Positions 1 to 64,000 of a DNA stretch of 64,000 nt are shown here, in pieces. The notes beneath the pieces were generated by a model. That model made no database searches. It saw only the letters and a list, made by a program, of their open reading frames with translations, and had not been told where the DNA came from. The translations under genes were made by a program, and so were the position numbers. This DNA is from Hamiltosporidium tvaerminnensis FI-OER-3-3. Taxonomy: Eukaryota > Fungi > Microsporidia. Location: positions 310,001 through 374,000 of the forward strand of contig CM061248.1 in NCBI GenBank assembly GCA_022605425.2, given 5' to 3'. Numbering within the stretch: the stretch's first letter is position 1; each line of letters opens with the position of its first letter.

Positions 1-1510
1 ACTGACTTTCTTATTGATCGCTTCATGTATTGTTTGATTTTTCATTTTTATGTTGAAAAGATATCTATCTCTTCTTGCGAGAATAAAATTGGACATTGTA
101 ATGCGTCATAAGAGCGATAAGTTTCGAACACTCGCCAAACATTACCGTCTCTTCGAAAGAAAACTATATCTCGAACGTTAAATTCAGTTCCAATGATAAC
201 AATTACTACTTCATTAATTTTTTGATCGTTGTTTTTCTTTCGGGTTTGCCGGCTGGTGTTAGTCTGCTCTAATAAACCATAACTGTCAGCTGGCATTCGT
301 TCAATATTTGTCTTAAACAGAACGACTAGATAGTTGTGTGGATCAAATAAAATTTATAATGCAGCAATAATCTATCAATAAGTGTTAGTATTTATCCGAC
401 AACGTATATCCATTTCTTTATCACTGGTTCCCATAGAATAAATTTGAAGGAATTTATGATCTGAATTTAATATTGATAGTAATAATCCAGCTCAATGATA
501 TATTCGTCCTGGACTTTGTACGTAACAAATAATTTTAACGTATAATTAAAGTTGCACTCAAATGATGATATTTGAAAACTTAAAAATGCATAAATATATT
601 TGCCAAGAAATGTTTCGATTGTATTGTATCGCATGACAAATCAGTGGATGATGGTTCCGGTTAAGAATTTAATTCCGGTAATTTTACTTTTCACCTGCAC
701 AGCACATTCCTGGGTTTCGGTCAAAATTTCAGTGCAAAATTAAACGCACAAACATTTTAATTTTTCTAAAAAAGACATAACCATAAAGACCGTAATTATA
801 ATTAGCCTAATATTGAACGAAGAAAAATTTATTTTAGCGTATAATGTTCTTCTAATTCAAATGTTGCGTTCTCGATTGGTTCTCAGTCTTGCTTTTCGTC
901 GTTATTTTGTTTCATTAGAACGAGAGTGTGCAGTATATAATTGACCGAGAGCTGATCTTAATTTTCGAGACTCTTCTGTTTTATTAGAGCGGGGTTATGT
1001 ATTTAGTAATCAAGTTTTATCCAATTTTTGTTCCCTTTGTTCTTCTGTTTTAATTGAACGGACATGTGCAGATACTTTTAGAATGGCGCACAATCTTCGG
1101 TTTCATTTCTTTTTCCCCCAATTACTCACCGTGTCGGGTGCAGAATTGGCTTGGAGTATTCTCTGCTTATCGTAAGAGGCGACTAAAAGGAACTGGTCCT
1201 CTATGTTGGGGTTGGGCGTAGGGCTTAAAATCACCCTTTAAAACCACCTTATTACGAAACCCGAAAAGGTAAACAAATCCTATAAATAAAAGACCAACGG
1301 GTGGAATTACTGAGGGAGGCTAAGGCTCTTGTAGGACTTTAGTACCGAGGATAAATAAATAAAATAAAAGTTGTTTCTCAAGCCTATAACAACATTTTCT
1401 TTCTTTCTACCTTTATAGATCAAGAATGTTTTTCCGTTTTTTAGGCATAACTTCTTTAGTCACAACTTCCTATCTATTATTTTTAAAAAAAGTAGAAAAG
1501 GATAGATTGA
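1..1510 (-). mobile_element. Degenerate Helitron, 5' part of the Rep/helicase gene (runs off the window's left end)
   Basis: Minus-strand fragments match Helitron Rep-region motifs: PGMCCAG..KVKLPEL (~660-720) and NEVVIVIIGTEFNVRDIVFFRRDGNVWRVFETYRSYDALQCPILF (ORF 48-296). Probable ORF start MPKKRK at 1448; possible 5' TC terminus near 1510 (tentative). Many stops and frameshifts. Confidence 0.8.
1124..1369 (+). mobile_element. Non-autonomous RTE-derived SINE-like element with structured 5' head, inserted in the Helitron
   Basis: GC-rich island. Head with stems and TCGTAAGAGGCGACTAA; RTE-type 5'UTR motif GGGGTTGGGCGTAGGGCT (1208-1225); RTE-type 3' end GAGGGAGGCTAAGGCTC..GGACTTTAGTACC; (TAAA)n tail 1351-1369. 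Aligns with the element at 43890-44088. Confidence 0.65.
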
Positions 1511-1789
1511 AGGTAAAAACCAAATAAAAGCTATAAATAAAAATTATAAATACTAACACTCTTTTAATCGATAAGCACTTTAATAACACCTCTTTAAACT
1601 AGTAACACTTATTTTAATAGCATTCTTTAAATACTTCAATTCTGATTTAATCCTTTGCATACATCGCTATATATTAATATTATTTGGAATCACCTCCTTT
1701 TATTAGCGTCTTTAAAAGAAATCTAGTAATAAGCACTTTTCTCAATTTACCTAATTATAGAAACTATACCCCTTTATTTAAAAAAAATA

Positions 1790-1985
1790 TTTCCTTTTTT
1801 GAAAATATATTTTTTTTTGAACATATATTCCGTTTTTGAAAATATATTTTTTTTTGAACATATCATCCTTTTTTGAAAATATATTTTTTTTTGAACATAT
1901 ATTCCGTTTTTGAAAATATATTTTTTTTTGAACATATATTCCCTTTTTGAAAATATATTTTTTTTTGAAAATATCATCCCTTTTT
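1790..1985. repeat. Minisatellite, 37-bp period (18+19 sub-units), ~5 copies
   Basis: GAAAATATAT recurs at 1801, 1838, 1875, 1912, 1949. Confidence 0.95.
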
Positions 1986-2176
1986 TTTGTAAAAAAATTT
2001 CTTTATTTACTGTTTAAGACACACATAATATACATTTTTATCTATAAAAAACAATATTTTTCAGTTATCACATGATAATTTCCAAGGAACAAATTAAAAT
2101 GCATTTAAACAATATTATATAAAAATCTGACAAAAATAGAAAAATTATGATATAATCATCGAAAATTAATACAAAA

Positions 2177-3484
2177 ATGGAAATTGCAAAAATCTTGTTT
2201 GAAAAAAATATAAAAGGGAGTTTTTTTTCTAAAGATATGAAATATTCAAAGGTAAGGATATTTTATTTTCTGTGCATATTTTTTGCTATTTCAGTTGTTT
2301 CTTATGAAATAATATTCATGAAAAAATATATAAATGATCTTTCTAATTCAACTGAAATATTCCAGGAATCGAAAATTCTAACACAATTATATGATTCAGT
2401 AAAAGATATCGTAAAAATCGAACAAACAAATATAACAGAAAAATATATAGCGCGTTTATGGTTACAAATATACGAAATATTAACATGTTTAGTGATTTCA
2501 CTCATATTTATTTCAAAAAAAGCACGAAAAATTATATTTAAAAAGTTAAATGAAAGCAATACAACCGAAATATCATTTCTAACTTTGAAAAAATCTGAAA
2601 TATTGTATTTTACACTTTTCGTAATTCTCATTTTCATCTCTACAATTATTAAATACTTACTCTTTGGTTGTAGAATAGGATTCGATGCTTTTGATTTTCG
2701 ATCTCGAATCAAGCAAGATATACCAATAATTGTTATTATACCCTACTCTAGTTTGTTTTTAGCATCATTGTTTCTTAAATTCTGGAAAAGAAAATATCTT
2801 TACATTTTGATAATAGGATTGATTATATATACACCTATCGTTAGAAATTTTAAAAAAATGGGAGATCCTACAATCGCAGGATACGAGAGAATAGACCCAA
2901 CAACACTAGACATTCAAATACAAGAAGCAATAACCAAATGCGAATTAGGAAATGATATTTTTGTAAAGAAAACCGGTAGTTTTTTTACGAATGCTTTCTT
3001 TGCAATAAATTTCGTTACAAAACATATAATATTAGACGGTGGAATTTTTAAATACAAATATGCTATAGAAGGTATAATATCTCACGAACTTGGACATGCC
3101 ATGGAAGCACGATTCATCCTATTTGCAACTCTTACACTACAAATTCTCACCTTTGTTTCTATTTTGTTTATTATCGATTGTTTGGTTTCGAAATATTTTG
3201 TAGACGAAAATGTTTCTAGGGATTGTTCGAGTATAATCCTTTATCTTTTCTTTTTAAGCTATTTCAAAGTCTGTTCAAAACCTATGGATAATATTTTGTC
3301 ACAAATATTCGAATTCAGAGCAGATTCTTTTGCTAAATCGCTCTCTCAGCATATTCCTCTGGCTCATTCTCTTTTCTTTATCTCGTTTAACAAAGCGCCT
3401 TTTGTATCAAGCAAACTGTACAGTACTTTGCTTTACACACATCCAAGTACTTATGACAGACTAAAAAAATTAGATTTAAAATAA
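2177..3484 (+). CDS. STE24: M48 zinc metalloprotease, CAAX prenyl protease 1 (Ste24)-like
   Basis: 435 aa, multiple TM helices, NAFFA, HEXXH (SHELGH), EFRADSFA, THPSTYDRL. Confidence 0.85.
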   Translation: MEIAKILFEKNIKGSFFSKDMKYSKVRIFYFLCIFFAISVVSYEIIFMKKYINDLSNSTEIFQESKILTQLYDSVKDIVKIEQTNITEKYIARLWLQIYEILTCLVISLIFISKKARKIIFKKLNESNTTEISFLTLKKSEILYFTLFVILIFISTIIKYLLFGCRIGFDAFDFRSRIKQDIPIIVIIPYSSLFLASLFLKFWKRKYLYILIIGLIIYTPIVRNFKKMGDPTIAGYERIDPTTLDIQIQEAITKCELGNDIFVKKTGSFFTNAFFAINFVTKHIILDGGIFKYKYAIEGIISHELGHAMEARFILFATLTLQILTFVSILFIIDCLVSKYFVDENVSRDCSSIILYLFFLSYFKVCSKPMDNILSQIFEFRADSFAKSLSQHIPLAHSLFFISFNKAPFVSSKLYSTLLYTHPSTYDRLKKLDLK

Positions 3485-4887
3485 AAAAAATAAAGTTTTA
3501 CTCTTTCTATTTATAAAGTATTTATTTAAAATTATATTTTACAAAAAAAACTTGTATTTAAAAATTAAATTCTAACGGTTTCTTAAAGTTAAGTTATTTA
3601 TACGCACAGTTTTGGTAAGGAACAAAATTCTATCAAAAAAAATTGTAAAGAACTGATTTCCCTGGCTAGATCTGAATATAGAAGAAGCCTTCATAGTATT
3701 AATTTGAAAATCGAAGATATGATTTTGCAACATTTGAATTGTCTGAAAAGAAAAAGCGAAATTCAAACTCATAAAAATGCCATTCTAACAGTTGAGAATA
3801 ATAGGAAACCCATATCTTACGTATTTGAAAGCTTTTTACATGAAAAATTTAAACAGAATATTAATTCGTGAAAATTCAAAAAAAAACGTTAAACTGCAAA
3901 TTTCTATAACAAAATTTAAAATATAAAAATTCCTTCAAAGTTATACAATACAAGAAATTATAAGTTTTGCCGTAGATAAGCCATCTGCATGACACAAGAG
4001 AGCAACTATGAAATCATATAACGAAGCGGTTTTTTTTAAAAATAGAAAAGCATTTCGCAAAACAGAATGAAGATCTAAAAGATGAAAAAACGACAAAAAT
4101 CGGTGTCAAATGAAAACAAAATATGGAAATATATCCACGCATGACTGTATCAAGCACATTGGTAAATAAAATTCATCCATTTTCTTTATAAATATAATTT
4201 CAAGTCTTTAACACAATTAAGTGTCTCGTTATTCAAGAATCAGTAAAAATGATGGTCCGAAAAAAGGAGTAAGCGTTAAGTTAAAGTTTTAATTCTAAAT
4301 TCTAAGATATTTAGACGAATTTTTAATTTGGTTTATAGATTCGATGAGAGTACGTTAATATAGATATGAATTACTTCACTGAATAATTTTCCGATTTTTG
4401 AAAATAAATAACTCAAATAGTAATACTTTATCCAACATAAGAAGTCCACTTAATGAAAAGCACGTCCATATTTTTGTCCGTTGTAAATCTATGATAGTAT
4501 TGCAATTACACATAAAAAAATAATATTTGAGACACTATGAATACCAATAAGTACAGACACACAAATTTGGTCAGTATTGCACATAAATAGACCAAAAACA
4601 CTTCTTTTGACTGACATAGAGATATGAGTCAAGACAGAATATGATTTGAGCTATAAAAAAGTAGCACCGGATTTCATAAAAAAATCTAAAAGCACCAAGA
4701 ACTCATGGTTTTATAATATATTGTTATTAATATAAAAAAATATGAAAACCAACCAAATGCCAAATTTTCTAATCTTCAAAGTTACAAAAAACCAAAAACG
4801 ATGAACCAAAATATAAAAAAAAAATAAAAATAAACAGAGAAAGAATAAAATTAAGAAAAACTCAAATCATAAATAAAAAAGCTCAAC

Positions 4888-5666
4888 ATTTATTGTCGTA
4901 ATCCTAACCGTCTTTTTTGTTATAGAGATTTTTTTAAAAAAAATGATGAAAAAAATCATTAAAACTTTCTTATATTGTACAAATACATATCTTAAGGCTG
5001 TATTTTTCTGTTTATCTTCCTCTTCTGTTGTTCTTTACATTTTTCTTTAAATTTTCTTATTTGATTTTTATATTTGAACAACATTTTTTTAGAAGAAAAG
5101 AAGCAAAAAAAGTATGACATCAACTATAAAAGATAGTTTGCATCTATGATAATCATTTGAGCAAATATGTTGTGTATTTCAATTTATCTTTATATCTATG
5201 ATTTATTTTTCTTTAATTAGAATTTACGACCTTTTATTCCAAAGCAAAATTATTTATAAAAAATAAGACGAAAGAGCAAATAATTAGCTTTTTAAAAGTA
5301 GAAAATACCTAAGAAACATATAAAAAAAATATTTAAAAGTATAAGTGACGAAGAAAAGACATATGAAGCGTTTTAAGAAGAAAATATTTTTAACATTCTT
5401 GAAATTCACGATAAAAACATTGAGACAATGAAAAACAGTATTATTGATTTAAAAACGGTTTTTAACGGAAGAATTAAAAGAAATAATTTATTTATTGAAT
5501 TTATTTTATTTTTGCTTTTAAATTTTAAACTTTCTTTGAAACTTTTCTACTTCGAACATCTTGCAAGCAATTTGATTAAAAAGAAATAAATAATTTTTTT
5601 TTATCAAACCTCTATTTTAATGGTTCTCCTTCGATGAAAAAAAATCATTATAAATAAAAAAGATCG
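4888..5666 (+). repeat. Long inverted repeat, copy A (partner 62691-63563); contains a decayed membrane-protein-like reading frame
   Basis: Near-identical reverse complement of 62691-63563 with only scattered substitutions. Confidence 0.95.
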
Positions 5667-5856
5667 TTATAAATAAAAAAAATCATTATAAATAAATGGG
5701 ACCATTATAAATAAAGAAAATCCTTATAAATAAATGGGGCCGTTATAAATAAAAAAGATCGTTATAAATAAATGGGACTATTATAAATAAAGAAAATCAT
5801 TATAAATAAAAGAGATCGTTATAAATAAAAGAGACCGATATAAATAAATGGGACCG
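5648..5856. repeat. Minisatellite, 19-bp unit TTATAAATAAA+8 variable nt, 11 copies
   Basis: Units counted directly; tails alternate among variants such as AAAGATCG, TGGGACCA, GAAAATCA. Confidence 0.95.
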
Positions 5857-6084
5857 AAAGTATTACACAATAAATAAAATATATTTTTCATCTAAAATCT
5901 ATTTTCCCAATAAAAATACTTTTCTTTTCAAATCAACATTTCGATTTTAAATAATACTTTTAACTAAAAAAATATTTAATCTTTTATAGAAATATTTTAC
6001 ATTATTCTTTACTTAAAAATCACCTTTATGACCTAAAAATATGTACGAACCAACAAAATTGAAATCCTTAAAAAATAATTCTTA

Positions 6085-6345
6085 ATCTGTAAGAAATAAA
6101 AAATATTTGTTTGTCTGTAAGAAATAAGAATCTTAGAGAAGTAAAAAATAAGAATCTTAGAAAAAAAATAATTGAATAAAAATCTGTAGAAAATAAGAAC
6201 TCAGAGAAGTAAGAAATAAGAATCTTGAGAAAAAAAATATATTTAATAAAAATCTGAATAGAAAATCTTAGAGAAGTAAGAAAGAAAAATCTTAGAGAAG
6301 TAAGAAAAAAAAATAGAAATAAATTCTGTAAAAATTTTAAGAGAA
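6085..6345. repeat. Degenerate A-rich tandem repeats downstream of Hsp70
   Basis: Recurring AAGAAATAAGAATCTTAGAGAAGT / AAAATCTGTA variants. Confidence 0.7.
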
Positions 6346-6427
6346 ATAAAAGAAAATATATGTAAAATCACAAGAACAAACAAACTACAAAAATAAATAC
6401 AAATAAAAAAATTAGAAATTAAACTCT

Positions 6428-8518
6428 TTAATCAACCTCCTCAACACTTGGACCAGTCTTATCTGCTGCTTCAGCTCCACCCATATCCATATCAGGACCT
6501 GGCTGTCCTCCCATTCCCATACCTGCTCCTCCCATCATAGCCTGTACTTCTTGTAACTTAGCATCAAATGTCTCTTTACTAGCATTGTCATTTGCACTAA
6601 GCCAATCCTCATAAGACTGTACTTTCTTAAGCATCTCTGCTTTCACACTCTCATCCATCTTACCTTCCTTAACAACATTCTTCATACTGTAAATAGCATG
6701 TTCTAAGTTATTCTTAGAATTCATTCTTTCCTTAAATTCTTTGTCAGAATCGTTATACTTCTTAGCTTCTTCTACCATTTTACTTACTTCTTCTTCAGAA
6801 AGTCTTCCTTTCATATTTGTAATTGTAAGAGAATTTGTCATATTGGTACTCTTTTCTACTGCTGTTACTTTAAATATACCATTAGCATCTACTTCACAGG
6901 TTACTTCTATCTGAGGAACACCTCTTGGAGCTGCTGGTATATCTGTAAGACTAAAAGTTCCTAATAAATGGTTATCTTTAACACACGACCTTTCTCCTTC
7001 AAAAATACTAATAGTAACACCTGGTTGGTTATCAGAGTAAGTTGTAAAAACTTGAGAAGTTTTATATGGAATTGTAGTCTTTCGAGGAATCAAAGGAGTA
7101 GCAACACCACCTGCTGTTTCAATAGAGATCGTAAGAGGAACAGTGTCTAATAAAAGAATGGATTCTTCAGCTTTTAAGGCTACATCATCAGCCAGCATAA
7201 CTGCGTGGTAAGCAGCACCTAAGGCTACTGCCTCATCTGGATGAACAGAGAAACAAAGTTTGGATTCTCCAAAGAAATCTGCCAACATCTGTTTAACCTT
7301 AGGGACTCTAGAAGAACCACCAACTAAAATGACTTTTCCAATTTGTTGTTTCTGTTCTTCAATAACCTTTGCAGTATCGTGTTTGACTTCCAATACACCT
7401 GTCCTTTCATCATAAAGTGCAGTTCCCTTTCCTAAGCCATAAAGACATCCCTTGACTCTTTCCATACATCTGACAAATCCTGGATAACAAAGATCTTCAA
7501 ATTTAGAACGAGTAACATCAAGAGTAAAGCAAATTTCTTCATAGAAAAATTCTATATCAATGGTGGCAGTGGTAGAGGAAGAAAGGGCTCTCTTGGCTTT
7601 TTCACAAGCAGCTCTCAATCTTCTCTTAGATTTATCAGTAATTTTTTTAACATCGACATTTGGATGTTTTCTAGTAAAACAAGACATTGCATAATCGAAG
7701 AGAGCATTGTCAAAGTCTACACCTCCAAGGAAGGTGTCACCATCAGTTGCTAATACTTCTGCCACACCACTTTCATTCTCACTGGCTGCATCGAATCTAA
7801 GAACTGAGACATCAAATGTACCACCACCTAAGTCAAATACAAGCACTGTCTCTTCTCCTTTAGAAACTTTATCTCCTTTAGATCTTCCATAACCATAGGC
7901 CATGGCAGCAGCTGTTGGTTCATTTAAAAGTCTCAATTTAGTAAATCCTGCTATTTCTGCTGCTACTTTGGTTTTATCTCTTTGGTTGTTGTTGAAATGA
8001 GCTGGCACTGTGATAACACCTGTGGTAATTTCATGTCCTAATTTTGCTTTGGCTGCTTCTTTCATGTATGTTAAAATATAAGAAGAAATTTCAATTGGAT
8101 CGTAATAACGGATTTGGTCACCGATCTTCATTTTAATTCTGATATTATCAACAACTGATTTGTCTAAGACGGTGTCGATTTCCATTTTTTTTTCTTTATC
8201 GTATCTGACAACTGTAAAAGGCCAATTTTTAATTGCTTTGGCAATTTTTGGATCATCGAAACCACGACCGATAAGTCTTTTGCAATCGTAAATGACACGT
8301 GAGGCTTGTAAATTCAATTTGTATTGGGCTGCTGTACCGATAAGTCTTCTATCATCGTCATCGAAGGCAACGACACTTGGTGTAATACGGGCACCGTCTG
8401 GGTTGGGGAATACTTCTAACTCACCGTTGACATATCCTGCAACACATGAATATGTTGTACCCAAATCAATACCAACTGCTCCTGAAGTTCTGACTTTCTG
8501 TTCGTTTGGTCCTGACAT
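6428..8518 (-). CDS. HSP70: Cytosolic Hsp70 chaperone
   Basis: [44 protein letters not shown]-terminal GPSVEEVD. Confidence 0.98.
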
Positions 8519-8528
8519 GGTTTATGCA

Positions 8529-8595
8529 AGGGAAAAATTTATTTATAGTTTTAAAATTTCTAGAAATTTTTTTTTTAAATTTTTTTTTTCTAGAA
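8529..8595 (-). promoter_or_regulatory. Hsp70 promoter: CCC motif and two heat-shock-element cores (TTCnnGAA)
   Basis: TTCTAGAA at 8558-8565 and 8588-8595, 30 bp apart; minus strand reads CCCTTGCATAAACC-ATG. Confidence 0.7.
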
Positions 8596-8638
8596 AAAAT
8601 AAAAAAAAAGCAGTTATTGATTAAAATAATATATGTGG

Positions 8639-8945
8639 TTAAAGGGGTGTTAATGACGTGAGTGTTTTATGTTAGTTAAAGGGGTTTTAAAAGTATGTTT
8701 TTTTTATATGTTTAAAGGGGTGTTAATGCTGTGAGTGTTTTATGTTATTTAAAGGGGTTTTAAAAGTATGTTTTCATTATATGTTTAAAGGGGTGTTAAT
8801 GCTATGGAATATTTTATGTTATTTAAAGGGGTTTTAAAAGTATGTTTTTGTTTTTATTACAAAGGGGTGTTAATGCAGTGTGTGTTTTATGTTATTTAAA
8901 GGGGTTTAAAAATTATGTTTTGTTTAATGTTTAAAGGGGTGTTAT
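8639..8945. repeat. Minisatellite, ~73-bp period (36/37 halves), in the divergent Hsp70/RRB1 intergenic region
   Basis: AAAGGGGTGTTA at 8641, 8714, 8787, 8861, 8933, alternating with AAAGGGGTTTTAAAA. Confidence 0.9.
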
Positions 8946-9158
8946 TTATTATAGATTTTAATTAGTTTTAAAGGTGTTAACGTTACAGTTAGAACCGTTT
9001 TTTTTATTAATAGATGTTTCTTTCAACGATATTCAAATATCTGGATTCCAAATAAAAAGCAACTGAAAGACACAAGCTTTCTACTTTTTTGAACACATTA
9101 TTTGAATAAAAATTTTACCAGAGACTTTTAAATACACAATAATAAGTAAAACCCCGAA

Positions 9159-10160
9159 ATGATTGAAGAAATAGATATTGAAAACAGTAACAGCTCAGAT
9201 TTTCAATCCTATATACCAAAAGAAACAACAAAAAATCTAGAAGTAGACGATTCAGCATACACACTTCTGGAATACATATCACTGGATTGGCCAGCACAAA
9301 GTTTCGATTTTATTTCTGATTATAAAATAGTAACCGGTACAAATCCTATAAACGACAATCCCAAGCTAATAACATTGGATTTTAAAAAATGTGATTTCGA
9401 TAAAAATCCAAATTTAAATAAAAATTTAAAAATTAAAGAACACCAAACGAACTATTCATTTAACAAAATACGGTACAATCTGTACACTGAATATGTACAG
9501 TGTATTTCTGATAATAATTTATGTTTTTATAATTCTAATATTAAATTAATTAAAGATATTTATATTGAACAGGGTATTAGTTATGGATTAACTAATACAG
9601 ATTCATTTACTGTAATTGGAAGTAAATGTGGAGAACTTTTATTTTATAACGATTTATTTCAAAATATAACAAATATTAAATTACATAATGGTTCTGTAGA
9701 ATCTATTGTGTGTACTGATGGATGTATTTATAGTGGTTCTACTGATAAGAAGGTGATCAGTTACGACTTTAAATCAAACAAACCAATTTTTGAATTAAAT
9801 TTTGATTCTGAAATAAATGCTTTAGATTTTTCTGCCAATACTTTGTGTGTAGGTGACGATTCGGGAATCATAAGATTGATTGATATTAGAAATACTAGGA
9901 ATATAGAAAGTATTACTTGGCACAATACACCCATCAGTTCAATTTCTTACGTTGAAAAGGATGTTTTTATCAGTGCTAGTGACGAACAGGTAGCTCTTTG
10001 GGATACTTCATTTGAGGAGGAATGGGAATATCATAAATATATTTATTTTGTTCACCAAGGAAATACATTTTATAAAGATGTTAGAGTATGTAGAGGAAAC
10101 AGTAACATAATATTTACTACAGCCTTAGAAGGAATTACATTATTTTCACCAATAAAGTAA
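9159..10160 (+). CDS. RRB1: Ribosome assembly WD40 protein Rrb1/GRWD1
   Basis: N-terminal SAYTLLEYISLDWPAQSFD motif, WD repeats (GDDSGIIRLIDIR, WHNTPISSI, EQVALWD), FVHQG; CCCC just before ATG. Confidence 0.85.
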   Translation: MIEEIDIENSNSSDFQSYIPKETTKNLEVDDSAYTLLEYISLDWPAQSFDFISDYKIVTGTNPINDNPKLITLDFKKCDFDKNPNLNKNLKIKEHQTNYSFNKIRYNLYTEYVQCISDNNLCFYNSNIKLIKDIYIEQGISYGLTNTDSFTVIGSKCGELLFYNDLFQNITNIKLHNGSVESIVCTDGCIYSGSTDKKVISYDFKSNKPIFELNFDSEINALDFSANTLCVGDDSGIIRLIDIRNTRNIESITWHNTPISSISYVEKDVFISASDEQVALWDTSFEEEWEYHKYIYFVHQGNTFYKDVRVCRGNSNIIFTTALEGITLFSPIK

Positions 10161-10467
10161 TATTCGACTTAATAGATTTCTTCTTTATATTTCTTTATAT
10201 TTTTTGAAAGTTTTTAATTTACTTATATTACCACAGTTGATTATCTTTCAAATTTCTCTTTCTATCATGATTAGTCGCTTATTAAATATTTTTTTCAATT
10301 TAAAGTTCAAATTTTTTTTATTCTAAATTTTTACTGTTTTTAAATATAAATATTTTCTAAAATGATTTATAAATCTCTGTGATATTAAATACTCTTATTT
10401 GTATCTACTGCTTACAATTATTTAATTGTAAGAAAATTATTAAATATTTTTTTATCACTTTTAGTGT

Positions 10468-10905
10468 TTAATTCAACACTTAGATTTTTCTCATGGTAAA
10501 GCAAAGACAATTTACATGGAATTATTTCTATTGTATTACATTAATTCAACACTTAGTTATTTCTTATGGTAAAGCAAAAACAATTTACATGGAATTATTT
10601 TTATTGTATTTCATTAATTCAACACTTAGTTATTTCTCATGGTAAAGCAAATACAATTTACATGGAATTATTTTTATTGTATTTCATTAATTCAACACTT
10701 AGTTATTTCTTATGGTAAAGCAAAAACAATTTACATGGAATTATTTTTATTGTATTTCATTAATTCAACACTTAGTTATTTCTTATGGTAAAGCAAAAAC
10801 AATTTACATGGAATTATTTTTATTGTATTTCATTAATTCAACACTTAGTTATTTCTTATGATAAAAGCAAAGACAATTCACATGGAATTATTTCTATTGT
10901 ATTAT
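10468..10905. repeat. Minisatellite, 73-bp unit, 6 near-identical copies
   Basis: TTAATTCAACACTTAG at 10468, 10541, 10614, 10687, 10760, 10833; no spacers. Confidence 0.97.
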
Positions 10906-13900
10906 CTTTTACCATAAATATGTACTAAGATTATTGCAATCAAGTTTAATTTACTTGGCCACTAAATTAGACAAATATAAAATTAATCACCTCAATATAG
11001 CTAATAAATAAGTATTATGGTGCACATATTCCTAAATTATTCTTCTTAGATTAATATTGATATTTTAATATTACATTTTAACTTATTAAATGTTTTTTTA
11101 AGAAGATTTAAAGATTTTACGACTCAATAGAAAGAAAAATTGGTGATGTGAAATTTAAAATGAAATACATTTATTTTACAGATTTTTAATTATATTTTAT
11201 CATTTAATGAATACCCAAGAATTCACCATCAGTCATGTCATTGCTATAGTAATATGTTTTTTAAACAAATTAATATATCTTTGGCTGTTCCTATGCATTT
11301 AATATTTCTTTCTTTTTCTGATAACTTAATAACCAATAACTAGAAAGTTCGTGATCCAAAGTGATTGGGTATTTCACGAACACAGTATATGATATGATAT
11401 TATCAGATTCTTAGTTATTGACGAATATTCATATTCCATTACTAGATCACCACCTCTTTCTACAATTTAGCATCGCGTGCATTTTATTTGTCCGGGATTT
11501 GATCAACTGCATCTGCAATTGCTGGTAAAACATCAAGAACACCTAAATCGACTACTTCGGCTTCAATGATTCCTTGGTTAGTTGGGATTTTATCGATAAG
11601 TCCCTTAAACGGTTTAAGCTGAGCGAAATGGGCTATTTGCTAGTGTTTGTGGAAGTTCATACTGTGAGGCTAATGACATAAATTGGTTCTGTAGATAGTT
11701 GCCAAATTGATTCGCTTGGAGTGAATTCATATGATTCACCTGATTAAGACTCCTTCTATAGAACATTGAACCACGTAACTGATCACCCTTTAGAAACAGA
11801 AGAAATGTAACTTTAGTAACTTAATTTCAAATGCATGTCTCTTAAATTTGTACTTATTTATACTTTTAGTCATGTAAATTAATAATAAAATCAAATACTT
11901 TTATATTGTTTTTTAATCTTAAAGTAAGTTATTATTAGATTATAGTTTATAATAAAATGCGTTCCTATAAATATACTACATTGAATTCTAATTATTACTT
12001 AGAATTTGATTTTATTTTGTCAGCATCCTTAAGTATAAATTTTTTATATGTTAACTCATTAATTTAATTAAAGCTATATTAATACTAAAAGTTTGAATTA
12101 AAAAAACATTATATAAATAAAAACAACGAGTAAATTTAAATTGACGAAATGAAGTTTAATTACATTCTATTCGACCATTTTATATAATTAGAATACGAAT
12201 GTGCATTTTATCTTTTATAGTTTGGTATATTTAGATATAAATGCGACCGATTTATAATTTTATTTATATAAAGACAAATTAAATGATTATAATTGCAAGC
12301 TAATGTCTACAACCAAAGATATACTTTATAATTAATTATATCAATTTATTTACTTCTTATCTTTTGAATATTTATTACAATTTACCCTAAATATTTAATA
12401 AATAATTTAATAATTAGATTAGATTAGATAAAATAAGATGATTTTTCCCTGTTTAATGGCATATAATTTATCCGAAATTATGGTTTCAAGCCTTGACAAA
12501 TTTCTAATATTTAGAAAAATACGCAATGATAAAAAAAATAATAAAGTGACAGTTTAATTCTGTTTTTGTAAATTACAAGAAATTAAAGCTCAATGAATAT
12601 GTGTATACACAATAAACTGGAATAAAGAGTGCTTTTAAAATCTTGAAGAATAATTATCTAGAGCTTCACTTGTGAATTGTAAAGTTCTTGAATTTCTTTT
12701 AGCAAAAGAATAAATTATAACCTGCCTCGGGATGAATAAAGGTAAAATTGGATAATTTACGGTAAATTTCCCACTTAAATATCCCGAGAAGATGATTTTT
12801 AATCTTAAAACAAATATTTTATAACCTGTATATAACTTGATATGAACGGAAAAGAAGCTGCTATTTTATTAAGGTACCATATATGCTTGTAAAATTATAC
12901 TTTATATAAATATTTTTAAAATCATTACAATTCTTAATTATTTACAAATTCATCAACTGATATTTATCAAAAGTATGTAGTCTTTTTAAATATCGTATTC
13001 ACAACTAATGTTTTCAATTATTTGCTAAAAAAAGGTAAAATGGGACATACGACTGCAAAAGCAACTGATAAATTTATAGGTGCCCAAAAAAATATTTAAA
13101 ATTCAAGAGATGGAGGACAAACATATTTTCTATACTAAACACTACTTATAAACATTTAGCTTTAATATAAAGACACACATAAGTACTTGAAAGTACTGAG
13201 TTATATAGAGAACTGTGATATATTCAATGCAGTTATGAGGTCAAATAGAACTAAAAATCTTCCTAAAATAAAAAAGATGTTGATGTTTGTTATCAAAACC
13301 GAATTTTTTCCTAAAAATCTTGTTTTTCTAGGAAAGAGCTTTAAGACCAACTAAAATACCAAAAAGGCAAAATTTAGAACGTTTTTAAGGCTTGTATATG
13401 GCTTTCGTTGAGCGTGTTGACTATTATTTACTTCGCATTATACTAAACGATGAAGAGCGTCTTGTGTAAAAAAAACTAATAGTAATATTAAATGTAAAAT
13501 AAATTTTCACCAAAGAGCTTAATTTCTCTTATTTATATTTTTTTCTCTTTCGTTACATTTTACAGTATTTTGAATTTAATATTATTAAACTGTTATTTAA
13601 CTCAGTTATGAAATAGAATAACGTTTTAAATTTTTAATTTTGTTATAAGTAAAGATATTGAAAAAAGGTAGATCAATATGAATGAATGGATCATAAAATA
13701 CATTCTATTGGTATTATATTCACCTGTAAATGTCCATTTTTTTAACTAAACATGTGATTTCTAAATATTTTGCTCAATTATTCAATCTGCTTTTTTAGAA
13801 TTTTAGAAGGAGAGAAAAGAAACTCAAACTATGTAAATAGCTTTAATATGTTGATTACAATAGTTTTGTTCATCTATTCGCCTAAAATTTTATAAATTAA

Positions 13901-14399
13901 CTCATTAAAGTATTGATACGAAATTAAATAATAGCTTGAACTCGGGTTCCTAATGATTTTATAACAGTTTAATATATTTATTTGATAATTTTAGTCGAAA
14001 AAGGAAAATTACTTGAATGAATAAGCAAATGAAAAAAATTACATTTTATCAACAAGAAAAGCAAAAACTAAATGATTTCAAACAATAATTTCATATTTAC
14101 TTAATAATGCGTTTGGAAACGAAGTACCTATACGCCTTTAATCAAGCTATAAACCAATAAATTTTTCGCATATAAATTACAAACTAAATTGATACACAGA
14201 ATCAATACATACTTCCCCAGATTTTTAACTGTATCTTTTATGAACATAAAGTAATAAATAAACACTCTATTTAAATTTAATTGTGAATGGAGTTCTAGAT
14301 TATATTAAACACTTTGTCAATAGATTTAGAAAATTGTTAATTGAAAAATTTTTTTTCACCGGTGATGTAAAAAATTCCCTTAGAAATACAAAAAAAGTT

Positions 14400-16400
14400 T
14401 CTAAAGAGTTAAAATGTTTAGGTGTGTCTTTGAAGTCGTAAATCTTTATATTGTAAGAATTATGTTTTAAAAAGTATAATATATAAAATATGGTTATTGC
14501 CGAAGAAATAAGAGAAGTTAAAAAAACATGCATTATTTCCAGAAAAATTATTATTTTATAGATCCGAAAAAATATATTACGAAATGGCTATGTCCAATGT
14601 TAATAAATATAAAATGGGGATGTTTTAAAGTATATTTCCGAGAAAGGAAATACTATCATTAATATTGCTAAGTAGTAACTAAAAAAGCATTAGTGTCTGA
14701 ATTCTTACGTATCTATATGAATAAAAAAATGCTATCGTTATATAAGCAACATATTAGGGCAAGATCAAACTATACAGAGTAGCTTTAACAATTTAAGCCC
14801 AAAAAAACCTAAAATGGAAATTTTTTCATTAAATTGCCGAAATATTTCAATGGGAAAGCGTGTAAACCAAAAGAAACATTTTTTTCAAAAATCCTAGTAA
14901 AATTATGCAGAGTTTAATTATCTTACAAAAAAAAGATTTTTATAGACTTTGGTCTAAATTAAGGTGGATTAGGCATGTAGCTTCTAATAAAATCTGGGTA
15001 TAAAAGGACGAACGATTCAGAAAAAAACAAAATATTATAAATTTTTTGTTTCAATATTATGATAATTAGTCAATTGCGTTCAAAATATGAATAGCATACA
15101 TCACAATCAAAAAAATACATTTGCATTTGAATGTCTATTAATTCAATAAAAAGCAAAAAAATGAAGTATATATTGATATTTTGTGTCCGGTAAGCCTTAG
15201 GTATATTTATTATGTCAGTTACTTTGTTTATATCCTCAAATAAGGTTGAGATTGCAAAAAAAAAACAAAAGTTTTGATCTAATTAATCTTTTTATCAATA
15301 AATCATACCAGTGTTGATAAATATCAGATGTATAAAGATAATAAAATTAGAAATTATTTATCTGCCGAAGATTTGCGAATTCAAGGTGAAAATTATTGTT
15401 TGGTTTTTTGGTAGAATTAAAACCATACAAACTTTTCGGTTGTTTGATAAAAATTGTTTGCTACAAAAAAATGATGGTTAAAAAACAGAGAAACCTTTCT
15501 ACAAAGTTATTTTTGTGTTTTATATGGAACCATATTTCTGATCTCGGTTTAAATCATAGGTAATGCGATGTAAAAGTGTGGAAGCCTGGTTTGCATAACT
15601 GCTGTTAAAAGACTTAACCTGTGCTAAATACGAAATAACATTCTCGAAACCCCAGAAAGCCAAGTAGGGGCTATGTTCGTTGATATGACATCACAAAATT
15701 TTATTAGACTACATGTAAGGAGCAAAGTCATATAAGAGTTTTGGTATATGTTGTTCAAAAAAAATGTAAAGAATGTAAGAATTCTGCTGGCCTTGGGAAG
15801 CCAGAGATGATTTCGACTTGCGAGCTCACTGAAAAACAGACATTTATTAAACGTAAAACTCACATAACTATCAATAAATTATATCTATTTAGATGACAAG
15901 TTTTCGGTGCAGGTATTTAAGGAATACAGATGAGATTCAAAAAGTAATTATAATTGTAGAACCTAGAATTGTGTTAATGTCATGAAAACAATATAACATT
16001 TTTAACTATAAAATATGCCATATTTATTAATAAAAAAAATAAATATTTACAAGACGACACCATTAGTACCTTAGATTTGGGATTTTACTATCGAAATAGT
16101 TTATTGCAAGTTTTAAAATCATATTTTCATAGAAATATCTACGATGCTTATTCAATTAATCATATAGTTGTACCTCGAGGCCTTGAAATTGGACCAAATA
16201 AATAATTTTATTTCATCAATTTAGAAAAAAATAGATTGTTCGTAAACTCGAGGAAAAGAAATAAAAAATCCCAGGTGTATATATTGAACAGAACCAAGAT
16301 AAGAAAAAAATCTAAATAATTCAGAAGCAAGTATACTGCACTATAAATAGCTGATTGTCAGTTGTTGATAACTTACAAGTTATATAAAATTTATATTTTC
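14400..16400 (+). mobile_element. Highly decayed non-LTR retrotransposon relic (RT thumb + RLE-like), boundaries approximate
   Basis: Residual motifs in the expected order: GGLGM (~14962), IWDFTIE (~16075), QLINIVVP-like (~16150). No intact ORF. Confidence 0.35.
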
Positions 16401-17503
16401 AGGAACATAAAAACATTTTTTTAATGAATGCATTTCAAAATGAAAAATAAGCTGTTACAAAAGTAAAATATTTGTTGTAGAATACAATGGGTTTAACTTT
16501 TATTGATTTCTACACTTTAATTGTTGCAATGAAAGCTTAATGTACCTGTTATTAGCCTATTTAGATATCCGAATTCTAGATCTATATATAATGTTCTTAT
16601 AAAACTTATATAGTATTTAAATCGTAAAAAGTAATTTTTATCCCGTTGATTAAAAATTTTGTTTCTTTTATCCACAAAATACAAAATTCATAATATAAAT
16701 ATGCCTCAAAAAATACATCTCAATTGAAAATTTCCTTTATTTCTATGTCTAACTATATATTACTGCTTTTTTATATGCTATAAGTTAATATATTATGCCA
16801 TGCTAACTTCTAGCAGCATAGTTTTAATTGCCTCGAATTACTATCTTCTGACAAGTTTAAGAAAAATTTACTGATTGTAAAAGCTTAATATTTAATATAA
16901 CGAAGATGCATTGATACATTCATATCAACTAAATAATTTTTTAAAAGTATATCTTCTATCATGTGCTTAAATAAGGAAATGTAGATACATCTAATGTTAA
17001 TTTTTTATATCATTAATTATACCTATATCCATTCGATTAATTTTGTTCTACATAATACAAAGAGGGAAGTATTTTATCGTTTGTATCTTTTATATTACAT
17101 AATAAATAGAATATCGATTAGAATAGTATAAATGTTCAACTTCAAATATTTATTTATAATTTGAAATCAACACCAAAAAAAACAACATTTATTTCAAAGA
17201 GTCTATAGGTTAGAAACCGAAAACTAATTAAAATACAATCGAGATAGCTTTTAATCCAAAAAAATGTTATAAAAAATGCACATATTGTCACTTAAATAAA
17301 AAAATAGTGGTGTATATAATAAGCATTCAAAATTCAAAGCAAGAGAAAATTTGCGCCTTCACAAACTCACCTCATCATAAAGCAAAATATTAAGCTATAA
17401 TTATGTTAAAGGTTAATTGTCAGCAAATGATTTAAATGATTTTTATTTCTCAAACTATTTTTAAATTTAATTTGTAAATTTTACAATAAGAAAAATTACA
17501 AAT

Positions 17504-19831
17504 ATGTATATTTCCTTAGAAGGAACACCTCAAGCTGATTGGTTTTACTGCGGGCTTACGTATTTGATACCGAAAGGAATTCCACGAAGAGGCTCTGACT
17601 ACAGGCCAATCACTTGTATGTCCAACCTCTATAAGTTAACGACAAAGTGTGTAACGAAAGTCGTTCAACTTGAAGTGGAAAGGCGAGGGTTACTTGCAGA
17701 GAACCAACTAGGGGCGGTAAGAGGTGTGCAGGGAGCGAAAGAGCAGGCTCTACTGAATATTGCCTTAAATAAAGAGTATGGAAATAATCTTAAGGCAACA
17801 TGGATTGATGTTAAAAAAGCTTATGATTCAATAGATCATGCTTATTTAACTCAATGCATTGAAAACCTTAATTTACCTGATTGGATCCTGAAATTTATTA
17901 AGGTAATTATATCAAAATGGAAAATTGATATATCAGTAGGGCCTGGAAAAATCATGAGCAAGAAGATTGATAGAGGGATTCTACAAGGAGATAGTCTGTT
18001 CCCTTTGTTATTTGTGTTGTGTATGGATCCATTAAGCCGAAAGCTTAATGAAAAATACACAAAAGTGACAGTACAAACAGATGCAGAATCCCATTCTACT
18101 AATCATCTCTTGTTTATTGATGATCTTAAGCTCCTTGCAAAAGACAGCTCCACATTGAGTGCTATGACAGGCGAGGCAAAGGAATTTTTAGAGGTAATTG
18201 GCTTAGAGATTAACAAAGAGAAGTCAGCCACAAATGATACGTGTTGTGAAGATACTGCTACTCTTCTAGAAGGTGTTAGTGTTTACAAATATTTAGGAAT
18301 AATAGAAGATAGCAGAGGAATCCCAACACGTAGCTCATTTGAAGAAGTACAAAGCAAACTTATATCAAGAGTTGAAAGACTTTGTCACACTAGATTAAAT
18401 GCAAAAAATTTATCTTCTGCAATCAATCAACATGCGATATCGTTAATCAACTATCACATAGGAGTACTTCGACTTGAACCGGCTGACTTCTCTAAGTTAG
18501 ATGATGCAGTGCGTGCGGTGTTGGTGAAAAATAAGATACATCTCCGCCCAGGATGTAAAGAGCGTTTATACTTTCCTAGAACAGAACTTGGAAGAGGCCT
18601 ACATAGTGTTGAGTTGCGAAGCGAACATTTGCTTCTGCAAATCTTGGATTGTCTGGAAAAAAGTAAAGAAATATCAACTAGACGAGCAGCAATCCTCAAG
18701 GTGGAGAATAATAATAAAACCCATCTTGCACTAATAAAAGGCTTCTTAAAAGTAAAGTACAGGTTGGTAGAAGAAGTCACTAAGAAAAGTTTAGAAGAAG
18801 CTCAACTTGCAAAACTATATAACGAAATAGAAAAACGAAAACTCCATTCAAAGTTATATAATGCAAGAAAAAATGAGCTTGTGAGTGTTAGTGACTCTTC
18901 AATATGGCTAAAGAGAGGAAATATTAGGCCACGAAATGAAGCTGTGTTCAGCTATATCCAGGATAGAAATGTATTCTGGGGAGCAGATGGTGTGTGTCAA
19001 CATTGCGGGAAGTCTGGTAAGACTGTGGATCATCTAGCAACTAGATGTGAAAAAATGCTAGGCCATGATTACACTAGACGGCATAATGAAGTGGTTAGAT
19101 GCCTACACCTTCTCCTTCTTAATAGATATAAGTTTAAGTCTTCAAAACGAATAAGGAGCCACTCAGTTCAAGAAATTCTTGATAATGAGTATGCAGAGAT
19201 AAGAGTGGACACCAGAATTAAAACTGATGTTAAAATTCGGAATAACAGACCGGACATATTTATTTTAGATAAGAAGAAGAATAAGATAACACTCATTGAA
19301 GTAGGAATCACTTCCCAAGATTCACTTCAAATAGTTGAAACTGAAAAACTTAGGAAGTATGACCTGCTAGCCAATGAGTTGGGCCTTATTTATAAGTGTT
19401 GTGTTGAGATAATCCCTTATGTGATGACCTGGGACGGTATTGTGACAAAATACCATAAATCTCATCTTAAAAGACTAGAAATACCCATGAATGTAGAAGC
19501 ATACATTCAGTCTATAGTACTTAAAAAGACAGTCGAAACTATTTCCTTTGATCGACGAAGAGGACTTGAGTCAGGACTAAATGCCGAAGAGAGCTGGGAG
19601 AGAGCGTCAATGGGTGTTATTATGAGATCAGAGATGCATGAGGAACCAATACCCCCTTTAAAAGCAGCGAAAACAGAGGAAGATGGTGCCAAAAATTTTA
19701 AACCAAAATATAAAGCCCCCTTTATTTTACAAGGAGGAACCACTTTAGAGGAACCGACCAATAACATAAATGAAGAGTCGAATTTGGAAGAAGAGACAAA
19801 AGTGGTCAATGAGGTAGAAGAAAACATGTAA
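17504..19831 (+). CDS. Retrotransposon reverse transcriptase / restriction-like endonuclease ORF (N-terminally truncated)
   Basis: YRPITC, WIDVKKAYDS, GILQGDSL, LFIDDLKL, YKYLG, GRGL, CQHC..H....C, RHNEV, NRPDIF..LIEVG, K..KY. Confidence 0.95.
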   Translation: MYISLEGTPQADWFYCGLTYLIPKGIPRRGSDYRPITCMSNLYKLTTKCVTKVVQLEVERRGLLAENQLGAVRGVQGAKEQALLNIALNKEYGNNLKATWIDVKKAYDSIDHAYLTQCIENLNLPDWILKFIKVIISKWKIDISVGPGKIMSKKIDRGILQGDSLFPLLFVLCMDPLSRKLNEKYTKVTVQTDAESHSTNHLLFIDDLKLLAKDSSTLSAMTGEAKEFLEVIGLEINKEKSATNDTCCEDTATLLEGVSVYKYLGIIEDSRGIPTRSSFEEVQSKLISRVERLCHTRLNAKNLSSAINQHAISLINYHIGVLRLEPADFSKLDDAVRAVLVKNKIHLRPGCKERLYFPRTELGRGLHSVELRSEHLLLQILDCLEKSKEISTRRAAILKVENNNKTHLALIKGFLKVKYRLVEEVTKKSLEEAQLAKLYNEIEKRKLHSKLYNARKNELVSVSDSSIWLKRGNIRPRNEAVFSYIQDRNVFWGADGVCQHCGKSGKTVDHLATRCEKMLGHDYTRRHNEVVRCLHLLLLNRYKFKSSKRIRSHSVQEILDNEYAEIRVDTRIKTDVKIRNNRPDIFILDKKKNKITLIEVGITSQDSLQIVETEKLRKYDLLANELGLIYKCCVEIIPYVMTWDGIVTKYHKSHLKRLEIPMNVEAYIQSIVLKKTVETISFDRRRGLESGLNAEESWERASMGVIMRSEMHEEPIPPLKAAKTEEDGAKNFKPKYKAPFILQGGTTLEEPTNNINEESNLEEETKVVNEVEENM

Positions 19832-19875
19832 AAATGGTAAAAAATATTTTAACCCAGAATTTTATTAAATAAAAT
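17517..19875 (+). mobile_element. 5'-truncated non-LTR retrotransposon (RT + CCHC + RLE; R4/Dong-like) with 12-bp TSD
   Basis: TGTATATTTCCT at 17505-17516 and 19876-19887; higher GC than flanks; short 3'UTR ending ATTAAATAAAAT. Confidence 0.92.
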
Positions 19876-22006
19876 TGTATATTTCCTATAAATTATTCTA
19901 AATTTTTACGGCTTAAGGTTAAATACCAAATATTTTAATTTAAAATAACTTACGATGCGTTTATAATGATAGAATAAAATACAGAATACTCCTAAAAGTA
20001 TGCTTTATTTCGAAAGATTGATAGAGCTAATATCAAAATTTACAGTTAATTTTCAATATCTACCTATAAATATTACCTGCTGGTGATCGAAATCACGATC
20101 ATTCTTAAAGCATCGAAGTCTTATTTACAAATAAAATATTAATAATTAATTATTTTATTTCCTCGTAACATTTGTACATATTATACTATTCTAATATATA
20201 AATTGAAAACACCTACATCATATTAAATACAATTCGAACAATACCTTCTGCTGATAAATCTTTAATTGTTTTTATTATAATCGCGTAGTTATGTAATTGA
20301 TTATATAACTTGATTTAGTACCAGAATAGTCGAAATAAATTACATATTTGTTTTTCTTATTCTTAATAATAATAGAAGTAAACTATTTTTTTCAAAAAAC
20401 TTGCAAAAAATGTTTTAATTATAGTCTTTCTATCTATTACTAAAAAAAATTGCATTCGAAATTAGAAAATACAACCTAAACCTATTGATTTACTTTTGAT
20501 TACTGCAATTTAAAGGTACAGAATAGTGAAACTATACACTAACTTATTAACATAAAATGAATTAAATTATAACGTTAAAACAATAAAAAAAAATACTTTT
20601 CGAATAGAATAAACATCTTTATTTGCTTTAATAACACCTTGATAAAATACAACACACGAAAACAACACCTTGACAACAATATAACCATTGTTGATGCTTA
20701 TTGGTCTGGTGGCTTCTACCTATATTCTTCATAATTTCCTTATTATATAAGCCTTAATATATAACTCTATTTATCTGTATTATCCAAAATCCTTCATCGC
20801 TGCAGACATTCTATTAATTCATCATCAAATATGTCATATAGCCATTATTATAATTTTCCTCTTCATCAGGATAATTATCTCTAGATTCAACTATATCTTG
20901 ATACCAATAAGATTATATATTAGATATTACAACCATTGATATATAAAAATTGTTAAAGAATTTCAATCGCATTTTTATCTCCAACTTTGTATTCATTTAT
21001 ACTTTAACTTTGTAAACTGATAATATAAAATAGATTGCAATTTAATTTATCCCTATTTGATAATAAGAACTGATAAATTTGTAAATTATTGTTTTATGGT
21101 GTACAACTAAGTTTTAAATATTTAAATGAGTGTACAATACAAAATGTGATTTAATATGTATTTAAATTATAAGAAATATGTATATATTATAGTTTATTTG
21201 AAATCAATCAAAAAGCAATATGCATTCAATTAAATTATTATATAAACAACAATTCTGGTTCTATTTAATGTTAACCGAGATATAAGTATCGCCTTCTTAA
21301 TATATTTAAAATCAATTCAAAGTTAACTTCATTTATACTTTTTTAAATATTTCTATTAAATCTTTGCCTGTAGTAAGAGTACTACATATAAAACTATCTA
21401 CTTGGAAATGAGTATGTGAAAATTATTGTTTTGATTTCTGGTGGAATAAAAACCAAACTAGAGTTTCATTTGTTGAAATATGAATTCATAAATGAAGTAT
21501 AAAATCTACAAATCCGAGAAACCTTTTTACCAAAGTTTTTTTGTAGTGTCTTATGTAAGTAGATTGTGAACTACGGCTGTACTTTTAAGTAATTACCTCG
21601 TAAAAGCATAAAACCTATCTTGTTTACTCTAGTTTTAAGACTGGCGTCTCTGATACAAAAAACATACCCTTTGAATAGCCGGAAGCCAAAAATTTGAACT
21701 ATATCATTCGGTAGGACTATTGCAACATTGGGCTGATCCGGAACAATTTGTCAATACGCACCTTTCCGGGAAGGTTATTCGATCTTAAAGTAGTAGCGTG
21801 GGTAGCAACGCATCTGATATTCTTCATTAAAAAGTTCTAAAGATCTTTTAGATAAAAGGCCTTGGAATTTAGGTATAAATAGAGTGTTGGGGTGCAGATA
21901 TCTATTATAAATCAAAAACCGGGTTAATCCTATGAAAATAATAGAAACAGTCACTTTTTATCTAAGACGTTATAATTTGTAAATAAATATTCTTAAATAT
22001 CTATAA

Positions 22007-22088
22007 AATCTCAAATCATAATCTCAAATCCTAAATCCAAATTCAATTCAAATTCAAATCTAAATCTAAATTCAAATCCAATCAAATG
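22007..22088. repeat. Degenerate hexamer microsatellite (AAATCT/AAATTC)
   Basis: Direct reading of the sequence. Confidence 0.8.
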
Positions 22089-22452
22089 TATTTAAAACCA
22101 ATTTATAGTTAAATTATTAATAAAATTTATTCAGAATAGCGAAATTTTAAAGAATTACAGTGTAATTCAAAAATCAAGACCAATCAAACTTTAAAAAAAT
22201 TACACAATCAATCTTTAGAGCATACAATTTTATAATATACTACTAAATATTTATAAAAACTTTTATTTAATACTCTTATAATATATACTCTAATTAAATA
22301 CTCTAATATCTTAATTTTTATTACATTTTTCTAAACTTTTACAAATTTTAATATATTCTCTTCTCTACTCGTAGGTAATTTAAAACACCCCTTTGTTCTA
22401 AGTAATTTAACACCCTTCAAAATAAAACACAATTTACTTATCATTAACACCC

Positions 22453-22998
22453 ATGATATTAGCAGTACTGAGTGTAGAAACAACATCAAACAAAATAAAA
22501 AGAGAAGCTTACGATTTATCATCTTTCAACTATTTTACAAGAAAATGTGTTCGTGAAATGATACAACTTACAGCCATAACACTAACAAAAAAGATACAAA
22601 ACAAATCTTTCCAAAAGATTATACAAGAAATAACAAATGGTAAGACAATTACTTTTTACATTAAAGTATATGAAGATCTGATGTATGTTATGTGTGTAAA
22701 AGAGGAGTATCCCGAACATATTGCTTTAATATTTTTAAATGAAGCATCTTTAGAAACCAAAGATTATAAAATTTTGATGGCTGAATATCAAGACTACAAA
22801 AGTAAAGATGTCTTGATGTCTGTAAATAAAGAGTTAGAAGAAACTAAGTATATTTTATCTGATACTTTAGAATCTGTTATTGGTAGAGAAGAAATGCTTG
22901 ATGATTTGGTTAAAAATGCTGAAAATCTTAGTCAACAGACTAAACAACTGTTTCTTTTATCTAGAAAACAGAACAGATGTTTTTGTAGTTTTTCATAA
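22453..22998 (+). CDS. YKT6: Longin-domain R-SNARE Ykt6
   Basis: DLSSFNYFTR longin motif, ELEETK..LESVIGREEMLDDLV SNARE coil, no TM, C-terminal CFCSFS; CCC immediately before ATG. Confidence 0.92.
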   Translation: MILAVLSVETTSNKIKREAYDLSSFNYFTRKCVREMIQLTAITLTKKIQNKSFQKIIQEITNGKTITFYIKVYEDLMYVMCVKEEYPEHIALIFLNEASLETKDYKILMAEYQDYKSKDVLMSVNKELEETKYILSDTLESVIGREEMLDDLVKNAENLSQQTKQLFLLSRKQNRCFCSFS

Positions 22999-23031
22999 AA
23001 TTTTATATCTTTTTTTATTAAATTTTTAAAT

Positions 23032-23152
23032 AAAATTTATATTTTAATCTGTTATTTCTTTTTTCATAAAATTTATATTTTAATCTGTTATTTCTTTTTA
23101 TAGAAAATTTATATTTTAATCTGTTATTTCTTTTTATAGAAAATTTTATATT
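23032..23152. repeat. Minisatellite, 36-bp period, ~3.4 copies between convergent genes
   Basis: AAAATTT(T)ATATTT at 23032, 23068, 23104, 23140. Confidence 0.9.
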
Positions 23153-23253
23153 TATTATTAACTGTTTTAAATTTATTTATGATTTGAAAGAATTTGTGTA
23201 ATAAAAGCAAAAAAAATATGAAAAATATATAATGTCTGTACGATTGATAATTT

Positions 23254-23745
23254 TTAATATTTTTTATAATTTTTTTTATGGTATTTAACAACTAAATTTA
23301 AAAGAATTGTAAATGCAGATCCACAAATACTAAAAGAAATGAAGGGTACAGTGAAATCTGGAATATAAATAGAATCAGTTATGGTGTTTGAATAAATAAT
23401 ATGTGATTTGGTTATAAGAATACTTTTAGGAAATGTAATACCTTCATCAATATTTATAGGATAATCGTGTATTTTATAAAGATTTTTTTTATAGTTTATT
23501 TGTATTTGAAAGTTTGATTCAAAAAATAATATTGCGTGTAGAATATCGTTAGTGTAGTAAATTTTATAAATATTTATATTTTCTAAGAGAAATAAATAAG
23601 GGAAAACTTGTTTGGGAAATGATAAGCTAAGAAAAGAATTTTGTTGTAGTGAAGATTTTACAGATAATGTTCCATGTGAAGGTGATGATTCTTTTATTTT
23701 TAATTTTAAAGTGTAAATCAAAGGTAAGATGTAAAACAGTATCAT
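23254..23745 (-). CDS. Small type-I membrane protein, likely reduced GPI transamidase subunit Gpi16/PIG-T
   Basis: N-terminal signal peptide; IPDFTVPF followed by a TM helix resembles PIG-T PDFSMPYNV+TM; Lys-rich tail; CCC motif upstream. Confidence 0.55.
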   Translation of the reverse strand: MILFYILPLIYTLKLKIKESSPSHGTLSVKSSLQQNSFLSLSFPKQVFPYLFLLENINIYKIYYTNDILHAILFFESNFQIQINYKKNLYKIHDYPINIDEGITFPKSILITKSHIIYSNTITDSIYIPDFTVPFISFSICGSAFTILLNLVVKYHKKNYKKY

Positions 23746-24989
23746 AAAATGTGGGTAAAGGAATTTTTTTTGAAGTTTATTTTTTAATTGATTTATAGGA
23801 TTTAAATTTTTGTTAAACCAGTGATTTTTTAGAGAGAAAGATATTTTATTTTGTAATTTAAGTTTAAGTTTAAGTTTAATTTTAAGTTAAATTTTTAATA
23901 ATTTTTAAGAAAAGGTCATCTGTTGTTGAATTCTTTTTATGGAATAAATATTTTACTTTTTGGCTTTGCGGTTTACATTTAAATCTGTTGCAACGAGAGA
24001 AAAATAAATATGGTAATCTTTTTAGTATTTCAAAGAATTTTTGTGCTATATTTTTTGGTTTTTAATTGATTTGGTAGAAAAGAGAAGAAAATATTTCTTT
24101 TATTGAATAAAAACCTGGAAATATGAATCTTATAATGTATTTTTAATTAAGTTGTTAAACTTTTGAAAATCATCCGTCAACATTCGTGTCACCATTGATA
24201 TGATTTTAATACACAGAATATTATTTGTTTATACTATATGATCAAAATTCTATAAATCAGTTATTAAATTTGTCTTATTGAATAGAGAATAACCACATTA
24301 AATATATCTTCTTAGTAATTATTGAGTGGGATAAGTGTGAAAATCCTTGTTTGGATTTTTAGTAGAATGAGACTATTTTTTTTGTTGTTTTGAGGGACTT
24401 GTATGAAGAGAAGCTGGTCTTAAAATTAGTGAAACCTTTTCTATAAAGAAGTTTAATAGATTTTATGTGATATAGGTGGGTATCAGGGCCGAACTTGTAG
24501 GTATTTCTATGCTTTTGAATAAGAAGTAACCTACTTATTCGGATTATAAATATTTGCATCTGAGATATACAGAAAACTTATTTTTGAAAAAGCAAAGAAT
24601 TCTACTAACTTGTAAATGCCGTTGATACAATACAGTAGTACCTAGGTAGATCCAGGTGATTCACGGAAATATATCCCAGCTTGAGTGTATTGAATTCTGA
24701 AGTGTAGATTAACTAAGAATGTTGCTTGTATAGGGTAAAGAGTGCCTATGGAAAGTTTTAAATTGCGATACCACTCGCGCATAGAATATGAAAAATGTCA
24801 GAGCAAAAGAGCTTATTAAATAGGTTTCCAGACATTTAAATTGAAAGTATTAGAAAGAAGTTGTCGCAGATGATATGGATGAAGTAATGAAATTTTTTCA
24901 AATCCAATTAAATCAGAAACAAAGTTAATGTTATTAAAACAGTCTAAATGTGCAATTTTTATCTAAAAATAAGTGATTTTATACATTAA

Positions 24990-27450
24990 AATGGTTCTCT
25001 AAGTTTGTTTTAAAGATCCAAAGTTTTACTTCTTTATTGTCAGTCGCTTTAATCAGTTCAATTTATTCCGGTAAAGTCGTATCATCTTTTATATTTATTT
25101 CTAGTTCTATAGTGTGGTTTCTCAAATTATAATAGAGATTGATATTTTTTGCTGTTTAAAGCCATTGGCCTCATTACTTGCCGTCTATAAAGCGTTTATT
25201 ACGGAATATTCCGTAGCTTTGTATATTGCCCATTGATGCTCTTCCCAACTTTTTTTTGACTTTGTTCTTGACTCAAGTCTTCTTTGTCAAAAAAATAGAG
25301 ATTGATTAGACCGTCTTTTTAGACACCATCAAGTAAACGTATGCAAGCATTGGATTAAAAGTTTTTTAAAGCCCTATTATGTTATTTTGTCACAGCCCGA
25401 CATATGTTATCCCATAAATGAGAATCACGGAACTTTAAATATACAAAAAACCAAACATTAGCTTATATGTGTACTTGTATGATTTTTAGTTTCAGGTTTT
25501 CGAGTTTAATCTTGGTAGTAATTTCTACCAAAAAAAAGTAACTGATTTCTTACTCTTATCTAAAATCTAGATATCTTTTTTATTATTGCGAATTTTGAAA
25601 TCGGTTTTTATTCTGATTTTCATGTATAATTATGTATACTTCGAAGAATTTCTTGAACTGGGTAATTCATACCTTTTCTTGAAAACTTAAATTCTAATAT
25701 ATTCAAGAAAAGTCAACGCAAACATATTAGACTTATTATATTGTCTATTCTAATGCTGGATAAGCTTTTTATATTTGAATGTTGTTAAATGCTTTATTGC
25801 TTTACAGAACAGATTATATGTTGGCTCATACATTCTGCTCCCTATAATACATTTCTATCCAGGATATAACATTACCCCGGATGATGATTTTTGTTTATTC
25901 TTTGTATTTATACTCTGAAAAGAAAATAACACATTATGGTCATCTCTATTAACCTTATGTAACTTGAATACAGTTTTTATTTTTCTATTTTATTATATTA
26001 GTCTTCAAGTTGAGAATTTCCATTTTTTCAGTTGAATCCATTATATACTGTATTATACTTTTAAAACGCATTTCTTTAGGCTAAGGCGAATTTTCTTAGT
26101 ATTTTAAATCATGAAAGGGTTTTCTCTTCTGATAATATTATATCGTTTTTTTCGATACAATCCAAGAGTTACGAAGTACATATCTTCTTCGCTACTCAAC
26201 ACTATTGTGGCCTGGTTCTTGTTTATGCAATCCATAAAATCCCTTTATATTTATTACTTTTTAAATATACAAATTTACAATCGATCTCGTTTGAACTGAG
26301 CTTTATGTTAAATAATAGTAAAATCGAATGTTTGTTTCTTTTTGTTCATTGGTATTTTAAAAAACATATAGAGGTTATTTTCGAGTCTAAGTAGTTTCAA
26401 TAAAATTAAGTTGGTTTTTTTAGGTTCTTGACTTTGATCATAGTTCTCTTACGGAGTATATAAAGTTATCCGTATGTTTCTTGTAACATAGTTTTAAGCA
26501 TGTTGGGTTTTAAGCGTTAAGATTTTCTTTTTTTATATTTTAACCGAGCGATATATTTTATAACCAAAATATTTAAATACTAAAAAGTGACTAGAAGAAA
26601 ATTTCTGTTAGCCATTACTGTGGGCTTCTTTTAGTCTGCCGATTTGAAGCAAAATGTGTAAATTATACGGAAATTTATGAATATTATTTTAAATGTCTTC
26701 GAAAACGAATTATATTTCTTACATAATTCACAAGTTTCACACTTTTTCTATCTTTTTATCAAATTTGTTATAAATTTTTATTTTAAAATATTTTGATAAA
26801 AGTGACTTTAGTGCTGTTTTTTTCTGTAAATTTTAACTGTTCCGAACATAATAATGATAAATATATCAAATCAGCTTTGTGTGTAAGTAAACCAGTCAGT
26901 TTTTCCAGAAAAAATCCAACAGATTTTTTAAAATTTATATCAAGAAATATAGTTTTTCTCCTTAAATATATAAAAAAATTATTCGAAATATTTCAATTAT
27001 CAAAGACTTGAAAAAATGTCTTTAAAATCAACGAGAATCGTCTTTAATAAACGAGCAAAATAATTATTACACAAGTGTTTTCTAACTTAGCATCATCAAA
27101 TTTTCAATGCAATATTATAATTGTCTATTAACTTCTATTAGACATTTTCATTCGAAGACAAATTTAAGGTAATTTTTTTTAAAATCTTCTATATATTAAA
27201 TCTCTTTTTTCCTTTAGATTCTTCATAAATTTCTGATTATAAATATATTCCTGTTTATTTTTACCTCGTATTTTCCACAAAAATAGTTGGAAATTTTAAT
27301 ATTTCAATAATATTCTATAATATAGTCTCGTATATTAATTATGAATTGTAAAATCGGTTAAAATAAAGTTGATTATACAAAGTTTAGTGGGCCATTCAAT
27401 AGAAGAATCATTATTCAAAATGAATTTTCGGGTACGAATGACAAAAGAAG
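24990..27450 (-). mobile_element. Decayed copy of the R4/Dong-like retrotransposon
   Basis: Reverse complement aligns with 17.7-19.8 kb, e.g. TATATCCTGGATAGAAATGTATTATAGGGAGCAG vs TATATCCAGGATAGAAATGTATTCTGGGGAGCAG. Clear to ~26.5 kb, tentative beyond. Confidence 0.75.
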
Positions 27451-30400
27451 AATAAATATTTATGAATAGCTTGTGATTTTCTCTTACACAATTTTTTTTT
27501 TCTTTCATATTTATATCAACAAATAATGAGCTTTTATTTATAAAAAAATCGAATAGTTGACCAGTTTTTCGAAAACATCTAACAAAAAATATTTAGTTTT
27601 CGTACATTTAAATTTTCTATATTTGGTATTAACATATTTAGTTAATATTCATTATTTATATATCTTTTACTTGCAATTTATTTTTCTTTCTTTTTTTATT
27701 AGATTTTGATTTATATTTAACTTCTCTCCTATCTTTTTGATTTGAATAATGTTAAATATTTAAGAATGCTACTGCATTTTTTATGGTTTTTATACTAAAA
27801 ATTAGCAACTAAGAGATATTGACATAATAGAAACATGATCAACACCATTTTTTTTAGATCACATAATTATTTAATAGTAAAAAAAATTTTAGGCTATTTA
27901 AATTCTGTATTCTGAAAATGAAATTTTGGCATAATCATAAAATAAAAAAAACTTCAGTTTGCAGTATTTATTTGTATAAATTTTTATTTCTAATTAGTCT
28001 ATTATAATAAATGTGAATCAATATTTCTGTATCTTTCTACTATATTTAGATTGGGATTAATCATTTTCTATCGAAATTTGATTATTAGTTTAATCTTAGT
28101 TGTCATTTAGAAACTTTTAAATTGGAGTTTAAACACCATCGATTGTTATATACCTCAATATTTTCATATATTCTGAGCTTTAAAGTGTAAATTATGATAT
28201 ATTGATAAAAATATTCTGCCTTGGATTCCGTACACATTTATCTTTTTGTAAAATCTATTAATGTGTGCGTTTATATAACCCAAATAATACTCTTACACCT
28301 ATCGATATCATAATGTATTGTTAATCTTAGATTGTATTTACAATAAATTGCTCATTTAATATACATTTACAGTCTATAATATATATAATTTATAATTTTG
28401 AGCTTTTAAACAATTTTATACTGTGGTATCAATCTCATATTCTCATATACTTATTTTTAAGGATATATGAACATAATACTCTTATAATAGCGACAGAATG
28501 TATGTTTTTTCTTTGTCCATGATGTGGAAATATTTAAATTCAATTATTACGAATAATATAGTAATATGGGTAACGCTTTTATAAAAAATCTTTTGGAACT
28601 TACTGATATGTCGAGTTTTTAGAAATTTGAAATTCTTAAACACAAATGATTACCTATTTTAGTAGAAAAAAACCAAACAAAAAGCTGTTTCACACAGTTT
28701 CATTTTTTCTTCACAAAAAATTTGAAGCAATAAAATCTAGTTATAATGAGATAATTAGGTTTAATATATAAAAATAAATTAAGGGATTAAAACATAAGTT
28801 TTCACACATCTCATCGTTTTTTTTACATCTTTCATAATCAGGATAAGTCTTGAATTATTTTATCATTTTCATTAATTTCTCTTCTTTTTTTCAGCTTTAA
28901 ATTGGGAAAATACATATTTTAGAATTTACTTACGGTTTAAAAACAAATATATTTAAAATATAATCATAAAATTTAAAGGTGAATATCTGAATTTTCAGAT
29001 TTCATTTTAAATATATTAGATTTAATGTATTATCTATAGTATTTATTTAAATACTTGATTAAATATGGGTTGACAAGTACTATGAATCCCGGACAAATGA
29101 AATTACAATATATTTTATATTATTAATTTAGAAAATTAAAGTATAAATAAGTACAAAGTTGGAAAAAAATGCATTTCAAATTGTTTAACTATGCTTACAT
29201 ACTTATGGTTATAATAAACAATATATACTCTTCTCCGTATCAAGCTTTAGTAAGATTTGGCGATTATAATCAAGTTGCTAATGATTAATATCGGGACTAT
29301 ATGAAACACGAACAGTTACTAACTAGTAATGAAGAGGCTATTCCCTTTGAAATTTTTTCGAGGTTTGCAGAACCTGTGAATATATATAATGATGAATATA
29401 ATAATGAAAATACTAGAAAAAGTATTCGTAAACGAATCATAATTGATGGCTCTCCTTATGTTATAGAATATTAGTTTACTGATACGATTGTTTGTATTTA
29501 AACGTTGAAACATATTATAAGCGAAAAAATAAGGTAAATAATAAAGTAATACTTTGTGTGGACTTCATGTTCTTGGTTTTCATAAATATTTTAGACTATG
29601 AATTTTTTGTATATGAGATTATCTTAAAAAATATACCAATTTTATTGTTCGTATCATCCGTAGATTACGAGAAGTTATTTTGATTGTTCGGTTTTCTTTG
29701 TTATATTAAATTGTTGCGTTACTTTAATCGAGGTTTTTTTGAACATTCGAATTTACGCTAATATATTCTTAATATGGTTGGTTTGGTTTTGTATTATTTT
29801 TAATGATTAAAATTCTTCTAAAAGCGTTTTATTTCATCTTTTCTAAATTATAAGACAGACTTGACTTGATAGCACATTTTTTTTTGGCAAGAAAAGTAAA
29901 TAAGTTAATATATCCATGTAGTATTGATTAAATAAATGTCTCTGGGTATGTTTAAATATGCGACTTATTTATACATCTATTGAAATTTTCAAATAATTCA
30001 AAATAAGGACATCTGATATATTATTTCCGCATTATACTTTCAAGAAGAGGCGTTTCTTAGACATAATAGTCATACTTCACTATATCTGTAATACATTAAT
30101 TCTGAAAAAACATGGCTAATTATTCTAAACTAATTTGCGCTAATATATAGTCTCTTTTATATCATAAGTATATTGGTTTATTGTTTTGAAATTAAATATC
30201 ATTTCCTGGTCTGTTATTTAAATATATTTTCATATACTCATTTCATAGATTTTATTGAACCGTGTCTTTGTATTAATATCTTTAAAACCAAAGATTTTTA
30301 TCTATTTGATAAGATGAAGGAAGTACTGTACAATTTTATAAGAAAAACTAATAAGTTATACTCATTCATATATCAAAGATTACTTCTAAAAGAAATCTAC

Positions 30401-30496
30401 TTTTCATAGAACAACAAACTCTTCACTCGTTATGATTTGAAAAAATTATTAGAATAAAACAGAATTATAAAATATATTTTTATTTATGATAACACT

Positions 30497-33400
30497 TTAT
30501 GATCTTTTTTTACTTGGTAGTGTTAAAAGATAAAGTGATCTTTTATCATGAAGCAAAGGCTTAGTAGTACCTTCTACAAACCTAAGTCCTCTGATATATT
30601 TTACAAAAACTATGTTAGCATTTGTAACATCCCAAATACTTAAATGATCACTAGAAAGACAAACAAGGTAATTTTCAAACATTTTAAAATCAGTAGGTAT
30701 ACAATGCCATGAAAATATAATATTTCTTTGTATTGTGTGGCCAAAACTATCAATAAAAAAACCAATACTATCGAAGCAAACAAGAAAAGTTGTATTAGTT
30801 ATTTTAAATATATTTTTTGCATATGAATTTTCTAAAAGAAAAAAGAGATATGGTGTACACGGATCTGAAGGATCTATCAACTCTTGTGTTCTAAGTGTAT
30901 CGGAATCCACAATTTCAAAGTCTTTACATGCAATTATAAGTTTTGCTTTAAGAAATTCTACTCTGGAAATATGAGAGCCAATATATAAACGTCGGTATAA
31001 TTTTATCTTTAAATATCCATCATTTTGAAAAACTTCAAAAAGATAAATTGAACCGGTTGTATCGGAAGATAATTTTTTTATTGCAATATAATTCTTTTCC
31101 ATTGTCATTCCATAAAAAAAAGTGTCTGTATCATCCATAACGATTGTTTCTTCTAGAAATGTACTTTCTGGTTCCAGAATGCTTACTAATAGTGTATCTC
31201 CTTGTTGGTAAATTAAAAAATCCATTCTTATGTCATAAATCATTTTTTTTACTGATTTTTCATATATCTTTGTTATTTCTCCATTATATTTCTTATAAAC
31301 ACCATTTTTTTGAGAAATCAATAAAAATCCTTCTTCTTTCCGTCTAGCTTCATTCAAATTATGGGAAGAACGTCGTGTAGAGGCACGCAAACTACTTTCC
31401 ATTCTCAAGATTTTTTTGGTAAAGAAACCACCGACAATTTTTCGTGGGTTTATAATATTTCTATTGCTATGATGTGTTGCTGTATCGTTATTTTCTGCGG
31501 AGGCTTCATTTCGTTGAGATATTTCTTCACTATTACGATTTGGATTTCTTATATTTGAGTCCGATTCTATTTTTGATGTATTTGAAACTTCACTTTCCAC
31601 CTTTTCAAAACCATTGTTTTTGCTATATAAAGATGATGTAGAATCGGGATTTAAAGAGGTATTATTTGAAAGATAATCGTTTTTGCTTTCAGCATTGGTG
31701 TTTGTATCAAAATTAAAATTTGAAGAGGCCTCGGTATTTGATTTCATTTCTTCTGAATCGGATAATTTTGGATCAGGTGCATCTAACCGCACCATTTCAT
31801 TACGTGCTTTATCACCTACATTATTTATACTCGGATCAATCATAGAGTTTCTATTATTATTAGACAAATTGTACATCGAATGAGTTTCATCCAGGGTCAA
31901 CCCCGAAGAAGAATTATAATGTGCGTCTGATATCAACCAATCACTAGAAACTTCATGATACTGTGGTTCTTCGATTCTTAAATTATTAATTCTATTTATT
32001 AAATTCGGATTTTTTAAATCTGTCTCATTCTCATGTTTCGAACTTTCACTTAATGCCATCATTTTTTCTTTTGTCTCATCTTCACTTCTCATTGTATCGT
32101 TTTTATGTTCCAAATCCTCACAATAAGGATTTAAATTCTCTTTCTTATCATTTTTATGTTCTAAATCTTTTTTATTTGAATCAGCTCCCATAGTTGTTTC
32201 GGATTTAAAAGAAGTGGATTCTACATTCCGAATAGAACTATAATTTTCGTTTGTATCACTTGCTTTCACGTTTCATTTCAATCTTATTTTGGCTTAAAAG
32301 TGTCTTTAAGTTGTTTATTCATATTTTCTGCAATTATTTTTGTTCCATATTTATCATCTGGGCATGAAATACAATCAATATCGTGTAATTTGAATTCATG
32401 AATTTTAGAAACACTAATATCTTCAATAAATTTACTTTTTATTTCATTCATCGCTTTAGAAATATCCTTTAAATAAATATCTCTGATATTGGTTTCTTTA
32501 AAATAAAAACTTATTATCTTTTTTCCATTTACGTCAATAAGATACAAAGGAAATAAATCTTTTATGAAAGGAGATTTTTCTTCATATTCGTCTATTTTTG
32601 TCGTAGAAGCAATATAATGTACAAGTGGTATTGGATCTTCACAGATATATTTCATGTCCCCGGTAGGTTGTGTGATCAAATCTGTTATAAGAATATAATT
32701 ATCTAATATTATTACTCGTAAAAGTCTTAAATCATGAAAATCCGTTTTAACCAATATATCACCTTCTTTTATTATTCTTCTATTTTTTTGAAACAGACAA
32801 AAACCCGCACTCGATGTAATGTAAGATTTATACTGTAATTGTTTACTGAGCTTAAAAACAGCAAATTGTTCATTTGTAGTTCCATAAACACCATCTATTA
32901 TTTTATTTACTGATTTAAATTTATCAATAAGGAGTGAAATTTTATTTTTATATTCTTCATCCTTTTTCATTTTTCAAAACCGCCTTCCATAAAATATCAT
33001 ACCTTGCCATTTTTTGACTTGGCCTGTAAAGAAAATGTTTGAATTCCTAAATTACTTATTTTTTTCTCTTTTAAAAAGGTAGTAACTTCTCTATAAAAAA
33101 TACGATTGTTTTTTAATTCTCTATCCATTTCAAATTCAGCAAGAGACAGATTCCCAGAATAATATTTATATATTTCAAACGTATCTATATTCTCCAAATA
33201 TATACTATGATATTCTAAATTGCTATAAACATTTTCATCTTCCTTTCCAATTCCTTTAAGTTCTAAAGATACAGAAATATTTATAGTATTTTTATTATTA
33301 CCATCAATTCCATTATTATCCATTATTTTATATTTTCCATTATCTTTAAATTTATTATTTTCTGTAAGTTCAATGTTTATTTTGGTCATTTCCTCGTACA

Positions 33401-33602
33401 ATCTGCAATGTAGATTCAAAATCGATTCCAGGTTTGAAAAAACAGCTTCTGTCAAATCATATTTACGTTGTGGTGGAAGTGACTTTAAACTTAAAATATA
33501 TTTTTTAAAATCTTTGCACCATACATTCAAATCGTTGATATATAGCTTTTCTGATTCGTATATTTCTGATAATGCTTCAAGTCTTTTTCTCTCGTTAGAC
33601 AT
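30497..33602 (-). CDS. Rom1/Rom2-type RhoGEF (DH-PH-CNH), split into three ORFs by frameshifts (error or pseudogene)
   Basis: ERKRLEALSEIYESEKLYINDL (DH start); FLYRPSQKMARYDILWKAVL in a shifted frame; PH (EGDIL..VIILDNYILIT); C-terminal CNH (FLVCFDSIGFFID). Confidence 0.82.
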
Positions 33603-34742
33603 TCGTATTTATTTTAATTTGTTTTTATTTGTTTATTTTAAATGAAATATTTGAAACAAATTTATCAAAATACATTCTGATCTTTGATTTATTTTTTTGG
33701 TGCAAAAGAATATTCCGAAGGATTTTTATGAAGTTTGGCTTCATATTTAGCTCATCACTCCTTATTTAAATAACTATTCTTGTTTCCTATTTATTTTTTT
33801 TATTCTCTCTAATTCACTTAAAAATTCTTCTTTTCCTTCGATTTCTTAGATTAATTCAAGAATATATTTTTTTTCTTAACAGTAAATTCACTTGAGAAAT
33901 TATATTTCAGCTTCTTAAAATTTCTCAGTATTGAAAATATATGAACTGAGAAGGAAATATCAAAGTAATAAATGAATATAAAACAAATATTTTTTATTTT
34001 AAATAGATACATTAAAATAATAGATTCATAAATTATTTGGATATTCTTGGTATTATGTTCTGCAACTCAAAGCTTTTTTCTAACATTTTTAGTATCGTTT
34101 TCCATACCTAGTCATTGTTTGATTAAGTTTCATCTGATAGTAATTCCTTCTGATACTTTTTAATCAGTATGTTCAAGAGTTACAAAAAATGGTTAAGGAA
34201 ATCTTCTAAAATTTTTTAGCATTATATAATGAAACCTTTTTGTGAAAATAGAGCAATTTCATTGAAAGTCCGAGTTAAAAATACGTTTTAAAATATTTTT
34301 AGTAAATATTATAACTAATTGAACGTTTCTATTTAAGACAAAGAATAAAGTACATTTAAATTATAAATGAAAATGTATAAAAGCTTTTCGATTTGTTTCT
34401 AAAAAATATGTGTAACGCCAAATGAAAATATAAGTAGAAAAATAAGTGGTGGAATTGTAGAATGTCGTATCTATAGAAAATATAAATATATTTTCAAACT
34501 GAATTAAAGATGCTATTTAATTTGAAGAATAGATTTATATTTAATGTATTTTATATTTCTAAAGAATTATACTTTTGTAATAACTAGGAATTGAAACCGA
34601 ATTATATATTTAGGGAATAAAGAAAAATATGTGATAATATCTTTTTTTGTAATGAGATGTACATCGAAATTATTTATAAAGATTTATTTGTAGACTTTTC
34701 AATATTTTAACTATTTAGGAATAATTTGATAAATATATTTTT

Positions 34743-35795
34743 TTAATTAAGCATATTTCTCAGTTCATTTCTTAATTTATCTGCCAATTTAAATATTAAA
34801 TCTATGTTTTTTTTATTACAAGATTGCAATTCGACCATGCATGTTTCGAAATCAGAACATATTAGTGTATCCTTCATATCTATAAGTATTGAAACTGCAC
34901 AAAATGTTACCATTTCAAACCTATTATAATCTGATAAGAATTTATCCCATAGAAGTATAACTTTATCCAAGGAGAATTCGTGTGACAGAAGTAATGAAAT
35001 CCATCTGAAATGAAAAAAATTATTTAAAAGACCTTTTTCTTCCATAGAATTGTATAAATGTGAATCTGCTAATTTTAACAATTTAAACACATTGTTCATT
35101 TTACTTCTAATTCCGTTCTCTTTATCAAAATCCATATCCTGTATAAAATTCTCACCTATTTCAGCCATGAGATTATAAAAACAAAAAAATGAATCTTCTT
35201 CCGCATATAACCTATCTTCCTCATCGATACTGTTTATCATTACATAATAAATTGGTATTAATATCATATTCATTCCTTGAACATACCCTATTGAGGAATT
35301 GGTGATTTTATATGTTAGAAGAATTCTTTTAATCGAATCTCTGTGTGAAGAAGAAAAATTCAATGAAGAATTATCTGAATCGAGAAATTTACAATGAATT
35401 TTCTCTACGTTGTTTTCTTTTACTGTAAAAGGAAACAATATTGTTCTATCAATATCATTATTTATAATTCTATCACATAATAATTTTATATTCTTTTGTC
35501 TAATAGCATTTTCATAGTAAAATTTGTAATGTTTTCTTCTACTTTTAATGAAATGATCGTATTTGAATTTGTTTTTGGGAAAGTATCCAAGAAATAATTT
35601 CCAGTATTTAGGACGTAAATATTTATTGCAATAACCGTTATAGCAATATAATTTTAATTGATTCAAATCTAAAAATAAATTGTCTTTATGATCAAGTTGA
35701 CGACATATTCTTTTGAATACTAGAAGCGCTTCTTCTTCAGTTAAAATATTCTTTTTACATAAAAGTAGGTCTTGTATTTCATTTTCTTCATCCAT
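34743..35795 (-). CDS. TBC-domain Rab GTPase-activating protein
   Basis: LRPKYWKLFLGY, INNDIDRT (R finger), GYVQGMN (Q finger), FRWISLLLSHEF, LWD. Confidence 0.93.
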   Translation of the reverse strand: MDEENEIQDLLLCKKNILTEEEALLVFKRICRQLDHKDNLFLDLNQLKLYCYNGYCNKYLRPKYWKLFLGYFPKNKFKYDHFIKSRRKHYKFYYENAIRQKNIKLLCDRIINNDIDRTILFPFTVKENNVEKIHCKFLDSDNSSLNFSSSHRDSIKRILLTYKITNSSIGYVQGMNMILIPIYYVMINSIDEEDRLYAEEDSFFCFYNLMAEIGENFIQDMDFDKENGIRSKMNNVFKLLKLADSHLYNSMEEKGLLNNFFHFRWISLLLSHEFSLDKVILLWDKFLSDYNRFEMVTFCAVSILIDMKDTLICSDFETCMVELQSCNKKNIDLIFKLADKLRNELRNMLN

Positions 35796-36383
35796 TTTGT
35801 GAATAAGCTGCTGAAATATAAAGATATTGTATCTGAAACAATATATTCATCAAAGTTATGATAAAATTTAGATTGTAGATGTTTCATATCTCACGAATGA
35901 ATTTCTAAAATATAAATTATATTGAAAAAAGGTTATTTATATTAAACTAAAGAAATGTTTTACAAATACTATAAAATATATAAATACATTTATCTATTTT
36001 TTAAAAATCTTAATCTCACAATCAATATATATATTTTCACTTATTCGGTTTTTAGTATAAATATCAATTCTATCTTTATTTACAACCTATTAAATTATGA
36101 ATTATAATACAAAAACTTTACTGTAATCTATTATATTAATCAATATTAAAAGATAATCACTTATTTCTTAAGATAATGTTATTAATTTAATACTTAAATA
36201 AAAAAATGATTTGTACTTTTTATAAAAAATGTCCAATACACATATTTTTAATCGTTTGAAAATTAAGTTGTGGTAATCGACCAATAAATTCGTAAAAATT
36301 TGTAAATTAAATTATTATTGAGTTTTATTGGTTTGGTTTATATTTGAAAAGGAGAATATTAAAGTTCTATTTCGAGTTTTAGT

Positions 36384-36941
36384 ATGGGAATGAATTATCT
36401 ATCTGGCATAGAAAACGGCGCCTTTTATGAAGGCGAGCAAATGACACCAACAGGACCATTTAAAATAGATATGAAGGTAGAATTAATACAGCTAAGACAG
36501 GGATTTTTATGTGGTGTGTTTAGAATATACAATCTAACAAAAGAGCACGATCTTCTTATAACGTATTTTGAAGGTGAAATTATGGGAACATATACCAATC
36601 CATTTTTACCGGCTCTTACAAGCGAAGCAGAGGATGATATACTTCATTGGAATAAATTTCCGGAATGGGAATTGAATTATATTTCTGAACCAGAATCTTA
36701 TGATTATGAAGCCAATAATTTTCTATACATTAAAATTAAAGAAAGGTTTTTATTACCCGATCCATCAATAAAAAACATACCAGGTGCATCTATAGAAGGA
36801 TTATACTATTGTAGGTATAGTAAACAAAAGGATTTTTTTAGTGGATTTTATTTTTATAAAAATTATACTTCCAATACTTCACAGCATCTTAAACTTCAAA
36901 GAACAAAAAAAAGAACAGCTGAATATTATGAGTTTTGTTAA
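36384..36941 (+). CDS. GID4: GID complex substrate receptor Gid4/Vid24-like
   Basis: LCG, LITYFEGEI, DILHWNKF, KERFLLPD, IPGASIEGLYY, GFYF motifs. The start could be the second ATG (36390). Confidence 0.85.
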   Translation: MGMNYLSGIENGAFYEGEQMTPTGPFKIDMKVELIQLRQGFLCGVFRIYNLTKEHDLLITYFEGEIMGTYTNPFLPALTSEAEDDILHWNKFPEWELNYISEPESYDYEANNFLYIKIKERFLLPDPSIKNIPGASIEGLYYCRYSKQKDFFSGFYFYKNYTSNTSQHLKLQRTKKRTAEYYEFC

Positions 36942-39916
36942 TTTATAAGAATAAACATTTCTTTTGTTTTAGTTACATTATTTCTGAAAAATTATACTTT
37001 CTAATATTATTCACCTTAAAAAAAACAAAATTTTATTTTCTAATTTGTTCTTAATTTAATAAATTATCATAAAAGAAATTATTTAATAAGAATAAATTAG
37101 AATCTTTTACTGAATTTTTTTTATTAAGAGCTGTAGTGTATATGTTAAAACAAAAAAACTTTTTTATATACCAATGCGAATATATACAAATTCATGAAAA
37201 TCGCTAGACTGTGATTTAAGAGAGCAATAAAACTTGTTTATTTTTAAGGTTTTTTGAATTCATATTTTTATATCTTTGATTACAATTTTTAAAATCATTT
37301 ATTCGAACAAACATGATGGATTTAATATTTAAAACGGTGTGAGTTTGGATTACACCAGTAAAACCGCCTTTTATTTATCATTTAAGAAAAATACGGTGTA
37401 CCTCATGAAATTAAGGCAAATAAGCAATTGGATTTTGTTTTGAGTTCCCAAGATTAAGTTTAGAGTTTTTGAATTGCAAAAAAAAACCAGATATATATAT
37501 TGGAAGAGCAATTAGCTATAATTTGATCCTAAAATTTGTATATTCGTGTAAATATAAAATTTAAAATTTGTATAAATTTATGATTACTTTTCAAATAACT
37601 TGGCAAAAGAAATTTTTGTGTACGAAAAGAGAGTTTTTTTTCCTACTATTAATGCATACTTGGTATATAGCTGCCTTGGTACATTCATAATTTAACACCA
37701 TTTACATCAAACATCAAAACATTAACATAAAACCTTTCTGCAATATACTTGATTGTAAATTATTTAAAATCTCCATATTACAATTTCTTTTTAATAAATT
37801 GATTTATATCTTCAACCAAATTTTTATATCACATTAGTTTATATCTTTATAGGTCAAAAATTAAATTCCTATGTATAAATAAAACCAAAGAATATTTTAT
37901 AACCAAATTTGATTCAATAATCTTCATTTGTAAAATAAATTTCAAAGAAAGTTAAAATATTTCTAAAATTAGATTTTGTGTTGGATATAAATGTGAGAAA
38001 TAAATGACTTTATTTCTATTTTAAATTTATATTCTACAAACGAATTTAAGGATATTATAATCAAGATGATACATCTTCAATTTTGTAATTAGACCACAGT
38101 TGTGACCTTTATTTTCGAATAAAAATACTCTTTACTTCGATTCAATATAATAACCGTTTATTTAAGGTAAAAAAAACATTTCTGTTTGTGTTTAATATAT
38201 TTGATATTTATTTTAGACTATACATCTATATTACAAAATCATTTTACTTAGATATATCAAGGTCTCAAAATAAAATATTAAAGCATGTACTTCTTTACAA
38301 AACAAAAATGTGGATTACTGGTGATCGAAACAGGTAATTTATTCTTTTGAAAAAAGTCTTGCAAACGAAAAAGTAGATTTTGTGTAAAAACACACTCAAA
38401 ATATTTAAAGTTTAGGTTTTACAATACTCATATATTTTGATTATACTTTCAACATAATTTCAAATATAAACCAATGAAAAAACTTAGAATATATATAAGA
38501 TTGATATCGAAAAACATTCTATTATAATTAGCTTAAAGGCAAAAATGGCCTGGTTTTAGTATTTAGTGCGGTTAAAAAAAGCAGAAAGTTATTTTAAATT
38601 TTATGTTTACCTATTATTTCAACGTGTGTATCAGAAAAAATCATAGACCAGTCGAAATATATGTACAATTAATTCGTTTAAGTTTACATAAATCATTTCA
38701 TAATTTATTGCCGAAGTAAATTGGATTCGTTCATAAAGACAGATTAAACTTGTAAGATAATATAAGTATATCATATAAAGATTAGAAATATAACAACACT
38801 AATTTTATTACATATCACATCGATCGGAAACGTAATTTTATAAAGCAGATATCTAAACCGAGTATTTTATCAAAATTACTCTTTCGATAAAAATATTGAG
38901 TCAAATAAAACCAAATGGAAACTAAAAAGGCTTAAAAAACATATCAACTAAAGAAGGCCTTGTCAAACTATCAAAAACCTTGATTAAAAACAAGATTTTT
39001 AGGACCAATATATTTTTTTTAATCTCTATAAATTTAAACCTTTTCAAGAACGAAATGTTGCAATTAAACAGTAAACATTCTTATGATCTTACATATCCTT
39101 TAGTTATAATTGTATGAATAAAAAAATTTCATGTAAATTTCAGAAAAATCGCATTTTCTATTTGTTTAGAATATTCATTTAAGGAAAAAAGATTGTTTTT
39201 TATAAAGATTTATTACAGTACTTTTGCCACAACAGGAACTATGTTTCGCGTGAGATATAATTCCTTGTTTTTTTATCATGATGTAATGGAAAATTCTATG
39301 ATGATATGATCCATCTAAGGAACCATGATTATGTTGAAAAAATTAAATTAGATAAGGCTTATTATAACTTTGACATGACGATATTCTTTAAAATTTTATA
39401 ATTAATTTTGGAATATTTTTAATTTTTTTTTTGTTATTCCTACAAAAATTCCAGTTTAAATTACTAGATAAATATTTATACCTAAAGTAATATTTAGACA
39501 TGGGAAAAAATGAAAATTTAATGCAAAAATATTCAAGATATGATGACACCACCAATATTATTCTAACAAAGTATTAAGGATTAAAAATACTAAGGAATTC
39601 TGTTTCATGAATATGATACATTATATGATCAAAACTAATAAACAAACTCCATTTAAGATTTCAATAAAGAGTCAAAATTGAAATCTTAAAACTGTATTTT
39701 TTCTATTTATAAATTTTTGTCACCTAGAAAGATTTGTTTAGGTTTTGTCTCGTTTAAATTCAAAAAATAATCTTAGCCTCTTACCGGTGTTTTCTATAGA
39801 TCAGAAAATTTATTTTTAATTCCAAATATACTATGATGCTAAGAAGTGACTTATTACATCAGAAAGTATCAATTATAAAATAAAAAACGCTATTAGTTAT
39901 ATTTAATATGAAATTA

Positions 39917-40043
39917 CGTTAGAGGAACCGACCATAAACATAAATGAAGAGTTGGATTTAGAAGAAGAGACAGTAAGTGGTTAAAGAGGTAAAAGAAAAT
40001 ACATATAAATGGTAAAAATATTTTGACCCAGAATTTTATTAAA
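39917..40043 (+). mobile_element. ~130-bp 3'-end stub of the R4/Dong-like element with 19-bp TSD (2 mismatches)
   Basis: Matches 19745-19872; TATATTTAATATGAAATTA (39898-39916) vs TATATTTAATCTGAAGTTA (40044-40062). Confidence 0.9.
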
Positions 40044-40677
40044 TATATTTAATCTGAAGTTATTTGAATATTTAAGCGAAAAAAAATATTGAAAATTAGT
40101 ATTAGAATATAAAATAATAAACTAAATATATCTTCAAGAAAAAAAAATATGAAATGATATATATGGTAGAATTGATCTAATTAATTTCGTTCATGTTCTT
40201 AAACAGAAACAAATTTGAGAAAAAAATTGGTCAATTGCTAATCATTTATAAATTCTGTGATAAAATGGCTTTATTATTAAAATATATACAATTATTTTCC
40301 CAGGTAGAAAATAAAATCGTGAAATCCTCAATATAAATTTTAAAAAGTGTAAAACTAGTTAATAGCTAGCAAAAAATATTTTTACAGATTTTCTTAATTG
40401 TGAAGCGACTGCACTTAATGATGAATACAATACTGAGTGAAAATCAGATTCGATACGCCTATGCGCAGCAATACGATTACCTTCATTCATAAAACAGAAA
40501 AGAAAGAAAACATATCCGATTAAAAACTCAATATCAAATTAATAATCAAGAGCTATAAGGAAAAAATAACACATCAATCTAGTTATAAGAATATATGAAA
40601 AAAAGACACAATAATATATCTTCTAAGTTAATTTATTTTCTTATTACATTATAAATACTAGTTTTTTCTTAGCTTTC

Positions 40678-40795
40678 AGCTACGGCCATATCCAGAGTAA
40701 AGCACCGGAAATCGTCAGATCTCCGAAGTTAAGCCACCGAGAGCCAGGGTAGTACTAAGTAGGGCGACCGCTTGGGAACCTCTGGTGCTGTAGTT
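40678..40795 (+). rRNA. 5S rRNA
   Basis: AGCTACGGCCATA.., GATCTCCGAAGTTAAGC (box A), TAGTACT, GGGAA; terminal stem AGCTAC/GTAGTT; T-rich Pol III terminator; TATAAATA ~28 bp upstream. Confidence 0.95.
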
Positions 40796-41149
40796 TTGTT
40801 TTTTTCCAAAAGATGTAATCCTAGTTTAATTTTATTAAGATTCAATAGAGAATATTTTTTCTTTTATCATTAAACTTAAGGACAGAAATGATTTTTGTTT
40901 TTTTATAAATATAATACTAGTTAAATAACAATTCGATCTTTAAAAGTAATTAATGGGTTTTTAAGATGATTTAAACTTTTAGTTTTTAAATTAATTAGTA
41001 TTTATACGAATTCTTTTGATGTTTATAAAAGAACTTGAAGTATAGATGGGGAATTAATTTAATATTTAAGTGATTTAAAAAACCGAGCTAAACGTGTATT
41101 CAAAAGTATAAGCTTCATCTTAAAAATCAAATTCGTGTTTTTTTTCGCA

Positions 41150-42540
41150 GAACATCTACATGTGTGATCTTAATTTCACAATAATATTGTAATGCCTCTA
41201 AAAGAACCGAAAAACTTCTTTTAGCTAAATGAGGCAGTGAGTGTAGTGTTAGAGCTAGTAGTGTACATCTTAACTACGAATGCAAATGGTTTTTGTAGAA
41301 TTCTCGAATTGGCTTGAAAGAACCTTCAATATTGTTTTCCTGCCTAATATGTGCATGCTTCTGATATTCATAAATTATTTGAAATAAATTCAGAAATTCA
41401 ACTCGTCAAGCAAATTTTTCCATTCTAATTTAGTAATTTAAAATATCAGGCACTACAGAAAGGCTTTTAAAGATTAAATATAGGTTCTAAGAAGAAATTT
41501 TTCAAAAATAACTTAAAAGAGATTCAACTTTAGAAGGTATTTCACAAAATAGAAAATCGAAAACTATATTCAAAGCTTTATGAGGCAATATAAAATGAGC
41601 TAGCGCGTCTTATGATTCTTTAAACTACATAAGGAAAGTTAAATTAAGTTATTCTATGAGTTAATTTAATATAGAATAGAACATGAAATTAAGAACAAGA
41701 GTTATGTGTTAAAAAACAGCTCAGTAGAAGAATAAATCATTTAAAAACTCGATGTTAGAAAAAGCACAGGAATTGCTATACCATAAGGCATTTTGAAGTG
41801 TTTAGACAGTTCCACTTACTATTTTTAAATCGATGCAAATTCAAGTCTAGAAAAAGAATAAAGGGTAACTTAGTTTAGCAAATTTTCGATCATATGAATT
41901 CGGAATTACGAGTGGACACCAGAATAAAACCGACTTTTATTTCTGAATGATAAACAAAATATATTTGTGTAATATAAAAGTAAAAATGTGATTTCTCATA
42001 ATGAAGCTCGATTTCTTCCCAGTATTTATTTCTAATTGTTAAACTAAATAAAAACGGAGAAATATAATCTTTTAACCTTCGAGTTAAGCCTTATATATGT
42101 ATTTAGTTTTGAAATCATTCTTTATATGATAACCTGGGCCAATCGCGACAAAATACCACATAAATATCTTAAAAACCATGAAAAAAACATTGACACAGAT
42201 TGATAGATATTGTCGAAGAACACAAAAAGACAGTTGAAAGAATATATTTTTACCTTAAAAATAATTTGAGTCGAACAAAAAGCCGAACAAAGCCTTAATA
42301 GGTATTAGAAAATGAAATAAAACCACTAAAAACTAATAAAATTTTCAAGAGCATCGAATAACGAGAATATGATGTTACACAGGCAAAAAAACTCATAAAA
42401 TTTTTTTAGATGGAAGTATCACATCAAGGGAATGAACATTATTATAGAAATTACTCGGTTTTCAGAGAGAATGAAGCGGCAAGAGCTAGAAGAAATTATA
42501 TAAATATGTAAACAAATTTTCCAGAATTCAATTAAATAAT
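41150..42540 (+). mobile_element. Decayed 3' portion of the R4/Dong-like retrotransposon
   Basis: GAGTGGACACCAGAATAAAACCGAC (~41910) matches 19203-19228; GATAACCTGGG, AAAAGACAGTTGAAA and a 3' end CCAGAATTCAATTAAATAA follow in order. Confidence 0.8.
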
Positions 42541-43889
42541 AATCTTGGAACATTACCTATATGCTGAATAAATATATAAATATTTCAAGTTGTATTACAT
42601 TATGGCACAAAAAATAATCCGTTTTTTTTAGCTGGACTCAATTATACCCATATTAAATAGTATACTGTATTATTACTACGATAAAACGATTCTTCATATG
42701 ATAAAGATTTTTGAATAAACATTGAATCAAACTGTAAATAGAATATAACTATATGTTGAACGTCTTTTAAAAGTAAAACATTACCATAAATTCTTGAGAA
42801 GCTGCTGTTTCACTTAAATTTTATTCAATACAAAAAAAAATACAGAAATTAAAATGTAAGGCAGAAATTTTAAGTCAAAGCCCCGATTCAAATCTGATTT
42901 ATTTATAACAGCGCATATTTCGAAAAAAAGAGCAATTTAAATTTGTTTTCATGACATTACGCAGTTTTAGGTTACATATAAATAACTGTTATCTTAATAC
43001 TACGCCTCTACCTCCTAGATACCTACATCCAAAATTATTTCATGTAAAAAGTTTTTATAACATAATTTATGCGCGAAGCAGTATCCGGTGCTCAGTAAAA
43101 ATCTGTTGCATGAATATGATCGTAGGTTGACTCCTGCCTAGACTTCCATGTGCCTATGCAGCATTCCCACTTACTCTACACTTTCCGAACCCCATAACTT
43201 CATGCTAAAATATATTTTGGCGCGTTACATATAATCTAATTAGACGTCGCAACTTCATACCAACAAGTATAACCTGCTACTTATATTTTCAGTCTTTAAA
43301 ATGTTTTTTTTATTTTTTTCTCGGGCGCAAAGTTTTCTAACCGAGTGACAAGGTTTTATAACCATACTTTGAATGCTAATTACGTTCAACTTCAGCCTCA
43401 GTCTACAATCTAGTTACATAAAAAACTATTAAATATATTAGCGAAAAAGGTTTCGCCATTTATTGGACTTCCTCTTCTCAAAAAATCCCATAAAACAATC
43501 TAAAATGTAGTGTGACTTTATTCATACCAAAAATCTAAACAATGATCTTTAAATCAATTTCAAAAACCTATTTCTGAGCCTTGATTTTTTATTTGGTCAT
43601 CTTCTCTCCCTCCACCACTTCAATGTAATATATAAAAAGTCGCAGAATGAAAAATTTTTCTTTTTTATACTTTCGCTTCAAAATTTATCTTGCGACAAAA
43701 TATATTCCGCTCATATTTTTATATTTGACCCATCAATTATATTAGAAACATTAATTTTGTAAGGTAATTTAGTAATTGAGGTGACTAGGCATTATTATAC
43801 CGACAAACCAATAATTGTAAGTTCTATTTAAATGATTTAAAATATAAAAGTCGCCATATCTTAAAATACATCAATAACACAACTATTTT

Positions 43890-44088
43890 GCTACTACTAC
43901 TAAATAGCGCTAAAGCTCTTAAAGAGTCCGGACCTCCTTAACGATTTTTTTAATTTTTATCATTTCGTTTCATTTTCGTAGCAATATGCTTTTGTGAGAT
44001 ACTCCTGTTAGCTTAATACCCAACCCTCCTCCGCTATCCAGGCTTGGTACCAGCAGATCAGAACTCATCGTTTCTCTGGTGAAGTTAA
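43890..44088 (-). mobile_element. Non-autonomous RTE-derived SINE-like element headed by a twister ribozyme, 11-bp TSD
   Basis: ACAACTATTTT (43879-43889) / ACAACGATTTT (44089-44099); GGGTTGGGTATTAAGCTAAC 5'UTR motif; RTE-like 3' end; (TAG)4 tail. Confidence 0.8.
44018..44088 (-). ncRNA. Twister ribozyme (type P1, somewhat degenerate)
   Basis: UAA-CUUC-ACC-[P3 CAGA..UCUG]-CUGG-UACCAAGC-CUGG-AUAGC-GGAG-GA-GGGU-UGG follows the twister consensus; P2 CUUC/GGAG and P4 CUGG/CUGG pair. Confidence 0.78.
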
Positions 44089-44218
44089 ACAACGATTTTA
44101 ATGTATTTTCATATATTATAGCAATAATTGGTGGTTCGTTTAATATTTCATTAAAAAAATGTTTAATTTATATTTTAATTTGTATTTTCATTTAAATTTA
44201 ACTCTTGTGCCCAAAGTT

Positions 44219-44944
44219 ATGGAATCATATAAAGAACGGAAAAAATGGCACGAAAACAGAAAGTATTATATTCTATTGTCTCTTTATTCACTTTTATTAC
44301 ATCTCTTTAGTTTTTTGCTTCTTTTATTTATTATCTTCTTTCATACTTCGTTTTCTAATACAAGTATAGATTATAAGAAATACATTACAATTTATTTTCT
44401 TAAGATTACACCAAATCTTATATTATGTTTCTTCGATATATTTACATCAAGCAGTGTGTTGAATATTTTATTACTTCTACTAATCATATTTCTTCAAACA
44501 AAAGAAATAACTGGATTGCTAAAGAATGCGAGTTACGTCTACAATTCGAATATTATGAATCTAATTAGAATTTTTGTACCAATGAATGAAAAATATATTA
44601 TTAATATTCTTATCTTAAATCTTGTTTATAACACAGTATTTCTTCTTCTAATTAGAATATTTAGAAGTCATAAACACAGAATATTATTTTTATATTTATA
44701 TTTTTCTCTTCTTCTAAAACCATTGTACAACAATGAAATATATTGTTATATTGTTTTATTTATATTTAGAATTTTTTTATATAAAATAATAAAGATCAAA
44801 AAACACATAAATATTTACAATGTGCTTCTACTTATATATTTGACAACAGTAACAGAAATAGTTATTTCTTGCTTACACCTATGTTTCTCACTAACAAATA
44901 TTGAAATGTTAAATATCAGAAGTAGTTTCAGCAAATATATTTAA
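44219..44944 (+). CDS. Hypothetical multi-pass membrane protein
   Basis: ORF 44159-44944 with several hydrophobic helices; start placed at the ATG 44219 because of the upstream GCCCAAAGTT motif. Confidence 0.65.
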   Translation: MESYKERKKWHENRKYYILLSLYSLLLHLFSFLLLLFIIFFHTSFSNTSIDYKKYITIYFLKITPNLILCFFDIFTSSSVLNILLLLLIIFLQTKEITGLLKNASYVYNSNIMNLIRIFVPMNEKYIINILILNLVYNTVFLLLIRIFRSHKHRILFLYLYFSLLLKPLYNNEIYCYIVLFIFRIFLYKIIKIKKHINIYNVLLLIYLTTVTEIVISCLHLCFSLTNIEMLNIRSSFSKYI

Positions 44945-46699
44945 CCGGTAATATTAAAATATTAGAAATTAAAGTATTTACAAATCAAAATATTAAAATT
45001 AAATATTCTCGGTAAATAATTAGGAATTTTGATAGTAAAATATTTAGAAATAAACTATACTTGCAAAGAAAAGATCAATATAATGACACTGTATGAAATT
45101 TGTTAAGTAATAATAGATTTTTTGATTTTATTAAGCGCCGTGGGATTGTGATATACAATTTTATTTTTTTAATGATAATTACACGTTTAAACCATCAAAT
45201 ACTCAAAAAAAAGTTTCCTTCGAAATTTCTCTGAACAAGCACAAGGAAGATAATACACATACCATCATTCAAATTCAAAAGAAGTTGCAATATTAGACCA
45301 CAATACTTTTTCGTATTAGAAAATAAATGTTGATGTTTTTTATATACGTTTGAATCACGTTCTTAATTTGCTTTAGATTGTTGAAAAGGATATAGAAACA
45401 TAGAAAATAGGAGTTTTGTTAAATAAAAAAACTCTCATTTTAGATATGTCTAGTGTTGATTTTTATTAGAAAACCAATAATGTTTTAACAAGTAAAAAAA
45501 TTCATCTTGGAAATTTTTAACCAATCGTCGCACTTGATGTGTGTAAAAAATCATTAACTTCAGTTTTACTTCTTTGTTTCAATACTTAGTTCATTTTTAT
45601 CTAAAAAAAATTTAAATATAAAACGTTCGAAAAATTAAAGTTTAAAATACATAGAGAATCCTAAGTTAATTAGGAATCACGGTCTCTTCATCAATATTTG
45701 TATAGTTTTCAAAATAAAGATTTAAGAAATCAAAACATTAACCATAAATCACATTTTAAATAAACAACTAAATGCAAAGAATAGTTTTTGATCAAAAAAA
45801 TAGTATTCCTTTTAAACTGTCTAAAATGACAGTAACTTAACAATGGAAACAATGAATATCATGATTTCAAAAGTTGATTTTTTTTTGTTTTCATAATCAC
45901 AATTTTAAAGAAACGAACATTTGAAAAACTTAAAATGCATTCGATTTACATTAGAAAAAGCTATACAGATAATATTTAAAGCCTTATTTATACATACGAA
46001 TATTAGAAAATAATTTATAACAAATAAACGATAAACTTAAGTTACAAATATAAAAAATCAATAAAATATTTTCAAACAATTTACTTTTAAAAAAATTAAA
46101 TTTTTGCAAATAAATCACATGTTTGTTTTAAATAAAAACGAAAGCTGCTAGTATTATAATAAATGGTGAGTTATTAGATATAAAGTTCTAATATTATTTA
46201 TCTATACGCATTCATTAAAAATTTTCTGGTTATATTTTTTAACTCACATTTGTATTACGGATTATTTATTTCTCAAACATTCTATCTATAAATAAAAAAA
46301 CAAAATATTTTTCCTTCTATGCTCCTAATTTTGGTAAATTATGTATAACGAGTATTAATATGTGTTTATAATTGGTTGATTCGTTATTTTCATTATAAAC
46401 ATTTTTTATTTAATATTTACGCTAATTTATAAATTCGGTAAAATTAAATAGTAAACGGGATTTTGAATTGAGTGAGCGAGGATATGTTTATCTAGTCTGT
46501 TTGTTTTTCGTTTTTCTAATATAATAATATAAAAAAAATTAAAAAAATCAAAAATAACACTTAAATAGTTACTTATGTACCAAAATAGAAGAATGATTTT
46601 TTAAGGAATATTAAAGAACAATAAGTATTTTTTTTCTGAAAATATTAAGAAAAATATTTTTTTAAAAAATCAGTATTGAATTTATAATTTTTTTAATCC

Positions 46700-48499
46700 A
46701 TGCATATTTTCATACAATTTTTGATTGTTTATAGTACAAATAAAATTTTTAAAACTGCTATATGTAACGATAATATCCAAGAGGAAGTTACTGTAAGTCT
46801 TGATAATTCTAACGTACAACTCAAAGAAAAAGAATTGAAATCCAAAGTGGATGGAAGTGATACTAAAATGCTTGACAACATCCTTAAAAACGAGATTACC
46901 GGCCAGAACGATTCATCCGAAAAAACCAAATCAACAGAATCAAATTCTAAAATACATTCGAACAGAGAACCGCAGCGTACTAGAAATCACTACCAAAGAA
47001 AATCAACTTCTCATGGTTATCCATCCAAAATCCGAGAAAAAAGATTTGGGAAAGGTGTGAGAAGGAGCAATCCTATCATGAAAAACGGAGGGAAAAAATT
47101 GAAGTCAGTAGTGCATTTACCAAACATGGTACGGCACCATGGAAATAGCGAGAAAATTTATCAACCAACCAACAATTTTATTCAATTCTCCAGTTATTCA
47201 CGTTTAGATATTATAGAACCATTGGTTTTTATAAACCTAATACAGAAAAATGAACTGAAAGATTTGATTCGAACAATAGAAAGATTGATTCGAAATAATA
47301 AAAAGATACAAAAACATTGCAGAAGAGCGGAAACATGGGAATATATAGATTATTTGGCTAATTTAATTGAAGCAAGTGATGGTCCCTTGGAAAAATTGAA
47401 TTCGAATATACTTACGAAAATCGAAGTATCAGAAGTATGTTTACAAACATATGATCAGCCTAAAAATAACCTTATGGCTATTATTAAATGGTTGACAACC
47501 ATATTTAACACCACAAAATTGCTAAAAGACACTTCCTTGGTTAAAGAAATTTTTAATAAATTTAGAAGGGGCAATACTACAAAGAATGAACTGCAACGAT
47601 TGAACTATTTGCTGATTAAAATTGATAATTTATTAAAATCAAAGGAATTGATACATAATCCACAAATCCATTTTGATAAACAACAATGTGTCAGGAAACT
47701 TAAAGAAATTTTCGAAAAAGAATTTCAAAAAAAAATTTATTGTGTTTTTCCTGATTTAGAAATGGTTCTTAATTCTTTCTTTGTAAACGTGGAATATTCG
47801 ATCAAACTTAGTTTAAAATCTATTTTTCCTACACTCTGTTTGATTATTTTAACTAATTTTTTATGTGAAATTTTAACTGAAGACGAATTTTCAGGTAAAA
47901 CACATTTTCTAGCTAGCCAAGCTTCATTTCCTTATATACTCTTAATTTTTCTTATAATTAGAGATTTGTTTTTTTCTTTAGATTCTTTATCATCTATTTT
48001 AGACAATGAACAAAAAATACTTGAAAAATATATGGAAACTCTCATATTTTTATTTAGTAACCGACCTGAGGGGATAAAACCATTTCAAGATAATTCCATA
48101 TTCTTGGTTAGCCTTTTTATTTATTCAAATATGTTTTGCTTTTCAGAACTAAACAAATCAGACAATTCTAAGAGTTCAAGAATATTTTATCTAAATTTAA
48201 TAAGTTCCATAGGTCAAAAGGTTTTTAATTACAGAAACGACAGAAATAAAAACATTCAGGAACTTTATAATGATATTTATATTATCGTCAGAAATAATTT
48301 AAATTCTTTTAAAAATATTCTGCAAAAACGAATATATTTGTTACAATTTAAATCAGATGATTCAGCTTATCAAGATATATTGTGTTGGGCGTATAGTTCT
48401 GACGTAAGAGTTCCGGAATTCAAAATAATATTTAAAAACATACTTACATTCTACATTTATTCCAGGTTTATCAAAGAGAATCACACGAAGCAGCTTTAA
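46700..48499 (+). CDS. Hypothetical secreted protein (orphan)
   Basis: 599-aa ORF with signal-like N-terminus MHIFIQFLIVYS, low-complexity basic region and helical C-terminal part; no recognised family. Confidence 0.8.
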   Translation: MHIFIQFLIVYSTNKIFKTAICNDNIQEEVTVSLDNSNVQLKEKELKSKVDGSDTKMLDNILKNEITGQNDSSEKTKSTESNSKIHSNREPQRTRNHYQRKSTSHGYPSKIREKRFGKGVRRSNPIMKNGGKKLKSVVHLPNMVRHHGNSEKIYQPTNNFIQFSSYSRLDIIEPLVFINLIQKNELKDLIRTIERLIRNNKKIQKHCRRAETWEYIDYLANLIEASDGPLEKLNSNILTKIEVSEVCLQTYDQPKNNLMAIIKWLTTIFNTTKLLKDTSLVKEIFNKFRRGNTTKNELQRLNYLLIKIDNLLKSKELIHNPQIHFDKQQCVRKLKEIFEKEFQKKIYCVFPDLEMVLNSFFVNVEYSIKLSLKSIFPTLCLIILTNFLCEILTEDEFSGKTHFLASQASFPYILLIFLIIRDLFFSLDSLSSILDNEQKILEKYMETLIFLFSNRPEGIKPFQDNSIFLVSLFIYSNMFCFSELNKSDNSKSSRIFYLNLISSIGQKVFNYRNDRNKNIQELYNDIYIIVRNNLNSFKNILQKRIYLLQFKSDDSAYQDILCWAYSSDVRVPEFKIIFKNILTFYIYSRFIKENHTKQL

Positions 48500-48899
48500 A
48501 TCATTTATGATGAGTTAATCAAATTTTTCTTTGTGGTTTTTTTACCCTCAATTAAATAAATTATGCTTTCTAAACATATTTAAAGATTATTAGAGATTTC
48601 TTTTGTTAATCAGACGCTTTGGGTTTTAAAACTATTAAAAAAATTTTACTTGTTTATTATAGTCCTCTTTTATCTCTCGGTGTTGAGGAGGAAAGATAGA
48701 ACGCTAACATATTATATCTTTGGTCGTTGTTTCAGCGTTTCAAAATCTATTCATCTTTCACGGAAAGTGGGTTTTGTGACAACAAACTATTTCGGCAATT
48801 ACAAGGTCCTTTATTCTCCACTTAAAACATCCCACTTTTATGTTCCATGAGTCATAGTCTTATTTTTAATTAGATCATTGATTATTGAGACAGTTCTTG

Positions 48900-49350
48900 A
48901 TTTTTTAATTTATTTCTTTTAGTCTATTGCCATCCAGTATTATAGGGTATTTTTTCTTAGATTCACAATAGTTTATATTCAACCAGAAAACCAAAAAAAT
49001 GAAGTTACATCAATTACACACACGTATGGCCAAACTGATAGTTTTAAGTTTTTATTTCCTCTGCCTCATGTTTATATAGAACGTGTTTGATGATTTACAG
49101 ATAGATCGTGTATTGTGGTCGGTACCACGTAAAATATTTCTTTTCAAAATTTTCCAGTATTTTTGAGCTATTCTCTGCATTCTTTAAAAATCATCACTAG
49201 GCTCTTCAAACAAAGAAGAAAATAGACATTATACAGGTCTGAAGGCAATATAATCATTCTCTTTAATTTTTACTCTACTTATATGTAAATATTTGTCGGA
49301 ATATCACCAAATCTATATTTATCTTGTTTTTCTACTAATATAGATTAAAA
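48900..49350 (-). mobile_element. Possible Ty3/Gypsy RNase H relic
   Basis: Minus strand TTTTACGTGGTACCGACCAC resembles the F-T-V-x-TDH motif; otherwise heavily decayed. Confidence 0.3.
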
Positions 49351-51657
49351 ACAATTATTAGATTATCAAATATATTTATTGTTGGTAAACGAAAATTATA
49401 ACGACTTGTGCTCATATAAAGAGATAAATTTTCTTAAAAATTTGAATTCATATCTAAACAAAAATTTGAATGCATTCTCTATTTAGTTATATTATTTTGA
49501 AAAATGTAAGTATTTGATATTTAGTCTAGGGATATACATTGCACCGATAACAAACATGGTAAAAGAAAACAGTAAAAAAAGACTAGGATAATGTCTAATT
49601 AGAAATTCAGATTAGGTCCGTCTGATTAAACCAAAATCCTTAAACGTGGTAGTATATAGACAAGAGACCTGAAATTACAGCCTAAGTATCAATATTTTGA
49701 TTATAAAGTCAATAATAGAGAAAACAAAAAATTAACAACTTAAAAAGCATTCAAGGAATGTTTCTAGAAAACAATCTCATAAACTTATAAGGACCTTTTG
49801 GGCTAAGCTTATAATTTTTACTTATTTCTTTAAAATCACTATACTCTACATTGAGATTCGAAATTTTTAGTATTTTAGAATTAAAATAAGCTCATTAATA
49901 AATATTTGAATACCTGTAGCATAGATCTCATTATAATAAATGAAATCTTGAATCAATTTGGATTCGATATATGAGATTATACATAAAAATGCAAAATATT
50001 AATTAAATATGTAATACATTTGAAGATTTTAGCTGTTAAAACGATTGGAATCCATTCAATATAATATAAAAATATATTGACCGTTTTTATATCGATTTAT
50101 ACATCAGACAGAATATGAATCAAAAAAATATCATACTTTTTTAAAAAAATTGCCGTCTTAGCATTCAAACACGCCGAGTCAAATATTAAAAGCTGATGAG
50201 GACATTCGAGTATTGCATGAGCTTTTTTATATAAAATACTCACCTTAAATTCCTTTTTGATCTCTCTGTGTCGAAGATGAACACATGAAAGTTTTCTATT
50301 TGTTTCTTTTAATCTGTTGTAGCCCGTGATTATAGGGATTTGCATATAGATCCCTTGTGATTTATGTCCCACTGCAATAGCGTCAACGATTTTTGCCCAA
50401 TTATACGCACTCATTGCCAAGCAAATAGTTTTTAATGTGGTTATTCCCACTCCACTTTTTATCTAAAATACTCGAGAAAAATACTTATACTGACGGTATT
50501 ACAGTGTTTTTATGAAAAAATATATGATAATCTCAATATCACCGAGCTTAATACAACTCTACAGTTATAAATTCATGAGAAAATTTGAAAAAGTAGAGTT
50601 CACATAGTCTTTTTCAAAGACAATAGCAAATTTTTTATCAACAAAATATATTGAACGATATAGCAATATAAAATTGCAACATAAAGCGCAAGAATGCGAC
50701 TAGCTGTTCTGTTATGTTTCACTTGCAATTTATAGATGCATTCAATGCAAGGAAAACACCATGAATTAAAGATAATATATCTAGGACAAAGAAAGTTTTG
50801 TGATTTTTTATATTAAATCATAATTTAATTTCTAAAAAAGGTTTACAGCGACAGATATAAAACAAATAGAATTGTTATCATCGAAATTGGAGATAACCGA
50901 ACACGATACCATAGCGTCAAGTTGTAATAATTTTATCATTTTCCTTTAAGCACATCAAACAAGTATCTTTATCAAAAGAGATAATACCTCTTATTAAAAA
51001 AGTAATATTTTGCCTTAGATCATTCATAGTTGAAAAACTTTTGTTGCAAACAACACTAACAAGAACAATTTTTTTTATATTTTTCAAGGATACATTTAGA
51101 CTACTTTGAGCAATAAAAATCATTTAATTCTCATCAAATTAAACATGAAAAACGTATGTTTAAAAAAAAATCAGCCGTGGAAATACTAGGAATTGAATAA
51201 ATTAAAATTATAAGTTTTTTATTAATATTTTTAACGTTTTTTTTTTCTGTGTAATTTGAATAAGTTATGGTCAAAAAATTTGTGTACAATGGCCATTTTG
51301 TTTTAATAAAAAGTTGAAAAAAAACAGAGTTAAAAACTGAAAATTGTGATTATAATCATAATAACGTTTATTATTTCACTAAATTTAAATTCTAATATTA
51401 TCAATAACATATTAGACACCCAAGTTTCGATTGTATGAATTTAAATTGGGTGTAAGATTTTCTTTCTGTGCTCATGAATTTTTTACTTGTTATAATACTA
51501 TCGAGCTTCTCTTTTTATAACTAAAATTACAACTTTAATCCATTATAATTTGTTTACTTACAGTAAACAAAATATAAAAAAATAATTTTAGACTGTTTTC
51601 TACAATTAAAAACTTTATTCGTTATTTGTATTAAAAATATAAAAATTGCCCTTGGAA

Positions 51658-54600
51658 ATGTACATTCGAAAACTGAATATTAATAATTTTAAAAGCTTTT
51701 ATGGTTTAAACACGATAACGTTTTCATCTGGAAAAACATTTATAATTGGAAAAAATGGATCAGGAAAATCCAACTTACTTTCGGCTTTACACCTTCTTAT
51801 TACACCAAAGATTCTTTCTTCAATCCAAATAGAATCGTTATTATATGAAAATTCTAATGATACTACATCATGGATTGAAGGACTTTTTAGTAATGAAAGA
51901 GGTATTTTTCCTTCTACTGAATTTTTTACACTAAAAAGATGTTTTTCTTTGGGAAAAGACGAATATTTTTTGAATGAAAAACATATTTCTCATAAAGATT
52001 TAGCAGATATGTTTGAAAACTGCGGAATATCTACTTTGATTACAGAGAATCAAAATTTGGAAGAAACTAATTTGAAAGGAGATGAAATCGAAAACATTAC
52101 AAACAGAGAAAATGATTTAAAGCAAGAATGTAGGGAAAACAAAAATATGACACCGTGTCCTACCTTTTCCAATCCATTTATTTATATTCCACAAAATACT
52201 ATTACAAGAATTTCTAATCTTTCTCCAAAAGATTTATATGTTCTTCTTCAAGAAATATCGGGAACTGTTTTATATGAGCAAGATAAAGAAAGTATTAAAG
52301 GACTTCTTGATTCGACTGTACATTCAGAAAAGAAAATCGAAACATTTTACCAGACATTACAGACAAGAATGTTACATTTAAAAAGACAGAGAGATTTATT
52401 AAAAGAATACGAAAGTTTAGAAAAGAAAAAAAAATCAATTGAATATAAAATTTTTAAAAATGAAATGAGCAACATCGATAAAGAAATAAATGAAATAGAA
52501 AGTCATAAAACGATGGGAATAAATTCAAAAGAAACCGAAATAGAAAGTGATTCAACTGAAGAAAACGAAAAATCATTTAAATTACGAAATTATCGAAGTC
52601 AAATTGAAAATCTTTTAAAAAAAAGAACAAAAATTGTACAACAAAAAGAAAATTTGAAAAACGAAATTCAAACAGAATTTAAAACAACTGATATAAAAGA
52701 AATTGAAGAAAAGGAAACTTTAGAAAGTATTACTACTCAAATTCAAGAAATTGTTAAAAAAAAGGAAAAAATACAAGAAGAATTTAAAAATGTTAAAAAT
52801 TCACTTAATAATCTTCAAGAAGAACACGAAGAAAGCATTTTAAATTTGAAAGTAATGGAATATGAAGAAGGTTTCTTTAAAGTTTACGATCCTGAAAATA
52901 CCGAAATCGAAATTAAAAAAACCGAAGAAAATTTAAAAATAAAAGAAACTGAATTGAAAGAATTGGAAAATAAAAAAATGAAAACAGAAAACAAAAAAAA
53001 TTTGGATTCAGAAGATCTAAAAATTGAAAATTACAACTTTTTAATTGATAAACGCAAATCTTTATGGAGAGACCAGAAAAAAACTAAAGAAAATATTTTA
53101 TCACTGAAAGAAAAACTCACTACAGTGCAAAACAAAGTATATATTTCTTGTCTAAGTTATTTTTCTTATTTAGAAATAAAGAATATTCAAGGTATTTACG
53201 GTTGCGTTTTTGAACTCATCGATATTCCAGAAGATCTTTTTAAGGCGGTAGAATCGGTTTGTAGAAATTCTTTATTTAATGTTGTTTGTGAAAATGAAGA
53301 CGTAGCTACAAATGTTATTCCTAAGCTAAAAAATAGCGTTACTTTTATTCCTTTGAATCGTATTGAAATAAATTACAAATCTAAAAATATTGAAAATGCA
53401 GTACCAATAGATTCCTTTATAAAATGTGATGAGAAATTTAAAACGGTAGTAAAAATGGTTACCAAAGGTTGTTACCTTGTTTCGGATATAAAGACAGCTG
53501 TAGCTATCTCACGACTTCACAATGTAAATACAGTGACACGAGATGGTGATTATGTAAGTAGAAAGGGCGGTGTAAGTTGTGGAATCGATGGAAAAGGTTT
53601 TTTAAGGGAAATAAGAGAATTACTTGTTATGAAAGATATTAAAGAAGAGGATTTAAAAAAAATAGAGAATGAAATTTCAATTCTATCTGAAAAAATTCAA
53701 TTTTTAGATTCAATCGAGACTAAAAATTCCGAGGTTTTTGATTCTTCAGACACTTTCAGCCTTCGTGTTTTGATATTATTTATGCATAAAAAGATTAAAT
53801 TATTAAAAAACGGAATATCGCAAAGTTTTATGCGATCGCATAAAAATGATTTAGAAATTTTGAAAAATAAAATTGTAAAAATAAAATCTATGATTGAAGA
53901 AAATACGAATTTTGAACATAGATTTACAAAGAAAATTAATGAAATTGGTGATAAAATACGATTCCTTTATAAAACAAAAGAGTACTTTGCCTTAAAAGAA
54001 GATGAAAATTATATTGATGCTGGAGTTGAAATGTTAAGGTACAAAATAACAAAACATATGGAAAGTGAGTATAAAATTCCAACACAGGCAGATTTTTCTT
54101 CTTTTGAATTTGAAAAACAAGCAGTCAGAAAAAATATTTTAATTGAGAAAAAAATGAACATTAAAAATAAATTAAGAGAACTGGCTTCTTTCTATGAAAA
54201 CAAGTCTTTGGTTTTCAAAGAAGAATCCAATGAATTTCTTTATAAAAAATTAAGCGAAATAAACGAAAAATTAAAAAAATATGCTTCCGTTAATAAACGT
54301 ACAATTTCATTGTACAACAGTTGTTTTGAACAAAACGAAAGTATCTGTAAAAGAATAGAAGAATTAAAAATAGGAAAAGTCGAAATAAAAACATTTTTGG
54401 AGGAATTAGAGGAAAGAAGTAAAGAATCGATTGCTTCTACGTTTTTACTGCTTAAAAAATATTTTAAAATATTTTACAACGATTTAATGGAAGGTAATGG
54501 CGATTTGATTTTAACTGAAAACGAAATGAAAATTATTACCCATGTAGGTGATACAGTAATGAGTGGTGGCCAAAAAACTTTGGTAGCATTGTCTTTATTG

Positions 54601-54849
54601 TTTTCTATACAAAAAATTGAACCATCTCCTTTTTACTTTTTTGATGAAATAGATGCCAATCTTGATTCAAATTCACGTAAAAAACTTCTTTCTGTTCTTA
54701 AAAATATAGAAAGTCAATTTATATTTACTACTTTTAGAAATGACATGTTAGATATTGGAGATAAATTTTTTGGTGTTCTATTTTCTGATAAAAAGTCGAG
54801 TGTCTCTGAAATTGATAAAAGTACAGCAAAAGAGTTTTTAAATGAATAA
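51658..54849 (+). CDS. SMC3: Cohesin subunit SMC3
   Basis: MYIRKLNINNFKSF, Walker A GKNGSGKSN, hinge (GIYG, VTFIPLNR), MSGGQKTLVALSL, PFYFFDEIDANLD. Start at ATG 51658 after GCCCTTGGAA rather than TTG 51646. Confidence 0.92.
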   Translation: MYIRKLNINNFKSFYGLNTITFSSGKTFIIGKNGSGKSNLLSALHLLITPKILSSIQIESLLYENSNDTTSWIEGLFSNERGIFPSTEFFTLKRCFSLGKDEYFLNEKHISHKDLADMFENCGISTLITENQNLEETNLKGDEIENITNRENDLKQECRENKNMTPCPTFSNPFIYIPQNTITRISNLSPKDLYVLLQEISGTVLYEQDKESIKGLLDSTVHSEKKIETFYQTLQTRMLHLKRQRDLLKEYESLEKKKKSIEYKIFKNEMSNIDKEINEIESHKTMGINSKETEIESDSTEENEKSFKLRNYRSQIENLLKKRTKIVQQKENLKNEIQTEFKTTDIKEIEEKETLESITTQIQEIVKKKEKIQEEFKNVKNSLNNLQEEHEESILNLKVMEYEEGFFKVYDPENTEIEIKKTEENLKIKETELKELENKKMKTENKKNLDSEDLKIENYNFLIDKRKSLWRDQKKTKENILSLKEKLTTVQNKVYISCLSYFSYLEIKNIQGIYGCVFELIDIPEDLFKAVESVCRNSLFNVVCENEDVATNVIPKLKNSVTFIPLNRIEINYKSKNIENAVPIDSFIKCDEKFKTVVKMVTKGCYLVSDIKTAVAISRLHNVNTVTRDGDYVSRKGGVSCGIDGKGFLREIRELLVMKDIKEEDLKKIENEISILSEKIQFLDSIETKNSEVFDSSDTFSLRVLILFMHKKIKLLKNGISQSFMRSHKNDLEILKNKIVKIKSMIEENTNFEHRFTKKINEIGDKIRFLYKTKEYFALKEDENYIDAGVEMLRYKITKHMESEYKIPTQADFSSFEFEKQAVRKNILIEKKMNIKNKLRELASFYENKSLVFKEESNEFLYKKLSEINEKLKKYASVNKRTISLYNSCFEQNESICKRIEELKIGKVEIKTFLEELEERSKESIASTFLLLKKYFKIFYNDLMEGNGDLILTENEMKIITHVGDTVMSGGQKTLVALSLLFSIQKIEPSPFYFFDEIDANLDSNSRKKLLSVLKNIESQFIFTTFRNDMLDIGDKFFGVLFSDKKSSVSEIDKSTAKEFLNE

Positions 54850-56910
54850 TTAGTTTAATAAAAGTACGATTTTTTAAAAATTTAAATTTTTTTAATTTTG
54901 GTACCTTTTATTTCCATTTCTTTAAAAAAAACTGATAAAGTTTTAATTTAATATCAAATATTCGAAAATTTCTTTAACCTTTTGGACTGTATTTGATTTG
55001 AAATTCTTAAAAAACTAGTAATTGTTTTCTTGAATTCACTAACTGACTTATAATTTCTCATTGTTTTTATTTAGGCTTTTATACCCTCACCTGGTCTGAT
55101 GCTCACATGTTTTTTTTATTCTTTCGTATGTGAATTTTTTGACCGATGTGGAACGATTTCGCAATAAAAATTCGGGATTTTTAAATATCTCATTTTAATC
55201 CTTGTGTTTATTTACTTTTGATTTTCAAAGCTTCAGCTCGGTGTGATCTAGTTTTTCGGTTCATTTTAATTTATATTTTTACTTATTCCTTTTAATTCGT
55301 TGGTATTTATTCGTGTAAAGTGTTTTCGTAATAAGAAAAAACAATGTTTTTAGCAATAAAATATTAGTTAATTCAAAAATTATATAAATTCCTTGTTCTT
55401 TTTATCGAGAATAAGTTAATTTAAACAGATATAAAATTTCATATTGTTTTAACAATATTGTTTTTGCAATTATTAATAAGAATATGAATAAAATGGACAG
55501 ATAAAAGTCAAAAAAAAGATTAAAAATATCATACATTCGTTTTGTAAAGGTAAAAAAAAAGCTTAAAAGAGAATTCTAATAAATTTATTTGGTAGAATTT
55601 TTCGAGTTAAATTTGAAAAGGTAATAATAATATTTTTTAAGGCTTTATTGTGATGTACTAATATCTAGAAAATATGATTATCAATGGTCAAAGTAAATAT
55701 TTTTTTAAAACAATCAAACTTTTAAGTGTTTTATGTTCTACTTCTGCACTCTATTAGTTCTATAAGATTTATGAAGAGCCAGTAAATGTCATATTTTTAC
55801 TGGCAAAAACTATTGGATTCTTACTTTTTTCGAACCAATAACATTCGAGGCGAGAGTTTCCGTCGCCTGCTCATGGAATTCCATTTCATTGCTAGATTAT
55901 ATAAATGATTGTAATATATTACTCACATTTATTATGATTAAAACTAGCTCTTAAGCTCGTGGAAACAAACTTAATTTTACATTCAACAAAAAAATAAAAC
56001 TACCTTAAATTAACTTTTTCAACATCATTAGCTTATCTATATGGATTTTATATATTGTTCAAATTTTTAAAAACCTCGTAATCTGTGTACTCGATACTTC
56101 TTTAGCCTTTTAGATCTGGATTTTTAGCTTCTCTTAGACAATTTGATAATAAGTTTTCAAAATATATTAATCTAATCATATTTTTCATATTCGGTTTTAT
56201 TTTGTTTTAAATTTGTAGTAGTCCAAGTAATTATTTCTTTTTTTACTAAATTAAGATCATCATCTATTTTCATCATATCCGCTTGATTTTTCGTGGCCTT
56301 TATTCATGTGAAGAGTTTTCTTTGTTTATAAAAACGGTTTTTTACGTTACAGAATTTATTAGAGAATTGAATAATTAATCAGATTCCTAGTTATCTATAT
56401 TTAGATTTTTTAATTTAATCAGGTATAAAATTACATGAGACTATTCCACCAGATGCTATTTTAGGACTATTATTGAAGATATGAATAAAAGCACAGTAAA
56501 ATGACTAAAAGAATCAATTTTATCGTGCACTGCCTTATGTAATTGTGAAAATTCTTAGAAAAAAATATCTGAATATATTGATTCAAATTTTTAGAAAAAT
56601 AAAAAAGAATAAACTTTATTACGTTGTTCTTCCTACATACTAGAATCTAGAAAGGATGTTAAGAGTAATTACTTCGAATATGACTTTAAACCAATTAAAC
56701 GATTTCATTTGTTTCATGTCTTATTTCTCCTACTATTGTTGCTATGTAAAACTTATGAACAAATCAGAAGTCATTATTCTTAATTGAAGCATTATTATTG
56801 GTGTTTTTCTTTTTTATAAAACGATTAAACACTTTGAGGTGAGTCTTTGGGACATAAATTACATCAATCGATCATGTAAATGATAAATAATCTAAATATT
56901 CTAAAATTAA

Positions 56911-59073
56911 TGTCACGAGCCAATAAACCCCCCCATGTCCAATAGAACCCCCGTTATTTTCTATACACCCCCCTTTATTTTTTAATGATTTATAGAACCC
57001 CCGTTATTTTCGAATGATTTATAGAACCCCCGTTATTTTCATATATTTTACCTAAGGGTCATATATTTGAAAAAAGGATGTGATTTTTTGCCTAAATTTA
57101 AAAGAGGGTCTCTTTAGAAAATGCTTATCTAGTTTTTAACTTATATTTCCTGACAAAAAAATATTTCAAGTTTTGCCAGAATAAATATAAAAACTTTAAT
57201 GATAATACTTTAATAATAAAAAATGCCATAATAATTACAAAGTAAACTAAATTAAACTCGTTTTATTGCGCCACTAAAAACTGCTATTGTATCATCATTG
57301 TTTTTTACTTCAATCATGTTGTTCATCAAAATAGCGGTAACTGAAAAACCGAATTATCGTACAAAAAGAGTCAAAAGGCACTCTTTTAGTTTTAGTATTC
57401 ATATCGAAGTCTTTTTTATCAAAACTTGATGTCCAATAGAAAAATCCCTCTTTAGTTTATTCGAATTTTTGCTTTCTATAATTCTTTCTCTATAGTTTTT
57501 ATAAGGCTTAGCCACATCCGAACGAATCTTACTATTGCTTGCGAGATCATCGGGTATTATAGTGTTTGTAGGGGTTACTGTTTCAGTAAATTTTTCACGT
57601 ACATCCGAGGCGATTTCCAGGATTCATTGTGTATACGCTGCATTTTCTTCGACTAAAACTATATCAGGATCTATATCAATAGCAGGTACTATCATACTGG
57701 CTTCTTTTCAACTATTATGCTTCTAGAAAGTGGATTGTTAAAACCCGGTTGTCAGAAGAAAAGCATAAATGGAGATTTGTTTGTTAATCTATGTATTGTT
57801 CTGTTATATGCACAAATAACATTGTTAAGATGTTCAATCCAGCTTCTTCCACCTGTTTCATGTAATTTCTTCGCTAGCCATCTTTTTATGGTTTGATTTA
57901 CACGTTCCACTTGACCTTGCGCCTTCGAATTGCGTCGTCTTCCATGTAATTCTTACGTTGAGATCTGTTAAAAAGGCTTCAACTAGTGCATTTTTAAACT
58001 CTCGACCGTTATCGGATTGTATTGCCACTGGGACACCGATGTTGTCAAATAAAAATTTTAATGAATATCTTACTAATTTTGAAGTTTTATTAATCAGCTT
58101 AAAGTACCAGAGATGTTTTGTGTATGTGTCAATTACATTAAGAATCCAGATATATTGATCATTTTGATCACTATATCTCTTGTGATTTACACAATCCATC
58201 ATAAATAGATCTTATTTTTTGGTAATAGGATTTATAATATTGGCTGATTTGTTTTTAGAGAATTGAATCGACTACATGCTTCACCCTCTTTTCATACTCT
58301 TTTACATATTCCTTGGGAATTCCATAGTATTTTTGTGCAATCAAAGCCATCATTTTATTTACTCCGATGTGTGCAACAGCATGTTCTGTTTGAATAATTT
58401 GTTTAATCAAGGCAGTTTCAAATCCAAAAACGGCTTTTATTAGATGATCGCGCCTTTTAAAACAAATATCATCTCCGAGCAAAGTAAAATGTTCCGCCTT
58501 CTGCCTCAACAACCCCTTTTCTTCTTTGGCATACGCAGTTGGATACTGACCGGTTTTTAAATTTGACTTAAGAATTTCTTTTTCTTTCTTATTTTTGAAA
58601 CTTACAATCTTTGGCATTTTGGTTACATTATGTTTTTATATATATATAAAATGAATACTTAGAAAAAAAACAAATAATAGGAAACCATTAATCAAATGTA
58701 TATACAATTTTATGTTGTTTAGTGCCTGTATCAAATTCTACAACGAAAATTTGCCTTACAAATACTAACAAATGCAAATAACTGAAAAAAGCAAAAAGGA
58801 ACTGAAAAGAAAAATATAAATTTTATTGGATATTTAATTCTTAATTAACACATCGTGTTTGTTTATATAAAAGAAATGTTAAAAAAGGATGGATAAGAAA
58901 TATTGGAAAAGAAACTAAAATAAGAAGATCTATACGAATAAAGGGAATAAATGGGTTATAAGGATATAGAAATTAAAAGGCTATATGAAAAAATAAAGGG
59001 TGTTATCAAGATTAAAAATGTATAGGAAATAAAGGGGGTTCTATTGAGCATGGGGGGTTATTGGCCCGTGACA
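56911..59073 (-). mobile_element. Ginger-like (retroviral-integrase-type) DNA transposon with TGT..ACA TIRs
   Basis: Left end TGTCACGAGCCAATAAACCCCCCATGTCCAATAGAACCCCC matches the reverse complement of the right end (TGTCACGGGCCAATAACCCCCCATGCTCAATAGAACCCCC). Subterminal TAGAACCCCCGTTATTTT x3; flanks ATTAA/ATTTA; integrase only, no gag or RT. Confidence 0.85.
57260..58617 (-). pseudogene. Frameshifted integrase/transposase (H2C2 zinc finger + rve DDE core)
   Basis: EHAVAHIGVNKM, MMDCV, WILNVIDTYTK, IQSDNGREF, QGQVERVNQTIKRWL across frames. Confidence 0.88.
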
Positions 59074-59127
59074 ATTTATAAGAGGGAATTTGCTTTAGTA
59101 AGAAAAATTTAAATGATTAGAGAATTT

Positions 59128-60333
59128 GGTTGGACTATTGATGAAAGCCAGAGGAAAATGAAAATTCTTTAGGGGTCAAAATTCTTTTATTCTTACCGCT
59201 TTTTTGTCAATTTACAATAAAAAATTTAAAAATTACAAAATATTTACGACCTTAATAAATATTTAAATTTTGCCTTAAAATTTCTCACTTAAAAGTAACG
59301 AAATTTTCTATTTATATGATACCTGTTAACGATTAAGAACTATTTATTAAAATCTGTAAAATGCAAATAAGAAACGACAGTGACTTAGGGGAGCATTTAT
59401 TATTAGAACAACACGATTTGGTTAATCATGTTTTGTTTGTAATAGAACTCTAAACGGCTTCATTTTTTCTTTAGGAAAGATTTGTTTTCGCTGTACGTTT
59501 TTTGATAAGAAATATACCGAATATTGCTTCGATGCAATTGAAAATTACAAAATTGGAATTCATGGTGTAATTTATATCATTCGAAGGTTTACATTTGAAC
59601 TTGCCATATGATTTCATCAAAGCAATACATGGTTTTTTATATGTAAACTATAGCTGATTCTATGAAAGACTTGTAATTGCGAATACAAAATGACTGTTTA
59701 TATTCCTTTTAGAAAATTGGTGAACCTGGAGAAATAGGGAAATAGATTCATTCAGTTATAGGCAAGAGAAAGTATGATAGAGGTCGTCTTATTGGTCAAT
59801 AATAGGGTGTTTAGAGCTATTTCGAGCACGACAAAGAGATTCTATATGCAAATTGTTCCAAATAGAACGTTGGGGCTTTTAAAAATGCTGTATATAATTC
59901 TATCTATTCAGGAAGTACAGTATATTCCGCTGAACACCAGTTCATACCTATTAATATTTAGAGAAAATTAAGATTTCTCTTATAATAGGTGTGAGCCATT
60001 CAACAAATTTTATATCAGAATCGGGTGTTCATACAAACACAATTATAAATTTATGGTCGCATTCAAAAGGTTTAAAACAAAAGATAATTTTAACAAAAGG
60101 CTTCAAGTTGAATGATTACATTTACGAATATTTTTTTAGGAAAAACATCGATGTAAGGCACGAAAGTACACTGTTTTTAAAATCATTGGAACTTTTTATC
60201 AAATAATGTGGATCAATATTTTACATGATTTTATCACATTAAAATTAAACTTACAAAAAAGCTGGGCAAAATAAAAAGATTTTACTCCTAAAAAATTTTC
60301 ATTTTCCCTCTGGCCTTCATCAAAAGTCCAATT
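59128..60333 (+). mobile_element. Merlin (IS1595/ISXO2-like) DNA transposon, decayed, with ~60-bp TIRs and 8-bp TSD
   Basis: TSD GAGAATTT at 59120-59127 and 60334-60341; TIR GGTTGGACTATTGATGAAAGCCAGAGG; transposase remnants IGEPGEIG.ID, VFRAIS..MQIVPNRT, SHSTNF..GVHTNTIINLWS. Confidence 0.88.
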
Positions 60334-61351
60334 GAGAATTTGATTTTTTAAATAATTAGATATTACACTTGTAGCAACAAACTTTCATTTACATTCATAA
60401 GAAAAAATGCTTAAAATATTATTGGTTTTCATTATTTGAGCCATAATTCCTCAATCATCTCAACAAAAATTTTATACTCTCATCTAGTCTGTTTTTCGTA
60501 TATTTTTTAGTCTTTCATATAATATTTTTAGTAGTCTGCATGATATTTCTCATTAAAATTTAGGATGTTTTTCAATTAGCATATTCTTCTTCCATTTTTC
60601 ATTTAATTTCAATCTTTTCAGAGCTTTGGCCCGGCATTTTATGTTTAGCATGTTCACTTTCCACATATTTTTATTCAATTCTGTCGTTTTTCTTGAAGAA
60701 ATTTATTCAAATGAAGAATTTTTTTGTCTCAAATCACCATTCTTTTAACCATATGCTGTATTATTTAATTTGTTTATTGTATAATTCTCTGTTATTTCAA
60801 TCAAAAATCTTTTAGTTTAATCAAGTATAGAGTTCCACGACGCTTTTCAAGCAAAATTGCTTTGTGGATTTATTATTAAGAATATAAACATATTATACAG
60901 AAAAATTGTAGAAAAGCATCAATCTTATTATATAATTCTCCATACCACCGTAAATTTGTAGAAAAAAACAGAACAAATTGATTTGATTTTTTTTGGCAAT
61001 AAAAACTTTAGAAAAATTAAAAAAACCGATTTATTATGTTATTCTTGATAAATAATACAATTTAGAAGAAAATTTACGTATTTTATTTCAAATATTTTTT
61101 GTTTTGAAAGAATGGAAATATTTTAATTGTTTTAAGTCCAGCGCTACTCACAATTTTTGGTTCTGTAAGATTTCTGAACAAATAAAAAGAGACATATTTT
61201 AATTGAAGCACTCTTAATGATGTATTATAGTCTTAGAACCAATTAAACATTTCGAGCTGAGTCGACGTCGGGACTTTACTGAATTTTATAAATTATAAAC
61301 TACTCAATTGAAGAAAATAAAATAAAATTTTACCTAAAAGAAATATAAATG

Positions 61352-62640
61352 ATAGCTTTATTCGTGCATGGCTTCGATTAAAAAAAAATGGAAATTCAGA
61401 GCCACAAAAATGGAAACAGCACATCGCCAACTATAAATTTTTATAGTTTATTTATTTATTGGTGTACTTTGAGTTACAAAATAATCTTTGTTTTTTGTCG
61501 AGTGTATATACATATGCAAATAAAACCGAGGTTTTCCCGATGTCAATTGCTAATAGAGTTATTTATGTTAAAAGCATCGATTCTCAAATTTATTCTAAGC
61601 ACCGCGGCGATTTTCTTTGTGTTCTGTTTACGGTTTTCGTAAAAGAAAATTCAGCATGAAACTGAAAAGTTTGAATTTAAATGGCTTATTTATTGGAAGT
61701 CTTAAAATGCGTAGTAACTGCGATCTTCTTATTCGAATTCCAATTCAAAATTGTGACAACGATGAATTTTGCACTGGTTTTCTTACCGAAATTGTCATGC
61801 CGTTTTAAGCCGTGGTTGAATAATGTTTCGGAAAAGAAATAAATATCCTCCATTTTTACTTATTAATGAAATATATTAACCGAAATATAGCGGTTTTAAT
61901 AATTCTGTTGGGCAATCGCCAACTTCTTCGCGATTCATCACTGTATCGAAAATCTTAATTATATCGCTTCGGCTGGTATTTAAGTTTAAATTTTGAATTA
62001 ATGATCTTTAGATAAAGGTTGGTAGCGGATATACAGCATGTATACTGAGCTACGCATTGATTTTGTAATTTACAATGATATTTGTGAAAAAAATTTGAGA
62101 CAAACTGTCTATAGTTGATGTCAGCTTAAAATTTTTTCGGGATTGTGATAGATTGTGTATACTGTCGATTGTAATATTCAATTTCCTAATATTCAGCAAT
62201 ATTTTGGGCGAAAAGTTTGACGAAGGCATCATTTTGTAAATGATCTCGCATATTTGTTTTCATGGTAAATTTGTTTAACAAGTGTCATAAAACTGATGGA
62301 TAAAGACATCTATTTAGTATACCAGTTAATGTTGAGTGGGAAAAACTGGTTGAGTTTGGCAAAAATTCACAAGAGAATAAAATCGGTACTCATCGAAAAG
62401 ACTGTACATTCCCTCTCGATCTCTGCAGTATATTTTCAAGAGCTTCCAATACTTTGTGTGGGCTATTATACATTCGCCTCTAAATAATAAGAACACATGC
62501 TTGAAGAACTTTGCCCATTTTGAAATTTTTGCGATATTTCATGTTGGTGTTTATCTAATTTACTAATTCAATGGCAATCACATGCTTGATAGGCTCTTAG
62601 ACATCTATCTAAAAGTTTTCCCAAATTCCAGAAAAAACCG
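61352..62640 (-). mobile_element. Degenerate Helitron, PIF1-like helicase C-terminal part and probable 3' end
   Basis: Minus-strand remnants KMGKVLQACVLII..EC..AH, ALE..LQ..RGNVQ.F, DTVMNREEVGDCPTE, PFKFK.FQF; degenerate 3' terminus ..GCACGAATAAAGCTAT near 61352. Confidence 0.8.
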
Positions 62641-62690
62641 AATACAAGATAGATTATATATTATTAATAAATAATAAATGTCGAAATCCT

Positions 62691-63563
62691 ATCGGTCTCT
62701 TTTATTTATAATGATTTTTTTTCATCGAAGGAGAACCATTAAAATAGAGGTTTGATAAAAAAAAATTATTTGTTTCTTCTTAATCAAATTGCTTGCAAGA
62801 TGTTCTAAGTAGAAGAGTTTTAAAGAAAGTTTAAAATTTAAATGCAAAAATAAAATTATTTATTTCTTTTTAATCAAATTGCTTGCAAGATGTTCGAAGT
62901 AGAAAAGTTTCAAAGAAAGTTTAAAATTTAAAAGCAAAAATAAAATAAATTCAATAAATAAATTATTTCTTTTAATTCTTCCGTTAAAAACTGTTTTTAA
63001 ATCAATAATACTGTTTTTCATTGTCTCAATGTTTTTATCGTGAATTTCAAGAATGTTAAAAATATTTTCTTCTTAAAACGCTTCATATGTCTTTTCTTCG
63101 TCACTTATACTTTTAAATATTTTTTTTATATGTTTCTTAGGTATTTTCTACTTTTAAAAAGCTAATTATTTGCTCTTTCGTCTTATTTTTTATAAATAAT
63201 TTTGCTTTGGAATAAAAGGTCGTAAATTCTAATTAAAGAAAAATAAATCATAGATATAAAGATAAATTGAAATACACAACATATTTGCTCAAATGATTAT
63301 CATAGATGTAAACTATCTTTTATAGTTGATGTCATACTTTTTTTGCTTCTTTTCTTCTAAAAAAATGTTGTTCAAATATAAAAATCAAATAAGAAAATTT
63401 AAAGAAAAATGTAAAGAACAACAGAAGAGGAAGATAAACAGAAAAATACAGCCTTAAGATATGTATTTGTACAATATAAGAAAGTTTTAATGATTTTTTT
63501 CATCATTTTTTTTTAAAAAAATCTCTATAAACAAAAAAGACGATTAGGATTACGACAATAAAT
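62691..63563 (-). repeat. Long inverted repeat, copy B (partner 4888-5666), with an extra 90-bp internal duplication
   Basis: Reverse complement of copy A; TAATCAAATTGCTTGCAAGATG occurs at both 62781 and 62871. Confidence 0.95.
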
Positions 63564-63849
63564 AAAACCTCTTCAATCATACTTGTATTATACTAACAGC
63601 ATCAAAACCATTAAACCCTCTAATAAACCTTCTTCTTTATTTCCGTTCTATTAAAACACTTTGGCTTATTCCACACAATATTAACAACCTGTTAACCAAT
63701 AATTTATCTAATAACACCATTTAATCAACAACTGATACATTAACACCCTAACTTACTAAGCTCTATATTAACACCCTTTTGCCTAACATATCTTTTATTA
63801 ATACCCCTTTAAATCACAACACTCTTATTAACACCCTTTAAAAAAATTT

Positions 63850-64000
63850 AACTGTTTTTCAACGTATTTAATTTACCCTTATATGGTAGAAAAAAAATTA
63901 TGATATAATAAACCCCTTTATGAACAAATTAAACTGTTTTGCAACGTATTTAATATATCCTTATATGGTAAAAAGAAAATTTTATGATATAATAAACCCC
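63850..64000. repeat. Tandem repeat, ~82-bp period, truncated by the window end
   Basis: AACTGTTTT.CAACGTATTTAAT at 63850 and 63932. Confidence 0.85.

What the first reader, a model, noticed from the sequence alone, without database searches (positions are those of the whole stretch)
1124..1369. Sister element with the same RTE body and tail but a different, unclassified structured RNA head
Seen: the body (GGGGTTGGGCGTAGGGCT..TTATTACGAAAC) and 3' end (GGAGGCTAAGGCTCTT..CTTTAGTACC + microsatellite) align with the twister element. The head is unrelated: stem GCAGA(1140)/TCTGC(1162), hairpin TCGT-AAGAG-GCGA (1170-1182), then CTAA and AAGGAA. That order resembles the P1'-P4-J4/2(C)-P2' half of HDV-like ribozymes known from RTE 5'UTRs, but I cannot place a canonical P3/L3. 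Inference: heads are modular and interchangeable, and this position is where a ribozyme is expected, so it is a candidate non-canonical self-cleaving motif.
Basis: partly seen in the sequence, partly recalled or inferred. Interest (0 to 1): 0.8.

Follow-up and report, generated by a model that had tools for sequence, protein, structure and literature searches.

The report
Conserved RNA head on mini-retroelement
This is one decayed copy of an abundant 240-base hitch-hiking retroelement of a microsporidian whose first 90 bases replace the twister ribozyme of a sister family; that head contains a small folded RNA motif found letter for letter at the front of unrelated jumping genes in other organisms, so it is a real, unclassified 5' module and an untested candidate ribozyme, but not an HDV-like one.

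Summary
Window 1122-1369 (+) is one old copy of a ~240-nt bipartite non-autonomous retroelement with target-site duplications, a (GAAT)n/(AAAT)n tail and at least 390 candidate copies.

Its body and tail are homologous to the twister-headed family at window 43895-44095 (family consensuses 98/123 identical, z 10.7). The 90-nt heads are not significantly alike.

The head matches no Rfam family in more than 20 copies. It is not tRNA- or 5S-like, does not fold better than shuffles, and shows no covariation among its own decaying copies. It cannot be threaded on an HDV-like fold.

Positions 39-71 of the head (window 1160-1192) are the best-conserved part of the element. The same core (28/28 nt, flanks only 57-69%) sits in three foreign metagenome contigs. 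One of these places it in the 5' UTR of an intact, (TAA)n-flanked, endonuclease-less LINE of arthropod type.

The core folds as an outer stem, a 4x4 internal loop, an inner stem and an AAGAG loop. The outer stem covaries in the one lineage that differs there.

So the heads are modular, and this one is a selected, portable RNA module. Self-cleavage is a reasonable guess (about 0.35-0.4) but is not shown.

The scan had already noted this family elsewhere in this genome.

The parts
1122..1369 (+). One copy (86% to the family consensus) of the ~240-nt bipartite non-autonomous retroelement. A 98% twin lies 9.4 kb upstream of the window start region (G000:C3:301741-301986).
1122..1211 (+). The 90-nt head. 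It takes the place that the twister ribozyme holds in the sister family.
   Evidence: (at least 150 full-length heads scored, 70-101 bits)
1160..1192 (+). Conserved core of the head (consensus positions 39-71). Outer stem 39-43/67-71, 4x4 internal loop GCUU/UAAA, inner stem GUCGU/GCGAC, loop AAGAG. Positions 42-69 are 28/28 identical in three foreign contigs.
1140..1166 (+). Helix GCAGA(1140-1144)/TCTGC(1162-1166) around a 17-nt loop. L063 has CAGAG/CUCUG around a 3-nt loop. The 3' strand overlaps the outer stem of the core by 2-3 nt, which means either alternative folds or a pseudoknot.
1212..1290 (+). 'Body', homologous to the RTE-like LINE 5' UTR that follows the twister in L043/L044 and in the twister family. 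It includes a degenerate copy of the GGG-CUAACA-CCC hairpin. The 3' limit is approximate.
1291..1352 (+). 3' part: an 8-bp hairpin in the consensus, plus the tail shared with the twister family. The 5' limit is approximate.
   Evidence: (176 tail-motif matches, 0 in the reversed control)
1353..1369 (+). (AAAT)n microsatellite end; (GAAT)n in most copies.
43895..44095 (-). Sister element: twister relic (44020-44091), the same body and tail, and a (TAG)n end.

Best explanation
**Shown.**
- The locus is a dead copy of an abundant SINE-like deletion derivative of an RTE-like LINE (5' UTR piece, 3' tail, microsatellite).
- In this family the twister ribozyme of the sister family has been replaced, at exactly the same place, by a different 90-nt head.
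- That head carries a 33-nt structured RNA core under purifying selection. It is the best-kept part of the family.
- The core is identical in front of unrelated non-LTR elements from other organisms, while its flanks differ and its outer stem covaries.

**Inferred.**
- The head is a portable, host-independent 5' RNA module.
- It does for this family what twister does for the sister family: it gives read-through transcripts a defined 5' end, most simply by self-cleavage just upstream of the UUCCCC start. The whole module then stays on the RNA and is copied with it.
- It is not an HDV-like ribozyme, nor any class held in Rfam.
- If it cleaves, it is an unclassified motif.
For: **Position.** It occupies the same slot as twister, between the element's 5' end and the shared body. 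In the twister family the copies start at the predicted cut site, as described for Perere-3 of Schistosoma mansoni (PMC8501958).

**Uniform 5' ends.** Copies start at (T)TCCCC, directly after the target-site duplication.

**Constraint.**
- Head positions 19-67 have mean column identity 0.93, and 41-60 about 0.95, against 0.82-0.90 elsewhere.
- The core survives in 72%-identical old copies.
- The core is 28/28 identical in L063, L064 and L065, with flanks at 57-69% (Fisher p <= 0.002).

**RNA-level signal.**
- The outer stem changes from UCUC/GGGA to CCUCC/GGAGG: two double changes, one G.U to C-G change, and one new pair.
- Only 13/500 shuffles reach the observed number of cells changed on both sides, and 21/500 reach the covariation score.
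- The GCAGA/UCUGC helix recurs in L063 with a 3-nt loop instead of 17 nt.

**Not a Pol III head.** The core lies in the 5' UTR of an intact 1171-aa LINE ORF.

**Portability.** It occurs both in a microsporidian and in an arthropod-type LINE. This fits a function that needs no host factor.
Against: - No cleavage has been shown.
- No RNA evidence was obtained. The four RNA runs laid on the window held no reads of this organism.
- Folding energy of the head is no better than shuffles: z -0.48 for a consensus-like copy and +0.60 for the window copy.
- There is no covariation within the family.
- The cross-lineage covariation rests on a single lineage (L064/L065).
- The inner stem and both loops never vary. 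That would also fit a protein or DNA recognition site, or recent horizontal spread.
- The competing helices (closing stem 3-12/81-90, GCAGA/UCUGC, outer stem) cannot all form at once, and none could be chosen.
- In L064 the homologous CCCA is not at the element's apparent 5' end.
- In L064/L065, A-box-like and B-box-like strings follow the core.
- In L065 a twister relic lies about 95 nt upstream on the same strand. The two modules may therefore coexist rather than substitute for each other.
- I could not confirm that a LINE of this genome carries the head.
Confidence: 0.38

Rival explanations
1. The head is a cis-acting RNA module with another role, such as binding the LINE protein or a host protein, RNA stability or export, or cap-independent translation in the LINEs. 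It does not make the 5' end itself.
For: - The loops and the inner stem are invariant across lineages, which is typical of a protein-binding site.
- The core sits 40-65 nt from the 5' end, not at it.
- A twister relic lies upstream of the core in L065.
- R2-type LINEs are known to use 5' RNA for protein binding (background knowledge).
Against: - It does not explain how the uniform 5' end arises.
- It does not explain why exactly the twister segment was replaced.
- SINE-like copies need no translation.
Confidence: 0.25
2. The head is an internal promoter, Pol II or an atypical Pol III type, and fixes the transcription start at the element's first base. In that case the conservation is at the DNA level.
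For: - The 5' ends are uniform.
- The 28-nt block is perfectly invariant, including its 'stem'.
- There is no T4 run in the consensus.
- A weak A-box-like GAGCAGAATTGG lies at +17.
- A/B-box-like strings lie next to the core in L064/L065.
Against: - There is no B box in the head.
- No copy scores as tRNA: ARAGORN finds none, and RF00005 finds only 53 genuine tRNAs in the genome.
- There is no 5S similarity.
- The core lies in the 5' UTR of a 3.7-kb LINE, which Pol III could not transcribe.
- The outer stem covaries.
- A host-factor-dependent promoter is unlikely to work both in arthropod-type hosts and in a microsporidian (inference).
Confidence: 0.2
3. The head is a non-canonical HDV-like ribozyme, with the hairpin as P4, C1183 as the catalytic C of J4/2, and AAGGAA as P2'.
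For: - A C-U-A-A follows a hairpin (window 1183-1186).
- HDV-like ribozymes are known at 5' ends of R2 and RTE elements (cited in PMC8501958).
Against: - P1 as GCAGA/TCTGC would cut 18 nt inside the element, not at its end.
- There is no space for P3/L3.
- The only partner for AAGG(G/A)A is UCCC at positions 2-5, upstream of that P1. This gives the wrong strand order and no double pseudoknot.
- C62 (C1183) pairs with G48 in the conserved inner stem.
- No HDV-family model hits.
Confidence: 0.03
4. The head is an ordinary SINE head derived from a tRNA, 5S or other small cellular RNA, or is a known SINE central domain.
For: - A cloverleaf-like drawing is possible: closing stem plus three hairpins (87% of cells paired).
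- tRNA-like boxes lie next to the core in L064/L065.
Against: - ARAGORN and Rfam are negative on more than 30 copies.
- The 5S alignment is at chance level.
- Arm lengths are wrong for a tRNA: 10-bp acceptor, 27-nt 'D arm', and no T loop.
- No library of SINE domains (Repbase, Dfam) was on hand, so that part is untested.
Confidence: 0.06
5. The head is a passenger without function, spread by template switching and recent horizontal transfer. On this view its conservation only reflects youth.
For: - The 28-32 nt identity could reflect recent common descent.
- There is no thermodynamic or within-family signal.
Against: - In the same alignable stretch the flanks have diverged to 57-69% while the core shows no change.
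- The core is the slowest-changing part across subfamilies and old copies.
Confidence: 0.08

Closest known systems
Twister (T-variant) ribozymes at the 5' end of Perere-3 (RTE-clade) LINEs of Schistosoma mansoni (Liu et al. 2021, PMC8501958)
   Same: - The sister family here carries the same kind of twister, down to the ...CCAAGCC..GGAUAAAGGAGGAGGG-UUG ending.
- Its copies start at the cut site.
- The head studied here sits in exactly that slot, in front of the same 5' UTR body.
   Different: - The head lacks the twister hallmarks: the CCCAAGCC loop, the GAGGG strand and the U-AA cut site.
- It is not hit by any twister model.
- It does not align with twister better than chance.
HDV-like ribozymes at 5' ends of R2, RTE and L1Tc-type retrotransposons
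   Same: - A 5'-terminal position in non-LTR elements that are co-transcribed with host sequences.
- The whole motif would stay on the cut RNA.
   Different: The defining nested double pseudoknot cannot be drawn. See the membership test.
LINE deletion derivatives and SINE-like partners of 'stringent' LINEs, including tRNA-headed SINEs with RTE tails
   Same: - Short and non-coding.
- Target-site duplications, a LINE-type 3' tail and a microsatellite end.
- Hundreds of copies.
   Different: - The head is neither tRNA, 5S nor 7SL.
- It is a LINE-type 5' module, which is also found in the 5' UTR of an autonomous LINE (L063).
[quoted passage not shown]
   Same: The cut would lie upstream of the whole motif.
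   Different: - No hit to the Rfam hatchet model.
- Hatchet is known only from metagenomes of microbial type.
- I could not compare the consensus drawing, because figures are not held.

Membership tests
HDV-like self-cleaving ribozyme | P1 (6-7 bp) begins at the first nucleotide after the cut, and its 3' strand follows the P3 hairpin some 20-40 nt downstream. | tested here: not met
   - The 5' UUCCCCA finds only a 5/7 match at positions 31-37, or its good partner at 84-90, the far end of the head (sequence).
HDV-like self-cleaving ribozyme | P3 (3 bp) with L3, and a 2-bp P1.1 between L3 and J1/4. | tested here: not met
   No placement is possible. There are only 13 nt between the 8-14/27-33 pairing strands, and 5 nt between the outer-stem strand and the hairpin (sequence).
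HDV-like self-cleaving ribozyme | Strand order P1-P2-P3-P1'-P4-P2' (a nested double pseudoknot), with an unpaired catalytic C in J4/2. | tested here: not met
   - The only partner of GGGA (68-71) upstream of the hairpin is UCCC (2-5) or UCUC (39-42). Both give a different topology.
- C62 is paired in the conserved inner stem.
HDV-like self-cleaving ribozyme | A match to the Rfam HDV, CPEB3 or drz-Agam models. | tested here: not met
   No hit at E<=10 on the window copy, on a consensus-like copy, on 20 further copies or on the three foreign contigs. These models do not encode pseudoknots, so this row is weak on its own.
Twister ribozyme | The conserved loops (U-AA cut site, GCC, UCCCAAGCC, UAAA, GAGGG) and the two pseudoknots. 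| tested here: not met
   - Only a UAAAA-GGGA stretch after a hairpin is reminiscent of twister.
- There is no twister model hit.
- Alignment to the family's own twister is at chance level.
tRNA-derived SINE head | A cloverleaf recognisable as tRNA, with A and B boxes at tRNA spacing. | tested here: not met
   - ARAGORN finds nothing on the window, on the consensus (also at a lowered threshold) or on 60 loci.
- RF00005 over the genome finds 53 tRNAs and no heads.
- There is no B box in the head (sequence).
5S-derived SINE head | Similarity to 5S rRNA, including its internal control region. | tested here: not met
   Local alignment to the window's own 5S gene (40678-40796) scores below the shuffle mean.
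Non-autonomous non-LTR retroelement (SINE-like LINE derivative) | Dispersed copies with target-site duplications, a defined 5' end and a LINE-type 3' tail with a microsatellite. | tested here: met
Non-autonomous non-LTR retroelement (SINE-like LINE derivative) | A partner LINE that shares the 3' tail, and here the 5' part as well. | tested here: inconclusive
   - Body and tail match the twister-headed LINE lineage (L043/L044/L061) at about 75-80%.
- The exact tail motif lies 465 bp beyond 69%-related LINE fragments on C5 and C8.
Self-cleaving ribozyme (any class) | Site-specific self-scission of the transcript. | not testable with these tools
   This needs a bench assay or end-specific RNA data. 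The RNA runs laid on the window held no reads of the organism.
Known SINE central domains (CORE, V, Deu, Nin-DC, Meta and others) | Sequence match to the domain consensus. | not testable with these tools
   No Repbase or Dfam library was on hand. A text search of papers for core strings found only unrelated primers.

The most novel reading that the evidence does not exclude
[quoted passage not shown] It would define the 5' ends of LINE and SINE RNAs, and would move as a cassette between retrotransposon clades and between arthropod-type hosts and a microsporidian parasite.
Probability: 0.3. Interest if true: 0.9.

Novelty: new variant of a known kind. Interest (0 to 1): 0.6.

Why it matters
Non-LTR retrotransposons that lack their own promoter must cut themselves out of host transcripts. 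Only HDV-like and twister ribozymes are known to do this.

Here a family that outnumbers its twister-headed sister about twenty-fold carries a different, strongly conserved RNA module in the ribozyme's place. The same module turns up on an unrelated LINE from another organism. If it cleaves, it is a new natural ribozyme class with a ready biological role. If it does not, it is a new type of portable 5' element, whether promoter, protein-binding or stabilising, whose spread across LINE clades and between host and parasite lineages shows how retroelement ends are assembled from cassettes.

Either way the question is directly testable with one in vitro transcription experiment.

Tried and rejected
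**Known RNA families.** Rfam scans of the window (gathering and E<=10), of the locus alone, of a consensus-like copy, of 20 further copies and of the three foreign contigs found nothing on the head.

**tRNA or 5S origin.** Rejected.

**Thermodynamic signal.** None.

**Covariation within the family.** Both a cloverleaf model and a pseudoknot model stayed at shuffle level. Dead copies decay neutrally, so this is uninformative rather than negative.

**Descent of the head from twister.** An apparently colinear alignment (CUCUGC....AAG.., UAAA-GGA) is not significant.

**RNA evidence.** No RNA run holds the locus. Four raw-read RNA runs listed only for sharing a species label (shown under a different organism code from the runs that hold the locus) gave only low-complexity A-rich matches (0-2 reads at >=99%). 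They say nothing either way.

**Partner LINE.**
- 14 RT-bearing loci (L045-L058) carry neither the head nor the tail.
- APE-domain hits are few and none lies near a head.
- No head among the 150 listed lies upstream of any of the 150 listed RT hits that I compared by eye, contig by contig (C1-C12 only).
- Further genome stretches could not be fetched, and I did not try to get round that limit.

**Relatives of the L063 LINE.** Six 5' UTRs lack the core.

**Prokaryotic and viral collections.** Two bacterial hits to the loop-only pattern have non-complementary 'stems' and are chance. There were no viral hits.

**Hatchet.** No model hit, and the consensus drawing is not readable here.

**Mini-intron reading.** GUAAGAG ... 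ACUAAAAG (18 nt) was considered as a mini-intron. It was rejected as too short, and because retro-copies keep it.

Full report
**What is at the locus**

The only correction is that the element begins two bases earlier, at 1122.

It is a repeat.
- The 246-nt stretch has 393 first-look candidates in the 21.6-Mb, 17-contig genome. The 40 that were scored cover it end to end at 78-100% identity.
- The head alone has 284 candidates.
- A sequence profile of the head gives at least 150 full-length matches of 70-101 bits.
- Thirty aligned copies show a constant 5' start (T)TCCCC, a (GAAT)n or (AAAT)n end, and target-site duplications of 9-15 bp.
- The window copy is 86% identical to the consensus. It has a 98% twin 9.4 kb away that shares its flanks, so this is a segmental duplication.

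The genome is intron-poor and gene-dense. Hsp70 and SMC each read as a single ORF. Other agents' notes call it the Daphnia parasite Hamiltosporidium tvaerminnensis. I did not verify the name.

**The sister family and the shared parts**

The twister element at window 43895-44095 (-) belongs to a family of about 21 copies.
- Its consensus is a textbook type-P1 twister. Window 44020-44091 scores 31.2 bits, and seven of ten further decayed copies score 25-33 bits, all below the curated 67.2 bits.
- The consensus ends in the same ...GGAGGAGGG-UUG as the twisters that head Perere-3 (RTE-clade) LINEs in Schistosoma mansoni. There, cleavage, co-transcription and target-site duplications next to the cut site have been shown (PMC8501958).
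- The same twister plus the 'body' opens a degraded, roughly 3-kb, LINE-like element with remnants of an endonuclease-type ORF start (L043/L044).

Copy against copy, the two short families do not align. Consensus against consensus, body plus tail align at 98/123 with z=10.7. The heads do not align: z is 1.9 globally and 1.3 locally, and the reverse complement scores higher. The swap is precise: the twister (63 nt) is replaced by a 90-nt head in front of the same UUG(G/A)GC... body.

**What the head is not**

- It matches no Rfam family at E<=10. This was tested on the window copy, a consensus-like copy, 20 further copies and the foreign homologues.
- It is not a tRNA. ARAGORN finds nothing on the window, on the consensus or on 60 loci. 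The tRNA model finds only 53 genuine tRNAs genome-wide.
- It is not 5S-like.
- It does not fold better than shuffled sequence.
- Within the family, neither a cloverleaf-like model nor a pseudoknotted model shows covariation beyond shuffles. This is expected of neutrally decaying copies and so says little.

The HDV-like reading fails on topology.
- Nothing pairs with the 5' end at HDV distance.
- There is no room for P3/L3.
- The strand that could pair with AAGG(G/A)A lies upstream of the proposed P1.
- The proposed catalytic C1183 is paired in a conserved stem.

**What the head is**

Three results change the picture.

1. Across 27 independent copies, head positions 19-67 are the best-kept part of the whole element. 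Mean column identity is 0.93, and about 0.95 for positions 41-60, against 0.82-0.90 elsewhere. The core also persists in 72%-identical old copies.

2. A scan of metagenome contigs for the core found three foreign contigs.
   - In L063 the core lies about 45 nt from the 5' end of an element flanked by (TAA)n. It sits in the 5' UTR of an intact 1171-aa ORF that has a reverse-transcriptase domain and no detectable N-terminal endonuclease.
   - The closest relatives of that ORF (RT-region identities in the mid-50s to 60%) are in beetles and in many 3.5-4.4-kb contigs. It is therefore an arthropod-type, probably Dong/R4-like, LINE.
   - L064 and L065 come from another metagenome. They carry the head (86-88% identity over positions 21-69) in front of a different body and an (ATGG)-type end.
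   - In all three contigs, positions 42-69 are 28/28 identical while the alignable flanks are 57-69% identical (Fisher p <= 0.002). The L063 head aligns over its whole length, including the 5' CCCC.

3. The core folds in single-sequence predictions of several homologues as outer stem 39-43/67-71, a 4x4 internal loop GCUU/UAAA, inner stem GUCGU/GCGAC and loop AAGAG.
   - The outer stem is UCUC/GGGA here and CCUCC/GGAGG in L064/L065. That is two double changes, one G.U to C-G change, and one added pair.
   - Only 13 of 500 shuffles reach the observed number of cells changed on both sides, and 21 of 500 reach the covariation score.
It overlaps the outer stem by 2-3 nt, so the two are either alternatives or parts of a pseudoknot. 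I could not decide between these.

Six LINEs with RT regions 49-59% identical to that of L063 have entirely different 5' UTRs. Heads are therefore exchanged even among fairly close relatives.

**How it most likely works**

Shown: a portable, selected RNA-level module sits at the 5' end, in the slot where the sister family has a ribozyme whose cut site coincides with the element's start.

Inferred: like twister, it provides the defined 5' end of transcripts that start in flanking DNA, most simply by self-cleavage upstream of UUCCCC.

Arguments for this reading:
- the precise replacement of the twister;
- the uniform 5' ends;
- invariant loops beside a covarying stem;
- presence in an autonomous LINE, which argues against a Pol III head;
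- occurrence in hosts as different as arthropod-type organisms and a microsporidian, which favours a function that needs no host factor.

Arguments against it:
- there is no biochemical or RNA evidence at all;
- the covariation comes from a single lineage;
- the invariant inner stem would also suit a protein or DNA site;
- A-box-like and B-box-like strings follow the core in L064/L065;
- a twister relic lies about 95 nt upstream of the core in L065, so the two modules may coexist rather than substitute for each other.

My odds:
| Reading | Probability |
|---|---|
| 5'-processing (self-cleaving) module | about 0.38 |
| Another RNA-level role | 0.25 |
| Internal promoter | 0.20 |
| Passenger without function | 0.08 |
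| Small-RNA-derived SINE head | 0.06 |
| HDV-like ribozyme | 0.03 |

**Comparison with what is known, and novelty**

The element as such is a known kind: a non-autonomous LINE derivative. The scan had already noted this family elsewhere in the genome (s1-599512, s1-612278, s1-617658).

Twister at RTE 5' ends is published. What I did not find described is this head core. It is not in Rfam, and the paper library has no match to its sequence. No SINE-domain library could be consulted. I therefore rate it a new variant of a known kind, with about a 0.3 chance of being something categorically new, namely a new ribozyme class.

**Limits**
The earlier claim that a 3.1-kb LINE of this genome carries the same first ~160 nt could therefore not be checked.
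- A tail motif identical to this family's lies 465 bp beyond LINE fragments on contigs C5 and C8. This remains unexplained.
- The RNA runs on offer carried a different organism code from the runs that hold this locus, and contained no reads of this organism.

Noticed in passing
window ~1219-1243 (degenerate here); L071 and L072 5' UTRs; twister-family consensus: A small hairpin GGG(G)-CUAAC(A)-CCC in the shared 'body' recurs in the 5' UTRs of two arthropod-type LINEs related to L063 (for example GGGGCTAACCCCCC in L071). It looks like a second portable 5' UTR module.
   Followed up: partly
L065:210-275 (-) and L065:98-163 (-): In this foreign contig a twister-P1 relic (30.6 bits) with an RTE-like 'body' lies about 95 nt upstream of the head core, on the same strand. 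This is either one composite element or two adjacent insertions.
   Followed up: partly
L064:587-650 and L065:40-100 (-): About 12 nt after the core come an A-box-like TAGTCTAGTGG and a B-box-like GGTTCTACCCC at tRNA spacing. ARAGORN calls no tRNA there.
   Followed up: partly
family consensus positions ~158-181 (window ~1283-1306): A strong 8-bp hairpin, CCCACUGG-AAAAAGA-CCGGUGGG, lies in the 3' part and is absent from the twister family. It causes spurious terminator-like sRNA hits on the opposite strand. It may be the stem recognised by the LINE's reverse transcriptase.
   Followed up: no
G000:C5:626096, 637867; C8:728814, 758861 (coordinates only): The family's tail motif lies a constant ~465 bp beyond 69%-related LINE 3' fragments, in a unit repeated at least four times (at least five to seven related fragments in all). 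No head lies nearby. This is possibly the true partner LINE's 3' end.
   Followed up: partly
window 36594-36639 (-): A weak, core-like match to the head profile (E=0.012, model positions 33-76) has no body or tail after it. It is either a very old fragment or chance.
   Followed up: partly
window 1172-1189: The invariant core contains GUAAGAG ... ACUAAAAG, resembling a 5' splice site, a branch site and an AG within 18 nt. An AUG in good context at head positions 10-12 opens a 14-codon ORF that ends in this motif. Both are probably coincidental.
   Followed up: no
G000:C3:301741-301986 versus window 1124-1369: The window copy and its flanks are duplicated 9.4 kb away at 98% identity. This is a segmental duplication that also covers the neighbouring peptidase gene region.
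   Followed up: no
window 40678-40796 (+): A 5S rRNA gene (85.7 bits).
   Followed up: no

Follow-up and report, generated by a model that had tools for sequence, protein, structure and literature searches.

This locus raises the question of how a short, non-coding insert came to start almost exactly at the predicted cleavage site of a self-cleaving ribozyme. The stretch of DNA analysed, referred to here as the window, comprises 64,000 nucleotides of Hamiltosporidium tvaerminnensis FI-OER-3-3 (contig CM061248.1, positions 310,001 to 374,000), and all coordinates below are window positions. An earlier, sequence-only reading had taken the host for an apparent microsporidian, which agrees with the five 1303-nt SSU rRNA genes of the genome, all matching the microsporidian SSU model end to end (1208 bits). 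The same reading had described a 199-bp minus-strand unit with a (TAG)4 tail and an 11-bp target-site duplication (TSD) with one mismatch, and these were found at the positions given: the insert occupies 43890-44088 on the minus strand and is bracketed by 11-bp duplications that differ at one position. We consider it likely that this insert is a fossil copy of a non-autonomous non-LTR retroposon that shares the ends of a LINE, was processed by a twister ribozyme, and was moved in trans. Its parts, in the 5' to 3' direction of the element, are as follows.

44089..44099, minus strand: 5' target-site duplication, AAAATCGTTGT (direct reading and TSD search; 11 bp, 1 mismatch).
44087..44088, minus strand: two T that separate the duplication from the predicted cut, ribozyme positions -2 and -1 (twister-model alignment and TSD search).
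44020..44086, minus strand: twister core as retained after the predicted cleavage, from A+1 to the P1 3' strand (RF03160 match; degenerate).
43945..44019, minus strand: 5'-UTR-derived segment in common with the LINE 5' end, with a GCTAAC-type motif directly after the ribozyme (BLAST against LINE copies).
43903..43952, minus strand: 3' module in common with the LINE 3' UTR, consisting of a small hairpin and GCGC..A (comparison with LINE 3' ends).
43891..43902, minus strand: (TAG)4 microsatellite tail, which is (GTA)n in other copies (direct reading and copy alignment).
43879..43889, minus strand: 3' target-site duplication, AAAATAGTTGT (direct reading and TSD search).

The two T at 44087..44088 belong either to the flank or, as extra nucleotides, to the 5' junction, and the 3' module is presumed to be the recognition site for the LINE reverse transcriptase (RT). 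An ORF check found no coding capacity in the 199-bp unit, no internal promoter was seen in the short element, and a permissive Rfam scan of 601 nt around the insert returned no tRNA, 7SL or 5S RNA matches within the unit. Terminal inverted repeats are also absent from it. Two neighbouring features were recorded. A solitary 5S rRNA gene is present at 40678-40796 (plus strand, 85.7 bits, full model), and a 261-aa ORF without a Pfam match (44159-44944, plus strand), read from the strand opposite to the element, begins at a distance of 60 nt from its 5' duplication, so that the insert occupies what would be the upstream region of this ORF.

When the whole window was searched at the Rfam gathering thresholds, the only match was the 5S rRNA gene, and no twister was reported. 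In the permissive scan, the model RF03160 (twister-P1; gathering score 67.2 bits) matched the minus strand at 44091-44020 over its entire length (model 1-68 of 68), with 31.2 bits and E 9e-5; the twister proposed from the letters is matched along the whole model, at a score below the Rfam cut-off. The alignment places the cut between U44087 and A44086, and the insert begins 2 nt upstream of it, in keeping with the previously described start about 2 nt from the U^AA site. Read helix by helix, the core runs P2, T2, P3, P4 with its loop, J AUAGC, P2', GAGGG and UUGG, where the T1/T2 pairing scheme applied is what we take to be that of the published twister structures. The lack of a good 5' P1 strand, also noted from the sequence, is evident: the 5' strand (UGUU) and the 3' strand (UUGG) show no pairing beyond one wobble pair. 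Likewise, the GCC>ACC and UCCC>UACC changes are real and are accompanied by further core changes. G12 is replaced by A and T2 is broken; the first C of the loop CCC is replaced by A and T1 is weakened; the 3-bp P4 includes two G-U wobbles, and AUAAA reads AUAGC, while P2 is kept. With at least six conserved core positions changed, the window copy is probably inactive as a ribozyme.

Across the genome, 31 matches to RF03160 were found, each over the full model (1-68), with scores of 17.8-43.9 bits and a best E of 1.7e-7; eleven have E < 1e-3. None of the 31 reaches the 67.2-bit cut-off, and low-level matches to the model (E up to 10) also occur in 10 of 14 control genomes. The majority consensus of the 31 independent heads equals the Rfam consensus at 32/32 strongly conserved (upper-case) positions, and keeps the core nucleotides UAA, GCC, the P4 loop GUCCCAAGCC, AUAAA and GAGGG. 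The 5' strand of P1 is derived from the flank and pairs at chance level only, in 46% of cells (31 copies, 4 P1 pairs) compared to 42-46% in slid controls. Covariation among the 31 genomic copies (P1-P4, T1 and T2) was not above that of shuffled controls, as would be expected if copies decay neutrally after insertion, and so it lends no support to the fold. Minimum-energy folds of single copies were also no better than those of shuffled sequences (window copy, z 0.04). Support comes instead from compensatory changes in P2, P3 and P4 between lineages. P2 is CUCC/GGAG in the Hamiltosporidium family and in contigs L069 and L107, and CCAA/UUGG in an abundant metagenomic family (L069 and this family are described below); P4 is CCG/CGG as against CCU/AGG; the P3 stems, 5-12 bp long, differ from lineage to lineage and are unrelated in sequence; and the pseudoknots T1 and T2 are perfectly complementary in intact examples.

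A DNA search of the 21.6 Mb genome (17 contigs) gave 28 matches to the unit at 72-85% identity, of which 19 are near full length and others are 3'-only or 5'-only. Together with a second query and the twister-model matches, the copies number about 30-40. When they were aligned with 60 nt of flank on each side, homology was seen to begin at (T)AACTCCGCC and to end at GCGCCAATTA followed by (GTA)n, and the flanks were unrelated, save for three copies. These three (L010, L013 and L016, on three contigs) have identical-looking flanks on either side, indicating that the insertion was later multiplied within a larger repeat or segmental duplication. To find target-site duplications, the 30 nt before A+1 were compared without gaps to the sequence that follows the tail, and the best match was taken. 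They vary from 9 to 18 bp and are clear in 13 short copies and in 4 long copies (the LINE loci described below); for the fourth long copy (L063) the algorithm chose a spurious TTTTTG, and the duplication was read by eye from the sequences.

A paralogous empty site was also found. Copy L006 sits within a paralogue of the RT element at 17504-19831 of the window, and its flanks match window positions 19337-19411 and 19392-19477; GTGTTGAGATA occurs once at the empty site and twice around the insert. The RT element itself (plus strand) has a 775-aa ORF with an RVT_1 domain, and belongs to a family distinct from the twister-headed LINE, which removed it from consideration as a partner of the short element. 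Its family is a very abundant one: the genome has at least 150 RVT_1 matches, many of them with identical scores and intact frames of about 1255 aa. It looks like a young family, unlike the twister-headed family, which looks extinct.

The boundary of the window copy is shared by the family. In 17 insertions (13 short, 4 long), the duplication ends 0-3 nt before A+1: the gap is 0 nt in eleven, 1 nt in two, 2 nt in three (including the window copy) and 3 nt in one. The 5' ends of the family are clustered at the predicted twister scissile bond. In 8 of the 11 copies with no gap, the duplication closes with an A that may just as well be counted as A+1, and this overlap looks like a one-base microhomology at second-strand joining. 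In the alignment of copies, the columns upstream of -1 have background composition. The -1 base should derive from the target or be untemplated, yet T is mildly enriched there (18/31 independent copies compared to 37% expected, p 0.013), which may reflect a nick preference on the second strand or nucleotide addition at the 5' junction. A clean 5'-OH end alone explains neither this enrichment nor the 6/17 junctions with 1-3 nt before A+1.

Apart from the short copies, six twister loci are homologous to one another over about 3.1 kb, with the twister as the exact starting point, and carry the decayed remains of an AP-type endonuclease and of a reverse transcriptase. About 40 copies of this LINE are present, with an element length of about 3.05-3.1 kb and a (GTA)n-like tail. 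Pfam searches of the short LINE pieces gave only weak Exo_endo_phos and RVT_1 matches, and foreign full-length endonuclease+RT proteins (926-989 aa; Exo_endo_phos and RVT_1) align over LINE positions of about 320-3080. The layout reconstructed from these alignments is a twister, a leader of about 120 nt, a single ORF of about 920 aa, a short 3' UTR and a simple-repeat tail. We refer to the LINE as RTE-like on the basis of this architecture and of a naming proxy, rather than of a tree; the proxy is the UniRef name 'Craniofacial development protein 2', borne by some relatives, which we take to be one given to RTE/BovB-derived ORFs. The autonomous RTE with the same ends that had been anticipated from the window copy does have a counterpart in this RTE-like LINE, with the same twister head and 3' end, although only as decayed copies: among 40 endonuclease matches the longest open frame is 221 aa, none above 184 aa lies downstream of the six twisters, and no intact LINE was found. 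Another candidate partner, a 931-aa RT ORF on contig 13 (L068, 57600-62000), lacks a twister and is not similar to the twister-headed LINE. It represents a different family with an intact ORF, and on several contigs such elements are located close to the contig end.

The short element corresponds to the first ~150 nt of the LINE joined to the last ~55 nt. Its 5' part matches the oriented LINE loci at about 130-280 (BLAST), and the same ~55 nt follow the RT C-terminus at four independent LINE 3' ends (L023, L026, L027 and L028). Four of the 3'-only matches to the unit turned out to be LINE copies truncated at the 5' end, in which the match is immediately preceded by sequence coding for the RT C-terminus, and truncation at the 5' end of LINE copies is as expected of target-primed reverse transcription. 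Two LINE copies, L048 and L055, have the P3 loop of the short element, and on this ground they probably represent its parent subfamily. The earlier description as a retroposed SINE-like family holds with regard to retroposition, given the duplications, the tail, the 5'-truncated LINE copies and the empty site, but not with regard to class. Its head is the 5' UTR of the LINE, without a tRNA, 7SL or 5S match, and a SIDE-like element, or an internally deleted derivative of the LINE, describes it better than a classical pol III SINE.

Relatives of the LINE are numerous outside this genome. The closest named relative of its endonuclease piece is a Hamiltosporidium tvaerminnensis protein (75% identity), and a representative library holds 3704 relatives, the best of those outside Hamiltosporidium being 35-47% identical. 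Full-length relatives are single-ORF proteins of about 930-1030 aa, found on contigs of about 3.1-3.5 kb or in insect genomes. Eleven related LINE loci from insects and other samples were searched for a twister within 1.5 kb upstream, and nine lack one. The two exceptions are contigs L072, which begins inside a twister, and L069 (3212 nt), with a twister at 12-96 (58.6 bits, E 2.5e-11; below the 67.2-bit cut-off) that precedes, by about 215 nt, an endonuclease+RT ORF of 926 aa. L069 has an (ATG)n tail, and shares with the Hamiltosporidium element a GGGCTAAC-type motif after the twister. A scan of JGI metagenome contigs with a twister-core pattern retrieved at least 120 contigs, and most of the matches listed belong to one family. 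Mutual homology in this family starts at N^AACCAAGCC, where an apparently intact twister is predicted to cut, and runs for about 220-290 nt; RT sequence was found downstream in 1 of 80 copies (L076-L155; e.g. Ga0056126, Ga0056108 and Ga0209259). This family may represent a second short retroposon with a twister head, from a set of animal-associated samples.

Taken together, these features suggest the following cycle. A copy would be transcribed by read-through from outside, and its type-P1 twister head would fold and cut between U-1 and A+1, as the anatomy and the precedent in Schistosoma suggest. The cut would strip all upstream host RNA and leave an RNA starting with AAC. The endonuclease and reverse transcriptase of the LINE, acting in trans, would then recognise the common 3' hairpin and (GTA)n tail and copy the RNA into a nicked, AT-rich target; the sharing of 3' ends is observed in the copies, while the steps that we infer are self-cleavage, transcription by read-through and the recognition in trans of the 3' module. 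The insertions themselves show the cDNA ending at A+1 and joined either via the 1-nt A microhomology or with 1-3 extra nucleotides, with duplications of 9-18 bp, and they show that a new copy keeps the catalytic core and draws its P1 5' strand from the new flank, as seen in the chance-level pairing of P1. As no intact LINE partner was found (open frames of 221 aa at most in 40 copies), mobilisation of the short element is historical.

Three other explanations were weighed against this reading. The LINE and short element may be a real pair in which the 5' end is a transcription start or some other processing site, and the head serves RNA stability or translation of the LINE. The six junctions with 1-3 extra nucleotides and the T enrichment at -1 fit this explanation, and clustered 5' ends are to be expected of all SINEs or LINEs that begin at a fixed point. 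What makes it rather unlikely, in our judgement, is the nature of the boundary, which lies inside the ribozyme, exactly at the scissile bond. The P1 5' strand is absent from the element in every case, and all other conserved parts are kept. The same boundary is seen in the long and the short elements, in the unrelated metagenomic N^AACCAAGCC family, and in the schistosome element Perere-3, where cleavage has been shown experimentally (PMC8501958).

It could also be argued that the resemblance to a twister is due to chance, or is a relic, and that the head is a plain LINE 5' UTR in which a ribozyme was never involved. This would agree with the scores of all genomic matches being below the Rfam cut-off, with the low-level matches (E up to 10) in 10 of the 14 control genomes, and with the near-zero z-scores of the minimum-energy folds. 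We regard it as very improbable in view of the best whole-genome E of 1.7e-7 and the 11 matches below 1e-3, the agreement of the consensus at 32/32 conserved positions, the 58.6-bit twister of the related LINE L069, and the compensatory changes in P2, P3 and P4 between lineages, T1 and T2 being intact. Still less credence can be given to a DNA-level repeat (a MITE or segmental duplication) in place of a retroposon. The common flanks of L010, L013 and L016 do indicate that some copies were spread as part of a larger duplicated segment, but the unit is without terminal inverted repeats, its duplications of 9-18 bp adjoin a (GTA)n tail, and its 3' end is common to an RT-encoding element with 5'-truncated copies, so that this explanation is already contradicted by the data in hand. 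The preferred reading remains that of a twister-processed LINE derivative moved in trans.

The precedent invoked in the sequence-only reading, in which twisters define the 5' ends of RTE-type elements, is a real one. As Liu et al. (2021, PMC8501958) showed, Perere-3 of Schistosoma mansoni carries twister variants at its 5' end that cleave in vitro and in reporter constructs; its tail is (GTAA)n, and its TSD adjoins the AA of the cut site and supplies the 5' strand of P1. The Hamiltosporidium family has the same anatomy, with a type-P1 twister at the very start of an endonuclease+RT LINE that has a single ORF, a TSD abutting the AA at the cut site, a flank-supplied P1 5' strand, a short tandem-repeat tail, (GTA)n in place of (GTAA)n, and no known internal promoter. 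The two differ in host (a microsporidian versus a flatworm) and in abundance, with tens of copies in an apparently extinct family here and hundreds in Perere-3, and PMC8501958 describes no counterpart to the dedicated non-coding derivative of about 200 nt. Cleavage, co-transcription and translation effects were demonstrated for Perere-3, whereas the Hamiltosporidium family is known here from its sequence.

Non-autonomous derivatives headed by a ribozyme are known from other LINEs. The R2 SIDEs (short internally deleted elements) bear an HDV-like ribozyme (Eickbush and Eickbush 2012, PMC3414825), as does NARTc, the non-autonomous derivative in the NARTc/L1Tc pair of Trypanosoma cruzi (PMC3383444). 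Like the short element described here, they keep the 5' ribozyme of the parent LINE together with its 3' RT-binding end and are mobilised in trans, as would be the case here, but the ribozyme is HDV-like in those elements and a twister in ours. R2 is also site-specific in rDNA and uses a restriction-like endonuclease, whereas the Hamiltosporidium elements occupy AT-rich sites of varied sequence and have the kind of duplication that an AP-type endonuclease typically produces. The Sm-alpha SINE-like elements of schistosomes, which carry hammerhead ribozymes (Ferbeyre et al. 1998, as reviewed in PMC6765202), are also short non-coding retroposons with a small self-cleaving ribozyme (predicted in our case). 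They differ in having a hammerhead, pol III transcription and tandem arrays, as opposed to the twister, singly dispersed copies and LINE-derived head found here. Among the papers searched, twister ribozymes and microsporidia were joined in none besides an unrelated Rfam release paper. What is new is the microsporidian host lineage and the short derivative; the mechanism and the twister/LINE pairing were known.

That twister-headed RTE-like LINEs have, from microsporidia to animals, a widespread and as yet undescribed class of twister-headed short retroposons as their non-autonomous partners is a tentative idea that we put forward as a possibility and do not favour at present. Three pointers lead to it: the module of a twister plus a GGGCTAAC-type motif that is common to Hamiltosporidium and to L069, a LINE from an unrelated sample; the abundant animal-associated metagenomic family of about 220-290 nt that starts exactly at N^AAC; and the possibility that the microsporidian lineage may have acquired the LINE/short-element pair horizontally from an arthropod.

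The only biological role of eukaryotic twisters met in the literature search is the 5' processing of Perere-3, in a single flatworm. The same anatomy, found independently in a microsporidian, supports 5' processing as a general role rather than a schistosome peculiarity. The LINE has it and so does the internally deleted derivative, and related LINEs of other samples likewise bear twister heads. A twister head, like the HDV-like heads of R2 and L1Tc, can pass to parasitic short elements. For microsporidian genomics, a defined LINE/short-element pair is added to the repeats of a large-genome species, and the combination of duplication, tail and cut site provides a clean marker for dating old retrotransposition.
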